A stretch of 62,758 nucleotides of DNA, counting the filler, from Asterionella formosa (Eukaryota), in assembly GCA_002256025.1 (NCBI GenBank). It is 24 parts of 24 records of this genome, joined end to end, with 100 filler letters (N's around TTAATTAATTAA, not from the genome) between each part and the next. Parts side by side here need not be neighbours in the genome. Positions count along the whole stretch, not along the records: positions 57,643 to 60,148 come from NKIB01015178.1; 23 more parts are not named here. The stretch is one strand, 5' to 3'. The position numbers and the translations under genes were made by a program. Below are positions 1 through 62,758 of this stretch, in pieces. Each line of letters opens with the position of its first letter. Within the stretch, counting starts at the first letter, position 1. The notes beneath the pieces were generated by a model that saw only the letters and a program-made list of their open reading frames with translations, was not told where the DNA came from and ran no database searches.

Positions 1-887
1 TTGTCATAAAGTGATCGCTGCGGTCTCCCGTCGGCTACTGTATGCCCCTTGAGGCGCCCGTCTCTCTTCTCTTTGATGAGATTGATGGCTCGGAGCGCTC
101 CCGTCCTCTGTTCCCTGGTAAGGGAGTTCGCACTTACGGGTTCATACACATCCAGCTCCTCTAGTTGTGCAAATTCTTTCATCAGGGCGGCCTCCGCCGC
201 TTTCCCGTGTTTCTTTATTCCCGCCTTCGCGGTCATCTGGTTCATTACATACCCAAAAATATGTTTACTTGTGTTGTCGTCTGCGTATGGCATCGTTGTT
301 CGAAATCCGCGTTGTACGAACTGTCTTGGTGGAAAGTATGACTTGTTGCTATGCGGTGCGTCAATGGCCTGCTTGAACTGTTCACTTATGGCTGCCCGGC
401 GTTGTCGGAGATTATATGGTCTGTGTTCTCCTGCCAACGCTCCTTGATCTGCCAACTCGTAGTCGTTGTCAGAACCCGCTTCTTGATTGGCTTCTTCAAT
501 GATCGCTGTCTCTTCCATAGGCGCTCCTTGGTTTTCGTCGATAGGCGCCCCTTGTTCCAAGTGCGCTCCTTGGTTTTCGTTGTGTTCTTGTTGTATGTAG
601 TCGTCGTAGACAAACGCGACGTCATCAATGTCGATCGTGTTTGTGTTTGGGTCTCCTGGGTTCGGCTCGACTGTATTTGGCTCGGCTAGCGGTGCATCGT
701 CCAAAGCCGTAGGGTGTGGCCCATCATGGAGCAGATCGGCAACTTCGTGATCATCGATGGCATCAAAGTCCGCGGGGTTAAAATCGTCAATAGGTTGGCG
801 TGCGGCAGGCTCGTAGTCCCGGTCGTATTCGTCGTTGTCAATGTGGTGATCGGCGCGCCATTCTACAACTAGGCCTCTGGCCTGCAT
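1..887 (-). mobile_element. Ty1/copia (CoDi-like) pol fragment: post-integrase linker to start of reverse transcriptase
   Basis: Open minus-strand frame missing from the ORF track (runs off the contig): QMTAKAGIKKHGKAAEAALMKEFAQL...ALRAINLIKEKRDGRLKGHTVADGRPQRSLYD; similarity stops at ~888. Confidence 0.85.
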
Positions 888-1243
888 CTAAGACGCCGTT
901 TACGGCACTTTTTCAAATTTATGTCTAAAGTGACTTATTTATGCTACTTTTCTAAAATATTATGCTACTTTTTGGGGAATTTATTCGGGTCAAACCAAAA
1001 TTTATGTGTTCTAAAACAAAATTTATTCTACTTATCTAATAATTATGTGATCAAACCAATAATTATGTGAGTTCGCAACAATATTTTTTTCCAACTAGCC
1101 CTCATAACAGTATAACGGCGAAATTACGCCACTTCACGGCAATATTATGCTGGTCTCACCACATGATTAAATAAAGAGTACCTAATTTCGATTCAATTAT
1201 TATTTTTTCCTTTATCACATTTTCCCTTGATATCGACTGCTGA

Positions 1244-2032
1244 AGGCAATACACGCCCGAGGTGGTCTCTTGCCTACGAGTACACATGTATACGAGAAGG
1301 CAAGTAGCCGCCGAGAAGGGTATTGTTGAGGCAATTCCCGCTCTAGCTATCGTCGCGTCATTCGCTTATCTACTGCCCACAAATTTAGCATAAATGTCAA
1401 TTTTAGCCTACTATTGCCCATCATATAAAATATGTTTTGAATATTTCCTATATTCACCTCGAAAATTGCCAAAGGTCCGATATTGCCCATCATTAAAATA
1501 TATTTTGTATATTTCATATGTTCGCATTTTGGCAAGACAACAGACGCCAATTGCCCCTCGGTTTTCCAGCCCTGGGATTGCCGAAATCGGCAAGGGGTCT
1601 ACTTAAGGAAACCATTTTATATACTATTCAGATTCTAATAGTTTATATCTAGAATTCACCTCGTTTTTGTTCGTCTCCTGAAAAGTGGACTCCGGCAATT
1701 CACCTTTCACCATGCCAATCGTCGTCCATCATGACCGGTTTGAAGCGAAATCAGTTCCGCGATGACGCCAGTAGCGATTCTTTGCCTATAGGATGCGGTT
1801 GATTGTTGGATTGCTTGTCTTCTCGAGGCATTCATGTAGTCGCATAGTCCATTTTTCGTCGGACGAACGATGATATCGATACATCTGATGTTGGTGGCAA
1901 GTTTTTGCTCCGGTCATGTATGTAATGATGCTTAACGGATATTCTACCGGTACCGGCAGTCATCTAGTCTACGAACGTACGTGGTACTAAAAACAACCAT
2001 GCATGGATTAAGCTATGCTTTAACGCTTACTT
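1244..2032. repeat. Dispersed non-coding repeat rich in GGCAAT/ATTGCC motifs, copy A
   Basis: High identity to 24663-25462, except that 1521-1918 is in the opposite orientation. Confidence 0.9.
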
Positions 2033-2532
2033 TGAACAAGCAATAATATTATCTCTGTAGACTCGGTATTATTTTTACGAGACCTGAAATGTTGAATTAT
2101 ATCGTTCACATATTCATTGATTTTACGTACCGTATGCCCGATTTCGTCCTCACAAATATAGTTCTCACTCTATCTTGCCTGCCTTTGCTCTATTCGGGCT
2201 TGCAATAGGCAACGTTCGTCTTTCTTTGATCCCATCGTCTGCTGCTTGTTATGCTAGTTGAAGCGGATCGGTAAGTACAACAGTGAAACACTGAATGTGG
2301 ATTGTTGATCGTATTTATCGACTTTCCGATTTGATTGCTTCCGTGGTTTGTTTTGATCGCTTCCATCGTTGTTTGTCGTTCCGCACTGTCGTTTTGTTTC
2401 GATTGTACATATCTACATAAGAACCAATGCATTTATCAATGACTACTCATTGAAGATGTGGTATTGTGCCGTTGTTGATTTGTATAGTCATTGACAATGA
2501 TGTCAATATTGCCGCCAAGCAATGCTTTTCTT

Positions 2533-2632
2533 NNNNNNNNNNNNNNNNNNNNNNNNNNNNNNNNNNNNNNNNNNNNTTAATTAATTAANNNNNNNNNNNN
2601 NNNNNNNNNNNNNNNNNNNNNNNNNNNNNNNN
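2533..2632. other. Artificial contig linker (N44-TTAATTAATTAA-N44), recurring 23 times through the window
   Basis: Identical 100-nt spacer with stops in all six frames about every 2.6 kb; contig lengths mostly descend from 2532 to ~2510 bp. Confidence 0.98.
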
Positions 2633-2718
2633 ATGTATGTTTTTGGGCTGGTAGATTTATTTGATCATTGAAACCCGAAGCACTCACTGGTTTCTTACTT
2701 GACAACTTGTGTCTAAAG

Positions 2719-3716
2719 ATTTGGGAAATGTACAAAAAAGCCGAAGCTTCGTTTTGGACTGCTGAAGAGATAGATCTCGCTTCGGACATGAAGGACTGGG
2801 ATGCGTTGAGTGAGAATGAGCGTTTTTTCATCTCTCATGTCCTTGCATTCTTTGCAGCATCTGATGGTATTGTCAACGAAAACTTGGCAGCCAACTTTGC
2901 CACTGAGATCCAGTCACCCGAAGCTAGATGTTTCTACGGCTTTCAAATTGCTGTTGAAAACATTCATTCAGAAACCTACTCGCTATTGATTGATACTTAC
3001 GTTCGTGACTATACAGAAAAGCATCATCTGCTGAATGCTATTGAAACTGTCGAGTGCGTCACAAAGAAGGCCAACTGGGCGCTTCAATGGTGTGATCGCG
3101 GGAATGCATCTTTTGCTGAACGCTGTATTGCCTTTGCTACTGTAGAAGGAATCTTTTTCTCAGCCTCGTTTTGTGCCATTTTCTGGCTCAAAAAGCGTGG
3201 CCTGATGCCCGGCCTCACCTTTTCCAACGAGCTCATTTCCCGAGACGAAGGCCTACATTGTGACTTTGCCTGCTTGCTGTACCGCAAACTTGTTAACAAG
3301 GTTCCGGAGGAACGAATTGTTGAAATTATCACCAACGCTGTGGAAATTGAAAAGGAGTTTTGCACATCGGCCTTGCCAGTGTCATTGTTGGGTATGAATG
3401 CAGAAGAAATGTGCCAATATGTTGAGTTTTGTGCCAACCGCTTGTTGCGAGAACTTGGATGTTCCAATCATGTACGTTTGTGTTGCGAAGCTCGTTGATG
3501 TTGCTTCGACATATATTCATATAAACTGACCTATTTTGAACCTCCAAACAGTACATACGAAATGGGCAAGCAACAAAGAACCCCTTTGCCTTTATGGAGA
3601 TGATTTCCCTTCAAGGCAAGACAAACTTTTTTGAAAAACGTGTAGGTGAATACTCCAAGGCTGGAGTCGGTGTCGCTGCTGAAGACCAAGAATTTGACCT
3701 TGACACCGACTTTTAA
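2719..3716 (+). CDS. RNR2: Ribonucleoside-diphosphate reductase small subunit, 5'-truncated; exons 2719-3471 and 3552-3716
   Basis: [46 protein letters not shown] intron 3472-3551 restores the frame to [12 protein letters not shown]...FDLDTDF*; upstream intron 2635-2718. Confidence 0.95.
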
Positions 3717-3989
3717 ACCCTTTCACAAGTCCTATCGTGAATCTTGACTGGAAGTTGTTCGATGTCTCGTGCTCGATTTTTGTGTGTGTTCAAAAGCAAG
3801 ATGATGGAAGCTTTCTTGATTGGATCAGGAAATTGAAAAGGGATCAAAGCAAGGTATGGTAGTACCGGTATGCAACAAGTACATAGTAATATATATGGTA
3901 ATATGACAATTAAACCCCAATAACCACTCGTAAACGAGGGCGCAAATGTAGGTTGGGAGTCAAGACATGCCTGTGAAATGGTAGTTAGC

Positions 3990-5163
3990 AATAAACACTG
4001 TGTGAATAAGGTGCGAGCATTAATGAACATGCCTCCTCCTCCCACTAATCTCAAACAATTTTTATCTTTTCTGGGTTTTGCAGTTTCAGTTACTTATCAT
4101 AGGGACATGCATGTCTCCTTACTGTTCTCATGTTCTTTGCCCACTGAAAGATTTCATCGGAACTGGTCCATTTGTTTGGTTTCCTATTCATCGCTATAGC
4201 AGATTCTAAATCTCGCCTCCCAAAGCTTGAGTCTTTGGGTGGGGTATGATCTTGGGCCAACATCTTCAAAATTAACATCCGATTCTTTTTCTCAATTGAA
4301 TTAGATGATAAGCCTCTGCTTACCTGTTCTGTTTTCTCAATTATCCAGTTTTGGCAGACAATATTCAATATCCTTTGGATTGTAATTTGATACATGATTG
4401 AAAATTGTTGGATATACAATTGATTCCCAATCAACAAACAAATCCTTTAGCATTTCCCTCTAATCAATTTTCATGATATTGACTTAATGTGTTTTGTGAA
4501 GAATCCAGGGGATACTTTGCGTATTGCTATACCTACTAATTAATTGGTATCATCATATGTTAACCCATGTGGTTATGACAAGATTGGATGCTACAATTGC
4601 TACTCATTTTTATCAACCAACATTTAAAACACAAGTGGAGCACACTGTACTAAGCATATGTGAAGCATGTCAATGTACAAAATTACCTAGCTAGTGCTGG
4701 TTATGGTGAACTTCCACCTCAGAATGCTTATGATTCCATGTTCAGAAGTTGCAGTGGATTTAGTTAGCCCATGGAAAATAACAGTGGCTGCACAAGCAAT
4801 TGAATTTTGTGCTTTAACTTGTATAGACATAGCTAGTATCAACATTAACACATCAGATTATAATGTTTTGAAATTCGAAAATGATTGGCTAGCCCAGTAG
4901 CCCCATCCACAACGTTGTATCCGTGATAATGGGGGTGACTTTAGTACTGGCAAATCTTTTCTACACATGCTGACTCTGAATAGAATTAATGATGTCACTA
5001 CTACAGTCAATAATCGTCCGCAAGATAATTCTATTTGCGCCTGTTTACATCAATCCTTCAGTGGCAGTTTCGTGAAATGTTCCTCCACTCAATGAATTTC
5101 AAGCTCAGAATATTGTGGATAGTAAATGTTTCGCCGCTGCATCCTATGCAGCTCGAGCTACTA
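3990..5163 (+). mobile_element. Degenerate Ty3/gypsy pol remnant (RT end / RNase H / integrase)
   Basis: Fragmented motifs PPTNLKQFLSFLG, YGELPP..PCSEVAVDLVSPW, CIRDNGGD in Gypsy order, with many stops and frameshifts. Confidence 0.7.
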
Positions 5164-5263
5164 NNNNNNNNNNNNNNNNNNNNNNNNNNNNNNNNNNNNN
5201 NNNNNNNTTAATTAATTAANNNNNNNNNNNNNNNNNNNNNNNNNNNNNNNNNNNNNNNNNNNN

Positions 5264-6706
5264 TTAAGGCTGCTATTATTCAGCCTGAGTTCCCTTTTCT
5301 CCGAGGCTTGGGTCTCGATCATTGGTCCAATAAAACAACGCAACCGAAACAGAAACTCCATTGCAATCAACCCCGTGATTATGGCAGCAACAACAACTCC
5401 TACTACTAGTGTGCCAACGCTTCCCTTGCCCGAGGTCATTTGCTCTGACGTACCTGGAACTTGGGCATATGATACCATGTCTCGACGAGTCGACAAGGAA
5501 ATTCTTCAAAGAACATTTGATGAAAACAAGCAAGAATTCGAGTCGGAAGCATTCTCCAACGTACTGGAACGGTACAACGACTTGCGGAAGGAACTACAGT
5601 CCACCGCCAAGTTGACTTACCTAGATGATGTACCCGAGGGAGCTTCAGAAGAGCGTCTACGGGAATATCAAGAATGGAAGGAGCTCTTGCGACCATATGT
5701 GGAACAGGGTGACACTTGGTTGACGGCTCCATGGTTGGTGACTGAATTCTATGTCTATCGTCGGGTGATGCAAGCGTTGGGTTACTGGGACCCTTCGTCG
5801 GCGGGTTACATGTACGATCCTTTCGCAAAGGCGAAGAGAGCTGGGCTGGATAGTTCTGCTGGGTCGGCAGAAGCTATGCTTGCCAAGATCCCAACTCTAC
5901 CAAAGACCAAAGAAGGCATCACATTGGCCGCTGCATTTGCCCTATGGGGCAACAAGATGGACCTTTCCTTGTGGCCTGCTGATGCTGCCAATGCAAACAT
6001 AGACGTGTTTTCAAATATATTAGCAAGTGCCAGTGAGAATCTCTTGCATGATGATTCTGGTATTCTCAGCGATCATTGCGACAAGTTGAGAGCAGCTGGA
6101 GGTGGAAATGTGGATATCATTGTTGACAACGCGGGTTTTGAACTAGTCACTGATTTGGCTCTTGCACAACATTTGGTGGAGAGCGGAATTGCAAAGTGTG
6201 TCACATTTCAGCTCAAGTCACATCCGACGTTTGTCTCCGATGCACTTGAAAAGGACTTGCGAGAAACTGTTGCTCATTACTGTAATTTGGATGTATCTCA
6301 GTTTCCTCAAGCTCACAAGGCTGGATTGGTGTGGCAGTCCTTCTTGGAAGATGGCCAGTGGAAGTGCAACGAAGACAACTTTTGGGTGCAACCATTTTCC
6401 ATGTGGCAAATGACAGAACCTCTCCGATCAGATATGAGGAACCGGTGCGATCTTGCCTTTGTCAAGGGCGACGCCAATTATCGTCGCTTGTTGGGTGATG
6501 GGAAGTGGGACTATACTGCTCCTTTTCAAAAAGTGGTTGGTGATTACTTCCCTTGTCCCGTATGTGCGCTTCGAACGCTCAAGGCGGAAGTTGGTTGTGG
6601 AATGGATGCCGATCAAGTTGAACGAGCCAAATCGCTAGATGACAACTGGCTTGTCAACGGCAGATTCGGTGTGGTTCATTTTGGAACAGGAGCATCTAAG
6701 AACTAA
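5264..6706 (+). CDS. ARMT1/DUF89 damage-control phosphatase; frame open from the contig start with a signal/transit-like extension
   Basis: PWLVTEFYVYRR, YDPFAKAK, LWGNKMDLS, DNAGFELVTD, KSHPTFVSD, KGDANYRRL, LRTLKAE. Confidence 0.9.
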   Translation, partial: LRLLLFSLSSLFSEAWVSIIGPIKQRNRNRNSIAINPVIMAATTTPTTSVPTLPLPEVICSDVPGTWAYDTMSRRVDKEILQRTFDENKQEFESEAFSNVLERYNDLRKELQSTAKLTYLDDVPEGASEERLREYQEWKELLRPYVEQGDTWLTAPWLVTEFYVYRRVMQALGYWDPSSAGYMYDPFAKAKRAGLDSSAGSAEAMLAKIPTLPKTKEGITLAAAFALWGNKMDLSLWPADAANANIDVFSNILASASENLLHDDSGILSDHCDKLRAAGGGNVDIIVDNAGFELVTDLALAQHLVESGIAKCVTFQLKSHPTFVSDALEKDLRETVAHYCNLDVSQFPQAHKAGLVWQSFLEDGQWKCNEDNFWVQPFSMWQMTEPLRSDMRNRCDLAFVKGDANYRRLLGDGKWDYTAPFQKVVGDYFPCPVCALRTLKAEVGCGMDADQVERAKSLDDNWLVNGRFGVVHFGTGASKN

Positions 6707-6763
6707 AAAGCATAGTAATAATTGAGATGAGATAAACGATATAGTCAGTCAAATAAAAACTTT

Positions 6764-7720
6764 CTAATCATTAACATTCGAAGCATCAGTGTTTTCCTCT
6801 AATACTGGCTTTTTCCGAAGGTAGCATTCGCCCCAGGCACAAACAGCCTTGCTTCTCAAAATATCAGCGAAGGCTTCAAGGTCGATGGGATCGTTCTCAG
6901 TTCCTTCCCATACAAGTAGCTCTCGGAATGTTCCTCTATGATATTGTTGGGTGGGATATTTCCGTTCCGATGTGACGACTTGTGAGTCCGGTGTTAGCTG
7001 ACTAGAAACCTGGAGCCAGCTAATTATTTCCTGCACGTGTTTAATGGATACGGATCCATCCTCTAACTGCAATGCTTCATAGAGAACACGGATTCTATCA
7101 TTTGGCGAGGAGTGTAAGGCCAAGGAAAGAATGGTCAGCCAAAACGAAAGTGGCATTTCCTCGTCTTGCGACTTTTCCAACTGGTCCATGGCAGCGACAA
7201 CGGCTCTGTCAATCAAGTGTCCCAGTTCTATTGTAAATGCTGGTCCTTTCAGGGAGGCCATGGTATTTCTAACTGACTTGACAAATTCTAAATAGGTTGC
7301 TGTTCCAGTAGCAAACTCTTGCTTCAGTTCTTGGATGATGCGGCGAAAGACGGCAGAGTCCAGCTCCGAGTTGGCGATTCGCAAATCGTCAATCTCCATT
7401 GGATCCAGCGAGGCCTTTTCTTCTATATCATTTCGAATCTTTTCTTTATTAGAAGTTCCATACGAGGTTCTTACCAAGCTAAGAATGATGGCACCAATGG
7501 AACACAGGAAAATGGTGCCTAGATTGTCGAGAAAGTAATCCGAAGCCTCCTTCTTGTTTAGTTTCGCTGCTGCTGTCGCGAGGGACCTGCCGTTTCCGCT
7601 TTTACATCGCTGCACTAAGCAGTAGCCCTTACTTCTAGTTGCTAGAAGCGATGGCCGTAAGCATGGTCTAGAGAACAGGTGCCTGCTGATGTGGTGAGAA
7701 CTGACCGTTCGAAGCGCCAT
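6764..7720 (-). CDS. Hypothetical protein with mitochondrial-type presequence, one TM helix and a degenerate EF-hand-like C-terminal region
   Basis: Long ORF convergent with ARMT1; Arg/Ser-rich N-terminus from ATG 7720; hydrophobic LGTIFLCSIGAIILSLV. Confidence 0.7.
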   Translation of the reverse strand: MALRTVSSHHISRHLFSRPCLRPSLLATRSKGYCLVQRCKSGNGRSLATAAAKLNKKEASDYFLDNLGTIFLCSIGAIILSLVRTSYGTSNKEKIRNDIEEKASLDPMEIDDLRIANSELDSAVFRRIIQELKQEFATGTATYLEFVKSVRNTMASLKGPAFTIELGHLIDRAVVAAMDQLEKSQDEEMPLSFWLTILSLALHSSPNDRIRVLYEALQLEDGSVSIKHVQEIISWLQVSSQLTPDSQVVTSERKYPTQQYHRGTFRELLVWEGTENDPIDLEAFADILRSKAVCAWGECYLRKKPVLEENTDASNVND

Positions 7721-8393
7721 GGTTGTTGTCAAGGAGGTAGAAGTGAACAGGATCTGCTGAAAAATTAAGCAAGACCACACACACCAGTTAGTANNNNNNN
7801 NNNNNNNNNNNNNNNNNNNNNNNNNNNNNNNNNNNNNTTAATTAATTAANNNNNNNNNNNNNNNNNNNNNNNNNNNNNNNNNNNNNNNNNNNNTCATGTT
7901 GGGAGCTCCCACAGGCAGGGTATCACCATTTTCCCTTGTTTGATTCCAAAGCTAAGATGTGATATGGTTTGATGCAAGACGTGCCACGACTTAAACTTTC
8001 TTCGTTGCAGATAATTTCAAGATTCGTACATCATCCCATATTCATTCGTGTACATGGTACCTGGTACTAGGTAACTGACACCATGGATGAAAAATAACAC
8101 GGTACCTGGTACCTGGTACCAACTACCGTAGACTGCACTCACGAATTCCTCCCGAGGAACTTAATTTGTGTTATCGGGCGACGCAGGACGTGTCACGACT
8201 TAACTTTCACCGTCGGACGACACGTTCATTTACTGTGCCAGTACTTCCAGTAGAGTACCCTGGTTACCTACTCTGTCAAAGGATCCATTACACTTTTCCA
8301 TATCGTCACTCTTCATCATTGCCTTTGGTCTAATTGATTGCTACATCAGAACAGGGCGAACGAAGAGCCGTTGATTCATCCAATTCAAGGAAC

Positions 8394-10001
8394 ATGGACG
8401 CCAGTGCCGCAGAACTTCCGTTTGGAGTTGCACAAGCAGAACTTTATGATGAGCCCACGATTGTCTACTCTTCTGATTCTCCCACTGTTACGACTTATCC
8501 TATCGCGCTTGCTCTATCCTTCAAAGAAGCCACAGTAGTACCGCTGTCCTCGCCTGATACAGAGGCTCCTCCAGAAGCCGCTGTGCTCTCCGTAGAGGAG
8601 CCAACAGCATATTCGACTCAACCTAACAACCCCTCCGTTCCTTTCGACACGAACGAAATTTACACTCCAGATCCGTGGACTCCATTAGATATTGAAAGCA
8701 AGAATTGTTCCATTTTCCGAAACAAACATTGCCTCATGGGTGCCTTTCTCAGTATTGTCGTTTTGGCGGTGGTCTTGTCCCTTACCATAAATCCGCACAA
8801 GAGTACTGATGTGCCATATTATATTTATCGTATGCCCAGCGATTATGTTAACAGTTGGAATGTTCTTGAGCTTGGAATAATGCCATCTCAAAATGGACCC
8901 ACTTTTTGGGCCACAGATCCGAAGGATTGTGTAATGCGTTGCGTAGGGAGAACTTATAATTGCGAAGCAATTGTATGGCTCAACGTGTCAAAACTTCGAA
9001 CCTTTATGGACGTTGGAAACTGTATTTGTCATGATACAAGTACCTGCGTTTACAATTCTAGTTACGATGTTCCTGGAATAGCCATGTCGATCAAGCCGCT
9101 CCCAAGAAAATGTAATAGTTATGAAATCCAAGGGGACTACAATTTCAGCGGTACAAAGCCGGACAGGTTCGAAGGAAGGGTTCAGAAAGTTGACGAACAT
9201 TATCTTTACATTTCTTATCCAACCTCATATGGAAATGATTATTCAGATGCACGTATCTTCGGCAACCTTTCGAGCTCTGATTTTGAGTTCCTTCAAGCTT
9301 ATGACCTTTCCCAATTCAAAGTCTCAACAACTGTCGTGGCTATTCCCAGTCCCTACAATTATGTTGACTACAATTATGGTTTGACACTCAATGTTTCGCT
9401 TTCTGTGGAGGTTCCAGGAGTAGAAGTTGTGATTGAGTTAACCTCATTGGAAGAAGACCCCTACTATTCACTGCCTGTTGGCGCCCCTATTGATTTCACT
9501 ACCTCTGCTCCCATTGGATATACAATCTCGCCTATTGCTCAACCTGTCATCCAACCTGCTGACCAACCTGTTTATGCTCCTAATTCGGCTCCTATTGGTT
9601 TCACCCCCTCTGCTCCCATTGGATATCCAATCTCGCCTATTGCTCAACCTATTATCCCACCTGCTGACCAACCTGTTTATGCACAACCGGTTTATCTTTC
9701 TCCGAGCTATTACGATTTGGAATATAACTTCACGTGGAACATTCTAGAGGATGGCATACTACCAACAACAGAATACTACACGGGAAATTTTTCTGCAGAT
9801 CCTGTGGAATGTCTTGCTTCTTGCAGTAGCAGCAACTTTGGTTACGTTGAGGCCATTGTGTTTTTCACATACATCAATGGTGATGGATTCAACTGCATTT
9901 GTCATTCTAGCGCAATTTGTGTGAAGAATTATACAGGTGTTCCTGGTCTTGTAAGATCAAATAAGCCAATGCCAGGGCCATGTGACAGTACCTTTCCATA
10001 A
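8394..10001 (+). CDS. Single-pass membrane protein with two Cys-rich modules and a Pro-rich repeat linker
   Basis: TM CLMGAFLSIVVLAVVLSLTI; two similar modules (WNVLELGIMP...DPKDCVMRC...NCICH and WNILEDGILP...DPVECLASC...NCICH); duplicated APIG..SPIAQP repeat at ~9480-9690. Confidence 0.75.
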   Translation: MDASAAELPFGVAQAELYDEPTIVYSSDSPTVTTYPIALALSFKEATVVPLSSPDTEAPPEAAVLSVEEPTAYSTQPNNPSVPFDTNEIYTPDPWTPLDIESKNCSIFRNKHCLMGAFLSIVVLAVVLSLTINPHKSTDVPYYIYRMPSDYVNSWNVLELGIMPSQNGPTFWATDPKDCVMRCVGRTYNCEAIVWLNVSKLRTFMDVGNCICHDTSTCVYNSSYDVPGIAMSIKPLPRKCNSYEIQGDYNFSGTKPDRFEGRVQKVDEHYLYISYPTSYGNDYSDARIFGNLSSSDFEFLQAYDLSQFKVSTTVVAIPSPYNYVDYNYGLTLNVSLSVEVPGVEVVIELTSLEEDPYYSLPVGAPIDFTTSAPIGYTISPIAQPVIQPADQPVYAPNSAPIGFTPSAPIGYPISPIAQPIIPPADQPVYAQPVYLSPSYYDLEYNFTWNILEDGILPTTEYYTGNFSADPVECLASCSSSNFGYVEAIVFFTYINGDGFNCICHSSAICVKNYTGVPGLVRSNKPMPGPCDSTFP

Positions 10002-10039
10002 AATATATGTTAATCATTTTATAGCGCATTCGTACTAGT

Positions 10040-10422
10040 CTATTTCTAGGTTTGTCGTTGTTGCGCTCAATGGACAATCAAAGGTGGTGGGCAGTGGAAA
10101 GTTGGGTGGGTAGTCACTTCCTCGTGAAGAACTAGGAGTTTTGAAAAATTGTGGTAGCATTGTTCTGGAATTGGTTTCCTCTGACTGCCTTTTTCATGTC
10201 AGCCGGAGAATTGGATGGCAAGTGTTGATTGGATGAAAGATATTCTTTGCATCCCCACTCCTTTGTCCTGCTTCTCTTTCATCTGTTTGTTGTTCAGTAT
10301 GTACTGTGTGGGAAAATTGGGATGGAAACGGTCTGTCTGGATCGAATTTGGATGCATGGACATTGTCAAAAGCCATAACTCAATTTAATGATGCTGTTGG
10401 GTGGATTTTGGTCATTTTGGTC
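10040..10422 (-). repeat. Diverged copy of the 3' part of the repeat family on contig 28902-31420
   Basis: aaggtggtgggcagtggaaag...gtagtcacttcc...tcatgtcagcc aligns with 29085-29230 and, inverted, with ~30600-30745. Confidence 0.7.
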
Positions 10423-10579
10423 NNNNNNNNNNNNNNNNNNNNNNNNNNNNNNNNNNNNNNNNNNNNTTAATTAATTAANNNNNNNNNNNNNNNNNNNNNN
10501 NNNNNNNNNNNNNNNNNNNNNNGTACGAGCCCTTCGTCACTCTTTCCTTATTTCCTTACCAACCTGCCAGAAAAGGCAT

Positions 10580-12268
10580 TCAACTTGTACTACCTCGATG
10601 TTGCAGCATTCTTGCTTCGACAATAGCCGTGGATACTTCTTGTATCCGGCTATCCAAGTATGCCTCTCTAAGTTGGCGTTCCTTTAAGACGTTCTCGCAC
10701 TCTTTTATCGATTTCTGCAGTTCACATTGTTCCTGGTCTATCGCGGCAATCGCATCATCATGAACTTTTATTTTTTGCTCTTCAGCCCGCAGTAAATTTC
10801 GTTGTTGAACAAACAAACGTTTCCAGTAAGCCACCTCTCTGTCATGTTGTACCTGTTCTTGTCTCTGCATTAATTGCTCTCTATTAAGTATGGGTGGTGG
10901 TTTCTTTCGTTGCTGCAAGCTTTTTTTGAGTTTTAATGTCATTCGTTTCAATTCAAGTTTCTTCTTTAGAAGTTCTACGTTCATGTCAACGACTTGTTTC
11001 TTTTTGGTTTGTAGGTGCTGATCTGAGGATTGATCTGATGTCTGATCTAAGGTATGATCAGAGTGTTGATCTGAGTGCTGATCGAAGGTATGACCGCTTT
11101 CACTGTCGTCACTCGTTTCGTCGCCGTCGTGTTGAACATTGACAGGTTCTATCCATCGCACCTGTTCTGGTGGTCCCGATTGGCTAATGTTTTCAATCAC
11201 CAAGTGATGATGATGATGGTTGCGAAGGGCCATTACTAATTTTTCCTTGGCTTTCATCAGTTTTGCTCTAACTTGTTCCATTTGTATAGCCTTATTGTCA
11301 GACAATTGTGTAGGTGGTGACTGATAATTCCTTCTCTTGGTTCTCAATGCTTCCAATCGCTTTTTGGTATGATCAGCTTTGGTCCTCTCAGTAGTAACAA
11401 TCAATTCATTATCCGCCTTTTTGGCAGGCAACGTTGGTAAATCCGAGTACAAAACGTCTTGTTCCATGTCGGAAGAAGGAGATTCTTGTGGCGGCATCAC
11501 CGGCTGTTTCAATGGATCAGTACTATCCACCATTAGCGCCTGCTGACTCCCAGAAGCACTAGTAGGAGTAACATCAACCTGTGCAGCAGTTGCAGCAGCA
11601 TCTCCATCAGACTCTTCCATATCAGACGTTGATGATGTTCTCTGATTTCGAGCATATTTGGGAGGTGGTGGTGGAGGAGGAGGGGGCGGTGGCAGCGGAA
11701 AAGGAGGACTGAGCCACTGCATCGTTGGGTACGTAGTAAGAACTGTGGCGTCATGTTGATACTGTTGACTCAGTGATGGTAAAGGAGCAGTAGCAGTAGC
11801 AGTCGTATTATTAACATTGCTATTAGTAACCGCCTCCATTGACATGGGAAACTGATTCTGCCAATCTTGCATTGGTGACGAGTTCCATAATGGCGTTGAT
11901 GGTGGTGGTGGTGGTGGTGGTGGTTGTTGATACGCGTGCCTCCATACTTCTTGTTGCTTTTGAGCTACTCCCACCACTACTCGTGGGTTCCACCCCAACT
12001 GTTGTATGACATGGTGCTGCTGTCGTTGTTGTTGTTGAAAACGTCGTTGTCGTGTTGCATCGTCGACATCTTTTGAAATGTTCCATCTACCAGCGGTGGC
12101 GGTAGTGCTATTCCATCGCCCGCTGTTGTTGTTGCTGTTGCTGACTGTCATGACTTGCTCTTTTGCCGAAGCTCTTCTATGCGAGCAAGTGAGGATGGTA
12201 TGTGTGGGATCTGATACACGAAGTAACTTCGACACAATTACTGTCTCGTCCGATTCGTCTTTCTCCAT
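10580..12268 (-). CDS. Hypothetical Pro/Gln-rich protein with C-terminal coiled coil
   Basis: 562-aa ORF with poly-P/Q tracts and a heptad-like K/E/Q/L C-terminus; family not recognised. Confidence 0.7.
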   Translation of the reverse strand: MEKDESDETVIVSKLLRVSDPTHTILTCSHRRASAKEQVMTVSNSNNNSGRWNSTTATAGRWNISKDVDDATRQRRFQQQQRQQHHVIQQLGWNPRVVVGVAQKQQEVWRHAYQQPPPPPPPPSTPLWNSSPMQDWQNQFPMSMEAVTNSNVNNTTATATAPLPSLSQQYQHDATVLTTYPTMQWLSPPFPLPPPPPPPPPPPKYARNQRTSSTSDMEESDGDAAATAAQVDVTPTSASGSQQALMVDSTDPLKQPVMPPQESPSSDMEQDVLYSDLPTLPAKKADNELIVTTERTKADHTKKRLEALRTKRRNYQSPPTQLSDNKAIQMEQVRAKLMKAKEKLVMALRNHHHHHLVIENISQSGPPEQVRWIEPVNVQHDGDETSDDSESGHTFDQHSDQHSDHTLDQTSDQSSDQHLQTKKKQVVDMNVELLKKKLELKRMTLKLKKSLQQRKKPPPILNREQLMQRQEQVQHDREVAYWKRLFVQQRNLLRAEEQKIKVHDDAIAAIDQEQCELQKSIKECENVLKERQLREAYLDSRIQEVSTAIVEARMLQHRGSTS

Positions 12269-14227
12269 CTGTAGTGATCAGTTAGTTAGTAGTTCGTGTC
12301 GCTCCATGTGTCCTTTGCTAGAATAGACTAAAATCGCGCCATCGAATAATAGAATAGCGTGCCAAGAAAAAGCTAAATTATCGCAAATGGCTTTCTGAAT
12401 TCGTTGCTAATAAGAAACGTGTCCAGTTCCCAAACTCCGGATTTAGTTCCATCCTATCTCCGGGTTTTGCGGCAGTCGAGATGTGCTTTGCCATGGGAGG
12501 GAAGTGGGTGATTTTAAACTATAAATTGCGAAAGGCTTTGCGATGTTTAGACTGTTTCTTTTAGCTGGCTTCAAAGAATTGTGTGCTTCACACATGTACC
12601 AATCTTACTACAAATGATAACCTCACGTGCTGGCTGGTTATTATCTTTCACCCTTACTATATAGCTCATGACTCCTTGGTTGTTCGATTCAACTCTAAAG
12701 CTAGAACTTAATAGTCACGTCATCGCTATATTAATATCTCAGCTTTGAATCCTTTGACTTGATTTGCAAGGTTTATTCCTTATGATGTTTGTGTGTCCTG
12801 GCCCATTGCCTCCATCCTTGTCTGTTATGATAGTATCAAAGCACAAGGAGGCAAGTAGGAGAACCTCTCCCTGTATGTATATATACTGGTAATATGACCG
12901 TAAAATGCTTTCTTATCATTCTGTCTGATTCTGGTCTGAATTGAGTCATTCCTGATTGATTCTAAAATGATGCCCTCCAAAGCAATGTCTGACTTAAACA
13001 TGTCAACAACATCCACCAAAGACTACTTGTACTATCTGAAAACCTAAACCANNNNNNNNNNNNNNNNNNNNNNNNNNNNNNNNNNNNNNNNNNNNTTAAT
13101 TAATTAANNNNNNNNNNNNNNNNNNNNNNNNNNNNNNNNNNNNNNNNNNNNATAGTCATCAACTAATATTTGCCATGCCATCAGGGACATACGGAAAACG
13201 TGCTTGGCTTGTACACATGGAAGAGAATTTTTGATACATGTTTTAGAATTCGACGCAAAAACTAAAAGCGTTATACGTTAATGTCCTTTGGGATGGGCCG
13301 GCGGGGGCAAAATGCATGCACGCCAGCCTTCCCACCAAGGAAACTTTTAACTTAAGCAGGAAGCTGACCTCATGCTGAAACTTAAGCAGCAAATGTCAAT
13401 CTTGCTTAAACTTAATCAGCAAACAAACTTCTAAGTACATTAGGGTTAGGGGATATCTTTTTCAGTCTACTGGTACCTGATAGCAGCATAGAGGGGAGCT
13501 AAGAACGCAATGACAGTGTTCAGAAGTAAAATTCTCCCGGAAAACCCAAGTGGTTTTGTCAGCCTATCGACTGTGATATATGATGACAAAAATACCGGCA
13601 TATCTAATGAAAAATGTAAAATGTTTTTAATAGACTAGCTACCGGTACTTTTTACAAATAAAATAGTATGATTTCTGTATGGGAATTAGTTAGTAGTTTT
13701 TATAGCAATTGTGGACTCAATTGAAATGTACCCTGAGTATAATGACTTGGTGGTGGAAACATCAATATGACAATGATGATTACATGGTGATCCAACTATT
13801 CTAAACAGATAAATAGTGAATTATAAATCAATTTTTGTTTTGGGCCTGATCCCTTGTAGACAATGGAGCATTGTAGAACGGCGCATATGTACAAATAATA
13901 AGTTTTCAATGTGACAACGAGGCATCAAGATATCATCATCGTCGTCAAGCCCACTTGTGGGTTTCCGATTTCACTGTTTCTGTTACATCTGAACAAATCT
14001 AGTAGCTACAAAGTTTAGCTATTTTTAGCCTATATTAAATTGTTTATTTAAGCAAAATGGCTGCAACTTGCAGGTCCCTTGCAATTTGTTGCGGTAATTG
14101 TGCTGAAACTAAAACATTAGCTTTTTTAATCTTTTATGTTAAATTGTTTATTGAAGCAACTTGCTCTGGTACCGCTACCAGGTAATGGGAATCCAAACCC
14201 AACTTCCTGGAGTGACATACCTGCGTA

Positions 14228-15678
14228 CCGTAAAACCTGGTGTCTCGTACCCCTCAATGTACACAGCCACGACTGATTTTACTTAGAGGGGAGTACAAAA
14301 CATTGGAACTTTTTTGATTGTCAAACTTTTATGAAAAAACCAACTTCACCACCGTTTTCTCCATAGTCTAAAACATAAATAGCAACATTAAAAGATATAT
14401 TGTTTTAGGTTCAATCGGCTTCGAGGATCAATTGAATTTCTATTTTTGGAGCACTGGCGCGCCCGAATTTCGTCATGACTTCAACAGAAATTTCTAGAGT
14501 GTATACAATTTGTACCTGATTCTACGATGTAATAAATTGTGTAGGTTCTACAAACCTAATCGTGATAGAAATTAAGGTTAGCCAACCAAATCATTTTCTA
14601 CGGAATCATCAGCATGACAACGAAAAAGGCAAAAGAAAAATATTGTTGCGGAAGCATACAGCAAGCCCAACAATATCAAGGCAACCGCCAGAGCATATTT
14701 GGTTCAGCCAAAGCAGATCCGGAGCTGGAAGTCCATGCTGGATGGTGCAATGGTTGTGGTTCCGGCGGAGGTGGCGGAGATTCCTCTGCAGGAAGAAGGT
14801 GTGATTCAGAGGCAGGTGTTGATGAAAAAAATCGCTCACCCGGGCCGCTCTCCAAAAAGTGCTGCTGATTTCGAAGGATTGAAGACTCTTTTTGACCAGT
14901 TGCGGCTTCAAGATAGGGCCTGCACCACCAGGATGCTCAGTGTTGAGCTTAAGAGGCAACCTGGGAACGAAAATGTGTCGCTGAAGGCACTTGAAAAACG
15001 GATCAAGCGCTGGCTTGCCCGTGAGGACATTGTCATTAGGCGTGTGACTCGTGTCGCCCAAAATACAAGGCTGGATCAGGAGACAATTCAAGATTTTGTT
15101 TCCTACGTCAACAATCAAATTGCTGCGTTCGAATATTCTGCTGGAAACATTGTCAATATTGATGAGACAAACATCAATTTTGACATGTTTGGATCAAAGA
15201 CTTTGGCAACCCGAGGCGAAAGGACCATTGGGCTTCGAACAACAGGAAATTCGAATCGTTGCACTGTGTTGTTAGGGGTGACAATGAGTGGTGAGAAGTT
15301 GCCACCATTCATTGTATTTACAGGAACAAGGGATGGACGTATTTCCAGGCAATTGGGATTACTAGACAACAATCAACAACTTTTTCCGGTCAGTATTAAA
15401 TACGCTTGTCAACCCAAAGCTTGGGTTGATACAGACATATTTTTACAATGGATCGAAAAAGTTTGGCAACCATTTGCGTTGGGAAAAGGCGGTGAGCCTA
15501 CTCACCTTCTTATGGATGATTTTACTGTCCACAAGGTAGGACGTTGTGTTGATGCAATTAAAAATTGCGGCACTGAGATTGATTTCGTCCTCCCAGGCTA
15601 CACATCTAGACTTCAAGTGTTGGATGTAGGAGTTAATAAGCCCTTCAAGGACTACATGAGAGGATATTGGGAAGACTA
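14228..15678 (+). mobile_element. pogo/Tc2-type DNA transposon, left part (TIR plus transposase)
   Basis: TA|CCGTAAAACCTGGTGTCTCGTACCCC at 14226-14253 is the inverted match of 59568-59597; followed by the transposase. Confidence 0.9.
14618..15678 (+). CDS. pogo-family DDE_1 transposase (HTH + CENP-B-like HTH + DD35D), 3'-truncated by the contig end
   Basis: NIDET, VLLGVTMSGEKLPPFIVF, QPKAWVD, LMDDF-x-LQVLDVGVNKPFK; 35 residues between second and third Asp; frame open back to 14618 (QKKNIVAEAY..NIKATARAYLVQPKQIRSW). Confidence 0.92.
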
Positions 15679-15778
15679 NNNNNNNNNNNNNNNNNNNNNN
15701 NNNNNNNNNNNNNNNNNNNNNNTTAATTAATTAANNNNNNNNNNNNNNNNNNNNNNNNNNNNNNNNNNNNNNNNNNNN

Positions 15779-16053
15779 TCTTGCCAATCTTGGCTATTCC
15801 AGATAGTTGTTGTCCGCTCCGAATCAAGAAGCCGACGGGCAATGGTAGTCCATGAATCATCAATAGTAATCAGAGATAATGAAAGCCAACGTCGTGATGG
15901 TCGATATGGATGAATAGTGTTACATGGATATGATTGCAGTAGCGGAAGAAGGACGAAGCCAACATGTGAAGAGGCATTTTCTGATTTGTTGCAGATACTA
16001 CTACCTTTGACACCATTGCTTCTTCTTCTACATGCCCACAACAGCAGTCTCAT
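15779..16053 (-). CDS. Possible 5' end of a gene, running off the contig
   Basis: ATG-started open frame, Arg/Ser-rich; no recognisable domain. Confidence 0.3.
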
Positions 16054-16293
16054 TGTGTGAAAAGTAGAATAGTACAATGATGTAGTAACTACTGGAGAGT
16101 ATTCCGGAGTGTATTATGATTATAGAGATAATTGTACGGTACTCAGTGAGACGGCGAGGTAATGTCGTATGTACGGCAATATAGGAATCTACCGGTATGA
16201 TACCGTTTCATACATTAGATTGCATTGATTTCGGGTTGATGTGGTATTTTTTTAACATTTGCTTTTCTGATCAGTTGATGTACCGGTACTGTA

Positions 16294-18301
16294 CCAGTCA
16301 AAAACTGCTTAAGACCACTATGAACTGCTTAGACCACTATAACGGGGTAATCTTACTTTTTATACTACAAACTTTTTCAATTTTACCAATATGACAATAT
16401 TTACTATGAACAAGTTATTTGTTTCATGCATCTATATATAGGATGTCTTGACGCCCGATCGATGTTGTGTTCCAGTTGTTGAGATAAACGACCACGAAAA
16501 TGTTGAGTGAGGCACATCGGAAGAAAATAAAATTACCTCGTTTAGCTGGGCCGACATTTTATCTTCATATACGATATTCTTTAAAGTTTTATACTCCAAA
16601 TTAATATAGCTTCCTTTAACGCTTTTCTTCAGTTGGATAATACTATGGCGCGATTGTGTGCAACATCCCAATATAAACATGCACGATAGTTCGAACCATA
16701 GAAATCGAGTGATTTTGTACTGTCAACATATGTACCGATATGCATCCTGAAATGCTCTTGAGACAATCAAAAAATACCACATCTATTTTCATATTTTCGG
16801 ATCTTTCTACCGGTACTTACCGGTAGTACTATTACGAACCGAAGATGCACCAAACCTCGAGCAAAGTACAGAGTTATGTAAGACTCTAGATAAGGAAATA
16901 GTAAAGCTTATTCTAAACAACATTGTTAGAGAACTAGAAGCTACAAAGGCTAACAATGGAGGAGTGTTACTATATGGTGCTATCACTAGATAAGAAGCAA
17001 ACAAATTTGGCAAAATTACGTGGCTAACAAACGACATGGTAAAGTACCATTTGAAGAAATTGAACAACAACAACAACAACAACACAGATCTAGTAGTAGG
17101 GGGTTTAAATTCTACAGTTCTATTGGATTACTCCCCAGCAAATCAAATTGAAACCAGCAGCATACTTACCTTTGCAACCAGAAACTCCACTACTGCATCC
17201 ACTTTGACAACAGTTACATTTAACTCAGATGAAAAAAGCAGTGTGAGAAACAATTATCTAACAGATAGACCTGATCAGCATGTTCAAGAGACTACCAGCA
17301 ACGCATTAAATGAGCAACCAACAAACTAATACACACTTCTTCAAGATGAAATACAACAGCCAGCAGGTTCAGCAACCCAGACAGAATTGAATGCCGCTAT
17401 CTCGACCATCCCACCAGCAGGACTGAATCTAAAGGAAGGTATCACCTGCACCCTTCTTGACAAAGTTATTGAATTCAGGAACAAAGAGGATTCAAGGAAT
17501 GACATCAATCTTGATAAGATGGCTTGCCAACGGAAGGAATCAGCGCTATGGCCAATCGCGCAAAATAGAAGGTAGACAGCAGGACTTCATGTGGCGGCTG
17601 GAAGCACTGGACGATATGACTAGGATGAAAAGAAGAGCAGAGGAGAGGAGAAGGATTGTGAGAAAGCGAATAAGAAAGTTATGAACTACACAGCAACATT
17701 GAACAAGGTGCAAGCGATCAGAGCGCTCAACAAACAGGAACACGAATGGACGGTGGCGCAAACAAAAACAATAGTGTCTTGGTACAAACAAGTTGGCGAT
17801 GCGCCATTACCTGCAACAAAACATCTAATGCTAACTTACCAGATACATTGATACATTGGGACGTGGCGATGAACCAGTCTCAGTTGCCGGAGCTATACCG
17901 CCACCAGCAGCCTCAGCTGAAGGGGACAACGAGGATGAAGTCGTGGTGAAAGAAGAGTGATTTGTGTGTTCCGCACAAAAAATCGACGTCATTTGACACA
18001 AGAAATTGGAGAAAATATGGAAAACGAGGTAATATTTCCTAACCGTTTACCATTAAAAAATATATATACATGATGAAAAATATATGAATGGCTTAAGACC
18101 ACTAAAATGCAAAATGAACGACTTAAAAAGTTCGATATCGCAAGATATATCCTTCCAATTGTTAAAATGATTCATTTATCTAGTACTTGCATGCATTAAT
18201 TGACCTATATTCAAAGGGTTTTAAATGGGGTCGGCTGAACATTTTTCTAATTTTAGTCCAAAAACGGGGTAATATAGTGGTCTTAAGCAGTTTTTGACTG
18301 G
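16294..18301 (+). mobile_element. Complete 2008-bp non-autonomous TA-target (Tc1/mariner-pogo superfamily) element
   Basis: Perfect 28-bp TIRs CCAGTCAAAAACTGCTTAAGACCACTAT (16294-16321 / 18274-18301), each flanked by TA; broken internal coding remnants; no DDE core seen. Confidence 0.9.
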
Positions 18302-19022
18302 TACCNNNNNNNNNNNNNNNNNNNNNNNNNNNNNNNNNNNNNNNNNNNNTTAATTAATTAANNNNNNNNNNNNNNNNNNNNNNNNNNNNNNNNNNNNNNN
18401 NNNNNTCGGAAGACCGATAGTTTGAAATGAATGATCATGGTTAAATACCTATGATCAGTAAGTGTGAGATAGACATGGGTCTATCTATGATTGTATGTTC
18501 CTAGAAATGCAAACAGCATTTGGAGAATAGTTCGTTTGTTTTTGTTCAAACAGAACAACCTAAACTAGATTAGTAAACTCACAATAAGAATATAGAAACG
18601 GAAAGAGAAACGAACGTCTCTATCTATAGTCTTCTTTGTCTAACGATATAGATCTATACAAAAGGTAATACTTTAACACACAGGAACGCAACAGCAACCA
18701 CGTCACTAATTGGTGATCAATCAGCCATACAGACGGTTTAAGAGAGTGAATTGATGACCTTTTCTATGTACATGAACGCCTGTCCTCCGCACGCACTTTG
18801 CTGGTACATCATGCTGTACATCTCAATTAAGAAGCCCTGGTACCAGGTACCAGGTACCGCGGCAGACCAACCACTTACGGTGCGGTACCGGTGGGTAGTA
18901 TTGTTCCCCCTTGTTTTGTTGCTTCAAGAAAGGACCCCCTCATCTCCGCCACTTATTTATAATTAAAGGACCCTGAATGAAACCCATAGGTATTTCATTT
19001 CAAAAGCAAGAAAGATCAAACC

Positions 19023-19850
19023 ATGAAGAAAGCGAATCAGAAGAAATTGGAGAAGGAAGAAGAAGTCGAAATTACTTTTGAAGTAAACAACGAGGAAGTA
19101 AACCACCATGAATCAGAGCTTGAAGGATGTGAAAGTGAGACAGAACGCGAGAACGGCAACGACGAAAAACAACAACAGCAAAAGAAGAAGAAAGCAATTC
19201 ACAAGCTGTCTCTGATCAAAACAGAAGACTTCAATGAAACACTCCGAAAACGAGGCGTACTGTATATTGCAAGAGTTCCCCCTCGAATGAACCCAACTAA
19301 AATTAAAGGACTCCTATCTGATTTTGGCGAAGTCACTCGCATCTATCTCGTCGAAGAAGATGCCAGCAACCGAAAGAGACGTCGTAAGAACGGAGGTTCG
19401 GGATCCAAACGATACACTGAAGGATGGGTAGAATTCGGTGAGAAGGCTATAGCCAAAAACGTCGCCAAGAACCTTAACAATTCGCCCATTTCCAATCATA
19501 AGCGAGATTATCACTGCGGTGATTTGTGGAACCTTAAATATCTATCCAAATTTCAATGGTCACACTTGACCGAGAAAGTGGCTTATGAACGCCGGGTACG
19601 AGAGCAAAAGCTCCGAGTAGAAATGATGCAAGCGAGACGAGAAAATGCTTCCTACATGCAATTGGTCGAGACAGGCAAGAAGTTGGACAAGATTGAAGAC
19701 AGAAAGCGCAAACGTCTCGCGAAAGAAGGCGGCGGTGACAGCAATGTCGCAACAGGAGAGCACCAAACAAGACGAAATCCAAAACAGACCAAAGTTTTTG
19801 AAGAAGGCAAGCATTCGACGAAGCGAGCTATTCTTTCGTCGTTGGTTTAA
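19023..19850 (+). CDS. ESF2: Pre-rRNA processing protein ESF2/ABT1
   Basis: [46 protein letters not shown]. Confidence 0.93.
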
Positions 19851-19912
19851 GGATATGGTCAAATCCAAGAATGTCTTCAACTCAATATTAGAGCAGTGCT
19901 TTCATAGAAAAT

Positions 19913-20680
19913 TCAATCATCATTTGCCATCCAACGTATTCTCTGCACACATAAGTATTCATTGCATACTCGTCGTCGAACCCATGGTAACATTTCTAGG
20001 CCACAAGCAGCAAACATAGTTTGCAACTCAACTGGCTTGTTGTCATCCACAGTGATAATAAAGGCCACTCCATTGGGCTTTTTGAGAAGCCGAGGAATCT
20101 GAGGAATTGCTCGGTCTACTACTCGTCGTCCGTGAATGCCTCCAGCCCAGCTGGCTTCAATGCCAGTACCTCCGACTTCCTCGTCTGGTGTGGGAACATA
20201 AGGAGGATTGAAAATAAGAATATCCACTTTTTGTTCAAGTGAATCAAGAATTCCACTTGCTAAATCACATAGGTGTGTGTTTAAGGGACCTACAGCATTC
20301 GCCAATGCGGTCTCTTGTGCTATTTGGAGCGCTACAGGATTGATGTCGGTAACATGGTGGATATGTTCTTGATCTGGATAGCGTTGTTGAAGTTCACTCG
20401 CCAAGTAAACAGTTGGCACACCAGTTCCACATCCGATCTCAACCGTTGTATATCCTTGTTCTGGACGAGTCTCTTCTTCTAATGCCAACAAGAGTCCATC
20501 CAAAAGCAGAAAAGTGTCATCGGAGGGTTCATACACAGCAGAGTAGTCCTTCATTTTCAAGTGCCCCATGAAAGGCATGTCAGCGGATGCCCCATTCTTT
20601 GCTCGTTCTAAGGCATCCTTATTGAAAGCGTCAAGTGAGGTCGGTTGGTTATAAGACCTCAGAGGGTGGAATTCTGCCAT
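19913..20680 (-). CDS. MTQ2: HemK2/N6AMT1/Mtq2 eRF1 methyltransferase catalytic subunit
   Basis: VYEPSDDTFLLLD, EIGCGTG, TDINP, FNPPYVPT, WAGG..GRRV; likely start is ATG 20680. Confidence 0.92.
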   Translation of the reverse strand: MAEFHPLRSYNQPTSLDAFNKDALERAKNGASADMPFMGHLKMKDYSAVYEPSDDTFLLLDGLLLALEEETRPEQGYTTVEIGCGTGVPTVYLASELQQRYPDQEHIHHVTDINPVALQIAQETALANAVGPLNTHLCDLASGILDSLEQKVDILIFNPPYVPTPDEEVGGTGIEASWAGGIHGRRVVDRAIPQIPRLLKKPNGVAFIITVDDNKPVELQTMFAACGLEMLPWVRRRVCNEYLCVQRIRWMANDD

Positions 20681-21032
20681 TATGCTGGTTTCAAGAGTCC
20701 GAAAAGCAAAAGAATTGATAGAAATTGTATGTAGTGGATGTGGTTTTGAAAATTCATTGCTCCGCATCTGGTCCTCGTGTTGGTATATACCGGTATATGT
20801 ATAGCTGTTGGAGAAAATATTTTAGGAAAGAAAATCCCGGTATAAATTACCTACTACATATTGAATCGAATGAATCAAGAAAGAATATGGTCCCAGAGAA
20901 TTCGAAAACAATCTACGCCAACAGTAAAAACCNNNNNNNNNNNNNNNNNNNNNNNNNNNNNNNNNNNNNNNNNNNNTTAATTAATTAANNNNNNNNNNNN
21001 NNNNNNNNNNNNNNNNNNNNNNNNNNNNNNNN

Positions 21033-21495
21033 GTGGTCGGATTTTTGAATTTCTTGTGATCAAGCACTGTTCAATCAATGCAAATGGTACTTTTTTGAAA
21101 GGATTTTCGGCATTGAAGAAATGCAATCTCATTGAAATATTTCTTCCAAAGCAAGAGTTCTTTTCCCTTGATAGATACCCATTCCTCCAATATGTTGCCA
21201 GAAATTATGATTTAAATTTCCTGCAATTGATGTCATCTGGAAGTGTGGCAATAGTGTGTGTGGTGTCCAGGTACATGTTTCCAAACATCACAATGTACTG
21301 AAAAAGTTTACAGTAATGTGTAAAAAGGCGGGATGGCTTACAAAGCTCAAGACGATTTATTTGCTTTATTTAAGTCCTGATCAAAGTGTTGCTAACTCTG
21401 TTCAAAACCTTATTCCTAAAACACAGGGGCGAATCACAGTTGTTGCACTATGCAAGACCAGTAATACCCTGTCTCAAGACTCTACAATGGCCTAA
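21033..21495 (+). pseudogene. 3' end (REase-like domain) of a Crinkler-type gene, frameshifted
   Basis: Paralogous to 23080-23495 (NFPAIDVIWK...VQVHVSKHH). Confidence 0.6.
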
Positions 21496-21912
21496 ACCAA
21501 TGTAATGAAGAAAGATATTGTTTCAGAATTTGGGGTGCTAGGAGGGTAAGGGGAGCACGCCTTCTAAGGATCATGTACACATAGTGCTAAGGATCTATTC
21601 TAGAGTTTAGAGACCATTATAAACTGCTTAGACCACTATAACATTAGGATTGGGTTAGGGTCAAGGGATTCTGCCATGTAGGTGTCATCGCTATGCAGCA
21701 CCCAGCACTTCTAGGGAGATGGGTGTTACATGAGCACATGATACAACTAACCCAAGGGCTATTATTATCAATTTTCATTGTGCATCACTTAATTTGAAAT
21801 TTTTTGGAAAATGTATCATCAACGATAACTCGATTTGAACCAAAGTTCATCCATTCCAAACATGAGACTGTATCACTATTTTGTGATCACAGTGTATTAT
21901 CATAGAGAGCTT

Positions 21913-23495
21913 ACTTTTGAACCTACTTTACCTCCGTCTGATGATCCTTTATCTCCTTCTGATCCTATTGGGCCCGTCTTTTCCCCTGACGATTCTTACT
22001 GGATGAATGGGCTCCAAAAAGTGCGGTTTGATGATTGCAAGAGTCGGGGAATCTTATATCGCCCTGAAATTGTGAAGGCAATGTTAAAAGCGGTTGAAGA
22101 TGCCTTCAAAAAAGGTGGTCCGGCTGGAATCATGATTAAGGGACCGCATGGAATTGGCAAGTCGCACTCACTTGTCAACTTGGTTCGTACGCTGCAATAT
22201 GACAGTAGCTGCAAGTACCTCGTAACTATGATTTCAGACTGTCAACGATGGGGCGACGTTGACGATTTGTATACTGCGATCTGCAGTTCATTTGGTACTT
22301 CATTATCTGCTCCTCTCTCGTGGTCGAGCAGCTCAGCTTTGGTTTCGCAATCGAAACACCTCAATACTTTTGTCAATGGCGTGGACTTGATTCTTCGACG
22401 TATGAAGTAGAAATGGGTCCTGGTATTCGATCAGATCAACAGATTGTTTACTCGATTCACTACAGTGGATGTCAAAGATCTGGGTTCGCTTCCCTTTCCT
22501 TTTAAGATCATCATTGATATAATGCAGGGAGGCCACATTGTCTCCATCATTTCAGCTTCAGCAAACAACGAGGTTGCCTACATAGAAAGGCATTCAGGCT
22601 TTGAGGAATACAATCACCCTTGCAAAATGGATTTTGACGAAATAAAGCTCGCCTTTGAAGAAGTATCTACACTGAATGACTGCGAAAAAGTTTTGAAGGT
22701 GACTGGTGGGGTACCCTGGCAGGTGAAGAAATTGATTTCCTTTACCCTTTCTATCGATGATTATGAAGAGGCTGAATTGTGCACAATTCTGAGATCTTCT
22801 TGACAATTTGAAGGAAACGAAATCGTAAACGAAATTTGATCGTATCACCTTATCTGCGGTTTATTGTGTTTTGTTAACCATAGTAGATGAAAAAGAATAT
22901 GACAGGAAGTATTCAATTCCTGGTAAGATGGAACATGCTGATCACTATGAGCCTTTGTTTCCTATGGTGATAGTAGCCTATCGACGTTACTTTTGGAAGG
23001 CTATCATGGCTTTTGCCCATGAACACGAGCAATTACTTTTGTGTGTCTGTGCCAACCCTAGTCTGACAAATGATGCTCGTGATCGGATATTCTAACTCAT
23101 TGTGATTATTCGCTGTTCACTCAATGCAAATGTTACTTTGGAGGGATTTCTTTCTTTGAAAAAATGCAATCTCATTGAAACCTTTCCCTCCGAGGGGACC
23201 TTTCCCTTCAAATGAGTTGCCAAAAGTCATGGATAAGGATGGAATGTATGTACCCCAAAAACTGCAATTTTGCTGCAATTGATCTGATCTGGAAGTCTGG
23301 AAAAAAGGTGTGTGGTGTCCTGGTACATACTTCCAATCACCACAATTTGTTGGAAAAGTTCAATGTGTGCAACGGCTGGAACAAAGCATTGCTGATTCTG
23401 TTCAAAGCAATGTTCCTCAAACACAGGTGCCAATCACAGTTGTTGCACTATGCAAAAGCAGCATACCCTGTCTCACTAGTTTACAATGGCCATAA
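21913..23495 (+). pseudogene. Crinkler-type P-loop NTPase + restriction-endonuclease-fold gene, pseudogenised
   Basis: Walker A IMIKGPHGIGKSHSL, Walker B-like WVLVFDQIN, TGGVP motif, PKNCNFAAIDLIW...VHTSNHH; in-frame stops at 22408 and 22801; close paralog of 49813-50150. Confidence 0.75.
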
Positions 23496-24662
23496 CTCGA
23501 ATAAATCTGTATTCAAATATTCCTTGTTACTCCCTTCCATACCTTTTGAGGTCAGCCANNNNNNNNNNNNNNNNNNNNNNNNNNNNNNNNNNNNNNNNNN
23601 NNTTAATTAATTAANNNNNNNNNNNNNNNNNNNNNNNNNNNNNNNNNNNNNNNNNNNNAGCAGATGACAAAAAATATTGTAACTGTAGTATACACACAAT
23701 ATGTAAATTGCGACTCACTATCACTTCATTTCAACCTCAACCAAATGATAGAATGTAGATGAAATGAATAGCTAGCTATTAGAAGCGTCAGTACGCACTA
23801 GTACTTGTTCTGTTGAAAATCGTTGACAACAGCCGTTCAACAATGATGATGGCAGCATGATTCTTCGGTTGGCTGCTTGAACCAAATTCATTCCCTTGTT
23901 CATTTCAACAACTACTAGTAGCAATTCATTAGCATCCAAATTTCAAAATCAGAGCTTCGATGTTAACATTGTAGTCTTTAGTAGTAGATTTATCCATACT
24001 GCTAGCTAGCTTGAATAATCTTGCACATTGTGAGTTAAGCTTCATGCACTCCTTGCATCGCTCATGAAGCCTTAATGACTAGGCTTTTGGAGCGAGTTCA
24101 ATCATCTCTTAAATCTATCAAAGGATCATGTTATTTGTGTGAATTTGTAACTACCCGACCTGCTTTATCAGCTTGCAACAAATGGTGGTCCCTCAGTGAC
24201 AAATTTGCATGACATGGTGCTGATAGAGAATCCGGAAAGCTTGATTCAATTCAACAATCAAAAATACGCCAGAGTTTAATAACTTGAAGTCGTTGATTAA
24301 TAGACGAAGACATTCGAAGGGTTTTTCTAGTAATGAGAAAAAAGTGGTTAATCGATGATAGCTGGCAATCAATTGGGCTTGAATTGGCGACGAAAACGAA
24401 GAAGTATGACGCACTCTATACTAGGCATGGATGGTCAGTAAACCGAATATCTCAGACGACTACATAATCAAACGAACATTTTCATGGCTGTTATGATATC
24501 TAGTCATCACCATTCTATTTAAAATCACAGCCACACATGCAATGAGCTGTTAGTAGTGGTCGCATTACCAACATACAACTATCACAAGAACATACTACTG
24601 CAACCCAAAGTTCACTTACAATTTTGCTGCATACTAGCTAGTATTTCAGAGATTGACGAGAC

Positions 24663-25462
24663 AGGCAATACACGCCCGAGGTGGTCTCTTGCCTGCGAGT
24701 ACACATGTATACGAGAAGGCAAGTACCCGCCAAAAAGGGTTTTGTTGAGGCAATTCCCGCTCTAGCTATTGTCGCGTCATTCGCTTACCTACTGCCCACA
24801 AATAAAGCATAAATGTCAATTTTAGCTTACTACTGTTGCCCATCATATAAAATATATTTCGGATATTTCCTATTTTCACCTCGAAAATTGCCAAAGGTCC
24901 GATATTGCCCATCATTAAAATATATTTTGTATATTTCATATGCATGACCGGAGCAAAAACTTGCCACCAACATCAGATGTATCGATATCATCGTTCGTCC
25001 GACGAAATATGGACTATGCGACTACATGAATCCCTCGAGAAGACAAGCAATCCAACAACCAACCACATCCGTTAGACAACGAATCGCTACTGGCGTCATC
25101 GCGCAACTGATTTCTCTTCAAACCGGTCATGATGGATGACGATCGGCATGGTGAAAGGTGAATTGCCGGAGTCCACTTTTCAGGAGACGAACAAAAACGA
25201 GGTGAATTCTAGATATAAATTATAAATTATTAAAATCTGTAGAGTATATAAGATGGTTTCCTTAAGTAGACCCCTTGCCGGTTTCGGCAATCCCAGGGCT
25301 GGAAAACCGAAGGTAATTGGCGTCTGTTGTCTTGCCAAAATGCTAACATATGTGATGATGCTTAACGGATATTCTACCGGTAGTCATCTAATCTACGTAC
25401 GTACGTGGTACTAAAAACAACCATGCATGGTGGTTTAAGCTAAACTTTAACGCTTACCTTGA
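24663..25462. repeat. Dispersed non-coding GGCAAT-rich repeat, copy B (24943-25346 inverted relative to copy A)
   Basis: Colinear with 1244-1520 and 1919-2032; the middle is the reverse complement of 1521-1918. Confidence 0.9.
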
Positions 25463-26281
25463 CCGCACCACCCAGCTGAGTACACATGTGTACCTCAATC
25501 TCAATGAGCTATCGCAAACTCAGCAAAGCAGCCGGAACATGATGGAACCGGTGTTCTGCATTTACTAGTATTCAACAAGGAAGAGAGGACAGGTATGTGC
25601 TTGTTGATTGTTGTTGTCATATTTGAGTTCCCGCCATGGTCATGCATGCTAATTATAATACATATTTCTTTCTCTTCAGAATGTTGATGAAGGCACCTGT
25701 CATGTTACCCCTCCACTTCCTGACAATGCCAACAAATCACCTCCCACTGGTCGAACCCTTGTCCAATGAGGTGAAGTATATTGCCAGTTGATTCTTATTG
25801 TTTTTCAAAAGGTATAATATACATGCACTGACATTATTCATTTCCTTTTCTTGTTTCCCAATGCTAGCAAAGCCACTTTATTCGAAAGTCGCAAGAAGAT
25901 TGTAAAGTCTTCAGGATGCCAAAAATGTCGGCAACATATCTCGCCAGCACCAACAAAATATCATTCCATTGCTCCCTGTCATCCTACTCAAACTTGTCCT
26001 CCTAAAGTTACAAAGCCACAAACGCCCACATCAGCCAGTAAATTTTTCGATGCATTAAGTAATTATTATTTAGGGGCAATATGGGGCAAATCGAGTTTTT
26101 CGGCATTAAAATTGCCGATTTTTAGCATGACAACCAGAATAACGGTTATATGCATGGAGATGGTACAACAAGCGTAAAACANNNNNNNNNNNNNNNNNNN
26201 NNNNNNNNNNNNNNNNNNNNNNNNNTTAATTAATTAANNNNNNNNNNNNNNNNNNNNNNNNNNNNNNNNNNNNNNNNNNNN

Positions 26282-28801
26282 CTGTCAAATAGAGATTGAA
26301 CACTTGATTTTTCTGTTATAGACCATTTGATGATGAAGCAGAGAACTGAACTTTAACAGGAAGGGATGGTGAATGGATCTTGGTAGGCAATATTCCCAAA
26401 TTATCAGGTGACGCACCAGGCAACATCCTTGTATCCGGAATCATTCCTTTGAAATCAATTTCTGTTGAAATACCCTCAGTTACATTCATATGTACTTCTT
26501 TACTCATCTTCTTTTGTTTGTTTTCTGTATGTTATGTATCAAATATCACTTGCAATAACAATTTTTCGTGCCAAGGAAAACTGCCTTGTTTCATATGACC
26601 TTGTTAAAATGTCATGCTTTCATCGATGTAAGTGTCCATTGACACGCTTACTGGTGGGTTGCTCGTTTCAATTTGTCTTTCAAAAAAGACTCCAAATATC
26701 CACCAAAGAAATTAAGAGGAGATCCGAGCGAACCTCCTAATCAGTTGAGGGTAATGTTTCATTCCATGAAATTTTGCCATTTGTAAGCCAATTTGAGATA
26801 TCATTTCCTGTAGGGAACAAATCATAATCTTAGTAACTGACATAAATCTATTAACCCTTTCCTCGAAAATATCAATACATGTTGATGTATACTGCGGTAT
26901 GAATAAAGTGTCATTGATAGATATAAATAACCATAACAGCAATGTGAAATCCCTTTCTAGGTGCATGTTCTCTGAGCCCGCCCATCATTCCATCCATTGA
27001 AAAAATAGTTAACAGGCAGACATAATCCAGGAATTTCTTGCCCTGACATTTTTGACAAAGCTGTCATCCCAGATCTGTGTGACAATTTTGGAATATCACG
27101 ATCGCTTTGCCTTTCCAAATGACTATTGATATATCTAGCAGCCACTTTGTTCGAAGTATAGTATAGTTTCGAAAATACACACATTTCTGGTGTTGGTACA
27201 AGTGTTGGGTCTTGATTTTTGCCAGTGTAGATATTTTTTGTAGCTGGTGCATGTGTCCTTTTTGGTCTTTGCCCGTTTCTTCGGTTCCTCTTGATCAAGA
27301 AAAGCAGTGTCTGTTGTTTCAGTGATATTCAGAGATGTTCTCTGGAATATCTGGAGATTTTCTTTCTTAAAAGAAACATGTCCATTCTTCAGGGATAGTC
27401 CAATAATTGTACAATGATTCCAAAATGTACTTAAATATTCCAAGTAGTAATTGATGAAGAATTTCCATCGGGATAGGCATTTTTGTCAAGAAATTTGTTT
27501 AAAAACTTTTTAACATCTGACACTTTACAACGTTCACATCCAATATCGGGATTATCTGCATCTTCAGATGGGATACATGGTAATTTTCCATCCGGATATG
27601 CATTTTTGTCAAGAAATTGGTTTAAATTTTTTTTAATATCTGACACTTTACGACGTTCACATCCAATATCGGGATTATCAGCATCTTCAGTTGAAACCAG
27701 GCAATCACGACAAACATATCGTCGATATAATCCATTACCACCCATGACACAACAAATTTTCTTGTGCAATTCTGTAATTCTGTATCACCAATGATCATTT
27801 CAATCTGGAAATAAACTTTTGTCATACCAAGACCATGAACCAAAATATCGTATGACTTGTTTGGATCGCTCTTCGAAAGGCGACAATAGAAATCCTGTAA
27901 GAGGATGGTATAATTTGGGTCGACATAAGGACAAGTCGTCACCAGATAACTTAGATCACTGACTTCAATGTGGGGTTCTGGCAAAAAAGATACCAATTGC
28001 CATCCATCAATTTTTTCCTTCCTTCTAACGTTAAGTTTAATATTGTCAACAAAAACGGATTCTCGGAATTTTTCATTTGTTTATCAATAGGTGAACCATC
28101 ACTGAAAACTGCTAGGGCAACAAATAAACACCCTGTCTTGCCTTCAACACTCCATTTTCTGATGCAGGAGAATTTTTGAATGCATTTTCAAATCAAGTTG
28201 CGAGTCGCGGAAGTTACTTCTTTATATATGCTTTCTCCACAAGTTGTAAGTTTCACTTGTGGGTGACATACAAAATGTTGCATGATATCGGAATCACGTA
28301 ACAATCATGCCATGAGCTGTACTGGTTCGAAATAATGGAGTGTGCGTGGGATGATCATGTTTGAGTTGTTATCAATCTGTATTTGTTTGGTCAACAGTTG
28401 ACCACCAGCTAATGTTGGTGGAAATGAAATATCCATGCTATTTTCAAAGTCTGGTAGGATGGAGCTTGATACCTTCCATCAACATATTTCATTGCTTTTG
28501 CCTTAAACAGCCATTTCATTAGATGATCAAAGTAAACTGGTGGAAGGTAATTCTTGTTAAGGAATAACCTGCATGAGTTCTAATTCGATTGGATGCACGC
28601 ATGTTTAGAGAATGTTTACTTGGAAGTTGAAATTGAGGATGAAGGGGGCGGCATTTCCATTGCATTTTTAGGGAGAAAGCCGGTGTGATCTTGGAAATCT
28701 GAATATTGCATGGTCTCTGAATTCAATCCTTGGAGAGTTTTTAGTCTCAATTGTTCGTCCTGTTGTGACTGAATATTGTTATAAACTGAATCGTCGCTGT
28801 C
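26282..28801 (-). mobile_element. Degenerate Plavaka/CMC-like transposase gene
   Basis: Minus-strand fragments FSDGSPIDK..PFLLT..RKKIDGWQLVSFLP, IIGDTE, CRDCLVS..DADNP, RQSDRDIP..G...SKMSGQE, KFHGMKHYPQLIRRF; multiple frameshifts; 123-bp internal duplication at ~27470-27690. Confidence 0.7.
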
Positions 28802-28904
28802 NNNNNNNNNNNNNNNNNNNNNNNNNNNNNNNNNNNNNNNNNNNNTTAATTAATTAANNNNNNNNNNNNNNNNNNNNNNNNNNNNNNNNNNNNNNNNNNN
28901 NAAC

Positions 28905-28990
28905 CCAACAATTGCGGGAATCGAACCACACACCGCCTTCAAATCAAAGACAAACAAGCCATGTGTCCAACCAACTGAGCAATTACCCAA
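28905..28990 (-). pseudogene. tRNA-like / SINE-head-like sequence
   Basis: Minus strand GGGTAATTGCTCAGTTGG (A box) ... GGTTCGATTCCC (B box); cloverleaf imperfect. Confidence 0.45.
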
Positions 28991-30830
28991 TCTTTCTCTC
29001 CCTATAGAAAAATCAGATTTATAGTACCTTGTTTCTATTCTATTTCTAGAGTTGCCGTTTTTGCACATGGCCCATATGGCTAGTAAGGTGGGGCGGTGGA
29101 AAGGTTTGGGTGGTAGTCACTTCCTTGGGTGGAAGTAGGTAAAAAATGTGTGGTGGCTTTGTTCTTGGTTCATTTCTCTATGACTGCATTTCTCATGTCA
29201 GCCAGAAAATTTGGATGGTGAGTGTGGATTGGGTTACAGATTTACATGACCGCACCTCTGTTGGTTCTATATGAAGTATCCATAACCATTGGTGCTTCCA
29301 GGGATTCCAACTCATTGTTTTTGTCTTTGTCCCTGTTCTCAAAAACCTATTGCTTTTAGCAGCGCATCCAGCTTTGGTGCAATTTCTTCATCAGTAACTT
29401 ATCTATTTCACTGTTATTCTTCGTTCTTGTCAATGTTTAGCACATCGCCACTCTTGTATTCTTCCTCTTGCACTGTAATAGCGCTCACTCACTGGCTGTC
29501 CTTTTTTTCTTTTTCTTTTCTGTCGTTGCTATCTTTGCATGTCTCTTTTTCTGTTTGCGATGTGTTGATACCACCATTGCCATGAATTCCTCAATTCTAG
29601 TGTTTGCACCAAATTCCAAATCAACATCCATGCAATTGGGATTTTTCAATGCTCCTGCATTCAGGTTTGTATTCTTTTCCATCTCCTCCTCTTTCTGCAT
29701 TCTATTTCTATCGGGTTTTTTAATATCATATGGTTCTGTCCCACATGAATGATTTGTTCTGTCTTTGCTTGGTTGGCCGCTTGTATAGCGCTTTTCGTCA
29801 CAGCGAATCGGTCGTTTTTAGGAATAATTAAGCATTGGAAACCTATGTATAGAAAGATTACACTTTTTGCCAAGTATAAAGGCGAGTCTACAAAAGACTA
29901 ACACAGTACCACAGCGCTGATCACAGAATCTAGTGGCATTCAAGCTACAGGGACATCCGGGTCCCAATAGATAATAATTCCTGAAAACAACCGATTCACC
30001 ATGACAAAAGGCGCTATCCAAGCTGCCAACCAAGCAAAGAATGAAGACATCATTAATTTGGGACAGAACCAAAAGATGGTAATTAAGTCCGATAGAAAGA
30101 GAATGCAGAAAGAGCAAAAATGGAAAAGCAGACCGAGCTTAGCTAATGCAGGAGCAGTGAGCATTTGCGATTGCATGGATGTCGATTTGTCTGGCATTTG
30201 ATACAAACACTGCAATTGAGGAATTCATAGCAATGGTATCAACACAACACAAACAGAAGAAGAACCATGCAAAGACAAAAAAGAGAAAAGAAAGATAAGA
30301 AGTTTAACTTAGTTTTCACAACAGTGAGCGCTATTACAGTGGAAGAAGCAGAATAAAGAATGGCGATGTGCGAAACATTGACAAGAACAAAGAAGAATTA
30401 GACAGAAATAAAGAAGCTAATGATGAAGAAATTGCGCCATAGCTGGATTTCCTGCTTAAAGTAATAAGTTTATGATGACAAAGACCGCCCATGAAGACAA
30501 AAACAAAAACAAAGGAAAAGTAAGCCCTGTAATCACCATAGTACTTCAAATAGAACCTACAGAATTGGGACCAAAAAAGGAAATCTTTAACCCAATCCAC
30601 ACTCACCATCCAATACCACAACTGACATTAGAAGTGCAGTCATAGGGACAAACTGAACCAAGAATTGAAGCTACTACAATTTTTAAAACTACTTCCACAC
30701 AAGGAAGTGACTAGCACCCAAACATTTCCACTGCCCCACCTCAAAGAGTCCATGGAGCGCAATGGCTGCAACTCTAGAAGTAGGAATGCACTATAAAAAT
30801 GATTAATATAAATTTACATGGATCTATGTG
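28990..30830. repeat. Large diverged inverted duplication of a decayed coding repeat (arms ~28990-29830 and ~29975-30830)
   Basis: Both arms encode related peptides on opposite strands (IIPKNDRFAVTKSAIQAANQAK vs IIPENNRFTMTKGAIQAANQAK; CMDVDL). Confidence 0.75.
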
Positions 30831-30897
30831 GGGAATAGCTTAGTTGGTTAGCTCACCTTCTGAAATGGCGGGTTTGACTCCTGCATGCATTCTCCAC
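30830..30897 (+). pseudogene. tRNA-like / SINE-head-like sequence
   Basis: GGGGAATAGCTTAGTTGG (A box)...GGTTTGACTCC (B-box-like)...ATTCTCCA; acceptor-stem-like ends, anticodon arm degenerate. Confidence 0.45.
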
Positions 30898-31859
30898 CTG
30901 CTTTTTCCATGGTTTCCAGGTGGCGAGGCAGACAACAAGCAGGGCCAAGGCCCTCAAGGGGGGGGGGCAAGTGTGACTTCACTACCTCCACAATTTTTGA
31001 GTTCTTCAACAATAGCTTACTATTAAATATATTTAATAATTCTTATACATGGATCTGTAGCTCAGGGCAAGCCAGCAAATATGATAGGAGTCAAAATGGC
31101 CCTGGAGAATTTTAAGAATTGATGCAGTTGTTCTGCACAGAGGCAGTAAGTATTTTATTAGCTGAGTCCGTCCCTGGTACGAGGAAGACACAATGTGCAT
31201 GAGCGTGGAATCATGGCTGTTGTTACATACATTACATATATCGTAGCTGCCTTGAAATACAGCCAAGGTACTACTTACAGCGCGAGGTACCGTTACTCCG
31301 TTTATGTTTGTCCAGTAAACTAGAATTTCTACTTACCGAGTGGTATGCATGTGTTCATCACACTGATTTGTCATTTAACCGCATCCTTCACAGAGGAACC
31401 GGAACATAGCAGGCGTTAAANNNNNNNNNNNNNNNNNNNNNNNNNNNNNNNNNNNNNNNNNNNNTTAATTAATTAANNNNNNNNNNNNNNNNNNNNNNNN
31501 NNNNNNNNNNNNNNNNNNNNAAAATGTGTAAGGAATATCTTATTCACGTGGTGGTACCAGCTACTCCTACCTGTATAAACCAAATCCCGAGGATTTGCTC
31601 GGCCCGAGGAATTTGACACGATCCACAAAAACAACCGATCAAGATCAGCACTACTTACTGAAGGTAGCCTGGTGCCGGCATGTACGACACGACCGAGGGT
31701 GAAGACTGCCTGCGAGTATGCTTATGTTCCAACATGGGAGGCGCGATTGCAGCAAGTTGACCGAACGAGCGGTGCCCCCGGCACTGCGAGGGCCTCACAA
31801 GTCATGTAAACAAGATTGCAAGTACCAGTAGACAGACTCCTCCAGAGCAGGGTCTTAAC

Positions 31860-32265
31860 TAGGCAATTCACAACCTAGCTATAGGCGCGCTTTTTGCCAC
31901 TACATTGCCCTTTCCGGTAACATTTAAAACATATTTTAGCTATTGGATGCGAAATCACCAATTGCCCTTCTTCACAGAAAACATTTTTTGAATATTCCAT
32001 ATGCTCTGTTTTCGAACCAACTACCTTTGATTTTGTCAATAGCTTCTAGATTTGCCTGATGCTGAAATGGACTGCCGTTTATATCAGGGAAATGGATTAC
32101 TGATATCTATACAATAGCCCCTCAATTGACTTGCTCCTGTTTACTTAAGGCAGGACGGTGGATTGCCGAAATCGGAAGAGAGTAGGATGAGCCTCATGAA
32201 GCAGGTATGAAATGATAGCTTTCTGTAAAGTGTCAATGGCAATTTCACTTTACAACGCCCATAAG
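31860..32265 (+). repeat. Diverged relative of the GGCAAT-rich repeat (copy C)
   Basis: Shares ATTGCCC motifs, CATATG at 31998, TACTTAAGG, GGATTGCCGAAATCGG and GGCAATTTCACTTT in copy-A orientation. Confidence 0.55.
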
Positions 32266-33244
32266 TGTCACTAAGCATATCTAGTCTTGTGCAAAATTTG
32301 TTCATTGATGACTCAATTACTGATTCCTTATCAAATGAATGAGGCTGGTTGTTGGATAATTTGAGTTGCTGCTGGTGGGATTTATATCATCACATAATAC
32401 TTGCTGTTTCATGGTCGTGGCCCCAAAATTTTGGTTCCACTTTCTGTTGAATTCTAAAAGCCTTCCTGATCAAATCCTTCTCTAGATTTGACAGAGGATA
32501 ATAATTAATCAGATAATTATTCTTCAATAGAGATCTCAATCAGCCAGTCATTCAGTGTCAAAACTCAAAACATTATAGTAGGTCCAAGTTAGGCTTCCAT
32601 CTCATCTCTGAACCTGTATTTTCGTCAGATATGACCAGCAATTAAATTTTAACTATAATACTTTAAGATGTTTTCTATGTGTCCTACAATATCTCAAATC
32701 AGATCTCGGCAGCAAGTTTTAGAGCTCATGTGTCGGCTTTTTCCATTGCTTTCTAAAATAGCATTGTTTCTGTAAGTTATATGATCACAGTGCGTTATTG
32801 CTTTTGCTAGATTCTTATCATTAATCGACAATGAAAAAGATCATGTTACTCTTCAAGCGCTATCAATTTGAGTTGAGAAGCACACTACCCAGTTAGACAA
32901 CAGGAATTAGTGAACTGTTCTCCTTGTTGTCTTGGTTGTTCACTGTGGTATGTTCTGTTGATTGTTGCTTGGTCGCTTCATGCAAATTACGATCATACCC
33001 ATACTCTCACTCTTTTGTTGTCCACATTAAACATCAAGACGATGGCTGGCTTAATTTCCTCACATTCCAATTATCCAAGGAGCCAGCATCACATTTGTTC
33101 TTTCCAGTCGAAGCTGCAATATTTCTAATGCCTTGAATTGATTCCCAAGCTTTGGGGCGTTCTGTTGATTGTTGCATTTGTTTGCTTCCATTCATCTCTT
33201 CTGAAACTCAACACCTTTTGTTATTTACTCCCGTTCACATTGTA

Positions 33245-33465
33245 CCAGTCAAAAGCAGATTAAGACCACTATTTATGGTACTATATTACCCCGTTTTTGG
33301 ACTTAAAATTAGAAAAATGTTCAGATGACCCCAATTTAAACCCTTTTAATAAAAGTCGACTATTGCATGCAAGTACAAGAATGAATCATTTTAACAATTT
33401 GAAGTACCTGGTACCAGTATGATATATCTTCCAACGTGCATCGATTTTTTAAAGTCGTTCATTCG
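33245..33465 (-). mobile_element. Terminal fragment of the 16294-18301 element family
   Basis: TA|CCAGTCAAAAGCAGATTAAGACCACTAT...ATTACCCCGTTTTTGGAC aligns with the reverse complement of ~18110-18301. Confidence 0.85.
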
Positions 33466-33880
33466 AATTGGTCATCTCGCAATCGATCTTTCTTTTACAA
33501 ACACAAACGGTACATAGAGGCAAAGAAAAGCCAACTTGCTTCGTTGACAGCACAGCATGTGTACCAGTAAGTCCGTCCGATAATTAAAATAGCAGAACGA
33601 CGACCACAACGATTTTGAGCGCGACACCGAGAGATGATTGTACGCATTAGCAGGCAAAAGCAACCCGGCTGTGAATGACATCACAAACCCAACACGTACT
33701 TCTATTCAAATTGGATGCATTTTTAGCTACCGGGTATTTGATATGGTAATAGTTATTGACATGCCATGTACGCGCACTCTCATGAAAAAGAATTGCTGTA
33801 CTAACTATCGGGTCTTGCGTATTGTTTGGCTCTTCATCAGCACATTTGCTTCCACTCCTCTTTATCGTGGCTCCGGCACC

Positions 33881-33987
33881 ATGTACCTTACGATCATGAC
33901 CGGTGCTGTTTTGGTAGCCTCAAGTGCCGCATTTTCAAGCCAAAATGCCTTTGCTGGCATGCCATCACGAGTGTTTACTACTTCCAG
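33881..33987 (+). CDS. First exon of a gene with a bipartite plastid-targeting presequence
   Basis: MYLTIMTGAVLVASSAA-FSSQ: signal peptide with Phe at +1 (ASAFAP type); donor AG|GTGAGA at 33988. Confidence 0.55.
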
Positions 33988-34135
33988 GTGAGAAAGACCC
34001 ATTCGCGAGAAACGCCGACGCGCCACACTTTTGTTNNNNNNNNNNNNNNNNNNNNNNNNNNNNNNNNNNNNNNNNNNNNTTAATTAATTAANNNNNNNNN
34101 NNNNNNNNNNNNNNNNNNNNNNNNNNNNNNNNNNN

Positions 34136-36350
34136 AGCTCCCGTGAGGGTCCAGATCCTCAATGCTTGCAAATGGTCTTTGGTGGTCTTCTTGTGAGTGA
34201 AGAACGTGGTTTTTCCATCCCACCAAAGTGGGAGAGTAAAGTCTCCGCCTAAGATCTGCTGTCTACCCCCAAACTTAATTGGTGTAGTGTCGCAGCTCAG
34301 TCCATGCCAAGACATTTGATCTGGTGGTAATAGTGATTCACGTGAGTCGCTCCTGAACATCACTTGATTCATCCGAAGGACGGCTAAGTCTTTCCGGGTT
34401 GTAGGGTCAACTAAGGTAGCAAGGACGTCGACTACTGGATAGGTCCTATCCCCCTCTCCAGTAGTCTTTGACTTTCCATGCCGTTTGATAATCTTCCATC
34501 CATTTCCAGCCCATCCCTGGTCAGTTCCAGTGTCAATGACCGTGTATGGTCCCTCAGGGAATTTGGCAATGCGTAAAGTGTTATTTATGGGGCGTGGGTA
34601 TGGGTCTGGATTGGGTGGGCCAGATTTCCCAGTTGCGCCATACTTGGATGCTTTGAGCATGTTTTGACGTTTGATACCTGGAATTGAAGCAACAACGGTT
34701 AGCAAGACAAGTAAACACCTACAAAAACTTTCGTTAATTTGTTGCTATTTTATCGCGCTAAGTTGTTCCTAAATTCCTAAGTTGGTGTACCATATGGGTC
34801 TCTCTGATGCCTAATGTCTAAGAATGATGCTTCCAGCATGGGTAGGGTTTTAGCCTAGCCTATCGGCAGCTTGAGCCATCGAGTGATTACTGTCGTCGTC
34901 ACTGTTTGTTTTCTCTGCCTTGCGCGTGGAAGACTTAATCTTCTTAGCTCGGACACGGCGTGCATCAGTCTTTTCAACTTTCTTGCGTTTGTTTCCTTTG
35001 TAGGAACCATTTCCACCCCCTTTCTTTCCTAGGGTGGTCTTGTCCTTCTCAAGAAGTTCCCTAAAGATTTTTAAGGACTCTTCGTCTCCCTGGAGGTGGT
35101 TAAACATCCGGGTCTTAAATGCCTTTAGGGTATCTTCAGTTTGTCCCCCCTTTTCCTTGCCTGCGTTCCCCATTTCCTTAGAATTCTTGGGCACCTCATG
35201 ATGAGTTTCATGCTTGGGCTTGGGAGGAATCTTCCTAACCCTATAGATCTCATCGTCGGCATCGGGTCCCACCATTCCCAAGAGTAGGTGGTAGATTCCA
35301 TCAAGGTATCCCTCCTCCTTGTACCTCTCGAGACTCTCCTTGACGTCCTTCGTGTTATACTTGGGGTCAGTAGTTCTTCCCCTTCGTAATAGCCACGGAG
35401 TTTGTGCCAAGCTTCGTGTCCATCATGCTCCTCCTTGGTAGTGAGTGCCAATCTAGCAACCGCTGTAGTCGAGATGGAGGCAACCAGCATGCCCCAGACA
35501 AGGCCGTTTTCGTCGGGGTTCTTGAGGGCATAGTTCCGGGATTTGATTACCTTGATGAGGTTCGAGGTTGCAAAATGCCCGATACTCTGCTGGCTCCATT
35601 CCAGCCAATCTCCATGGTCGCCGGAAAATTGTCTGAGCTGCTGGACAGGTGTAGTGAAGATACGTTGGACAGGTTTGTTCCCGGGCCCCCAGTGCGTGAG
35701 AGCCGTTGGGGTAGGCCAGTTGTGAGCTACATGGGTATAGCGAGCTGCCACCTCATGCTTCATCTCATCAAAGTCCTCCGGGGTCTCCTCGATGTCCAAG
35801 AGCTGCCACTTAGCTAGGACAGTAAGCCATTCGAGAGCAGGTTGGACTGAATTGATAAATGCTGGGCTTTGGATTTGGTGAACGTTAAGGACGTTGCGCA
35901 GGTTGTCCATCCCAGTCACTTTCATGGTGGTGAGGATTTTCCTCATTGCAACAGCATCAGTATGCCCGTCATCATCGGGGTCATCTGCATGTCTAAGATC
36001 AACTAGGAGAAGATCGAGGACCATCTGATTGAGCTCGGGAGATATGCTTTCGGCATTACCTTCCACGGCTACATTGGCGTGGTCTGCATGGTTGCGAAAA
36101 GATAGAACCATATTGGGCTAGTACTCACCTGTGTGTTCGAGATAACGTGTTAGTCAGCTTTATAAACACAGGTGAACTTTGGGTCTTTATTCCTTTATGT
36201 TTTGTTATTGCAATCCTCTTTGTAAAATTTACGAACGAACGGACGAACGAACGAACGAACGATGCTACTACATGATGGAAAATACGATAGGGTCCGTGGA
36301 TTTGGACCCCCCTCACCCGAGGGGTTGATTGTCGTGTCATGAACAATGCA
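34136..36350 (-). mobile_element. Copia-like LTR retrotransposon 5' part: LTR (~36134-36350), gag (34850-36111, frameshifted), protease (34136-~34705)
   Basis: QFSGDHGDWLEW and DGHEAWHKLRGYYEG gag motifs; IDTGTDQ..AG..W aspartic protease followed by ESLL..Q...G...D.TP..FGG.Q; purine tract AAGGGAGGG next to the LTR start. Confidence 0.75.
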
Positions 36351-36750
36351 CCCTCCCTTGAATGTTGTCCATGCGTGTATGGGTAACATTGGAGTTAGCT
36401 CTCCAGGTTGTCCAGTAATGGTCCTCATGTGCTTCCCCTTCCAAGTAACCACTTATCCGGGTTACACTTGGATATCCTTCACCGGGTTCCTCCATAGTAG
36501 CCCCCACCCATGGAGGGGATACAAGGCAATCCCCTCGGGAACTAACCGGGTTATAGGTTCGTTCCCTACACAGAGAGCCAGTCAGGATCTAGATTACTCT
36601 AGGCCTCTTCCATAAGGGTCTGGTGGTCCATTGCTGCTGGAAAATAGCTTNNNNNNNNNNNNNNNNNNNNNNNNNNNNNNNNNNNNNNNNNNNNTTAATT
36701 AATTAANNNNNNNNNNNNNNNNNNNNNNNNNNNNNNNNNNNNNNNNNNNN

Positions 36751-37577
36751 AAATACCGGTTATCATCCACACCTTCATAGACAGCACCAAAAGAACCATG
36801 ACCAAGTTTTTTCTCTTCAGCAAAATGGTTTGTACAATAAGTAATGAATTCCTTAGGAAGCTCGATTGGTCTTGAATTAACATTGTCAATAGCTTCCTTC
36901 ATTTTCGACCGACCTTCAGAAATGAGTTCAGTTGTATTGGCTGCTGTTGGTTTGCGGTTCTTGTTTTGAACCAGTTTTTGAATATCATTTAGTAAATTAC
37001 TATCAATTGAATTATTTCCGAAATCAAGTGTAGTCAAGACAGTATTGACCTTGAGAGCTTCTGCAATGGCCTTGGCTCCGTCATCATCAATGGAATTCCA
37101 TTTGAGACTAAGTGTAGTCAAGACAGTATTGACCTCGAGTGCCTCTGCAATGGCCTTTGCACCCTCAACACCAATTGAGTTATGTCCAAGATAAAGTTTT
37201 GTCAATACTTTATTGACCTTGAGTGCCTCTGCAATGGCCTTGGCTCCGTCATCACCAATTGAATTATAATAGAGATTAAGTTCAGTCAAACTTGGATCAT
37301 TCGCTTTCAACCGTTTGACATCTTCTTCCCATCTAGGCATTGTCAATGAAAAGGCAGTAGGCCCTCCTGTTTCAGCAATTGTCAAATTGTCAGCAATCTT
37401 TGACGTAATTGAATTGGTTGGATTTCGGGTTGTGGTCAATATGAGAAGAACTCTGTTACCATATGCTTTCACATCTGAATTAGATGCATGAATTTGAATA
37501 GTAGACTCAATTACGCCTATCCCACCAGCTTTAACAATTTCTTCCTTGTTGTTGTCATTCAAAGCCAAGTTCTCTAA
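36751..37577 (-). CDS. Partial ARM-repeat + RI-like LRR + protein kinase gene
   Basis: LENLALNDNNKEEIVKAGGIGVI (ARM); 28-aa LRRs LTELNLYYNSIGDDGAKAIAEALKVN x3-4; kinase subdomain I LGHGSFGAVYEG. Confidence 0.85.
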
Positions 37578-38858
37578 TTACGAGCTATAAATTACACTTT
37601 TTATACAGTGTACTGGCTGGTACAACGGTGTCAGTACAACCGGTACATTTATTGGAAAAATACCGGTGTTACTCCACCTGGTATGTAAAAATCGTTATAT
37701 AGGAGAAGGTTGAAGTTTAGTAAAATATATGTATAATACCAGTATTTAACATAGATTAATGACCCCGAGGGTCATTTTAGCTTACCTTGTATTCAGCTAC
37801 CGGTAAGCAAAATTCCGGAAATGATTGAGAATTTTTCCATTTCGACTTCTACTGACAAAATGTTGGTACAAAAGCCTCCCAGACACAGTGGAAAGTGAGA
37901 AGACTTGCTTATTACTGGTACCATGTTTCTGTCTCACGATCAACCCGCTATAATGCATGCATGCATGCATCTGTGTCGTTTTCATACCCGATAGTAGGAA
38001 TACGGTTGCGTCTACTACATTACCCCCGAACCTGGTACGTTCAGGTAGTAGACCGCAGTCTGGGTGGTATATGCCAGATTTGAGTATCTACCAGTCTATA
38101 TCAAGAATTAGGGAACCTCTCGTCTATCAAAATGTTTGATGCAGTTTTTGGGTTCATGGTAAGAACAGAAACTCCGAGGAGCTGGTTATGAATGGAGAAC
38201 ATTTACAAATGGATTTCAATTCTTGCCAAGTCCACAACCCCAGAAGGTATAATGAAAATTGTTCCTTTGAGGAAGCAATATTTGTTTGTCATGCATACTA
38301 GTAAAACAAGGAGACAAGATTTGATCAAATCAAAACATTTGAAAAAGTATTTGTTAATAGTGCAACAACTGGAAAGAAGTGGAAGCCAGAAGCAACTTGT
38401 ATTCCAAAATACAAATAATTTTCTCCACAATTGGCAGCATCACAAGCAACAAAGAGACCCGCTCTAGGGTCCAGCCTTTACCTCCAATCAAATATCTTGT
38501 CCAGCATATGCATTGTTGATCTGGTGTCGAAATCATGGGATGAGTACTTTGCCCATTTCGCTACAACCAAAAAGCTGTTGTTGAATAAGGTTGGGGTTCA
38601 ATGAACTACAACTTCTTCTTCCATCCGGAAATTCAACTGAGGCATCACTGGAACCCTTGTTGATCAGGTTAGTACAGTATCGCAATCATGAGGACCAATG
38701 AAAAGAAACAGCGCGAAGGGCGATTGCAAGCAATAAACAATGCACAGCTGGTCTTCATGTTGCTGCAGGCAACTTGTATGAAAACGTTTCATGATTGATG
38801 AGGACATTTTCAGAAATTACGAGCTATTAAAAAATAATACACTTTTTTACAGTGTACT

Positions 38859-39263
38859 AAAATTTGGCTTCTGTGGAACTCAACGAAATAGTGGGTTGCA
38901 CACGGCATTTCCAGGAAATGGGGAAAGATGCTAGGGAGTTCAGGATGAGATGAAGGGCGCCAGTATGTGAGACCATGGTCCAGAGTGCCAGCAAGATATT
39001 TGAAGACACGTTTGACTGCCTGATACTAGTGAAGGGCAGCAGGGTGGGTGGAGAATTGACTCATTTTAACAACAGGAAAACTGAGTTCAGGACGACAGGT
39101 AATCATGGCCCATATGAGTTCACCAATGGCTCCCCAATATCGAAAATAGCTTGTTTCCAGTGCCAGATGTTCAGCCTCTGTGGTAGGACACAAGATGGTG
39201 TCAAGGGCTTTGATGTGGTTATTGTCAGCAGGCATGGGAAGTTTAGATGGTTTCATGTCCATC
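38859..39263 (-). mobile_element. Degenerate Copia RT / RNase H fragment
   Basis: IGELIWAMITCRPELSFPVVKMSQF and ISWKCRVQPTISLSSTEAKF. Confidence 0.8.
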
Positions 39264-39367
39264 NNNNNNNNNNNNNNNNNNNNNNNNNNNNNNNNNNNNN
39301 NNNNNNNTTAATTAATTAANNNNNNNNNNNNNNNNNNNNNNNNNNNNNNNNNNNNNNNNNNNNTTAA

Positions 39368-40525
39368 GGTTCCTGCATTTGAACCCCTAGCTCGAGGTAG
39401 GGTTAAAAAAATAATATTAAGTCAGAGTAGTCAAACATGGACTTCTTACGAGTAAAATGTAAATGTATATCGCTAAACGGAGCTTTCACCAATACACACC
39501 CTTTCCACATGCTAAAATACAGTCATTTATCAAAGTAGGGGTATAGGTCAACGCTATATATCGTCAGGATATAGGATCTGGCGAGAAACTGCAGAAAGGA
39601 ACTTCGGTTTTTTAACTATGCTGAAAATAGTGGATTTTACCGGGCTAACTCGTTTATTTGGCCTAGTAAAAAAACCGAAGTTCCTTTCTGCAGTTTCTCG
39701 CCGAAAGTTAACTTCTGGGGCTATATGAAGATCACCTATGTACTTAACTCTTCTTCAAACCCTGCCAACGTTGAGCTATCGTCGTCCAAAAATTCGACGA
39801 TATCGGCCTTTTCAACGGTCACCAAAACGTCGGAATCAGAATCACTAATCGCCGAAACGTCATCATCGGAATGGTAGTCTTGTGCTAAAATTTGTAGTCG
39901 TAAAATCTCGTGTACAAAAAGTTCCAATGTAATTGGCCGCTGTATTAATCATATTCTGATTGGTTATCCTTATAACCGATCGATTGGCACGGTTTGCGAG
40001 GTCTTGCAATCCAACGCCGGCCACACTGGACACACATGAAGCATTTTCTTGGGTGTTGGCCGATCCTACCCGTATACCGGTATCCGTACGGAGTAGGAAT
40101 ACCGAGTACCGGGTAGAGTAGGAATACCGAGTACCGGGTAGATCTACCGGTACCAGGTACCTGATCATCATTGGTCATAGTACGAGGTAGTGCACGCTTA
40201 CCAGTACGTTACTACCGTTAGTATGCACATTCAAATAATTTTCGGAGCCGCCGGGTCTTGAATGTGAAACATATTTGTTGATACGAGTAGGTGTTACTAT
40301 CGGTAGAAAAGCAATTTAAAACATTCAGCGATGTAGAATCTATTTGTACATATTTAATGCATTTGAAATGGAATCTATACACGTACGCGCAAATTTCCAC
40401 TCATTTGAATATTTCAAACTGAATCATTGATATTCAAATTAGCACATGAAATTCTTAGTTCCAGGGAATTTCGGCAACCCTAAGCAATATTTTAATTTTT
40501 GCCTAGGGGTTCAAATGCAGGAACC
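39368..40525. mobile_element. 1158-bp non-autonomous TTAA-target DNA transposon (Kolobok-like termini)
   Basis: Perfect 23-bp TIRs GGTTCCTGCATTTGAACCCCTAG (39368-39390 / 40503-40525), TTAA on both sides; purine-purine start fits Kolobok rather than piggyBac. Confidence 0.85.
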
Positions 40526-42140
40526 TTAATATGTAACATTTGTTTACGTAATTTTCTGGAGTTCATTCAACTAAATTTAAGAGTTTCATTAATGAAATAA
40601 AGCCTGCTCATTCGGAACGGCATGCGAATGCTCCTGCACTGAAAGGGTTTGCTGCAATGTCAATTGAATGTAGAGGAAGATCAGTGTGAGATATCAGTAG
40701 CGTTGCTCATATAGCCGTCAAAATAGCGCAGTAATCTTACCAGAAAAACTTCCATTCCGGACCTCATTGTCCCTGCCTGTTGTCAACAACAATGCGTGAG
40801 CTGACAAGCCATACTAGCATTTTTCGCCGACTATTCCGTTGTTTGATTGGTTTTATGGTCCTATGCAGTTACAGAAACAATGAGAAGGAATGATTTGTTA
40901 GCTAGTAGTCATGATAGCTTTGTTCCAACAGAAGTGAATAGGTCCAACGAGCGACAAGAGCACTTACGCAATTTGGTTTGGTTTTGTTTGAGCTGTTGAA
41001 TCAACTGAGAAAAAAGGAAATGTGCGTTTAGTTAACAATTTGTTGTTGTGCTGCCTGCCTGCCTCCCAACGATTGTCATCCAAGTACCACGCACATTGAT
41101 GGCTTCATTACCTTAAACATTCTCCATCCTTCGAATGCGCAATGTGTCGAAGTCACAATGTTTTTCGTTATGTATTGCGTAAACTTTCTTTGCTGTCATG
41201 TGCTTTACTACGACGTATCTTTTCATGAAGCAGCAGGCATTGATTGTTAACGTGACAGAACGATTTGAAAAATATATTGGCCATGAATATAGTAATAAAA
41301 TTTGTAAATATATATATATATATAGCGTAATACATTTTATAAAATTCAAAGGCGCTCTCGATATGGAACATCTGATATGGTTGAGATGATCATACTCGCA
41401 TATACATAATTCGAAAATACTCAATGCACTATATGTCCATTGTTTTCCACGACTACGTGAACCGTGTAAGTCATAACCGCCAGGGTTATGGTGGCAAATT
41501 GTTTAAGCCCCCTTTTTGGGCGGGAGCTCTTCATGTGTACCGGTACATCATATGACAATAACAATATATCATATATATATACAGAGTACCAGTAGCAGGT
41601 AGTAAGTGATATGCTGGTGGGGGTAGTCGGAGTAGTAAACTAGCAACAGAACACCATATGTTCAGGACTGTTGCTACTGCAGTGGGACAATAAATCATCA
41701 TAGTTCTAGGATTGTATGATCGTAAAACTAAAACCAATAGTCGGAGTAATAAGCGAGCAACAGAACACCATATGTTCTGGCATACCTACCCGGTAGTTAT
41801 CATGATATTGCTTTTATGAATTTAACTGGCGCGATAATTAGCCAGGCTGACGAGTTACTACCGGTACCAGGTAGTANNNNNNNNNNNNNNNNNNNNNNNN
41901 NNNNNNNNNNNNNNNNNNNNTTAATTAATTAANNNNNNNNNNNNNNNNNNNNNNNNNNNNNNNNNNNNNNNNNNNNTCAATTTTTGCTTTGCCACGGCTT
42001 TGCTCATAGAATACGACGAACTGTGTTTTATGCCAAACAAATAATGTAAGTTTTCGTCACGTCAATTGAATTGCTCGGCTCGGCTCGGCTCGGCTCGTTC
42101 GTGATCGTTCGTTCCTTTCGACTCCTCTGCTTCCATCACC

Positions 42141-44489
42141 ATGGGAAGGAGAAGTAAACTGCACTTCCAATTCCATTTCGCTTGCTCACACCAGCCACTT
42201 CTTCCATTGTCGTTCCATGTCTTTGCGTTTCCGTTTCCGTTTCTGTTTCTGTTTCCGTGCTCAACAGAAACGAATAAAATGAATCTACATTTACTTTTAC
42301 TTTTCGCCTTGTCCTTTCTAGGAAAGTCAATGTTGTCTTCGCCACGGTATGCCTACTCGAACTCCAAGTTCGGGGAACAAAATGTGGCTTTTCAACAAGA
42401 CTTTGCAGAGAGGCTTGGCATGCAATGGGTGCATGAGTGCAGAAGTGCAACGCCCATTGAATCCATTATACTTTCCGAGAATTTCAGCTGGAAGACAAGT
42501 GGAACAGAGTTGCTGCTTATTAGTGCTCCACCTGCTACCAGGAGCATTATCAAGACAGCAGCAGCAACAACCAACCAACCAAGTGAACGACTCCATGTCT
42601 GGGATGAGCATGCATTTGACTACTATGCCTACCGGTATGCCTATGACAAGTGGCTCATGTTCCTTCGAGTCCACGATTGCATCAAATGTGTTGCTTTTAA
42701 CAGTACATGGAGTACCGGTAACTTGGATTGGTGGTTACCAATTAACTACTATCAGTATGACAAGTTGATCTTGTTCTTTCCAACACCATCATTGACGGAC
42801 ATACTGGATGCGTCACAGGATGGGTTGGCAAAAGTGTTGGGGGACGTGTCGGGGACCACGTTGTTGGTGCAAGTGCTTGGGTATTTGTTTGTGTTCGTCT
42901 TGTCAAGGGCTTCGTTCTTGTCGTACTTGTTTGCATCTGTGTCGAGGGCCACGTTATTGGTGCAAGTGCTTGGGTATTTGTTTGTGTTCATCTTGTCGGG
43001 GGCTTCGTTCTTGTCATACTTGTTTGCATATGTGTCGGGGACCACGTTGTTGGTGCTTGTGCTTGTGTATGTGCTTGTGTATGTGTTCGTCTTGTCAAGG
43101 GCTTCGTTCTTGTCATACTTGTTTGCATATGTGTCGAGGGCCAGGTTGGGGGCGAAAGTTGAAGTGTTGCTCATGTTGGGGGTGAATTTAGCGGATACAA
43201 AGGTTGCTAAATACATTTCCGACAAAGAAAGCAAAACACAAGTTTGTATGAAGGATGCCAGTGTGACTGCTCTTGTAAATGCGATGCCAGAGTTTGTGCT
43301 GAAAAGTACAAAGTCGTCAATTTGTCCTTACCCTGCTGTACAAACTATGAAGTCCCCTCGTCTCAGTGAGCATACCGCCGAAGGATCGCCAGCGAAAGTA
43401 TTCAAGCTTACATGGCTGCCGACTGTCTCCCTGCATCCCTACTATGCACCTGGAGACGGAATGGTACCTCAAGTGAAAGCCAGCTCTGTTTCTGTTGCTC
43501 CGAAAGTCTACAGGGGGTCATCTCATCCTCGTCCTCTACATACAAACTATTGGGTGGATTACAGGCCAGCCAAAGATCGTCACATGCGACAAGATGATGT
43601 ATGGTTCTTGATTTGCTACTTTGATTGTGAGGCATGGAATTTAAGAAGGACAAAGATCAAGACAATGCTGGATGGTGTGGTTGCAACAAAGGTTGCTAAA
43701 TACATTTCCGACAAAGAAAGCAAAACACAAGTTTGTATGAAGGATGCCAGTGTGACTGCTATTGTAAATGCGATGCCAGAGTTTGTGCTGAAAAGTACAA
43801 AGTCGTCAATTTGTCCTTACCCTGCTGTACAAACTATGAAGTCCCCTCGTCTCAGTGAGCATACCGCCGAAGGATCGCCAGCGAAAGTATTCAAGCTTAC
43901 TTGGCTGCCGACTGTCTCCCTGCATCCCTACTATGCACCTGGAGACGGAATGGTACCTCAAGTGAAAGCAAGCTCTGTTTCTGCTGCTCCGAAAGTCTAC
44001 AGGGGGTCATCTCATCCTCGTCCTCTCCATACGAACTACTGGGTGGATTACAGACCAGCCAAGGAATGGCACATGCGAAGAGACGATTTATGGGTCTTAC
44101 ATTGCTACTTTTGTCGCAAATCATGGAAATCAAGAAAGATGGAGATTAAGGCTATGCTAGATGGTGTGGTTGCAACAAAGGTTGCTAAATACATTTCCGA
44201 CAATGAAGACAAAAGGCAAGTTTGTATGAAAGATATCAGTGTGACTGCTATTGTAAATGCAATGTCAGACCTTGTACTGGAAAGTACAAAGTTGTCAATC
44301 TGTTCTTACCCTGTGCAAAATATGAAGTCCCCTCATCTGAGTGAGCATCCCGCCGAAGGATCGCCAGCGAAAGTATTCAAGCTTACTTGGCTGCCGACTG
44401 TCTCCCTGCATCCCTACTATGCACCTGGAGACGGAATGGTACCTCAAGTGAAAGCAAGCTCTGTTTCTGCTGCTCCGAAAGTCTACAGG
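42141..44489 (+). CDS. Orphan ORF with ~30-aa hydrophobic repeats and 163-aa tandem repeats, 3'-truncated
   Basis: Long open frame; ~90-bp repeats at ~42846-43140; 489-bp units start at 43197, 43686 and 44175. Confidence 0.55.
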
Positions 44490-47201
44490 NNNNNNNNNNN
44501 NNNNNNNNNNNNNNNNNNNNNNNNNNNNNNNNNTTAATTAATTAANNNNNNNNNNNNNNNNNNNNNNNNNNNNNNNNNNNNNNNNNNNNACGTGGATCGA
44601 GACAGGCTAGGCGCTGAGTATGTTGCATCTATAAGTTGTTGAACAGAAGGAGTGTATACCACAGTAATATGATGGCTGGGTGAAATTTCTGGGGCCACAA
44701 GCAAGGTAGACAGACCCCGTAGTACTAGGCCTAGCTAGTATTAGTAAAAAACCTGACCCTACTGTATATAATATTCTGTGCCTTTAAACCTTTGTTAAAA
44801 TCAAATTTTACCATGTGGGTATTATTCTGTTGGTTTGCTCAGCAACAACAGAACAACCTCCTGTGCCACTTGATTTATCAATATCTTCACCATGAACACC
44901 AGCGCTACTGGTAAATGCATCAAGCGATGTGGGAGCACACAATTTGGTTTACCTATGACCTATTTAGTGTTGTTGAGCTTGGCAAATCCACGCCTATACA
45001 TCTAAGCCGCGAAATACGCCAATTTTCGAAAATTCATTTACGTAGGAGTGTTAATGATGGGGTACTTGACATGAATTAATGCCACTCTTCCCGTAAAAAG
45101 GGTTACTACTTTTAACTGTTTCATGTGAAGTTTTAACGGTTTCATGTGAAGTTTTAACAATGAACTTTGAGCTCGAGACTGAATTAGTTGATGTTTCAAA
45201 TAATTCATTTCAAAGTTCAACTAATATCCTGCTCTCATGGCTAATTCATTTACTACACACATCTTTATTTGTAAAATAGCAAGGATATTTGTAGTGTCTT
45301 ATTTCATGCATGGACAGTCTACAGTTTATAGTTGTGCACTTCACGTAAATAATATGAACTATTATAGTGAACAAGACTTCTCTTCGAGTTTTTCATGTGA
45401 TGGTTCAGAATCATACAGTGATTTCCATGGCAAAACTAGCTCATGTTACAACTACATATTTAAAAACTTCAAGATAAAATTGTTTTAGAGGATAAATCAT
45501 TGCGAAATGCAACTCAAGTAACGTATGGTACATTTGCCGAGAAGGTATGAATCGGCCAAGAAATGACAGTGAAAAGAGTTTTAGCCATCCTCGTCATGCA
45601 ACAAATTGACGCAATCATAAACATCGCCGCTGTAGGCTGAAGTAAGTGCGCATTGTTGTCAATGTAAAATTGGCAAATTGAACTCGCACCACTACGCCAG
45701 AGAAACGCCGACTCGAGAGAGTGTCCTTCAGCGCTTATCAGAATCACTCATGCGAGGATAGCTAACCAAGTTAAGTACTGGTACAATCACCCTGTTGTCT
45801 TGCACTGTGGTGGTGGCTCAGTTGTTCTAACCCCTTGGCGCTTTTTCCCCTCAAATACTCCTTCTGTAATCACGATTGGTAGATTGAATATCACAGCGAG
45901 GATTGCAGTCATTGTACGCTCGCTTAGTCAAAGTGGTGGCCCTGCTGCAGAATTCAAATCCTTCCATTCTCAAACCAGGTTACAACAACTTGGGCACCAA
46001 CATTGGTATGTTTTAATACGTTGGCTGTCGGGATTTCAGCACACCGCGCTTTGGGATCGTTAGATCTTGGATTCAACCAAGTCGGCGATGATGGGATTAG
46101 ATCATAGGCACATGCTTTGTTTGGATCTGCCTTGCATATGCTCTACTTGGCAGGGAATCACATGCGGGAAGAAGTAGCCATGGCGTTGGATGATGGGATC
46201 AGGAGAGGGTGCGCTGTGACCAAACTGTATTTGACTGGAAACTGATTAGATAGGGCCAGATGGAGTGATTTCAGTAACAGAAGCCATTCTAGAAGATGAA
46301 CTGAGAAGGATAAAACGTCATATGGATTCAATGACACTCGAGGGATCTAAGAGCTCGTTTTAGGCGGAACAAGCATGGGACAATGGGCTGCCACGCAGTT
46401 GCTAGTACAATGCTCTGAATGTACGAATCACACAGAATTGAGGAAGACACAACAGATTAAAATTTCATCATGCAAGTGAATTGGTTAACTCATCAATTGA
46501 TTGTTTTCAATATAGAATCAAGGCGTATTTTTTACTATAGTAGGACGAGGCTAATGGTAGATCATTCAGTGCATGTGCAATTAGGAGTAGTAACTATTGG
46601 CTATGTCCTCTCCCTCTTGTCATATTTGTTCAAGTCACACTTGTAGCCTCAGAAATTTGTCCCGAAGCAATTGTTAGCAAGACTGCGCCAGATTTTTTCG
46701 TGTAGATTGTAGGTTCTGTTGGTACAAAGAGGAAGTCATGGCTGCGCCAGGATTTTTGACCATCTGAATTCATAAAAACACCAACATTCAACACCACTGT
46801 GAACAATTTATTTTCAACATGGGGACGAACCTTACAACTAGCATCCCCCTTCCAGATTTTCAGCTGCCTCACTACAAACATATCTTTTATCAGCTCACAT
46901 ATGGTTTGTTGCACCAACAAAAGGTAGAATGATGCAACATTGAGATGGTCCGCAATGGATGCTTTTAAGGTAATATTTATTTGCTTGCTATTTTTGCTAT
47001 CATATCACCAAGCGAAGGATAAATCATAATGATATGCTGCTGTTCTCAACATTCATTCGACATTTCAACAGGCCTTTTCAGAAAAGCAGTGTTCTTTTGA
47101 ANNNNNNNNNNNNNNNNNNNNNNNNNNNNNNNNNNNNNNNNNNNNTTAATTAATTAANNNNNNNNNNNNNNNNNNNNNNNNNNNNNNNNNNNNNNNNNNN
47201 N

Positions 47202-49712
47202 CAAGATTGACCCTCGCTCATAACATCACGCATGCTGTTACCGCTGATAGAGTCAACGACCCTACTGTTCACTTCAGCTTCCGACGAGGACGTAACACCA
47301 TCATGGCCGACATTAGGTGACCTTTCGTGGTAGTGTGAGGTATTTGAATGCTGTGCTTCGACAAAAGTGTTATCAGAACGAGAAATGATACCAGCAGAAT
47401 CAGAGCCACTCAATCTGTCTGGCAAAGAGGCAGCGTGAAGAGGCAAGGAATTGTTACCCTTGTAGCCATCAGACCATGAGCTTGCGGTTCCGTCATCATT
47501 CGTATCATCTCCCAACATTATGGCGTTCCCTGTTGTCGACTGTAGAGCAACCCCTTCTAAGATATCTGCAGTATCTTGATCGAACGCCCAAGATTGACCC
47601 TCGCTCATAACATCACGCATGCTGTTACCGCTGATAGAGTCAACGACCCTACTGTTCACTTCAGCTTCCGACGAGGACGTAACACCATCATGGCCGACAT
47701 TAGGTGACCTTTCGTGGTAGTGTGAGGTATTTGAATGCTGTGCTTCGACAAAAGTGTTATCTGAACTAGAAATGATACCAGCATATTCCGAGCCACTCAA
47801 TCTGTCTGGCAAAGAGGCAGCGTGAAGAGGCAAGGAATTGTTACCCTTGTAGCCATCAGACCATGAGCTTGCGGTTCCGTCATCATTCGTATCATCTCCC
47901 AACATTATGGCGTTCCCTGTTGTCGACTGTAGAGCAACCCCTTCTAAGATATCTGCAGTATCTTGATCGAACGCCCAAGATTGACCCTCGCTCATAACGT
48001 CACGCATGCTGTTACCGCTGACAGAGTCAACGACCCTACTGTTCACTTCAGCTTCCGACGAGGACGTAACACCATCATGGCCGACATTAGGTGACCTTTC
48101 GTCGTAGTGTGAGGTATTTGAATGCTGTGCTTCGACAAAAGTGTTATCTGAACTAGAAATGATACCAGCATAGTCCGAGCCACTCAATCTGTCTGGCAAA
48201 GAGGCAGCGTGAAGAGGCAAGGAATTGTTACCCTTGTAGCCATCAGACCATGAGCTTGCGGTTCCGTCGTCATTCGTATCATCTCCCAACATTATGGCGT
48301 TCCCTGTTGTCGACTGTAGAGCCACCCCTTCTAAGATATCTGCAGTATCTTGATCGAAGTCCCAAGATTGACCCTCGCTCATATCGATTCGCATGCTATT
48401 ACCATTGACTGAGTCAACGACCCTACTTTTCAATTCAGCTTCTGCCGAGAACGAATTCACATCATGGCAAAGATCGGGTGACCTATCATGGTCGTTTGAA
48501 AAATCTAAATGTTGGGCACACCTGCTGCGGCTATAGGAATGATCGTCTGGGTCAACTGATCTCCTCGGTAACAATTCACCACGAGAGTCAAATGAGCGCG
48601 CATCGGATCGATGACTATGACCACTATAAACCGAGCGATCACCGGTGGTGACCATGGGACTCCTTGACAATGGAGCACCATTGGAGTCGATCGAAATGTC
48701 GTCGGAACAATGGCTCCTCGAGCTGACAATGGAGCGATCCGATGTGCCTTCTGGTCTCTTCTGATCTTGACCGATGAAGGAATCGGCAGAATTCTCGTTC
48801 TTGTCAGAGCGATAACTACCAATGGAGTATGCTGCATCGCTTGCAGCAGCCGCACTCCTCGGAAGTGGCTCGCTGTCCCTCTCGACAGAGTGATCGCAAG
48901 ATTGATTACTTTCGTTATTCAATGAATGATCTCTATCGAACGCACTATGACGAGAACCGGCATTACTTTCTGGCGATGACTCTTTGTTTGAAGAATATTT
49001 CGAGGATCTGACAGAACCTGTGGAGTCCCGGTCCTTTGCAACATCCGTCAAAGCTACGGAGGCGTCCAATACATTTGATCGATTTCCCCCACTATGGTCG
49101 GTCCGATAATCAGAGCGATTCTCAGAGTCTGATCGGAACGTCCGTGGTGAACCATTGGTATCCATAGTATGGTCGCCTGACAGGTAGCTCCTTGTATAGG
49201 AGGAATGATGACCGCTGTCGTCTCGTCTACTGAGCAATGATTGGTTGAAAGGATCCAAGGAGCGCTCATTTGATCGATAGCTGCTGCTGCGGCTATAGGA
49301 ATGATCGTCTGGGTCAACTGATCTCCTCGGTAACAATTCACCACGAGAGTCAAATGAGCGCGCATCGGATCGATGACTATGACCACTATAAACCGAGCGA
49401 TCACCGGTGGTGACCATGGGACTCCTTGACAATGGAGCACCATTGGAGTCGATCGAAATGTCGTCGGAACAATGGCTCCTCGAGCTGACAATGGAGCGAT
49501 CCGATGTGCCTTCTGGTCTCTTCTGATCTTGACCGATGAAGGAATCGGCAGAATTCTCGTTCTTGTCAGAGCGATAACTACCAATGGAGTATGCTGCATC
49601 GCTTGCAGCAGCCGCACTCCTCGGAAGTGGCTCGCTGTCCCTCTCGACAGAGTGATCGCAAGATTGATTACTTTCGTTATTCAATGAATGATCTCTATCG
49701 AACGCACTATGA
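47202..49712 (-). CDS. Internal part of a large Ser/Asp/Arg-rich repeat protein
   Basis: Frame open across the contig; 387-bp (129-aa) units at 47202, 47589, 47976, 48363; 762-bp-spaced duplication (48523-48950 / 49285-49712). Confidence 0.75.
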
Positions 49713-49812
49713 NNNNNNNNNNNNNNNNNNNNNNNNNNNNNNNNNNNNNNNNNNNNTTAATTAATTAANNNNNNNNNNNNNNNNNNNNNNNNNNNNNNNN
49801 NNNNNNNNNNNN

Positions 49813-51301
49813 CAGCTGCTGTTATATTGCAGCGTACGAACCAAGTTGACAAGTGAGTGCGACTTGCCAATTCCATGCGGTCCTTTGATCATGATTCCAG
49901 TCCGACGCTTTTTCTTGAAGGCATCTTCAACCACTTTCATCATTTCCTCTACAATTTTAGGGCGATATAAGATTCCCCTACTTTCGCAGTCGTCGAACCG
50001 CACCGGTTGGACATTTTCAATCCAGTAACTTTCAGTTGGGGAAAAAGCGGGTAAAGTAGGATCAGGAGGAGGTAAAGTAGGAGCAGAAAGAGGTAAGGTA
50101 GGGTCAGAAGGAGGTAAAGTAGGAATAGAAGGACTTTTTTTCGGATCAATCATGTAGATATGCATTGTCTTGGGAATTCTTCGCACTTGCTGATCCGCCT
50201 CCAAGCGCTTGAAATGAACGTAGAGCTTCTCCTTTATAAGAAATATTAAGGACGAGGCTTCCTCCTGGTCAAAATCTTGATTCCGCTCCTTCTTCAAGTC
50301 ATCAAATTGAAGTTTGAGCCTTTCGTCTAAAACCTTTATTAAGGAGGCTTCCTTCTGCTCATCATTTTGTTTCTGGCGTTTCGTCGTTCCTTGGTCTTTT
50401 CAACAGTAGCGAGTATTTGTATGGGATAAATGATACGAAATGATACGTGAGTATTAGGAGCTGTGACCTACAATACAATAGAAGGTATTCCATGAGATCA
50501 AAACACGTACCAATATCAGGTTGGATGACCACGATCACAAACGCAGTGTCGTCGCTAGTCCCCCAATTCAGATGAACAACCGGACCTCCAGATCTCAGGG
50601 TTGGATCATCAGCTCCCTCAGAGACCGGCACTTGAGTTCCAGGTGGGTACACACGGAGCTGCGCTGAGGAAGCACCTTGAAGATTGTCACCACATTCAAT
50701 CTTCACAGCTTTCATCAAGTCAGAAATGACATCATTCTTCTTCAACGTGACATAAACTGGCAATAGTCCTGCGTTTCCACGGAACAACTGGAACCAAACC
50801 TTCATTGTTGTCGACATGATGGTTGTGGGTACCATTAAGGAGACTTCCTCCTGCTCATCATTTCGTTTCTGGCGTTTCGTCGTTCCTTGGTCTTTTCAAC
50901 AGTAGCGAGTATTTGTATGGGATAAATGATACGAAATGATACGTGAGTATTAGGAGCTGTGACCTACAATACAATAGAAGGTATTCCATGAGATCAAAAC
51001 ACGTACCAATATCAGGTTGGATGACCACGATCACAAACGCAGTGTCGTCGCTAGTCCCCCAATTCAGATGAACAACCGGACCTCCAGATCTCAGGGTTGG
51101 ATCATCAGCTCCCTCAGAGACCGGCACTTGAGTTCCAGGTGGGTACACACGGAGCTGCGCTGAGGAAACACCTTGAAGATTGTCACCACATTCAATCTTC
51201 ACAGCTTTCTTCAAGTCAGCAATGTCATCATTCTGATTCAAAGTAACTTTAAAGGGATCTAGGGCTGCGTTTCCAAGAAACAACTGGAACCAAACCTTCA
51301 T
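49813..51301 (-). CDS. Crinkler-type protein with two tandem Ubl header domains and a P-loop NTPase; exons 51301-51007, 50891-50511, 50395-<49813
   Basis: VWFQL...IADLKKAVK...QLRVYPP...AFVIVV header twice; identical 115-nt GT-AG introns (50892-51006, 50396-50510) whose removal gives one frame through IKGPHGIGKSHSL. Confidence 0.85.
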
Positions 51302-52422
51302 TGTTTTCTAACTGATGGTGGTGGGTACCTGGTTGGGAGTACAAGACAATGAAAGTGAGAGGAGAGGAGAAGAGAAGAGGAGAACCTTCTGTCAATCATT
51401 CAACAAGGGTGAGGAATGTTGTGACTGATTTGAAACATCATGATACCGGTACCGGCATTCTTCTACCGGTATTTGCTTTCGTTGCTGTCATGGTACTCTT
51501 GTCATCGTGGACTTCTACCAGTATACATAATGCACTCCGCTCATTTCCCTGGGATTTCCGGGAAAGTCCGAATATTGCGAATATTTGTCCGTAAATATTT
51601 AATCAAACCGGTAGAATTTTTTTCCTCGTTTGGGGAGTACATTCTACCTCATCATTATAACGAGGTTAGGGTTAACATTGATATTTTACAGGGCGAAAAT
51701 TCTTTCCATTGTATTGTTATCAACCATCATGCCTTGTGAATCAAGAATACCTCCTGTAGCAGATAAGTGTGTACAATATAATATAATAATAAAATCATCA
51801 TGACAAGGACAAGAGGACCATGATAAATACCTCGGTACCGTAGACTATCTTGCCGACATCACACGGTACCTGGTATGGTAACTGGCACAGTCATATGTCG
51901 CCATATTCATATGCATTTGACCATGTTTCAGTTGGTGGTTTGGTTTGGAGGTAGGGGTGGTGATCTATGTGAGGGTTTATCATGATACCCCAGAGTAATA
52001 AATATTTTTAATTTACCGGTAGTAAGTCCCGGTATATCATGTGATTTTTACCTTGCATACTGAATACGTATGGATACTGACGACCGGTACCAGGTACCCA
52101 GTACGATGGTATGTACACAATTTGAACAAAAGTTACCTACCAGTGCAACAACGCTCTATTGCTACATAATGAACATAACGGTAAGCAATTTTTAAACCTC
52201 TTATCATTAGAATGCTGGAAAGCTAGCTGTATACCTGTACCGGTACGCGTGTGTTTCGTCCCTACAATGGAAGACGAGTGGTACGAAGACCAATACTGCG
52301 CATCAAGCAACGGAACGGAGCGNNNNNNNNNNNNNNNNNNNNNNNNNNNNNNNNNNNNNNNNNNNNTTAATTAATTAANNNNNNNNNNNNNNNNNNNNNN
52401 NNNNNNNNNNNNNNNNNNNNNN

Positions 52423-54932
52423 CAAAGAAAAAATCGGCGCACAACGTTACGTTGTGGTGATGCTCCAGGATTGGGGCAGGAATCGGTTCGGCCACAAACG
52501 TTGGCGCTCTTGGGGCGGCGCGCGACCGCGTAGTTTTACCTTTTATGACGGCGATGTCTGGACCGTAAATAATGAGGGCGCGCTTGGCGTCGTCTGGCGT
52601 CACTGGGCAATTTCTAATCAAGTTGTTCCGTAGAATGGATTGGAATTCCGCCTCGGCAGGCCGCCCGATCTTTCTATACAAGTCTCTGGCTACATTGGCT
52701 GATTGAATTTCAAATCGTGAGAATAGTTTCTTCTGTTCTGCTACTGTGGATAGCATGGTATAACCTGTAACACTGTCGTTAGTATCGTTGTTGCAACTAA
52801 ACACATATAGTCCTGAGGGGTGCTCGAGAAATTTCATCACAGTTCCATCGAGTCTATGGACAAACATCGCGGGCTCGTCCGCAGAGTCCATGGTGACGCG
52901 GCATACCTTGCGCACCTCAGCAAGGGAGAGGATGTTGGCAATTGATTCACGGTTGTACCAAACCTTACCCAAGTTGGGAAAATCTCCTACCATGTTGGAG
53001 TCCTGGTAGCCCCCATTTGTGAGCGCCCTGAGTACGTAAGAGCTACGCCGGATGTTGCTGAGCATGTCGGCGTTCTTGAACACGGAGATTGTCGACTGCG
53101 AGTCGAGAAGGATCTACTTAGGATCAATCCCAGGGTCGCCGGTCTGTGCAAGCATGTATGCATACTGCGTCAAAGTAGTGCCTGAGGTTGTCGATCCCTG
53201 CCTGTCCCCGGCAGTAGTGTCCTAGGCTTTGGCAGTTGTAACAGATGATGCCATCATGTAACACTCCATTATTGCCTGCGATTTCGCCACGTTGCGCAAA
53301 CGTCATTGCACTGGCTTCAGGGCTTCCAGTCGGCTGGGAGCGTGGTGTATCTGTCCTGACGCTGGTGTTTGTTGGAGTTCTGTAGTTGACGAGAAGGCTT
53401 TGGGCTGACAACAAATCGGTGGGGTACTGGTCAATTCCCATTGCATACTGGTTTGACAGGTCAGTGATGAGGGTGCCATACCTGGTGGGGTCAGCACTTC
53501 GAATCAAAGCGATTGCAAGCGTGCGTTCGCGTGCGATCTCCTTTCGCTCTTCAGTGCTACGCCCATTCCCGTCCTGATCCTGGAAGGGTACCAGTTTGTA
53601 ATTTGCTGCCACAGTGCCGCCATGGTACTCGATGGTCTCAGCCCATCCTCGCAAACACTCGACGTAGTCTTCTGCGGACTGTCCTTGTAACTGACGACAA
53701 TTGAGGAAACTGGTCTGGGCGTCCAAAAGTGCAATGAAACCATTCCTGCTCTGATCGAACTGTAAAGTAATCGACTTGATCTGTTTTAGAAGCCAAAAAC
53801 AATCGTTGTTGGCAGTCTTGTCCTTGTAGTCATCGTGCGTTTTGACCTTTGCCTTCATGTCATCACTACACTGGCCCCAAATCACCGCATACACTGTTGC
53901 TAGGTTGCTCTTCAGGGTATGATTGCGCTTGACATACGTTTTTACTTCTTCTGCGAAAATCATTTTCATGGTCAGTCCTGCATCGTCATCTAGGTCATCT
54001 GGCATGTCTACCATGGGAACCGCCATGGTGTCGGCAAACAAAGGGGCAAGGTCTTCAGAGTACTTCAGTGTTTTCCTCACATATCCGTCTAGAGCTTCTA
54101 ACGTTTTGGCGTACTGGCGTCTGTCACTTTGTTCTTCATAGCATTCAAATACGTTCCCGTTCATGCCCTCTGTGCTGCCCTTAAAAATGCCACGGTTGTT
54201 GCTTGTCGCTTGTGTCCTTGCCCGGCCGCCACGGCTCCCGCGCGGACGGTTGTCCCTTCGCCCTCTCCCACCGGTGCTGCCGTGTCCACTCGCTAAGCTG
54301 CCGCTTGTCGTTGCGTCTGGGGTGGCGCTCATGGGGTTCGTCGGTTCCTTGATTGGTGGCTGCGGCCTTCAGCTGCACTACTCGAATCTATAAAGTGTTC
54401 AAAACCTCGGTTGAAATGTCGAAACTCCAGCCTTCCATGTGAATGGCTGTTCCTTTTGTTTTGTTTTATTTTTATTTTATCTCGAAACAATGTTGTAACA
54501 ACTACCGTATTCGACCGTATCGTAGGCCTTGAACCTAGTACTGTGTTAATCGAATACAGTTGATGAAATTGATAGCAACGAGGAAGTTGTCAAACTTAAA
54601 CTTTCGCTTTACTAACTGGATTGTTTCGAGATAATGGTCTCGAAACACTCTTATTACTCACATTGCATTTTAACATTTTTTCCTGACCTCTGATTGCTTT
54701 TCCTTGCGTTGTGCCTTTTACCACGTCAGCCCAGGTAAATCTTTGTAGCGGCTGTACGGTTTTAACTGTAGTACTGTTCTCTCTCGTGTCCACTATACCC
54801 TTCATGCCTGTCCTGTGGCAGTCAGCTCGCATTTTTCCAACACGCTCCTCGGCTGTTGCCAGGGAACTGGCAGTCAGGGTATCGACGTGCGCAGCTCCTA
54901 GAAGCACATTTCGGAATGTTCTGAACAGGTTT
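52423..54932 (-). mobile_element. CoDi-like Copia element: pol end - LTR (54491-54842) - gag (53124-54332) - protease / pre-integrase; defective
   Basis: Near-identical reverse complement of 60249-62758; frameshift in the Zn knuckle; TAG in place of Trp before ILLDSQST. Confidence 0.9.
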
Positions 54933-56748
54933 NNNNNNNNNNNNNNNNNNNNNNNNNNNNNNNNNNNNNNNNNNNNTTAATTAATTAANNNNNNNNNNNN
55001 NNNNNNNNNNNNNNNNNNNNNNNNNNNNNNNNCAATTGTTTAACTATCCTTCAAATAGGTCGAATGGCGGAATTTGTTTTTTGTACCAAATGTGAAGAAG
55101 TTTCTCCTATCGTTCAAGTTGATGGCAAGAGCACAAGTGATGACGGACAAATCGCTCGAATCATGCAGCAGCAAGAAGATGACGTGGCTTTGACAAGGAA
55201 AGTGGGTTGAAGATGATGTGCATCCAACTCCTGAATTCGGTTGTGTTTAAGCTAACATTTCTACATTATTGATGTTAAAAATCTAAACTTTGTGATTTGA
55301 TATCTATTTCTTGTAGTGATCTGGGGACTGTTATTTTCACATTTAATGTTGCTAAATTCGGGTTGATGTCGCTACAATTCTTGGACTTTAGAGAGATCAA
55401 GGAGTCGCACAACATGTTGCGCTTGAGATGGCAGCAATTTTTCATTCCTTTCACTCACAATCTATGCTTGTTTCTTGCTTCGCTCTCATGACCTTTTCAG
55501 CAAATATACGGTACTTTGTATTCACTATTATACAGAATAATTGATGAGTCATTATTCACTCTTGATGGTCATCACGCACGCTTGATTTCAAAATAGCAAA
55601 ATCAGTTGACTGCCAACTAAATATTTCGGATTATTTTTGGACTAATATGGTGCCATGCAACCTCCTCTCCTTCTGCCAAGAATAGTTGGTTTATTCATAG
55701 GAGGAATAAAAATGCATCATCGATGACCAGTTCAACAATTGTCATCGCTGTTGCTTGGATACGATCAGAGTGACCACGCCAAAATTCAAGCATTGGCCCC
55801 CAATCACACTTGCATCATGATACATATTAATTTAAACTCTGAGTATAATGTACCGGTAGTAGTACTGCCTATATTGTTGTATATTATGCATGGTCGTGTG
55901 ATGCACCTCATTATAGAAATCTGCCAGGCCAGTGTCATTTCATTGCAGCCTAAACTACACCTATGATAGTGCACAGCAAAGAAAGAATCCGAGAACAGAG
56001 TGTGACTAGCAACTTGGCTGTTGGTCATGTTCCAGAAACAGGAAAGGGTCACTCTTCTTTATTATCCGTTTATAATCTATTAGCTGCGGCTAGAGTTATA
56101 GTCTAGGCTACGTTCTCTTGGTTTGTTATGGGATACCAGTACCTCTTTCACAGCTGTACGATAAAAAGCGTGGGATAAACTGTGTGTTTTGGCAGGGAAT
56201 ATTCTCAATGAGAACTTACCGAGCCTTTTTCATGTGAAACTAATTCTTGTTCATTGGCGCAAATGGGACTGGGCTGCCATGCCATTTCTCAGAGGTTCAC
56301 CTCATGTACCTAGAGCCTCCCCACGAGTATTGACACGCTCCTTGCATGTTTTGGATCTCAGTGTTATTTGCAAGATTCTCGTGGCCATTCTATGATTAAA
56401 CATGCATTCTGATTCGAATTGGTACAGTGCAACATTCCCAAACAACGCTTCTTGCCACTAGTCTACAGTGACGGCTTTGCGAGGACTGTTTCTACTGTCA
56501 AGCCACGACCGACGATTCTACACTAGGAAGAAAGTGTGGTCCCCTTTTTGAACATTTAACCTCAAATGGATTCTAAAATCGCACATGAATATGTCTCGCC
56601 TGGTCGATATACTCTAGTCTATGCCTCTTGAGATATTCTAAACGACGCTATTTTATAATTCAACAAAAGAGGAACATTATTATTGGTGTGAGGGCGACAA
56701 TACGACACTTTAGCATCTTGCATTGTACGAAGCCTTCCCAACGCTATT

Positions 56749-57542
56749 TCATCTTTGGTCGTCATAGATTCGCTTGCCCTTGTAATAAGTTTTGGCAGTG
56801 TTGCGCGACCGAAACGCATTCTTCATTCCACTCCGCTTCTTTCTGTCCTCCAAATGCTGCTGCACTCTGCGCCTGGCAATGATTTCCGCTTGCGATCGAC
56901 TCTGCGCAGTGAACACTGAAATTTCATCTTCATTGAGAAGTATGTCACGGACATGATCTTCGGCAGCATCATCGGAATCGTAGTTGTAATCGCCATTCTC
57001 AACAGCTTTATCATCTGGAATAACAGGCACGCTGTGGTGGACTGCTTGTTCTGGCTCGAAATGAGCAATTTCAGGAGATTCAGTGTTGGAACCTTCGTCA
57101 TTTTCCTCACTACTTTCGTCCTGTTCGTCGTGCTCATCTGGCGCATCCAATCCACCCTTATTGACTACGACCGTGTCTGTGAAGTAAAATAACTCCATCT
57201 TTCGAGAAGCATCCCGATCGGAAAACCCGCTGGCTTGCAATTCTTCGTCCAATCGTAGCTGTGCACGACTTGCCAGGCACGTTGATTGATCGTCGGGAAC
57301 TGCATTTTCTGTAGGTTTCGTTACATCTTCCCATCGCGGAATCATGTCTTCCCAACCATCTTCAGGGATGCACTTGAGTTTCATGACAAAGAATCGTTTC
57401 AAGCACTCGCAATCACGTTCATACAAATCCTTGGCGTTGGGATGTCGGGTTGATACCATTTGAGGAAAGTCAATCAGAGTTACAATGGGTCGCGGTTCAC
57501 CGTTCGCCAATACTTGAGCAGGTTTGGGAGCTTCTTCAGTGA
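56749..57542 (-). CDS. RIO2: RIO2 atypical kinase, C-terminal part
   Basis: LIDFPQMVSTRHPNAKDLYERDCECLKRFF, RLDEELQASGF, acidic tail and terminal RN..K motif. Confidence 0.9.
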
Positions 57543-57642
57543 NNNNNNNNNNNNNNNNNNNNNNNNNNNNNNNNNNNNNNNNNNNNTTAATTAATTAANN
57601 NNNNNNNNNNNNNNNNNNNNNNNNNNNNNNNNNNNNNNNNNN

Positions 57643-58748
57643 TCCGGAGCTGGAAGTCCATGCTGGATGGTGCAATGGTTGTGGTTCCGGCGGAGGTGGC
57701 GGAGATTCCTCTGCAGGAAGAAGGTGTGATTCAGAGGCAGGTGTTGATGAAAAAAATCGCTCACCCGGGCCGCTCTCCAAAAAGTGCTGCTGATTTCGAA
57801 GGATTGAAGACTCTTTTTGACCAGTTGCGGCTTCAAGATAGGGCCTGCACCACCAGGATGCTCAGTGTTGAGCTTAAGAGGCAACCTGGGAACGAAAATG
57901 TGTCGCTGAAGGCACTTGAAAAACGGATCAAGCGCTGGCTTGCCCGTGAGGACATTGTCATTAGGCGTGTGACTCGTGTCGCCCAAAATACAAGGCTGGA
58001 TCAGGAGACAATTCAAGATTTTGTTTCCTACGTCAACAATCAAATTGCTGCGTTCGAATTTCCTGCTGGAAACATTGTCAATATTGATGAGACAAACATC
58101 AATTTTGACATGTTTGGATCAAAGACTTTGGCAACCCGAGGCGAAAGGACCATTGGGCTTCGAACAACAGGAAATTCGAATCGTTGCACTGTGTTGTTAG
58201 GGGTGACAATGAGTGGTGAGAAGTTGCCACCATTCATTGTATTTACAGGAACAAGGGATGGACGTATTTCCAGGCAATTGGGATTACTAGACAACAATCA
58301 ACAACTTTTTCCGGTCAGTATTAAATACGCTTGTCAACCCAAAGCTTGGGTTGATACAGACATATTTTTACAATGGATCGAAAAAGTTTGGCAACCATTT
58401 GCGTTGGGAAAAGGCGGTGAGCCTACTCACCTTCTTATGGATGATTTTACTGTCCACAAGGTAGGACGTTGTGTTGATGCAATTAAAAATTGCGGCACTG
58501 AGATTGATTTCGTCCTCCCAGGCTACACATCTAGACTTCAAGTGTTGGATGTAGGAGTTAATAAGCCCTTCAAGGACTACATGAGAGGATATTGGGAAGA
58601 CTACATGGTTGCCAATGTGGATAATCCCAAGGTGCAAAGGCACCACATTGCACAATGGGTAGAGATGGCATGGGCTAGAGTCTCAATTCAAACAATCACC
58701 AATACCTGGAAGAGCATTGGATATGAGGGCTTTGCTGATGTTGACTAG
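57643..58748 (+). CDS. pogo-family DD35D transposase (5'-truncated by the contig start)
   Basis: Intact NIDET / MDDF / QVLDVGVNKPFK and C-terminal WVEMAW..VS...I.NTWKSIG. Confidence 0.93.
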
Positions 58749-58987
58749 TCAATAAGGATTGGATTATTTGATAATCTATTTTAACATTTAGTTTTAGTGA
58801 AACAATCATTATCGTCAATGAGATTCAGGATGGCATTTCCTAATAGGCAAATAAATTAAGCTGATGACTACAAAAAACCCAAAACGGAGTGATTCTAATG
58901 CTGAAAATGCTAATTTCTAATACTATTATGAACATTCTAGTGTAGATTGGTTGAAGTATTCAAAGGCTTGTCCAGTTTTCATAACAT

Positions 58988-59380
58988 CTATTCCTGAATC
59001 TGGATGTCCTCAAGAAGCCGGAATGAACAAACTCCAAGGTTATTGTGGCTTTTTGCCCTTTTGGCAGCATTTTCACTAGAGTCATAGAGTTCAATAACTT
59101 GAGCAAACTTGTTGACAAACTTGTCACTTGTTTTCTTCAAAGCTGCAATATTCTTGCCAAGGAAACCAACTGTGCACAGTTCCGTCCCATCAAGGATCAG
59201 AACAGCCTTGATACCTGCCTGATCAACTCCATCAATCGGGACCACTGCTGCCTTGAACCGAACACAATCATTCGGCCTCACAATTGCCCCACAGCAGGCA
59301 TGCTGCTCACAGCTTCTTCCATTGGTGGTACCTCTGAGGCCAAGGATTTCGCCATCACGAATGTCGTCCGCAATCATCAT
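58988..59380 (-). CDS. 130-aa HIRAN-like protein with a CxxHxxC motif, inside the transposon TIRs
   Basis: Intact ATG-to-stop ORF; EILGL...NDCVRF...AGIKAV...TVGFLGKNIA resembles the HIRAN pattern (ivG...l.l...aikV...vGyip...a); fold call made by eye only. Confidence 0.65.
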   Translation of the reverse strand: MMIADDIRDGEILGLRGTTNGRSCEQHACCGAIVRPNDCVRFKAAVVPIDGVDQAGIKAVLILDGTELCTVGFLGKNIAALKKTSDKFVNKFAQVIELYDSSENAAKRAKSHNNLGVCSFRLLEDIQIQE

Positions 59381-60248
59381 GTTGCCAACCGGTATATGTG
59401 ACGATATTTTACAGGTGATGATACTTTACCGGAAACAGTAGGGTACCGGTAATATACGAAAATACATACTAATAAATAGAATACGTTTATGTTGTGTTAT
59501 TTTTTCTGTACACAGGAAATATTTGGGAGTGTTGCGCCAGATGTACAAAGGGGGGTACAGGTATCTGGGGGGATACGAGACACCAGGTTTTACCGTACCT
59601 GATACCTGGTACCAGTACTCCGAGTAAGACCTGGTACCAGGTACCAGGTACCTGATACCGCCACGGAGTAGCACAGCTACGTTATGTACGGTATATCCTG
59701 GCTAAGAATATTGGTGATACTACTATGTAGCAGGGCACCAGGTATTTCAGGTACCAGGTACCAGGTACCATCCCGCAGACAACATCACATACTAAAATAC
59801 GGGTACCGGTACTAATGGGTCCTATCATCGCGTAGGAAACGAAGTCGTCGTGCCTCAGGGACGCGACGAGACGAGGATTCAGATTCAAAGATTCTGGTTT
59901 GCACACCGTCGCTGATAAAGCAATTTTCTCAAGTCGTGTCTCATGTTGATTGGATCTGGTTCGCACGACGTTGCTCATAAAACAGATCAAAAATCGATCT
60001 ATAATCCCATACTGCATACTATTCAAATTCTTCTAAATCGCACCAGAATGAAGGCATCCTTCCGTTCAGAACCTCCTCCCTTCTCCGAAGACTTGATTGA
60101 AAATTCCTTGAAGCTCAAGTGGTTTCTCCAAATGATGCATGAGCTTGGNNNNNNNNNNNNNNNNNNNNNNNNNNNNNNNNNNNNNNNNNNNNTTAATTAA
60201 TTAANNNNNNNNNNNNNNNNNNNNNNNNNNNNNNNNNNNNNNNNNNNN

Positions 60249-62758
60249 AAACCTGTTCAGAACATTCCGAAATGTGCTTCTAGGAGCTGCGCACGTCGAT
60301 ACCCTGACTGCCAGTTCCCTGGCAACAGCCGAGGAGCGTGTTGGAAAAATGCGAGCTGACTGCCACAGGACAGGCATGAAGGGTATAGTGGACACGAGAG
60401 AGAACAGTACTACAGTTAAAACCGTACAGCCGCTACAAAGATTTACCTGGGCTGACGTGGTAAAAGGCACAACGCAAGGAAAAGCAATCAGAGGTCAGGA
60501 AAAAATGTTAAAATGCAATGTGAGTAATAAGAGTGTTTCGAGACCATTATCTCGAAACAATCCAGTTAGTAAAGCGAAAGTTTAAGTTTGACAACTTCCT
60601 CGTTGCTATCAATTTCATCAACTGTATTCGATTAACACAGTACTAGGTTCAAGGCCTACGATACGGTCGAATACGGTAGTTGTTACAACATTGTTTCGAG
60701 ATAAAATAAAAATAAAACAAAACAAAAGGAACAGCCATTCACATGGAAGGCTGGAGTTTCGACATTTCAACCGAGGTTTTGAACACTTTATAGATTCGAG
60801 TAGTGCAGCTGAAGGCCGCAGCCACCAATCAAGGAACCGACGAACCCCATGAGCGCCACCCCAGACGCAACGACAAGCGGCAGCTTAGCGAGTGGACACG
60901 GCAGCACCGGTGGGAGAGGGCGAAGGGACAACCGTCCGCGCGGGAGCCGTGGCGGCCGGGCAAGGACACAAGCGACAAGCAACAACCGTGGCATTTTTAA
61001 GGGCAGCACAGAGGGCATGAACGGGAACGTATTTGAATGCTATGAAGAACAAAGTGACAGACGCCAGTACGCCAAAACGTTAGAAGCTCTAGACGGATAT
61101 GTGAGGAAAACACTGAAGTACTCTGAAGACCTTGCCCCTTTGTTTGCCGACACCATGGCGGTTCCCATGGTAGACATGCCAGATGACCTAGATGACGATG
61201 CAGGACTGACCATGAAAATGATTTTCGCAGAAGAAGTAAAAACGTATGTCAAGCGCAATCATACCCTGAAGAGCAACCTAGCAACAGTGTATGCGGTGAT
61301 TTGGGGCCAGTGTAGTGATGACATGAAGGCAAAGGTCAAAACGCACGATGACTACAAGGACAAGACTGCCAACAACGATTGTTTTTGGCTTCTAAAACAG
61401 ATCAAGTCGATTACTTTACAGTTCGATCAGAGCAGGAATGGTTTCATTGCACTTTTGGACGCCCAGACCAGTTTCCTCAATTGTCGTCAGTTACAAGGAC
61501 AGTCCGCAGAAGACTACGTCGAGTGTTTGCGAGGATGGGCTGAGACCATCGAGTACCATGGCGGCACCGTGGCAGCAAATTACAAACTGGTACCCTTCCA
61601 GGATCAGGACGGGAATGGGCGTAGCACTGAAGAGCGAAAGGAGATCGCACGCGAACGCACCCTTGCAATCGCTTTGATTCGAAGTGCTGACCCCACCAGG
61701 TATGGCACCCTCATCACTGACCTGTCAAACCAGTATGCAATGGGAATTGACCAGTACCCCACCGATTTGTTGTCAGCCCAAAGCCTTCTCGTCAACTACA
61801 GAACTCCAACGAACACCAGCGTCAGGACAGATACACCACGCTCCCAGCCGACTGGAAGCCCTGAAGCCAGTGCAATGACGTTTGCGCAACGTGGCGAAAT
61901 CGCAGGCAATAATGGAGTGTTACATGATGGCATCATCTGTTACAACTGCCAAAGCCTAGGAAACTCCTGCCGGGGGCAGGCAGGGATCGACAACCTCAGG
62001 CACTACATTGACGCAGTATGCATACATGCTTGCACAGACCGGCGACCCTGGGATTGATCCTAAGTGGATCCTTCTCGACTTGCAGTCGACAATCTCCGTG
62101 TTCAAGAACGCCGACATGCTCAGCAACATCCGGCGTAGCCCTTACGTACTCAGGGCGCTCACAAATGGGGGCTACCAGGACTCCAACATGGTAGGAGATT
62201 TTCCCAACTTGGGTAAGGTTTGGTACAACCGTGAATCAATTGCCAACATCCTCTCCCTTGCTGAGGTGCGCAAGGTATGCCGCGTCACCATGGACTCTGC
62301 GGACGAGCCCGCGATGCTTGTCCATAGACTCGATGGAACTGTGATGAAATTTCTTGAGCACCCCTCAGGACTATATGTGTTTAGTTGTAACAACGATACT
62401 AACGACAGTGTTACAGGTTATACCATGCTATCCACAGTAGCAGAACAGAAGAAACTATTCTCACGACGTGAAATTCAATCAGCCAATATAGCCAGAGACT
62501 TGTATAGAAAGATCGGGCGGCCTGCCGAGGCGGAATTCCAATCCATCCTACGGAACAACTTGATTAGAAATTGCCCAGTGACGCCAGACGACGCCAAGCG
62601 CGCCCTCATTATTTACGGTCCAGACATCGCTGTCATAAAAGGTAAAACTACGCGGTCGCGCGCCGCCCCAAGAGCGCCAACGTTTGTGGCCGAACCGATT
62701 CCTGCCCCAATCCTGGAGCATCACCACAACGTAACGTTGTGCGCCGATTTTTTCTTTG
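60249..62758 (+). mobile_element. CoDi-like Copia element: pol end - LTR - gag (60849-~61970) - protease / pre-integrase
   Basis: LFRTFRNVLLG (RNase H end); IWGQCS; CYNCQSLG; WILLDLQSTISVF; ANILSLAEV; IRNCPVT.DDAKRA..IYGPD. Confidence 0.9.
60339..60690 (+). repeat. Predicted LTR (352 bp)
   Basis: Starts TGTTG after purine-rich GAGGAGCG and ends CAACA; lies between the pol end and gag. A second LTR is not available to confirm the borders. Confidence 0.65.

Follow-up and report, generated by a model that had tools for sequence, protein, structure and literature searches.

Analysis of the Asterionella formosa assembly GCA_002256025.1 revealed a transposable element that represents a real, apparently undescribed two-gene lineage of the pogo superfamily, in which a DDE_1 transposase gene and a second, convergent gene for a small protein lie between the same terminal inverted repeats (TIRs). 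The structure of this element, the linkage of its two genes across lineages, the purifying selection on the second gene and the resemblance of the small protein to the HIRAN fold are all supported by the data presented below. The overall explanation towards which we lean is an autonomous pogo lineage with an integral second gene, the product of which would bind nucleic-acid ends in a HIRAN-like manner and help transposition.

Structure of the element

The window, i.e. the whole stretch of 62,758 nucleotides that was analysed, is composed of 24 contigs of about 2.5 kb each, separated by 100-nt spacers of N's and TTAATTAATTAA. Contigs 6 and 23 share an overlap of 961 bp with 99.8% identity and 2 mismatches (14718-15678 corresponds to 57643-58603), and together they give a composite element of about 2,443 bp with matching termini and TA flanks (Table 1). 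Since the two contigs differ at 2 positions, they may represent two copies, so that a target-site duplication is unreadable from the window alone. A complete element of 2,436 bp was found in one independent metagenome contig, L002 (81-2516), which contains both termini and both genes, the latter being an intact 407-aa DDE_1 (DD35D) transposase and an intact 130-aa convergent ORF; one of the flanks of this element reads TA, the other CA. The preliminary description of this DNA had proposed an element of about 2.44 kb from the two overlapping contigs, and both the overlap and the complete L002 copy bear this out.

Table 1. Coordinates of the element and its parts in the window
Feature	Position	Strand	Description or basis
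Contig 6	13152-15678		Transposase 5' part and left terminus
Left TA flank (contig 6 copy)	14226-14227	.	Direct reading
Left TIR (CCGTAAAACCTGGTGTCTCGTACCCC...)	14228-14256	+	BLAST pairing, 20-nt core count
Transposase 5' part, contig 6	14614-15678	+	ATG at 14614; in-frame ORF from 14735 to contig end
Contig 23 (NKIB01015178.1)	57643-60148		Transposase ORF, accessory gene and right terminus
Transposase ORF, contig 23	57660-58748	+	362 aa; DDE_1 catalytic domain, DD35D triad
Spacer between convergent stop codons	58749-58987		239 bp; one AATAAA at 58850
Accessory gene	58988-59380	-	Intact 130-aa ORF; predicted HIRAN-like six-stranded barrel; C24-x2-H27-x2-C30...C69
Region between accessory-gene ATG and right TIR	59381-59565	-	Presumed promoter and 5' UTR; sequence reading
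Right TIR (reverse complement CGGTAAAACCTGGTGTCTCGTATCCCC...)	59566-59595	-	BLAST pairing, 20-nt core count
Right TA flank	59596-59597	.	Direct reading

The left terminus reads TA followed by CCGTAAAACCTGGTGTCTCGTA, and the right one, in reverse complement, TA followed by CGGTAAAACCTGGTGTCTCGTA. The two are identical at 21 of 22 positions with TA outside both ends, in agreement with the matching termini reported previously. In a BLAST comparison, 14225-14256 aligned to the opposite strand at 59598-59566 over 33 columns (91%), and the 20-nt core of the TIR occurs exactly twice in the window, compared with 0.00 occurrences expected from 100 shuffles. At all nine related loci measured, the terminus on the side of the small ORF is preceded by TA and has a related end (CCGTAAA/CCATAAA) located 153-215 bp upstream of the ATG; the flanks on this side vary between copies, which indicates separate insertions. 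The region upstream of the accessory gene contains subterminal GTA(C/T)CCCC repeats, and subterminal repeats of the GTCCTGCACCCC type are present on the ORF side.

The transposase encoded in the window matched the Pfam DDE_1 family (PF03184) with an E-value of 1e-22 and 81 bits (cutoff 22), and similar values were obtained for the metagenome copies L002 (5.5e-23) and L004 (3.1e-22). The ORF of contig 23 starts at an internal methionine, because the contig itself begins at 57643. In a three-sequence transposase alignment D188, D307 and D343 (L002 numbering) are invariant, the last two being 35 residues apart; we take these to be the catalytic aspartates on the basis of pogo motifs (DET, DxxxxH, LD.G) rather than of a structure. 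Matches to N-terminal helix-turn-helix (HTH) domains, all under the curated cutoffs, were obtained for L002 (HTH_Tnp_1, E 1.6e-4; BrkDBD, E 4.6e-3) and L004 (CENP-B_N, E 1.1e-3). Relative to L002, the copy in contig 6 has a 14-bp deletion just after the ATG and is therefore frameshifted in the HTH-like N-terminus. With the pogo superfamily (IS630-Tc1-mariner; Passer, Fot/Fot-like, DD35D) the element has in common the DDE_1 domain, the DD35D spacing and short TIRs with TA flanks, and it is placed there to superfamily level.

The accessory gene has its ATG 215 bp inside the right terminus. The intact 130-aa minus-strand ORF between the transposase stop codon and the right TIR, for which about 215 bp of upstream space had been noted, is thus upheld by ORF reading and by this distance, and the DDE_1 match, the TIRs and L002 substantiate the earlier view of a DD35D transposon of the pogo superfamily that carries another intact, convergent gene within its TIRs. 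The spacers between the two genes in other lineages are 238-303 bp long. Each gene starts near one terminus, and the promoter of the small gene probably lies in or next to the TIR. An antisense ORF at 59045-59401 (plus strand) was ruled out as a coding frame, because the minus-strand protein belongs to a large conserved family with low dN/dS and has a confidently predicted fold. In this arrangement the element differs from what the accessible text of a survey of the pogo superfamily describes, namely one or two ORFs, all of them transposase, whereas here a separate gene on the opposite strand encodes an unrelated small protein.

Linkage and selection of the second gene

The genomic context of the accessory gene was examined at 16 loci, obtained in one metagenome scan with a single peptide pattern and representing about six lineages of a family that comprises 728 clusters. 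A convergent transposase gene is located just downstream in 7 of the 16 (L001-5, L010 and L015), and these belong to four diverged lineages, whose transposases are as little as 38% identical to that of the window. Three loci (L007-9) hold internally deleted versions of the L005/L010 element, five contigs end within 160 bp past the ORF, and one locus (L012) runs into a tandem array that continues to the contig end. At none of the 16 metagenome loci was the ORF found in a non-element context.

Pairwise identities of the transposase and the small protein, respectively, are 47% and 60% between lineages A and B, 42% and 48% between B and D3, and 38% and 42% between A and D3, so that both genes show the same rank order. 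The dN/dS values of the accessory ORF between lineages, calculated by the NG86 method with dS at or near saturation, are 0.11-0.26 (window-L004, 0.18; L012-L014, 0.12; L004-L015, 0.26), and hence not near 1. Neither the unlinked homologues nor the neutral dN/dS that were named beforehand as grounds for abandoning the two-gene interpretation were found, given the linkage across diverged lineages and the purifying selection. The accessory gene is under purifying selection and has long been linked to the transposase.

These data bear on the possibility that the ORF is a passenger, that is, a host fragment captured once that does nothing for the element. Capture of host fragments is known from class II elements, and in lineage C the ORF is broken by two shared in-frame stops. 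Against this, the gene retains the same position and orientation where the transposases are only 38-47% identical, its conservation equals or exceeds that of the transposase (60% versus 47% between A and B), its dN/dS is low, and the A-lineage ORF is intact in all four copies where contigs cover it, the one in L003 starting at residue 7. The passenger explanation is thus largely refuted and is retained as a very improbable one. The spread of lineage C with a broken ORF indicates that mobilisation does not require the gene in cis.

Tc1/mariner and pogo elements are textbook examples of transposons that need a transposase only. The maintenance of a second gene under selection through a deep divergence, with transposases down to 38% identity, therefore points to a step in the life cycle of the element that is not covered by the transposase alone.

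The accessory protein family and its predicted fold

The product of the small gene is a stand-alone protein of about 120-140 aa. Its family includes 728 cluster representatives (50% identity) at E<=1e-3 and 264 at E<=1e-10, while a separate family search gave 60 matches at E<=0.01; one named member belongs to the rhizarian Spongospora subterranea. Fused or longer forms were searched for and none found, which is weak evidence, and no match to the accessory gene turned up among viral contigs or among prokaryote genomes, each set being searched with a single peptide pattern. In an alignment of 89 members, G14, G21, R22, C24, H27, C30, G31, C69, F73 and G116 are each conserved in at least 90% of the sequences, and for the potential ligands C24, H27, C30 and C69 the same holds in a 75-sequence set. 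The first three of these ligands form a near-invariant Cys-x2-His-x2-Cys loop after the first strand, and C69 is located on a later strand. The CxxHxxC motif with a distal cysteine, previously noted in the window protein only, is consequently a property of the family, and on the strength of this conservation it is plausible that C24, H27 and C30 could hold a zinc ion together with the later-strand cysteine.

Assignment of the ORF product to HIRAN had been suggested in the preliminary description, and sequence comparisons did not reproduce it. The window protein had no Pfam match at E<=1, and 20 longer family members had none at E<=0.01; at E<=10 only weak matches were obtained among the 89 members, to DUF6578 in 5 (best E 0.0072) and to HIRAN (PF08797) in 2 (best E 0.12). 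A PHROGs search gave nothing meaningful for the accessory protein. In PDB sequence and profile searches, matches were at chance level or absent, and no HIRAN chain appeared at E<=10. Alignment by hhalign gave a probability of 0.9% against a single phage HIRAN sequence and, over 12 columns, 8.8% against a 19-sequence phage HIRAN profile, which is narrow (Neff about 2). The best ESM Atlas scores, 0.77-0.78, are under the level counted as a match.

The structural part of the suggestion fared better. AlphaFold2 models were obtained for the window protein (model 1, pLDDT 81; the other four of five models, 47-76) and for the Spongospora member, which is 46% identical to it (model 2, pLDDT 91), and both consist of six strands and two helical segments. 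In a fold search against 48,161 chains only three had Z>=5 with either model, and all three are HIRAN structures, aligned over 82-92 residues: 3k2y_A (Z 6.8 with model 1 and 7.2 with model 2), the HIRAN domain of HLTF, 4xzg_A (5.9 and 6.3), and residues 181-290 of Rad5, 6l8o_A (5.4 and 5.3), the next-best chain having a Z of 3.6 and 4.7, respectively. A repeat comparison gave 6.8 for 3k2y, 6.1 for 6kcs and 4xzg, 6.0 for 4s0n, and 3.6 for the next chain. All HIRAN values are below 8, a range flagged as possibly reflecting a common arrangement, and Foldseek gave no match at E<=1e-3, with HIRAN chains at TM 0.38-0.48 and E>0.1. The 3k2y structure is itself tied to HIRAN by sequence, since a phage HIRAN protein matches HLTF with an E-value of 1.6e-6 and 3k2y_A with 0.0059. 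The HIRAN domain is described as a six-stranded barrel of OB topology plus an N-terminal strand (PMC4666394), and these features, namely six strands, the extra N-terminal strand and capping helices, are present in the predicted models. The accessory protein therefore resembles the HIRAN fold in its models, at moderate structural scores.

According to another interpretation, the protein is a small zinc-binding OB-like protein outside the HIRAN family that recognises the termini or subterminal repeats of the element, in which it would resemble the Myb-like protein encoded by PIF/Harbinger elements beside their transposase. Every sequence and profile test against HIRAN being negative is in line with this proposal, as are the subterminal repeats on the ORF side and the structural matches that rank next (Z 3.5-4.7), namely OB-fold domains from capping enzymes and ligases. 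However, the best three of the 48,161 chains are HIRAN structures for both models, and these matches begin at model residues 4-8 and thus include the N-terminal strand, which is absent from the OB-fold matches beginning at residues 30-36. We consider such a non-HIRAN terminus binder rather unlikely.

The accessory protein thus shares with HIRAN proteins (PF08797; HLTF, Rad5 and Lactobacillus plantarum lp_0118, PDB 3k2y) a predicted six-stranded barrel with two helices at Z 5.3-7.2, but it lacks a sequence or profile match, stands alone and is encoded on a eukaryotic transposon. In HLTF the pocket for a free DNA 3' end comprises Y72, Y93 and N90/N91, with Y72 carried in a loop (PMC4666394). In the accessory protein this loop is replaced by the Cys/His loop, so that a conserved 3'-end pocket is not evident. 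A term search of the available text of PMC4666394 found no mention of zinc for HIRAN, in contrast to the putative zinc site here, and the sources retrieved in a literature search contained no published link between HIRAN and a eukaryotic transposon. Two nearby ESM Atlas clusters have HIRAN in 23% and 11% of their members, an observation that serves as a lead only.

Possible roles and related systems

By analogy with HIRAN domains, the accessory protein may bind nucleic-acid ends, the likely substrates being the 3'-OH ends left by DDE cleavage on the excised element or in the donor gap. Transposition could then be aided by protection or pairing of ends, by target choice, or by a bias in how the donor site is repaired. 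The roles suggested earlier, namely binding of transposon or flank 3' ends and steering of insertion to stalled forks, are likewise conjectural. Should the protein prove to read DNA ends, it would provide a small and tractable handle on end protection, target choice and donor-site repair, and gene-transfer tools based on pogo could be modified with it. In any case, the present data give a first genomic context and fold hypothesis for more than 700 unannotated protein clusters.

It is also conceivable that the small protein serves the element outside the chemistry of transposition, either regulating or inhibiting the transposase or countering host silencing or repair sensing via small-RNA or DNA ends. 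Conservation and linkage demonstrate a benefit to the element but not the manner of this benefit, a fold that binds nucleic-acid ends would suit a regulatory or anti-host role equally well, and non-autonomous copies have spread although their ORF is not intact, as would fit a function of this type that is exerted in trans or is dispensable. On the other hand, nothing points to silencing or regulation specifically, and the Pfam and PHROGs searches identified no homologue with a known regulatory or anti-silencing function. We therefore regard this role as doubtful, and lean, as stated above, towards HIRAN-like end binding that helps transposition.

Transposons with a second protein are known in other superfamilies. 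In maize MuDR the mudrA and mudrB genes are convergent and have their promoters in the TIRs, and PIF/Harbinger elements encode a transposase plus a Myb-like protein. The element described here is similar to both in combining a transposase with a second element-encoded protein and, in the case of MuDR, also in the convergent genes starting near the termini, but its transposase belongs to another superfamily and its second protein is unrelated. Tn7 offers an analogy only: its TnsE selects targets by recognising 3'-recessed ends at replication structures, and the accessory protein would likewise guide a DDE transposon by reading 3' ends of DNA, whereas TnsE is a bacterial protein of an unrelated family and acts within a heteromeric transposase system. 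Within the IS630-Tc1-mariner group, the available text of PMC7325037 describes additional ORFs in the ciliate TBE/Tec elements, including one on the complementary strand. The latter differ from the present element in having a DD34E transposase, three ORFs, among them one for a site-specific recombinase, and a much larger size, and in having no HIRAN-like gene.

A broader and more speculative proposal, which we think unlikely, is that a widespread and hitherto unrecognised class of protist pogo elements encodes a zinc-bearing HIRAN-type reader of 3' ends, either those of cleaved transposons or nascent ones at forks and gaps, and so couples insertion or donor-gap repair to replication. Such a protein would be a eukaryotic counterpart of TnsE-style targeting in Tn7 and the first accessory factor of Tc1/mariner-pogo elements outside ciliates.

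Both genes are also represented in RNA libraries. One contig of 592 nt from metatranscriptome run X16 extends over 58982-59579, which records presence in an RNA library rather than proven transcription. In runs X16, X17 and X18 both genes are covered and the bins between them (about 58795-58866, extending to 59010 in X17) are without cover; this gap was not used as evidence of separate transcripts, as contigs cannot show strand or ends. In total, contigs from four metatranscriptome runs of three studies cover both genes.

Element architecture

The 24 contigs composing the 62,758-base window (2,506-2,532 bp, separated by 100-nt spacers of N around TTAATTAATTAA) range in GC from 0.37 to 0.50, and adjoining pieces of this joined stretch are therefore not genomic neighbours. 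Two of them bear the element, overlapping over 961 bp with 99.8% identity and 2 mismatches. The termini of the element are identical at 21 of 22 positions, the BLAST pairing stretching to 33 columns at 91%, and the window has exactly two copies of the 20-nt terminus core, one per strand (0.00 expected, 100 shuffles). The small ORF starts 215 bp inside the terminus, and 239 bp separate its stop codon from that of the transposase. The overlap, termini, 130-aa ORF and spacing of the preliminary description are all present in the window.

Coordinates of the features in the window and in related metagenome loci
Feature	Sequence	Positions	Strand	Remarks
Contig 6	window	13152-15678		element-bearing
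Contig 23	window	57643-60148		element-bearing
Overlap, contig 6 copy	window	14718-15678		
Overlap, contig 23 copy	window	57643-58603		
Left element end	window	from 14226		TA, then CCGTAAAACCTGGTGTCTCGTA
Start of contig 6 transposase	window	14614-14640		ATG at 14614; 14 bp missing directly after it
Transposase ORF	window	57660-58748	+	362 aa since contig starts at 57643; Pfam DDE_1, E 1e-22
Small ORF	window	58988-59380	minus	intact, 130 codons; between transposase stop (58748) and right TIR
Right element end	window	limit at 59597		reverse complement TA, then CGGTAAAACCTGGTGTCTCGTA
Repeat directly outside right TIR	window	59598-59800		rich in GGTACC / ACCAGGTACC
Contig 22 ORF	window	56749-57510	minus	253 aa, reaches contig edge
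Complete element	L002	81-2516		2,436 bp, both termini
Segment missing from L007-9	L005	1188-2181		
Tandem array	L012	617-1366		directly after small ORF
Candidate termini	L010	2151-2168 and 4360-4377		TACCATAAATCCCGTGCT, 94% complementary

A single scan of metagenome contigs with the family alignment returned 16 loci (L001-L016) containing relatives of the small ORF. One of them, L002 (2,730 bp), holds the entire element in one contig, with an intact transposase (407 aa from the ATG) and an intact small ORF (130 aa, 98% identity), flanked by TA at the ORF side and CA at the other; the earlier joining of two window contigs into one element was therefore correct. Differing at two positions, contigs 6 and 23 may derive from two element copies.

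Three aspartates picked by pogo motifs, presumably the catalytic ones (D188, D307 and D343, L002 numbering), are invariant in an alignment of the window transposase with two relatives, and the 35 residues between the last two give DD35D; the transposase is an ordinary pogo-superfamily enzyme. Compared with the intact L002 copy, the 14-bp loss in contig 6 shifts the reading frame between the HTH-like N-terminus and the remainder.

Among the nearest analogues in architecture are MuDR, with two convergent genes, and PIF/Harbinger elements, with a transposase and a DNA-binding partner. Passer and Fot/Fot-like elements, which typically have DD35D, are present in stramenopiles (PMC7386202). In that pogo survey elements have one or two ORFs, all transposase-encoding, whereas the present element has an additional convergent non-transposase gene; a second survey (PMC7325037) refers to additional ORFs solely in a general way and with regard to ciliate TBE/Tec elements. 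Among the papers listed that mention HIRAN together with transposons or transposable elements, none concerns a eukaryotic transposon gene of this kind. A pogo transposon with an accessory gene thus appears to be undescribed, with the reservation that the supplements of both surveys could list such ORFs without comment.

Linkage and selection of the small gene

By all-against-all BLAST the 16 loci fall into about six lineages. Four of these, A, B, C and D3, are represented among the seven loci (L001-L005, L010 and L015) in which the ORF is immediately followed by a convergent transposase; L004 has intact copies of both genes, its 136-aa ORF lying 303 bp from its 394-aa transposase. Elsewhere the contig stops within 160 bp after the ORF (5 of 16), the transposase region has been deleted from copies of the L005/L010 element (L007-9), or 750 bp of tandem repeats follow the ORF up to the contig end (L012). 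The array in L012 has units of roughly 45-70 bp (AATAATAATAATTGGTG.ATTGTC.GCTCGGTGATC-like).

Lineages of the metagenome loci and identity of their ORF to that of the window
Lineage	Loci	ORF identity
A	L001-3	~98%
B	L004	60%
C	L005-11	57-60%
D1	L012, L013, L016	44-49%
D2	L014	42%
D3	L015	42%

The preliminary description had allowed that homologues might prove mostly unlinked to transposases; a non-element setting was found in none of the 16 loci. Each of the nine loci measured has TA and a related terminus (CCGTAAAA..., CCGTATAC... or CCATAAA..., then two G(T/G)(A/C)C-C-rich repeats) 153-215 bp upstream of the ATG. Outer flanks vary between copies of the same lineage (L012/L013/L016 in D1; L001/L002/window in A), the pattern that independent insertions would produce. 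Transposase and ORF identities drop in parallel (A-B 47/60%, B-D3 42/48%, A-D3 38/42%), which, across three lineages, weakly suggests joint vertical descent within the element.

Nei-Gojobori dN/dS of the ORF was 0.18-0.20 for A and B, 0.11-0.12 for D1 and D2, and 0.26 for B and D3. In most comparisons between lineages dS has reached or passed saturation, so these values are rough; among the near-identical A copies, where few changes are available, the value was about 0.28. None comes close to 1, the value expected earlier for a one-off capture. Where contigs cover it, the ORF has no stop codon in any of the four lineage A copies, L003 beginning at residue 7.

That the ORF is a passenger is largely excluded, since its linkage and position across loci, the co-divergence and the low dN/dS all speak against this. 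These comparisons show a pogo-type DDE element with TIRs, TA flanks and multiple insertion sites, in which each gene begins close to a terminus and runs towards the other, and the second gene is conserved, co-inherited and selected. The evidence for two genes in one element, for the age of this arrangement and for selection on the small gene is solid, and the element first noticed in the window is real and better supported than its describer could know.

All seven lineage C loci are 97-99% alike and share two in-frame stops in the ORF, with a broken or fragmented transposase. This lineage spread as a recently amplified, non-autonomous sub-family, and its spread with a broken ORF counts against the gene being required in cis. 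Candidate termini can be recognised in L010. L001 lacks about 550 bp of transposase (near 944) relative to L002, and in metatranscriptome run X15 one contig passes directly from 58171 to 58751, leaving out 579 bp, so internal-deletion derivatives are in circulation.

The small protein: conservation, fold and possible role

A word-indexed search returned 60 proteins at E ≤ 0.01, with identities from 98% down to 39%, and when 1.84 billion cluster representatives were searched exhaustively with HMMER, 728 scored E ≤ 1e-3, of which 264 reached 1e-10 and 9 reached 1e-30. Members are mostly 115-170 aa long, the domain being C-terminal in longer ones, and come nearly all from metagenomes; of 20 clusters looked up, a single one is assigned to a named organism, Spongospora subterranea, where the protein is uncharacterised. 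At E ≤ 0.01, Pfam recognised no domain in 20 longer members, and no fused protein longer than 308 aa came to light, evidence that the search tool itself grades as weak. G14, G21, R22, C24, H27, C30, G31, C69, F73 and G116 are each at least 90% conserved among 89 aligned members, and the identical set emerged from a second alignment of 75 sequences. The CxxHxxC motif with a distal Cys, previously noticed in the single protein, is the family's most conserved feature, and four such conserved ligands (C24/H27/C30/C69) make a structural zinc site plausible. Weak Pfam matches are to DUF6578 in 5 of the 89 members (best E 0.0072) and to HIRAN in 2.

AlphaFold2 models were obtained for the window protein (model 1; 29 sequences, pLDDT 81, pTM 0.76, the remaining four models 47-76) and for the Spongospora member, 46% identical (model 2; 75 sequences, pLDDT 91, pTM 0.83, all five models at least 89.7). 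Each comprises six strands plus two helical segments, and the Cys/His loop sets a short initial strand (DGEI.GL) apart from the others. The predicted product is a small protein of barrel shape, in which four metal-type ligands are invariant.

For neither model did Foldseek find a PDB match at E ≤ 1e-3. HIRAN chains (4s0n, 6kcs, 4xzg, 3k2y; TM 0.38-0.48, probability 0.72-0.82) were best by TM in both searches, except for a small arcadin-1 chain with higher target-normalised TM for model 2. When both models were aligned to all 48,161 chain representatives, only three chains reached Z ≥ 5 with either model; all Z values are below 8, a range where, according to the tool, a common arrangement can explain a match. 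A second look at the Foldseek top 1,000 chains added 6kcs (Z 6.1) and 4s0n (Z 6.0, rmsd 2.9, 82 aligned).

Best structural matches of the two models (model 1 / model 2)
Chain	Protein	Z	rmsd (Å)	Aligned
3k2y_A	L. plantarum lp_0118	6.8 / 7.2	3.4 / 3.3	90 / 92
4xzg_A	HLTF HIRAN	5.9 / 6.3	4.3 / 4.2	89 / 89
6l8o_A, residues 181-290	K. lactis Rad5	5.4 / 5.3	3.9 / 4.0	86 / 87
Next best chains	various	3.6 / 4.7		

The lp_0118 protein is tied to HIRAN because the phage AXL1 HIRAN protein (pfam08797, E 9.6e-14; PMC9206674) matches by sequence both HLTF HIRAN chains (E 1.6e-6) and 3k2y_A (E 0.0059). HIRAN is described as a six-stranded barrel with two helices, of OB topology plus an N-terminal strand, with some likeness to SmpB (PMC4666394). 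Matches to HIRAN start at model residue 4-8, covering strand 1, those to OB domains of capping enzymes and ligases start at residue 30-36, and SmpB appears further down the lists; match starts and SmpB fit that description. A rival reading is a TIR-specific binding factor of OB type.

Sequence gave HIRAN no support in Pfam or PDB profile searches; hhalign gave a probability of 0.9% against one phage HIRAN sequence, in plausible register, and of 8.8% over 12 columns of a narrow 19-sequence phage HIRAN profile, and the ESM Atlas gave sub-threshold leads only. Of the HIRAN assignment in the preliminary description, the reproducible, moderately scored structural likeness in two models stands, while every sequence test was negative. 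The protein is thus probably HIRAN-like in fold, a wording chosen because Z stays below 8 and sequence-based tests failed; membership of the HIRAN family is not demonstrated. The Cys/His motif occupies the position of the HLTF Y72 loop (dinucleotide cavity), so a conserved 3'-end pocket cannot be claimed.

In Tc1/mariner chemistry, DDE cleavage yields an excised element with free 3'-OH ends and a donor site with overhangs. If the small protein binds nucleic-acid ends, such an element-encoded end reader might protect or pair them, or alternatively bias donor-gap repair or steer insertion to 3' ends at forks or gaps. We lean slightly towards an integral accessory gene with a HIRAN-like fold that serves the element through nucleic-acid binding; an accessory factor acting on DNA ends in transposition is a tentative proposal, with a regulator or anti-host factor as its rival.

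Occurrence in public runs

Fourteen studies contribute 20 public runs with near-identical sequence; most are metagenomes of fresh water and rivers, and six are recorded as metatranscriptomes. In four RNA runs, belonging to three studies, contigs extend over both genes; one of 592 nt (58982-59579) spans the entire small ORF and its upstream region into the TIR, and no RNA-run contig has a splice joint inside this ORF. These contigs indicate presence, transcription being unproven, as RNA libraries may hold DNA and the contigs are strandless. In them the repeat that adjoins the right TIR on its outer side shows a very high summed depth, with many joints and loose ends, and is therefore a separate abundant repeat; GGTAC-type sequence also adjoins the terminus in L013 and L014. 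The contig 22 ORF, acidic in its C-terminal half, looks like part of an ordinary eukaryotic gene.

Follow-up and report, generated by a model that had tools for sequence, protein, structure and literature searches.

What primes reverse transcription in a Copia element whose LTR is followed by no tRNA-type primer-binding site (PBS)? The question is raised by a contig of the Asterionella formosa assembly GCA_002256025.1 that occupies positions 60249–62758 of the window. The window is the whole stretch of DNA analyzed here, 62,758 nt long, and is a chain of 24 contigs of ~2.5 kb each with N44-TTAATTAATTAA-N44 linkers between them. A preliminary description of this DNA reported that the 15 nt at the LTR end are the perfect reverse complement of a stretch inside the LTR, and proposed that the element primes with the start of its own transcript in the manner of Tf1 of S. 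pombe. The analysis described below makes this reading probable, and sets the LTR start at 60339.

Organization of the element and borders of the LTR

The contig is a diatom-type Ty1/copia LTR retrotransposon that was assembled as a circular permutation, reading from the 3' end of pol through the LTR and the leader into gag (Table 1). Positions 60250–60582 align to residues 1532–1642 of the related polyprotein P0001, which are the C terminus of this 1642-aa protein, with 104 of 111 residues identical. P0001 and the window share 98% identity over a 266-aa pol fragment and 94% over the C-terminal 111 aa. A Pfam search of three window ORFs gave no meaningful match, and the RT region is absent from the window contig. 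The assignment to Ty1/copia (Pseudoviridae) comes from P0001, which contains RVT_2 (Copia-type RT, PF07727; E 8.5e-19) and zf-CCHC; Pfam detected no integrase match in P0001 at E ≤ 0.01. With the single-ORF P0001 as reference, gag is out of frame with pol at about 61968–61976. The nearest named protein relatives of the element are annotated in Fragilaria crotonensis. The element shares a diatom Copia-type polyprotein with CoDi (Blackbeard of Phaeodactylum). The main text of the CoDi description contains no PBS or priming analysis, and "PBS" denotes only a buffer in it (PMC2806351).

A second contig, at 52423–54932, is the reverse complement of the first. Both are 2510 nt long with 18 mismatches between them, all at contig position 1320 or beyond, and positions 1–1319 are identical with the LTR and PBS inside. 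The pairing reported for this copy (54477–54491 with 54620–54634) is indeed there, but it adds no independent support because the twin is identical across the LTR and PBS. No further copies of the element were found in the other 22 window contigs.

The LTR borders were defined from full-length relatives. Loci L008 and L059 have LTR pairs flanked by 5-bp TSDs, CTGTA in L008 and CACAG in L059, and both show the same arrangement of complementary arms as the window. Their LTR ends are homologous to those of the window LTR and give 60339–60690 with TG...CA ends; the TSDs are those of the relatives, the window copy being without flanks. Mutually unlike loose contig ends precede 60339 in three other runs, X1 (7), X2 (1), and X15 (3, plus 1 at 60338). 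At the other border, X2 record 29 matches 60404–60690 and then continues into 30 nt of unlike sequence. Depth in the bins covering 60333–60668 is several-fold above that of the internal bins. The homology to L008/L059 and the contig divergence at 60690 confirm the CAACA end that had been predicted there, and they rule out an alternative end at 60764. The LTR does not start at 60534/60535, where the described feature begins; the homology of the relatives and the divergent contig flanks place its start at 60339. A start at the TGTT of 60535 would leave a U3 of 12 nt, and the diverse flanks sit at 60339. Loose ends at 60527 and 60534 mark a variant U3 rather than insertion flanks because one consensus is shared there in X2 and X15.

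Coding sequence extends across the upstream border. The last ~82 codons of pol lie in the putative U3 and the 38 nt that open R, and the conserved EERVG motif in the pol tail is specified jointly by the polypurine-tract-like sequence and the bases that begin the LTR. Residues E1560, R1561, and V1562 of the pol tail hardly vary. In L008 and L059, the 3' LTR comes after CCGAGGATCG and CCGAGGAGCG, respectively, and opens with TGTTGAG, and a junction of GAGGAGCG then TGTT occurs in the window and in L002, L015, L036, L047, and L066. When the PPT/LTR-start junction was sought with a strict regular expression, only 6 of the 43 aligned rows described below matched, since many rows represent 5' LTRs or spell the motif with different codons; the documented U3 lengths are therefore limited to those 6 rows, L008, and L059. 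The left arm begins 162 nt into the LTR in L008 and 174 nt in L059.

Table 1. Coordinates of the element features in the window
Feature	Position	Strand	Basis or remark
pol (polyprotein) ORF, 3' end	60249–60585	+	stop codon 60583–60585
Polypurine-tract-like CGAGGAGCG	60330–60338	+	directly upstream of LTR
LTR, 352 bp, TGTTG...CAACA terminal inverted repeat, single copy	60339–60690	+	homology and loose contig ends
Putative U3, ~207 nt, doubling as pol-tail coding sequence	60339–60545	+	upstream of predicted transcription start
U3-terminal PBS-core copy TGTTTCGAGA	60535–60544	+	local hairpin with 60551–60560 across predicted start site
Initiator-like ACCA then TTA, predicted start 60546 or 60547	60543–60549	+	TCA/CA of relatives and diatom Inr-like motif
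Putative R-U5, ~145 nt	60546–60690	+	loop closed by predicted primer:PBS duplex
Left arm, predicted self-primer TTATCTCGAAACAAT	60547–60561	+	first ~15 nt of predicted mRNA
Right arm, predicted PBS ATTGTTTCGAGATAA	60690–60704	+	first base is last LTR base
A-rich untranslated leader	60705–60848	+	
gag ORF, 402 aa	60849–62057	+	
Twin-contig LTR (54491–54842), left arm (54620–54634), and PBS (54477–54491)	54477–54842	−	contig identity

Complementary arms at the LTR end

No TGG-type PBS is present after CAACA at 60690, in agreement with the preliminary description. The plus strand instead reads ATTGTTTCGAGATAA at 60690–60704 and again at 54620–54634, and its reverse complement TTATCTCGAAACAAT is found at 60547–60561 and at 54477–54491. 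The reported complementarity is exact over 15 of 15 nt. Since the LTR end is fixed at 60690, the right arm lies exactly at the primer-binding position. A published definition of predicted self-primers asks for at least 10 bp complementary to the 5' LTR, located 0–5 bp past the LTR (PMC6317226), and the window pair is of this kind. The 15-bp helix appears in both the MFE and the centroid folds of 60546–60712 (z = −5.83), and none of 200 shuffled sequences was as stable. The 3' LTR copy of the left arm also encodes the residues L-S-R-N-N of the pol tail. An Rfam search returned no family match; its only hit was a sub-threshold, irrelevant ssnA (E 0.6) at 60804–60831.

Inverted repeats were counted in 421,970 nt of related loci plus the window contig, allowing gaps of 40–450 nt. 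There were 55 perfect repeats of at least 14 nt compared with 0–1 in five block-shuffles, which eliminates a chance match. The assembly itself invites the suspicion that the pair is an artefact of a collapsed repeat, the contig being collapsed and circularly permuted and the second copy being the same sequence. The same architecture is found in the full-length, TSD-flanked elements L008 and L059 and in contigs of many independent runs, the element stretch being present in 20 of 24 listed runs from 17 studies. Together with the repeat count, these data make chance or misassembly scarcely credible.

The sequence before the left arm would be consistent with an mRNA that begins at this arm. It is immediately preceded by TCA in 30 of the 43 aligned rows and by CA in 38, which fits TCAH+1W, described as a proposed diatom Inr-like motif (PMC4686930), and supports the earlier observation that the arm follows an initiator-like motif. 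The window motif is CCA, unlike the usual TCA of its relatives. Transcription would accordingly be predicted to start near 60546/60547. The metatranscriptome runs X15 and X16 consist of contigs, which cannot show RNA 5' ends; they contain no usable ends at 60546 and so no sign of a start there. One of these RNA-library contigs (X16 record 17) continues from pol across the LTR and into gag without a break, which could be due to carried-over DNA, to read-through, or to an assembly that crosses R. Freshwater, river, lake, and estuary metagenomes commonly contain the element, and RNA libraries contain it too, so it is likely to be active and ecologically widespread.

Conservation and covariation of the arms in related loci

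The arms were compared across 79 related metagenome loci with 35–64% amino acid identity, from which 43 distinct rows were aligned (alignment A2). A perfect pair of 13–17 nt occupies the same two places in 46 of the 79 loci. L050 pairs at 14 of 15 positions and L021 is without the pair. The other 31 loci are without one or both sites, 28 missing the junction and 3 beginning inside R with only the PBS-like site visible. L053 has only the 3' copy of the left arm on its contig, and this copy pairs with the PBS. Arm length is exactly 15 nt in 33 of the 43 distinct rows, the right arm begins with the A of AAC-A in 35, and the arm-to-arm gap ranges from 95 to 152 nt and is mostly 110–125 nt. There are 38 distinct left-arm sequences.

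The two arms change together. In A2, 93.5% of the cells are paired compared with 63.2% after shuffling, a percentage that is partly circular because the rows were chosen for having a perfect repeat; none of 500 shuffles reached the observed value, and slid controls were 42–55% paired. Changes on both sides occur in 13 of the 15 pairs, and there are 173 double-change cells versus 43.7 ± 5.0. RNAalifold predicted the arm helix alone, with 13 pairs of which 12 are compensated. The compensatory covariation between PBS and R that the preliminary description had called for is evident in these data. Support that is independent of the row choice is given by the inverted-repeat shuffle count and the constant position of the pair. 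Despite high sequence turnover, the arms of the 46 perfect loci are free of wobbles and mismatches. In near-identical loci such as L065/L066 and L041/L045, one arm position differs and the PBS change matches it. Copying of the PBS from the primer would be expected to give perfect arms with matched changes.

A hand-drawn U5 hairpin of 7 pairs, a candidate for a stem-loop beside the PBS like the U5-IR of Tf1, was only marginal, with 59.2% of its cells paired compared with 53.5% after shuffling and 51.3% in a −1 slide. RNAalifold found no U5 stem-loop consensus on 34 of the 43 rows, those left out as poorly alignable being L044, L054, L070, L071, L072, L074, L075, L076, and L078. Folding of the R-U5 loop gave a mean z of −1.04, with 33 of 43 rows below 0.

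Covariation proves pairing, not priming. As a conserved long-range helix in the RNA, the arms could instead serve some other function, such as packaging, dimerization, translation control, or 5'-3' cyclization via the 3' R, in an element that uses another primer. Ty1 CYC5/CYC3 is a precedent for 5'-3' cyclization, and because the 3' LTR carries the left arm as well, the PBS could physically pair with the 3' R, as L053 illustrates. A helix with a structural role should tolerate G:U pairs, mismatches, and variable length, whereas the 46 loci are perfectly Watson-Crick and the length of 15 nt predominates. The right arm also takes exactly the first post-LTR bases where a primer must anneal, and there is no other PBS candidate at that position. 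We consider a purely structural helix unlikely.

Candidate primers and comparison with known elements

A host tRNA or tRNA half is another potential primer. Drosophila copia primes with a tRNA-iMet half, and the GTTTCGA of the window PBS complements the TCGAAAC T-loop of an initiator-type tRNA-Met that lies beside a related element (L018). This tRNA-Met was the only one found in a scan of 24 of the 79 loci, and no tRNA genes were found in the window. It complements the window PBS region over 7 nt at best, a match judged to be at chance level, with an estimated chance expectation of about 0.1 for that comparison, and the TGG start is absent. The middle 8–9 PBS positions vary among the relatives with all pair types. 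A PBS this variable could hardly match any one conserved tRNA, which makes a tRNA primer highly improbable.

The homologous, compensated pairs in the related loci favor self-priming from a non-tRNA PBS, as had been proposed. The diatom Copia element probably primes in a Tf1-like way, with the PBS at 60690–60704 pairing with the start of its own transcript. The 5' end of the mRNA would fold back onto the PBS and close an R-U5 loop of ~128 nt. RNase H would then cleave the RNA past the duplex, at about nt 15/16 (after 60561), and the freed 3'-OH would prime minus-strand strong-stop DNA. Plus-strand strong-stop synthesis would copy the primer, and the PBS would be rewritten from the left arm in each cycle. 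This rewriting would let the arm sequences drift between lineages with no loss of perfect complementarity.

The primer might also act in trans, as a short LTR-derived RNA of another transcript or copy (an abortive product, a cleaved 5' fragment, or a small RNA) that anneals to the PBS. The element is multi-copy and present in RNA libraries, and cis and trans are indistinguishable from sequence data. The constant arm distance and the modest loop structure suggest an intramolecular fold, and close copies with different arms would cross-prime poorly. Priming in trans is, in our judgment, quite unlikely.

To our knowledge, Tf1 is the only element for which self-primed reverse transcription has been demonstrated, and elsewhere it has been inferred mostly from complementarity in single elements; the support for the diatom element is cross-lineage covariation in 46 loci. 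The self-primer of Tf1 is 11 nt long and forms an 11-nt duplex, whereas the diatom duplex is 15 bp and includes the last LTR base. In Tf1-type elements, the PBS after the 5' LTR is described as pairing with the beginning of the mRNA of the same element instead of with a tRNA, and cleavage of the transcript as releasing the primer (PMC4600332, PMC5445492). The diatom element resembles Tf1, Tf2, and Tj1 of the Tf1-sushi group, as described in those sources, in that the sequence at the predicted PBS, directly after the LTR, complements part of the element's own LTR transcript and the duplex would close an R-U5 loop. It falls outside that Ty3/gypsy group, its RT being RVT_2 of the Copia type.

Self-priming has already been predicted for the plant Ty1/copia TAR lineage, which includes Houba and Osr-1 (PMC6317226), and the diatom element would add a new case of a known mechanism. 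Like the TAR elements described in that source, it is a Copia element whose sequence after the LTR complements a segment within the 5' LTR. Its host is a diatom and not a land plant, and the likeness recognized here is one of predicted priming mode. In the published account of the fungal GalEa Copia elements, the PBS is replaced by a Conserved Hairpin Site whose first base is the last A of the 5' LTR, and the authors state that there is no complement in the LTR/U5 and that the Tf1 model does not fit (PMC5445492). The diatom element is likewise a Copia element without a tRNA-type PBS whose self-complementary feature begins at the last LTR base. The GalEa site, as that account presents it, is a short local palindrome and hairpin, whereas the partner in the diatom element lies within the LTR, ~128 nt upstream, where the mRNA is predicted to start.

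If correct, the self-priming reading extends this mechanism to stramenopile Copia elements. A single comparison provides dozens of naturally varied, perfectly compensated primer/PBS pairs, evidence that usually comes from mutagenesis. Pipelines that annotate LTR retrotransposons and require a tRNA-type PBS will overlook such diatom elements or misjudge them. The 15-nt pair is a simple lineage barcode, and it gives an exact, testable prediction of the transcription start and cleavage site in culturable diatoms.

A broader scenario is offered more tentatively, and we hold it as possible rather than probable. A large, environmentally widespread diatom Copia clade may have left tRNA priming for a 15-nt self-primer taken from its own mRNA start, independently of the Tf1/sushi Gypsy elements and the plant TAR Copia elements. 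The element would be unusually compact, its pol frame crossing the polypurine tract and the whole of U3 before it stops just inside R, so that the EERVG motif would really be a PPT/LTR-end signal. In some lineages, the hairpin formed across the start by the U3-terminal PBS copy may determine which of the primer-sequence copies comes into use. A PBS-core-like complement of at least 7 nt lies no more than 30 nt upstream of the left arm in 8 of the 43 rows, compared with 63 of 2000 shuffles.

The arm pair and the LTR borders

The left arm TTATCTCGAAACAAT is the exact reverse complement of the right arm ATTGTTTCGAGATAA, as stated in the preliminary description, and TGG-type sequence is indeed absent after CAACA at 60690. 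In RNA folding of 60546-60712, the MFE and centroid structures each contain the 15-bp helix (MFE -45.2 kcal/mol, z = -5.83), and none of 200 shuffles folded equally well. The arm-pair observation is confirmed.

Rather than being one locus, the window was strung together artificially from 24 contigs of 2506-2532 bp, in order of length and with N44-TTAATTAATTAA-N44 linkers; adjoining segments are not neighbors in the genome. The contig at 52423-54932 is the reverse complement of the element contig at 60249-62758, with exactly the same length and 18 mismatches, all at contig position 1320 or higher. The second copy noted previously therefore does carry the arms, but it gives no independent support because the twins are identical over the LTR and PBS. 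No further copies were found in the remaining 22 window contigs.

An alignment of 27 polyproteins was used to fetch 79 related loci from metagenome contigs, and two of these (L008 and L059) are full-length elements. CCGAGGA(T/G)CG lies directly before both of their 3' LTRs. The window counterpart of this junction is GAGGAGCG followed by TGTTGG at 60331-60344, and its homology places the LTR start at 60339. Contigs of four other sequencing runs placed on the window contig served as an independent border check. Mutually unlike loose ends occur before 60339 in X1 (seven, agreement 0.57), X2 (one), and X15 (three, plus one at 60338), and record 29 of X2 matches 60404-60690 followed by 30 unlike nucleotides. 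Depth in bins 60333-60668 is several-fold above the internal bins, contig-derived depth being a weak measure. Junction homology and contig ends together define the LTR. The originally proposed end at 60690 is correct, as shown by the X2 break and by the TSD-bearing full-length copies through which the preliminary description suggested the borders be defined. With the borders fixed, the LTR neither ends at 60764 nor starts at 60535.

The first base of the right arm is the last LTR base, the exact site where a primer must anneal. The left arm is 162 nt (L008) and 174 nt (L059) inside the LTR, which leaves a normal U3 upstream. At 60534 or 60527, contigs from X2 (DNA) and X15 (RNA) change over to other sequence upstream of the element; these sequences share one consensus, and thus represent a variant U3/pol tail sharing R-U5, not insertion flanks.

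Coordinates of the element and related features
Feature	Position	Length	Remarks
LTR, window	60339-60690	352 bp	TGTTG...CAACA; homologous L008/L059 junctions and other-run contig ends
U3, window		~207 nt	upstream of left arm
Left arm (predicted self-primer)	60547-60561	15 nt	TTATCTCGAAACAAT
Right arm (predicted PBS)	60690-60704	15 nt	ATTGTTTCGAGATAA
gag ATG, window	60849		contig order: pol 3' end, LTR, leader, gag
5' LTR, L008	677-969	293 bp	TGTTGAG...ATCAACA; TSD CTGTA
5' LTR, L059	5596-5899		TSD CACAG
U3-terminal hairpin, window	60535-60560
U3-terminal hairpin, L015	3744-3773
GAYTNAANGKYC-like motif, window	60660-60680		columns 41-63 of alignment A3
tRNA-Met gene, L018	4422-4493 (-)		initiator type
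Terminal repeats, L050	118-228 / 6405-6515	111 bp	100% identical
Repeat, L069	98-5646 / 5765-11313	5549 nt	100% identity; period 5667 nt

Arm pairs and covariation among relatives

The 79 loci and the window contig (421,970 nt) were scanned for perfect inverted repeats of at least 12 nt with a gap of 40-450. The scan found 66, 55 of them at least 14 nt long, compared to 5-8 and 0-1, respectively, in five block-shuffles. A family-type pair lies on a single stretch in 43 of the 79 loci. A pair also fits in three more: L022 (14 nt), L039 (across the circular overlap), and L053, where the left arm of the 3' LTR matches the PBS behind a truncated 5' LTR. The pair is imperfect in L050 (14/15) and missing in L021, three contigs (L006, L007, and L031) begin within R and have a PBS-like site, and the LTR/PBS junction is absent from the contig in 28.

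The 43 distinct rows (42 loci plus the window) have arms of 15 nt in 33 cases, 14 in four, 16 in four, 13 in one, and 17 in one, separated by 95-152 nt (mostly 110-125). There are 38 distinct left arms with conserved ends (TTCT...AAT) and a free middle. TCA precedes the left arm in 30 rows, CA in 38, and CC follows it in 28; the right arm reads AAC then A in 35.

Covariation was tested on the alignment of these rows (A2) using the 15-pair helix of the window row. The helix is paired in 93.5% of 644 cells compared to 63.2 ± 1.2% in shuffles (0 of 500 reached the observed value) and 42-55% in slid-helix controls. The observed percentage is partly circular because the rows were chosen for a perfect repeat. 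The independent evidence for pairing is the block-shuffle repeat count and the constant arm position. Both sides change in 13 of the 15 pairs, with 173 double-change cells versus 43.7 ± 5.0, bearing out the PBS/R covariation raised as a check in the preliminary description. Unguided RNAalifold predicted this helix alone (13 pairs, 12 compensated). Close relatives, the pairs L065/L066 and L041/L045 among them, differ by one arm position and the matching PBS change.

Two loci have unusual repeats. The terminal repeats of L050 have only R-U5 in common, starting at the left arm; its 5' copy lacks a U3 with homology to that of the 3' copy, and no TSD was seen. L050 could represent an insertion that lost its 5' part or was finished aberrantly, its 5' edge then marking where the RNA starts. 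The long repeat in L069 comes either from elements arrayed in tandem with one LTR between them in common or from an assembly path that ran twice round a collapsed element.

Candidate self-priming mechanism

The comparative evidence is strong and supports the self-priming interpretation first proposed from the window sequence: this diatom Copia clade probably self-primes reverse transcription. The arm pair resembles Tf1-type self-priming, described as the mRNA 5' end annealing to the PBS, cleavage, and use of the freed end as primer (PMC4600332). By analogy, the 5' end of the element mRNA would fold back on the predicted PBS, the transcript would be cleaved, and the freed end would prime minus-strand synthesis. 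Plus-strand strong-stop synthesis would then recopy the PBS from the primer every cycle, as is established for retroviral PBS sequences, and matching one-position changes like those in L065/L066 and L041/L045 would be expected. The arms might instead form a merely structural helix. Three features favor priming: the arm lies precisely where a PBS belongs, there is no second PBS candidate, and the arms pair strictly by Watson-Crick rules over a fixed length, with wobble intermediates absent even though the sequences turn over fast.

The TCA|TT context of the left arm fits the proposed diatom Inr-like motif TCAH+1W (PMC4686930) and the INR of oomycetes, also stramenopiles, YCAYTYY (PMC3599244). 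This context puts the predicted transcription start at 60546 or 60547. Contigs, the material compared for all runs, place the element in 20 of the 24 runs listed (17 studies, with six RNA libraries among the runs), and a single RNA-library contig runs unbroken across pol, LTR, and gag. A tRNA scan of 24 of the 79 loci gave one gene, a tRNA-Met of initiator type in L018, which has a 7-nt match to the window PBS; this single case lies ~800 nt downstream of the related element's pol stop.

Self-priming has been demonstrated for Tf1, and the Tf1/sushi group, Tj1, and the plant Tcn1 clade are inferred to use it as well (PMC4600332, PMC6317226). Within Copia it was already suggested for Houba as well as Osr-1 (Capy 2005, cited in PMC6317226), and the prediction of self-priming covers the entire plant TAR lineage (PMC6317226). 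In fungal GalEa Copia elements a local hairpin stands in for the missing PBS, which in the authors' view is at odds with the Tf1 model (PMC5445492). The main text describing the diatom CoDi elements contains no PBS analysis (PMC2806351), and a full-text search outside subscription journals found no literature joining self-priming to diatom retrotransposons. The window element is predicted to work like Tf1 but falls outside the Tf1/sushi family, since its RT is RVT_2. Self-primed LTR retrotransposons as such are known; the new feature would be self-priming in a diatom Copia clade.

Element anatomy and additional candidate hairpins

The ORF at 60250-60582 aligns to the very end (residues 1532-1642) of P0001, a relative's 1642-aa polyprotein, with 104 of 111 residues identical, and is by this match the polyprotein C-terminal tail. 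P0001 is 98% identical to the window pol fragment and contains RVT_2 (Copia-type RT) and zinc knuckle domains; named relatives come from the annotation of Fragilaria crotonensis, a diatom. The order of parts on the window contig indicates a circular permutation arising from assembly collapse of identical LTRs, an artifact also present in L003, L022, L034, and L039 (exact 127-nt terminal overlaps). The pol frame continues through the polypurine tract and the entire U3 and ends just within R (window 60330-60585; L008 5925-6096). Its stop is 38 nt past the predicted transcription start in the window and no more than ~50 nt from the left arm in most relatives, and its near-invariant EERVG coincides with the PPT/LTR-start nucleotides. 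The frame reference was P0001, which reads as one ORF and has its CCHC knuckle intact. Small indels at 61966-61976 relative to P0001 and to X2 and X16 contigs put gag (stop 62055-62057) out of frame with pol (from 61960). Both window contigs share this break; the likely cause is that the copy is defective, not that frameshifting is programmed.

The last U3 bases repeat part of the PBS and form a hairpin with the left arm over the predicted start. Repeats of at least 7 nt occur in 8 of 43 rows (window, L015, L002, L041, L047, L058, L071, and L072) versus 63 of 2000 shuffles, and the repeat co-varies with the arm between the window and L015. Masking of the primer sequence's 3' copy is one possible role of this hairpin. 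Many relatives have a motif resembling GAYTNAANGKYC ~35-55 nt upstream of the LTR end; it can form a small hairpin, a candidate Tf1-like U5 stem-loop with marginal support (59% paired versus 53.5% shuffled). Compared with shuffles, the loop region has a modest excess of structure (mean z -1.04, below 0 in 33 of 43 rows, which are not independent).
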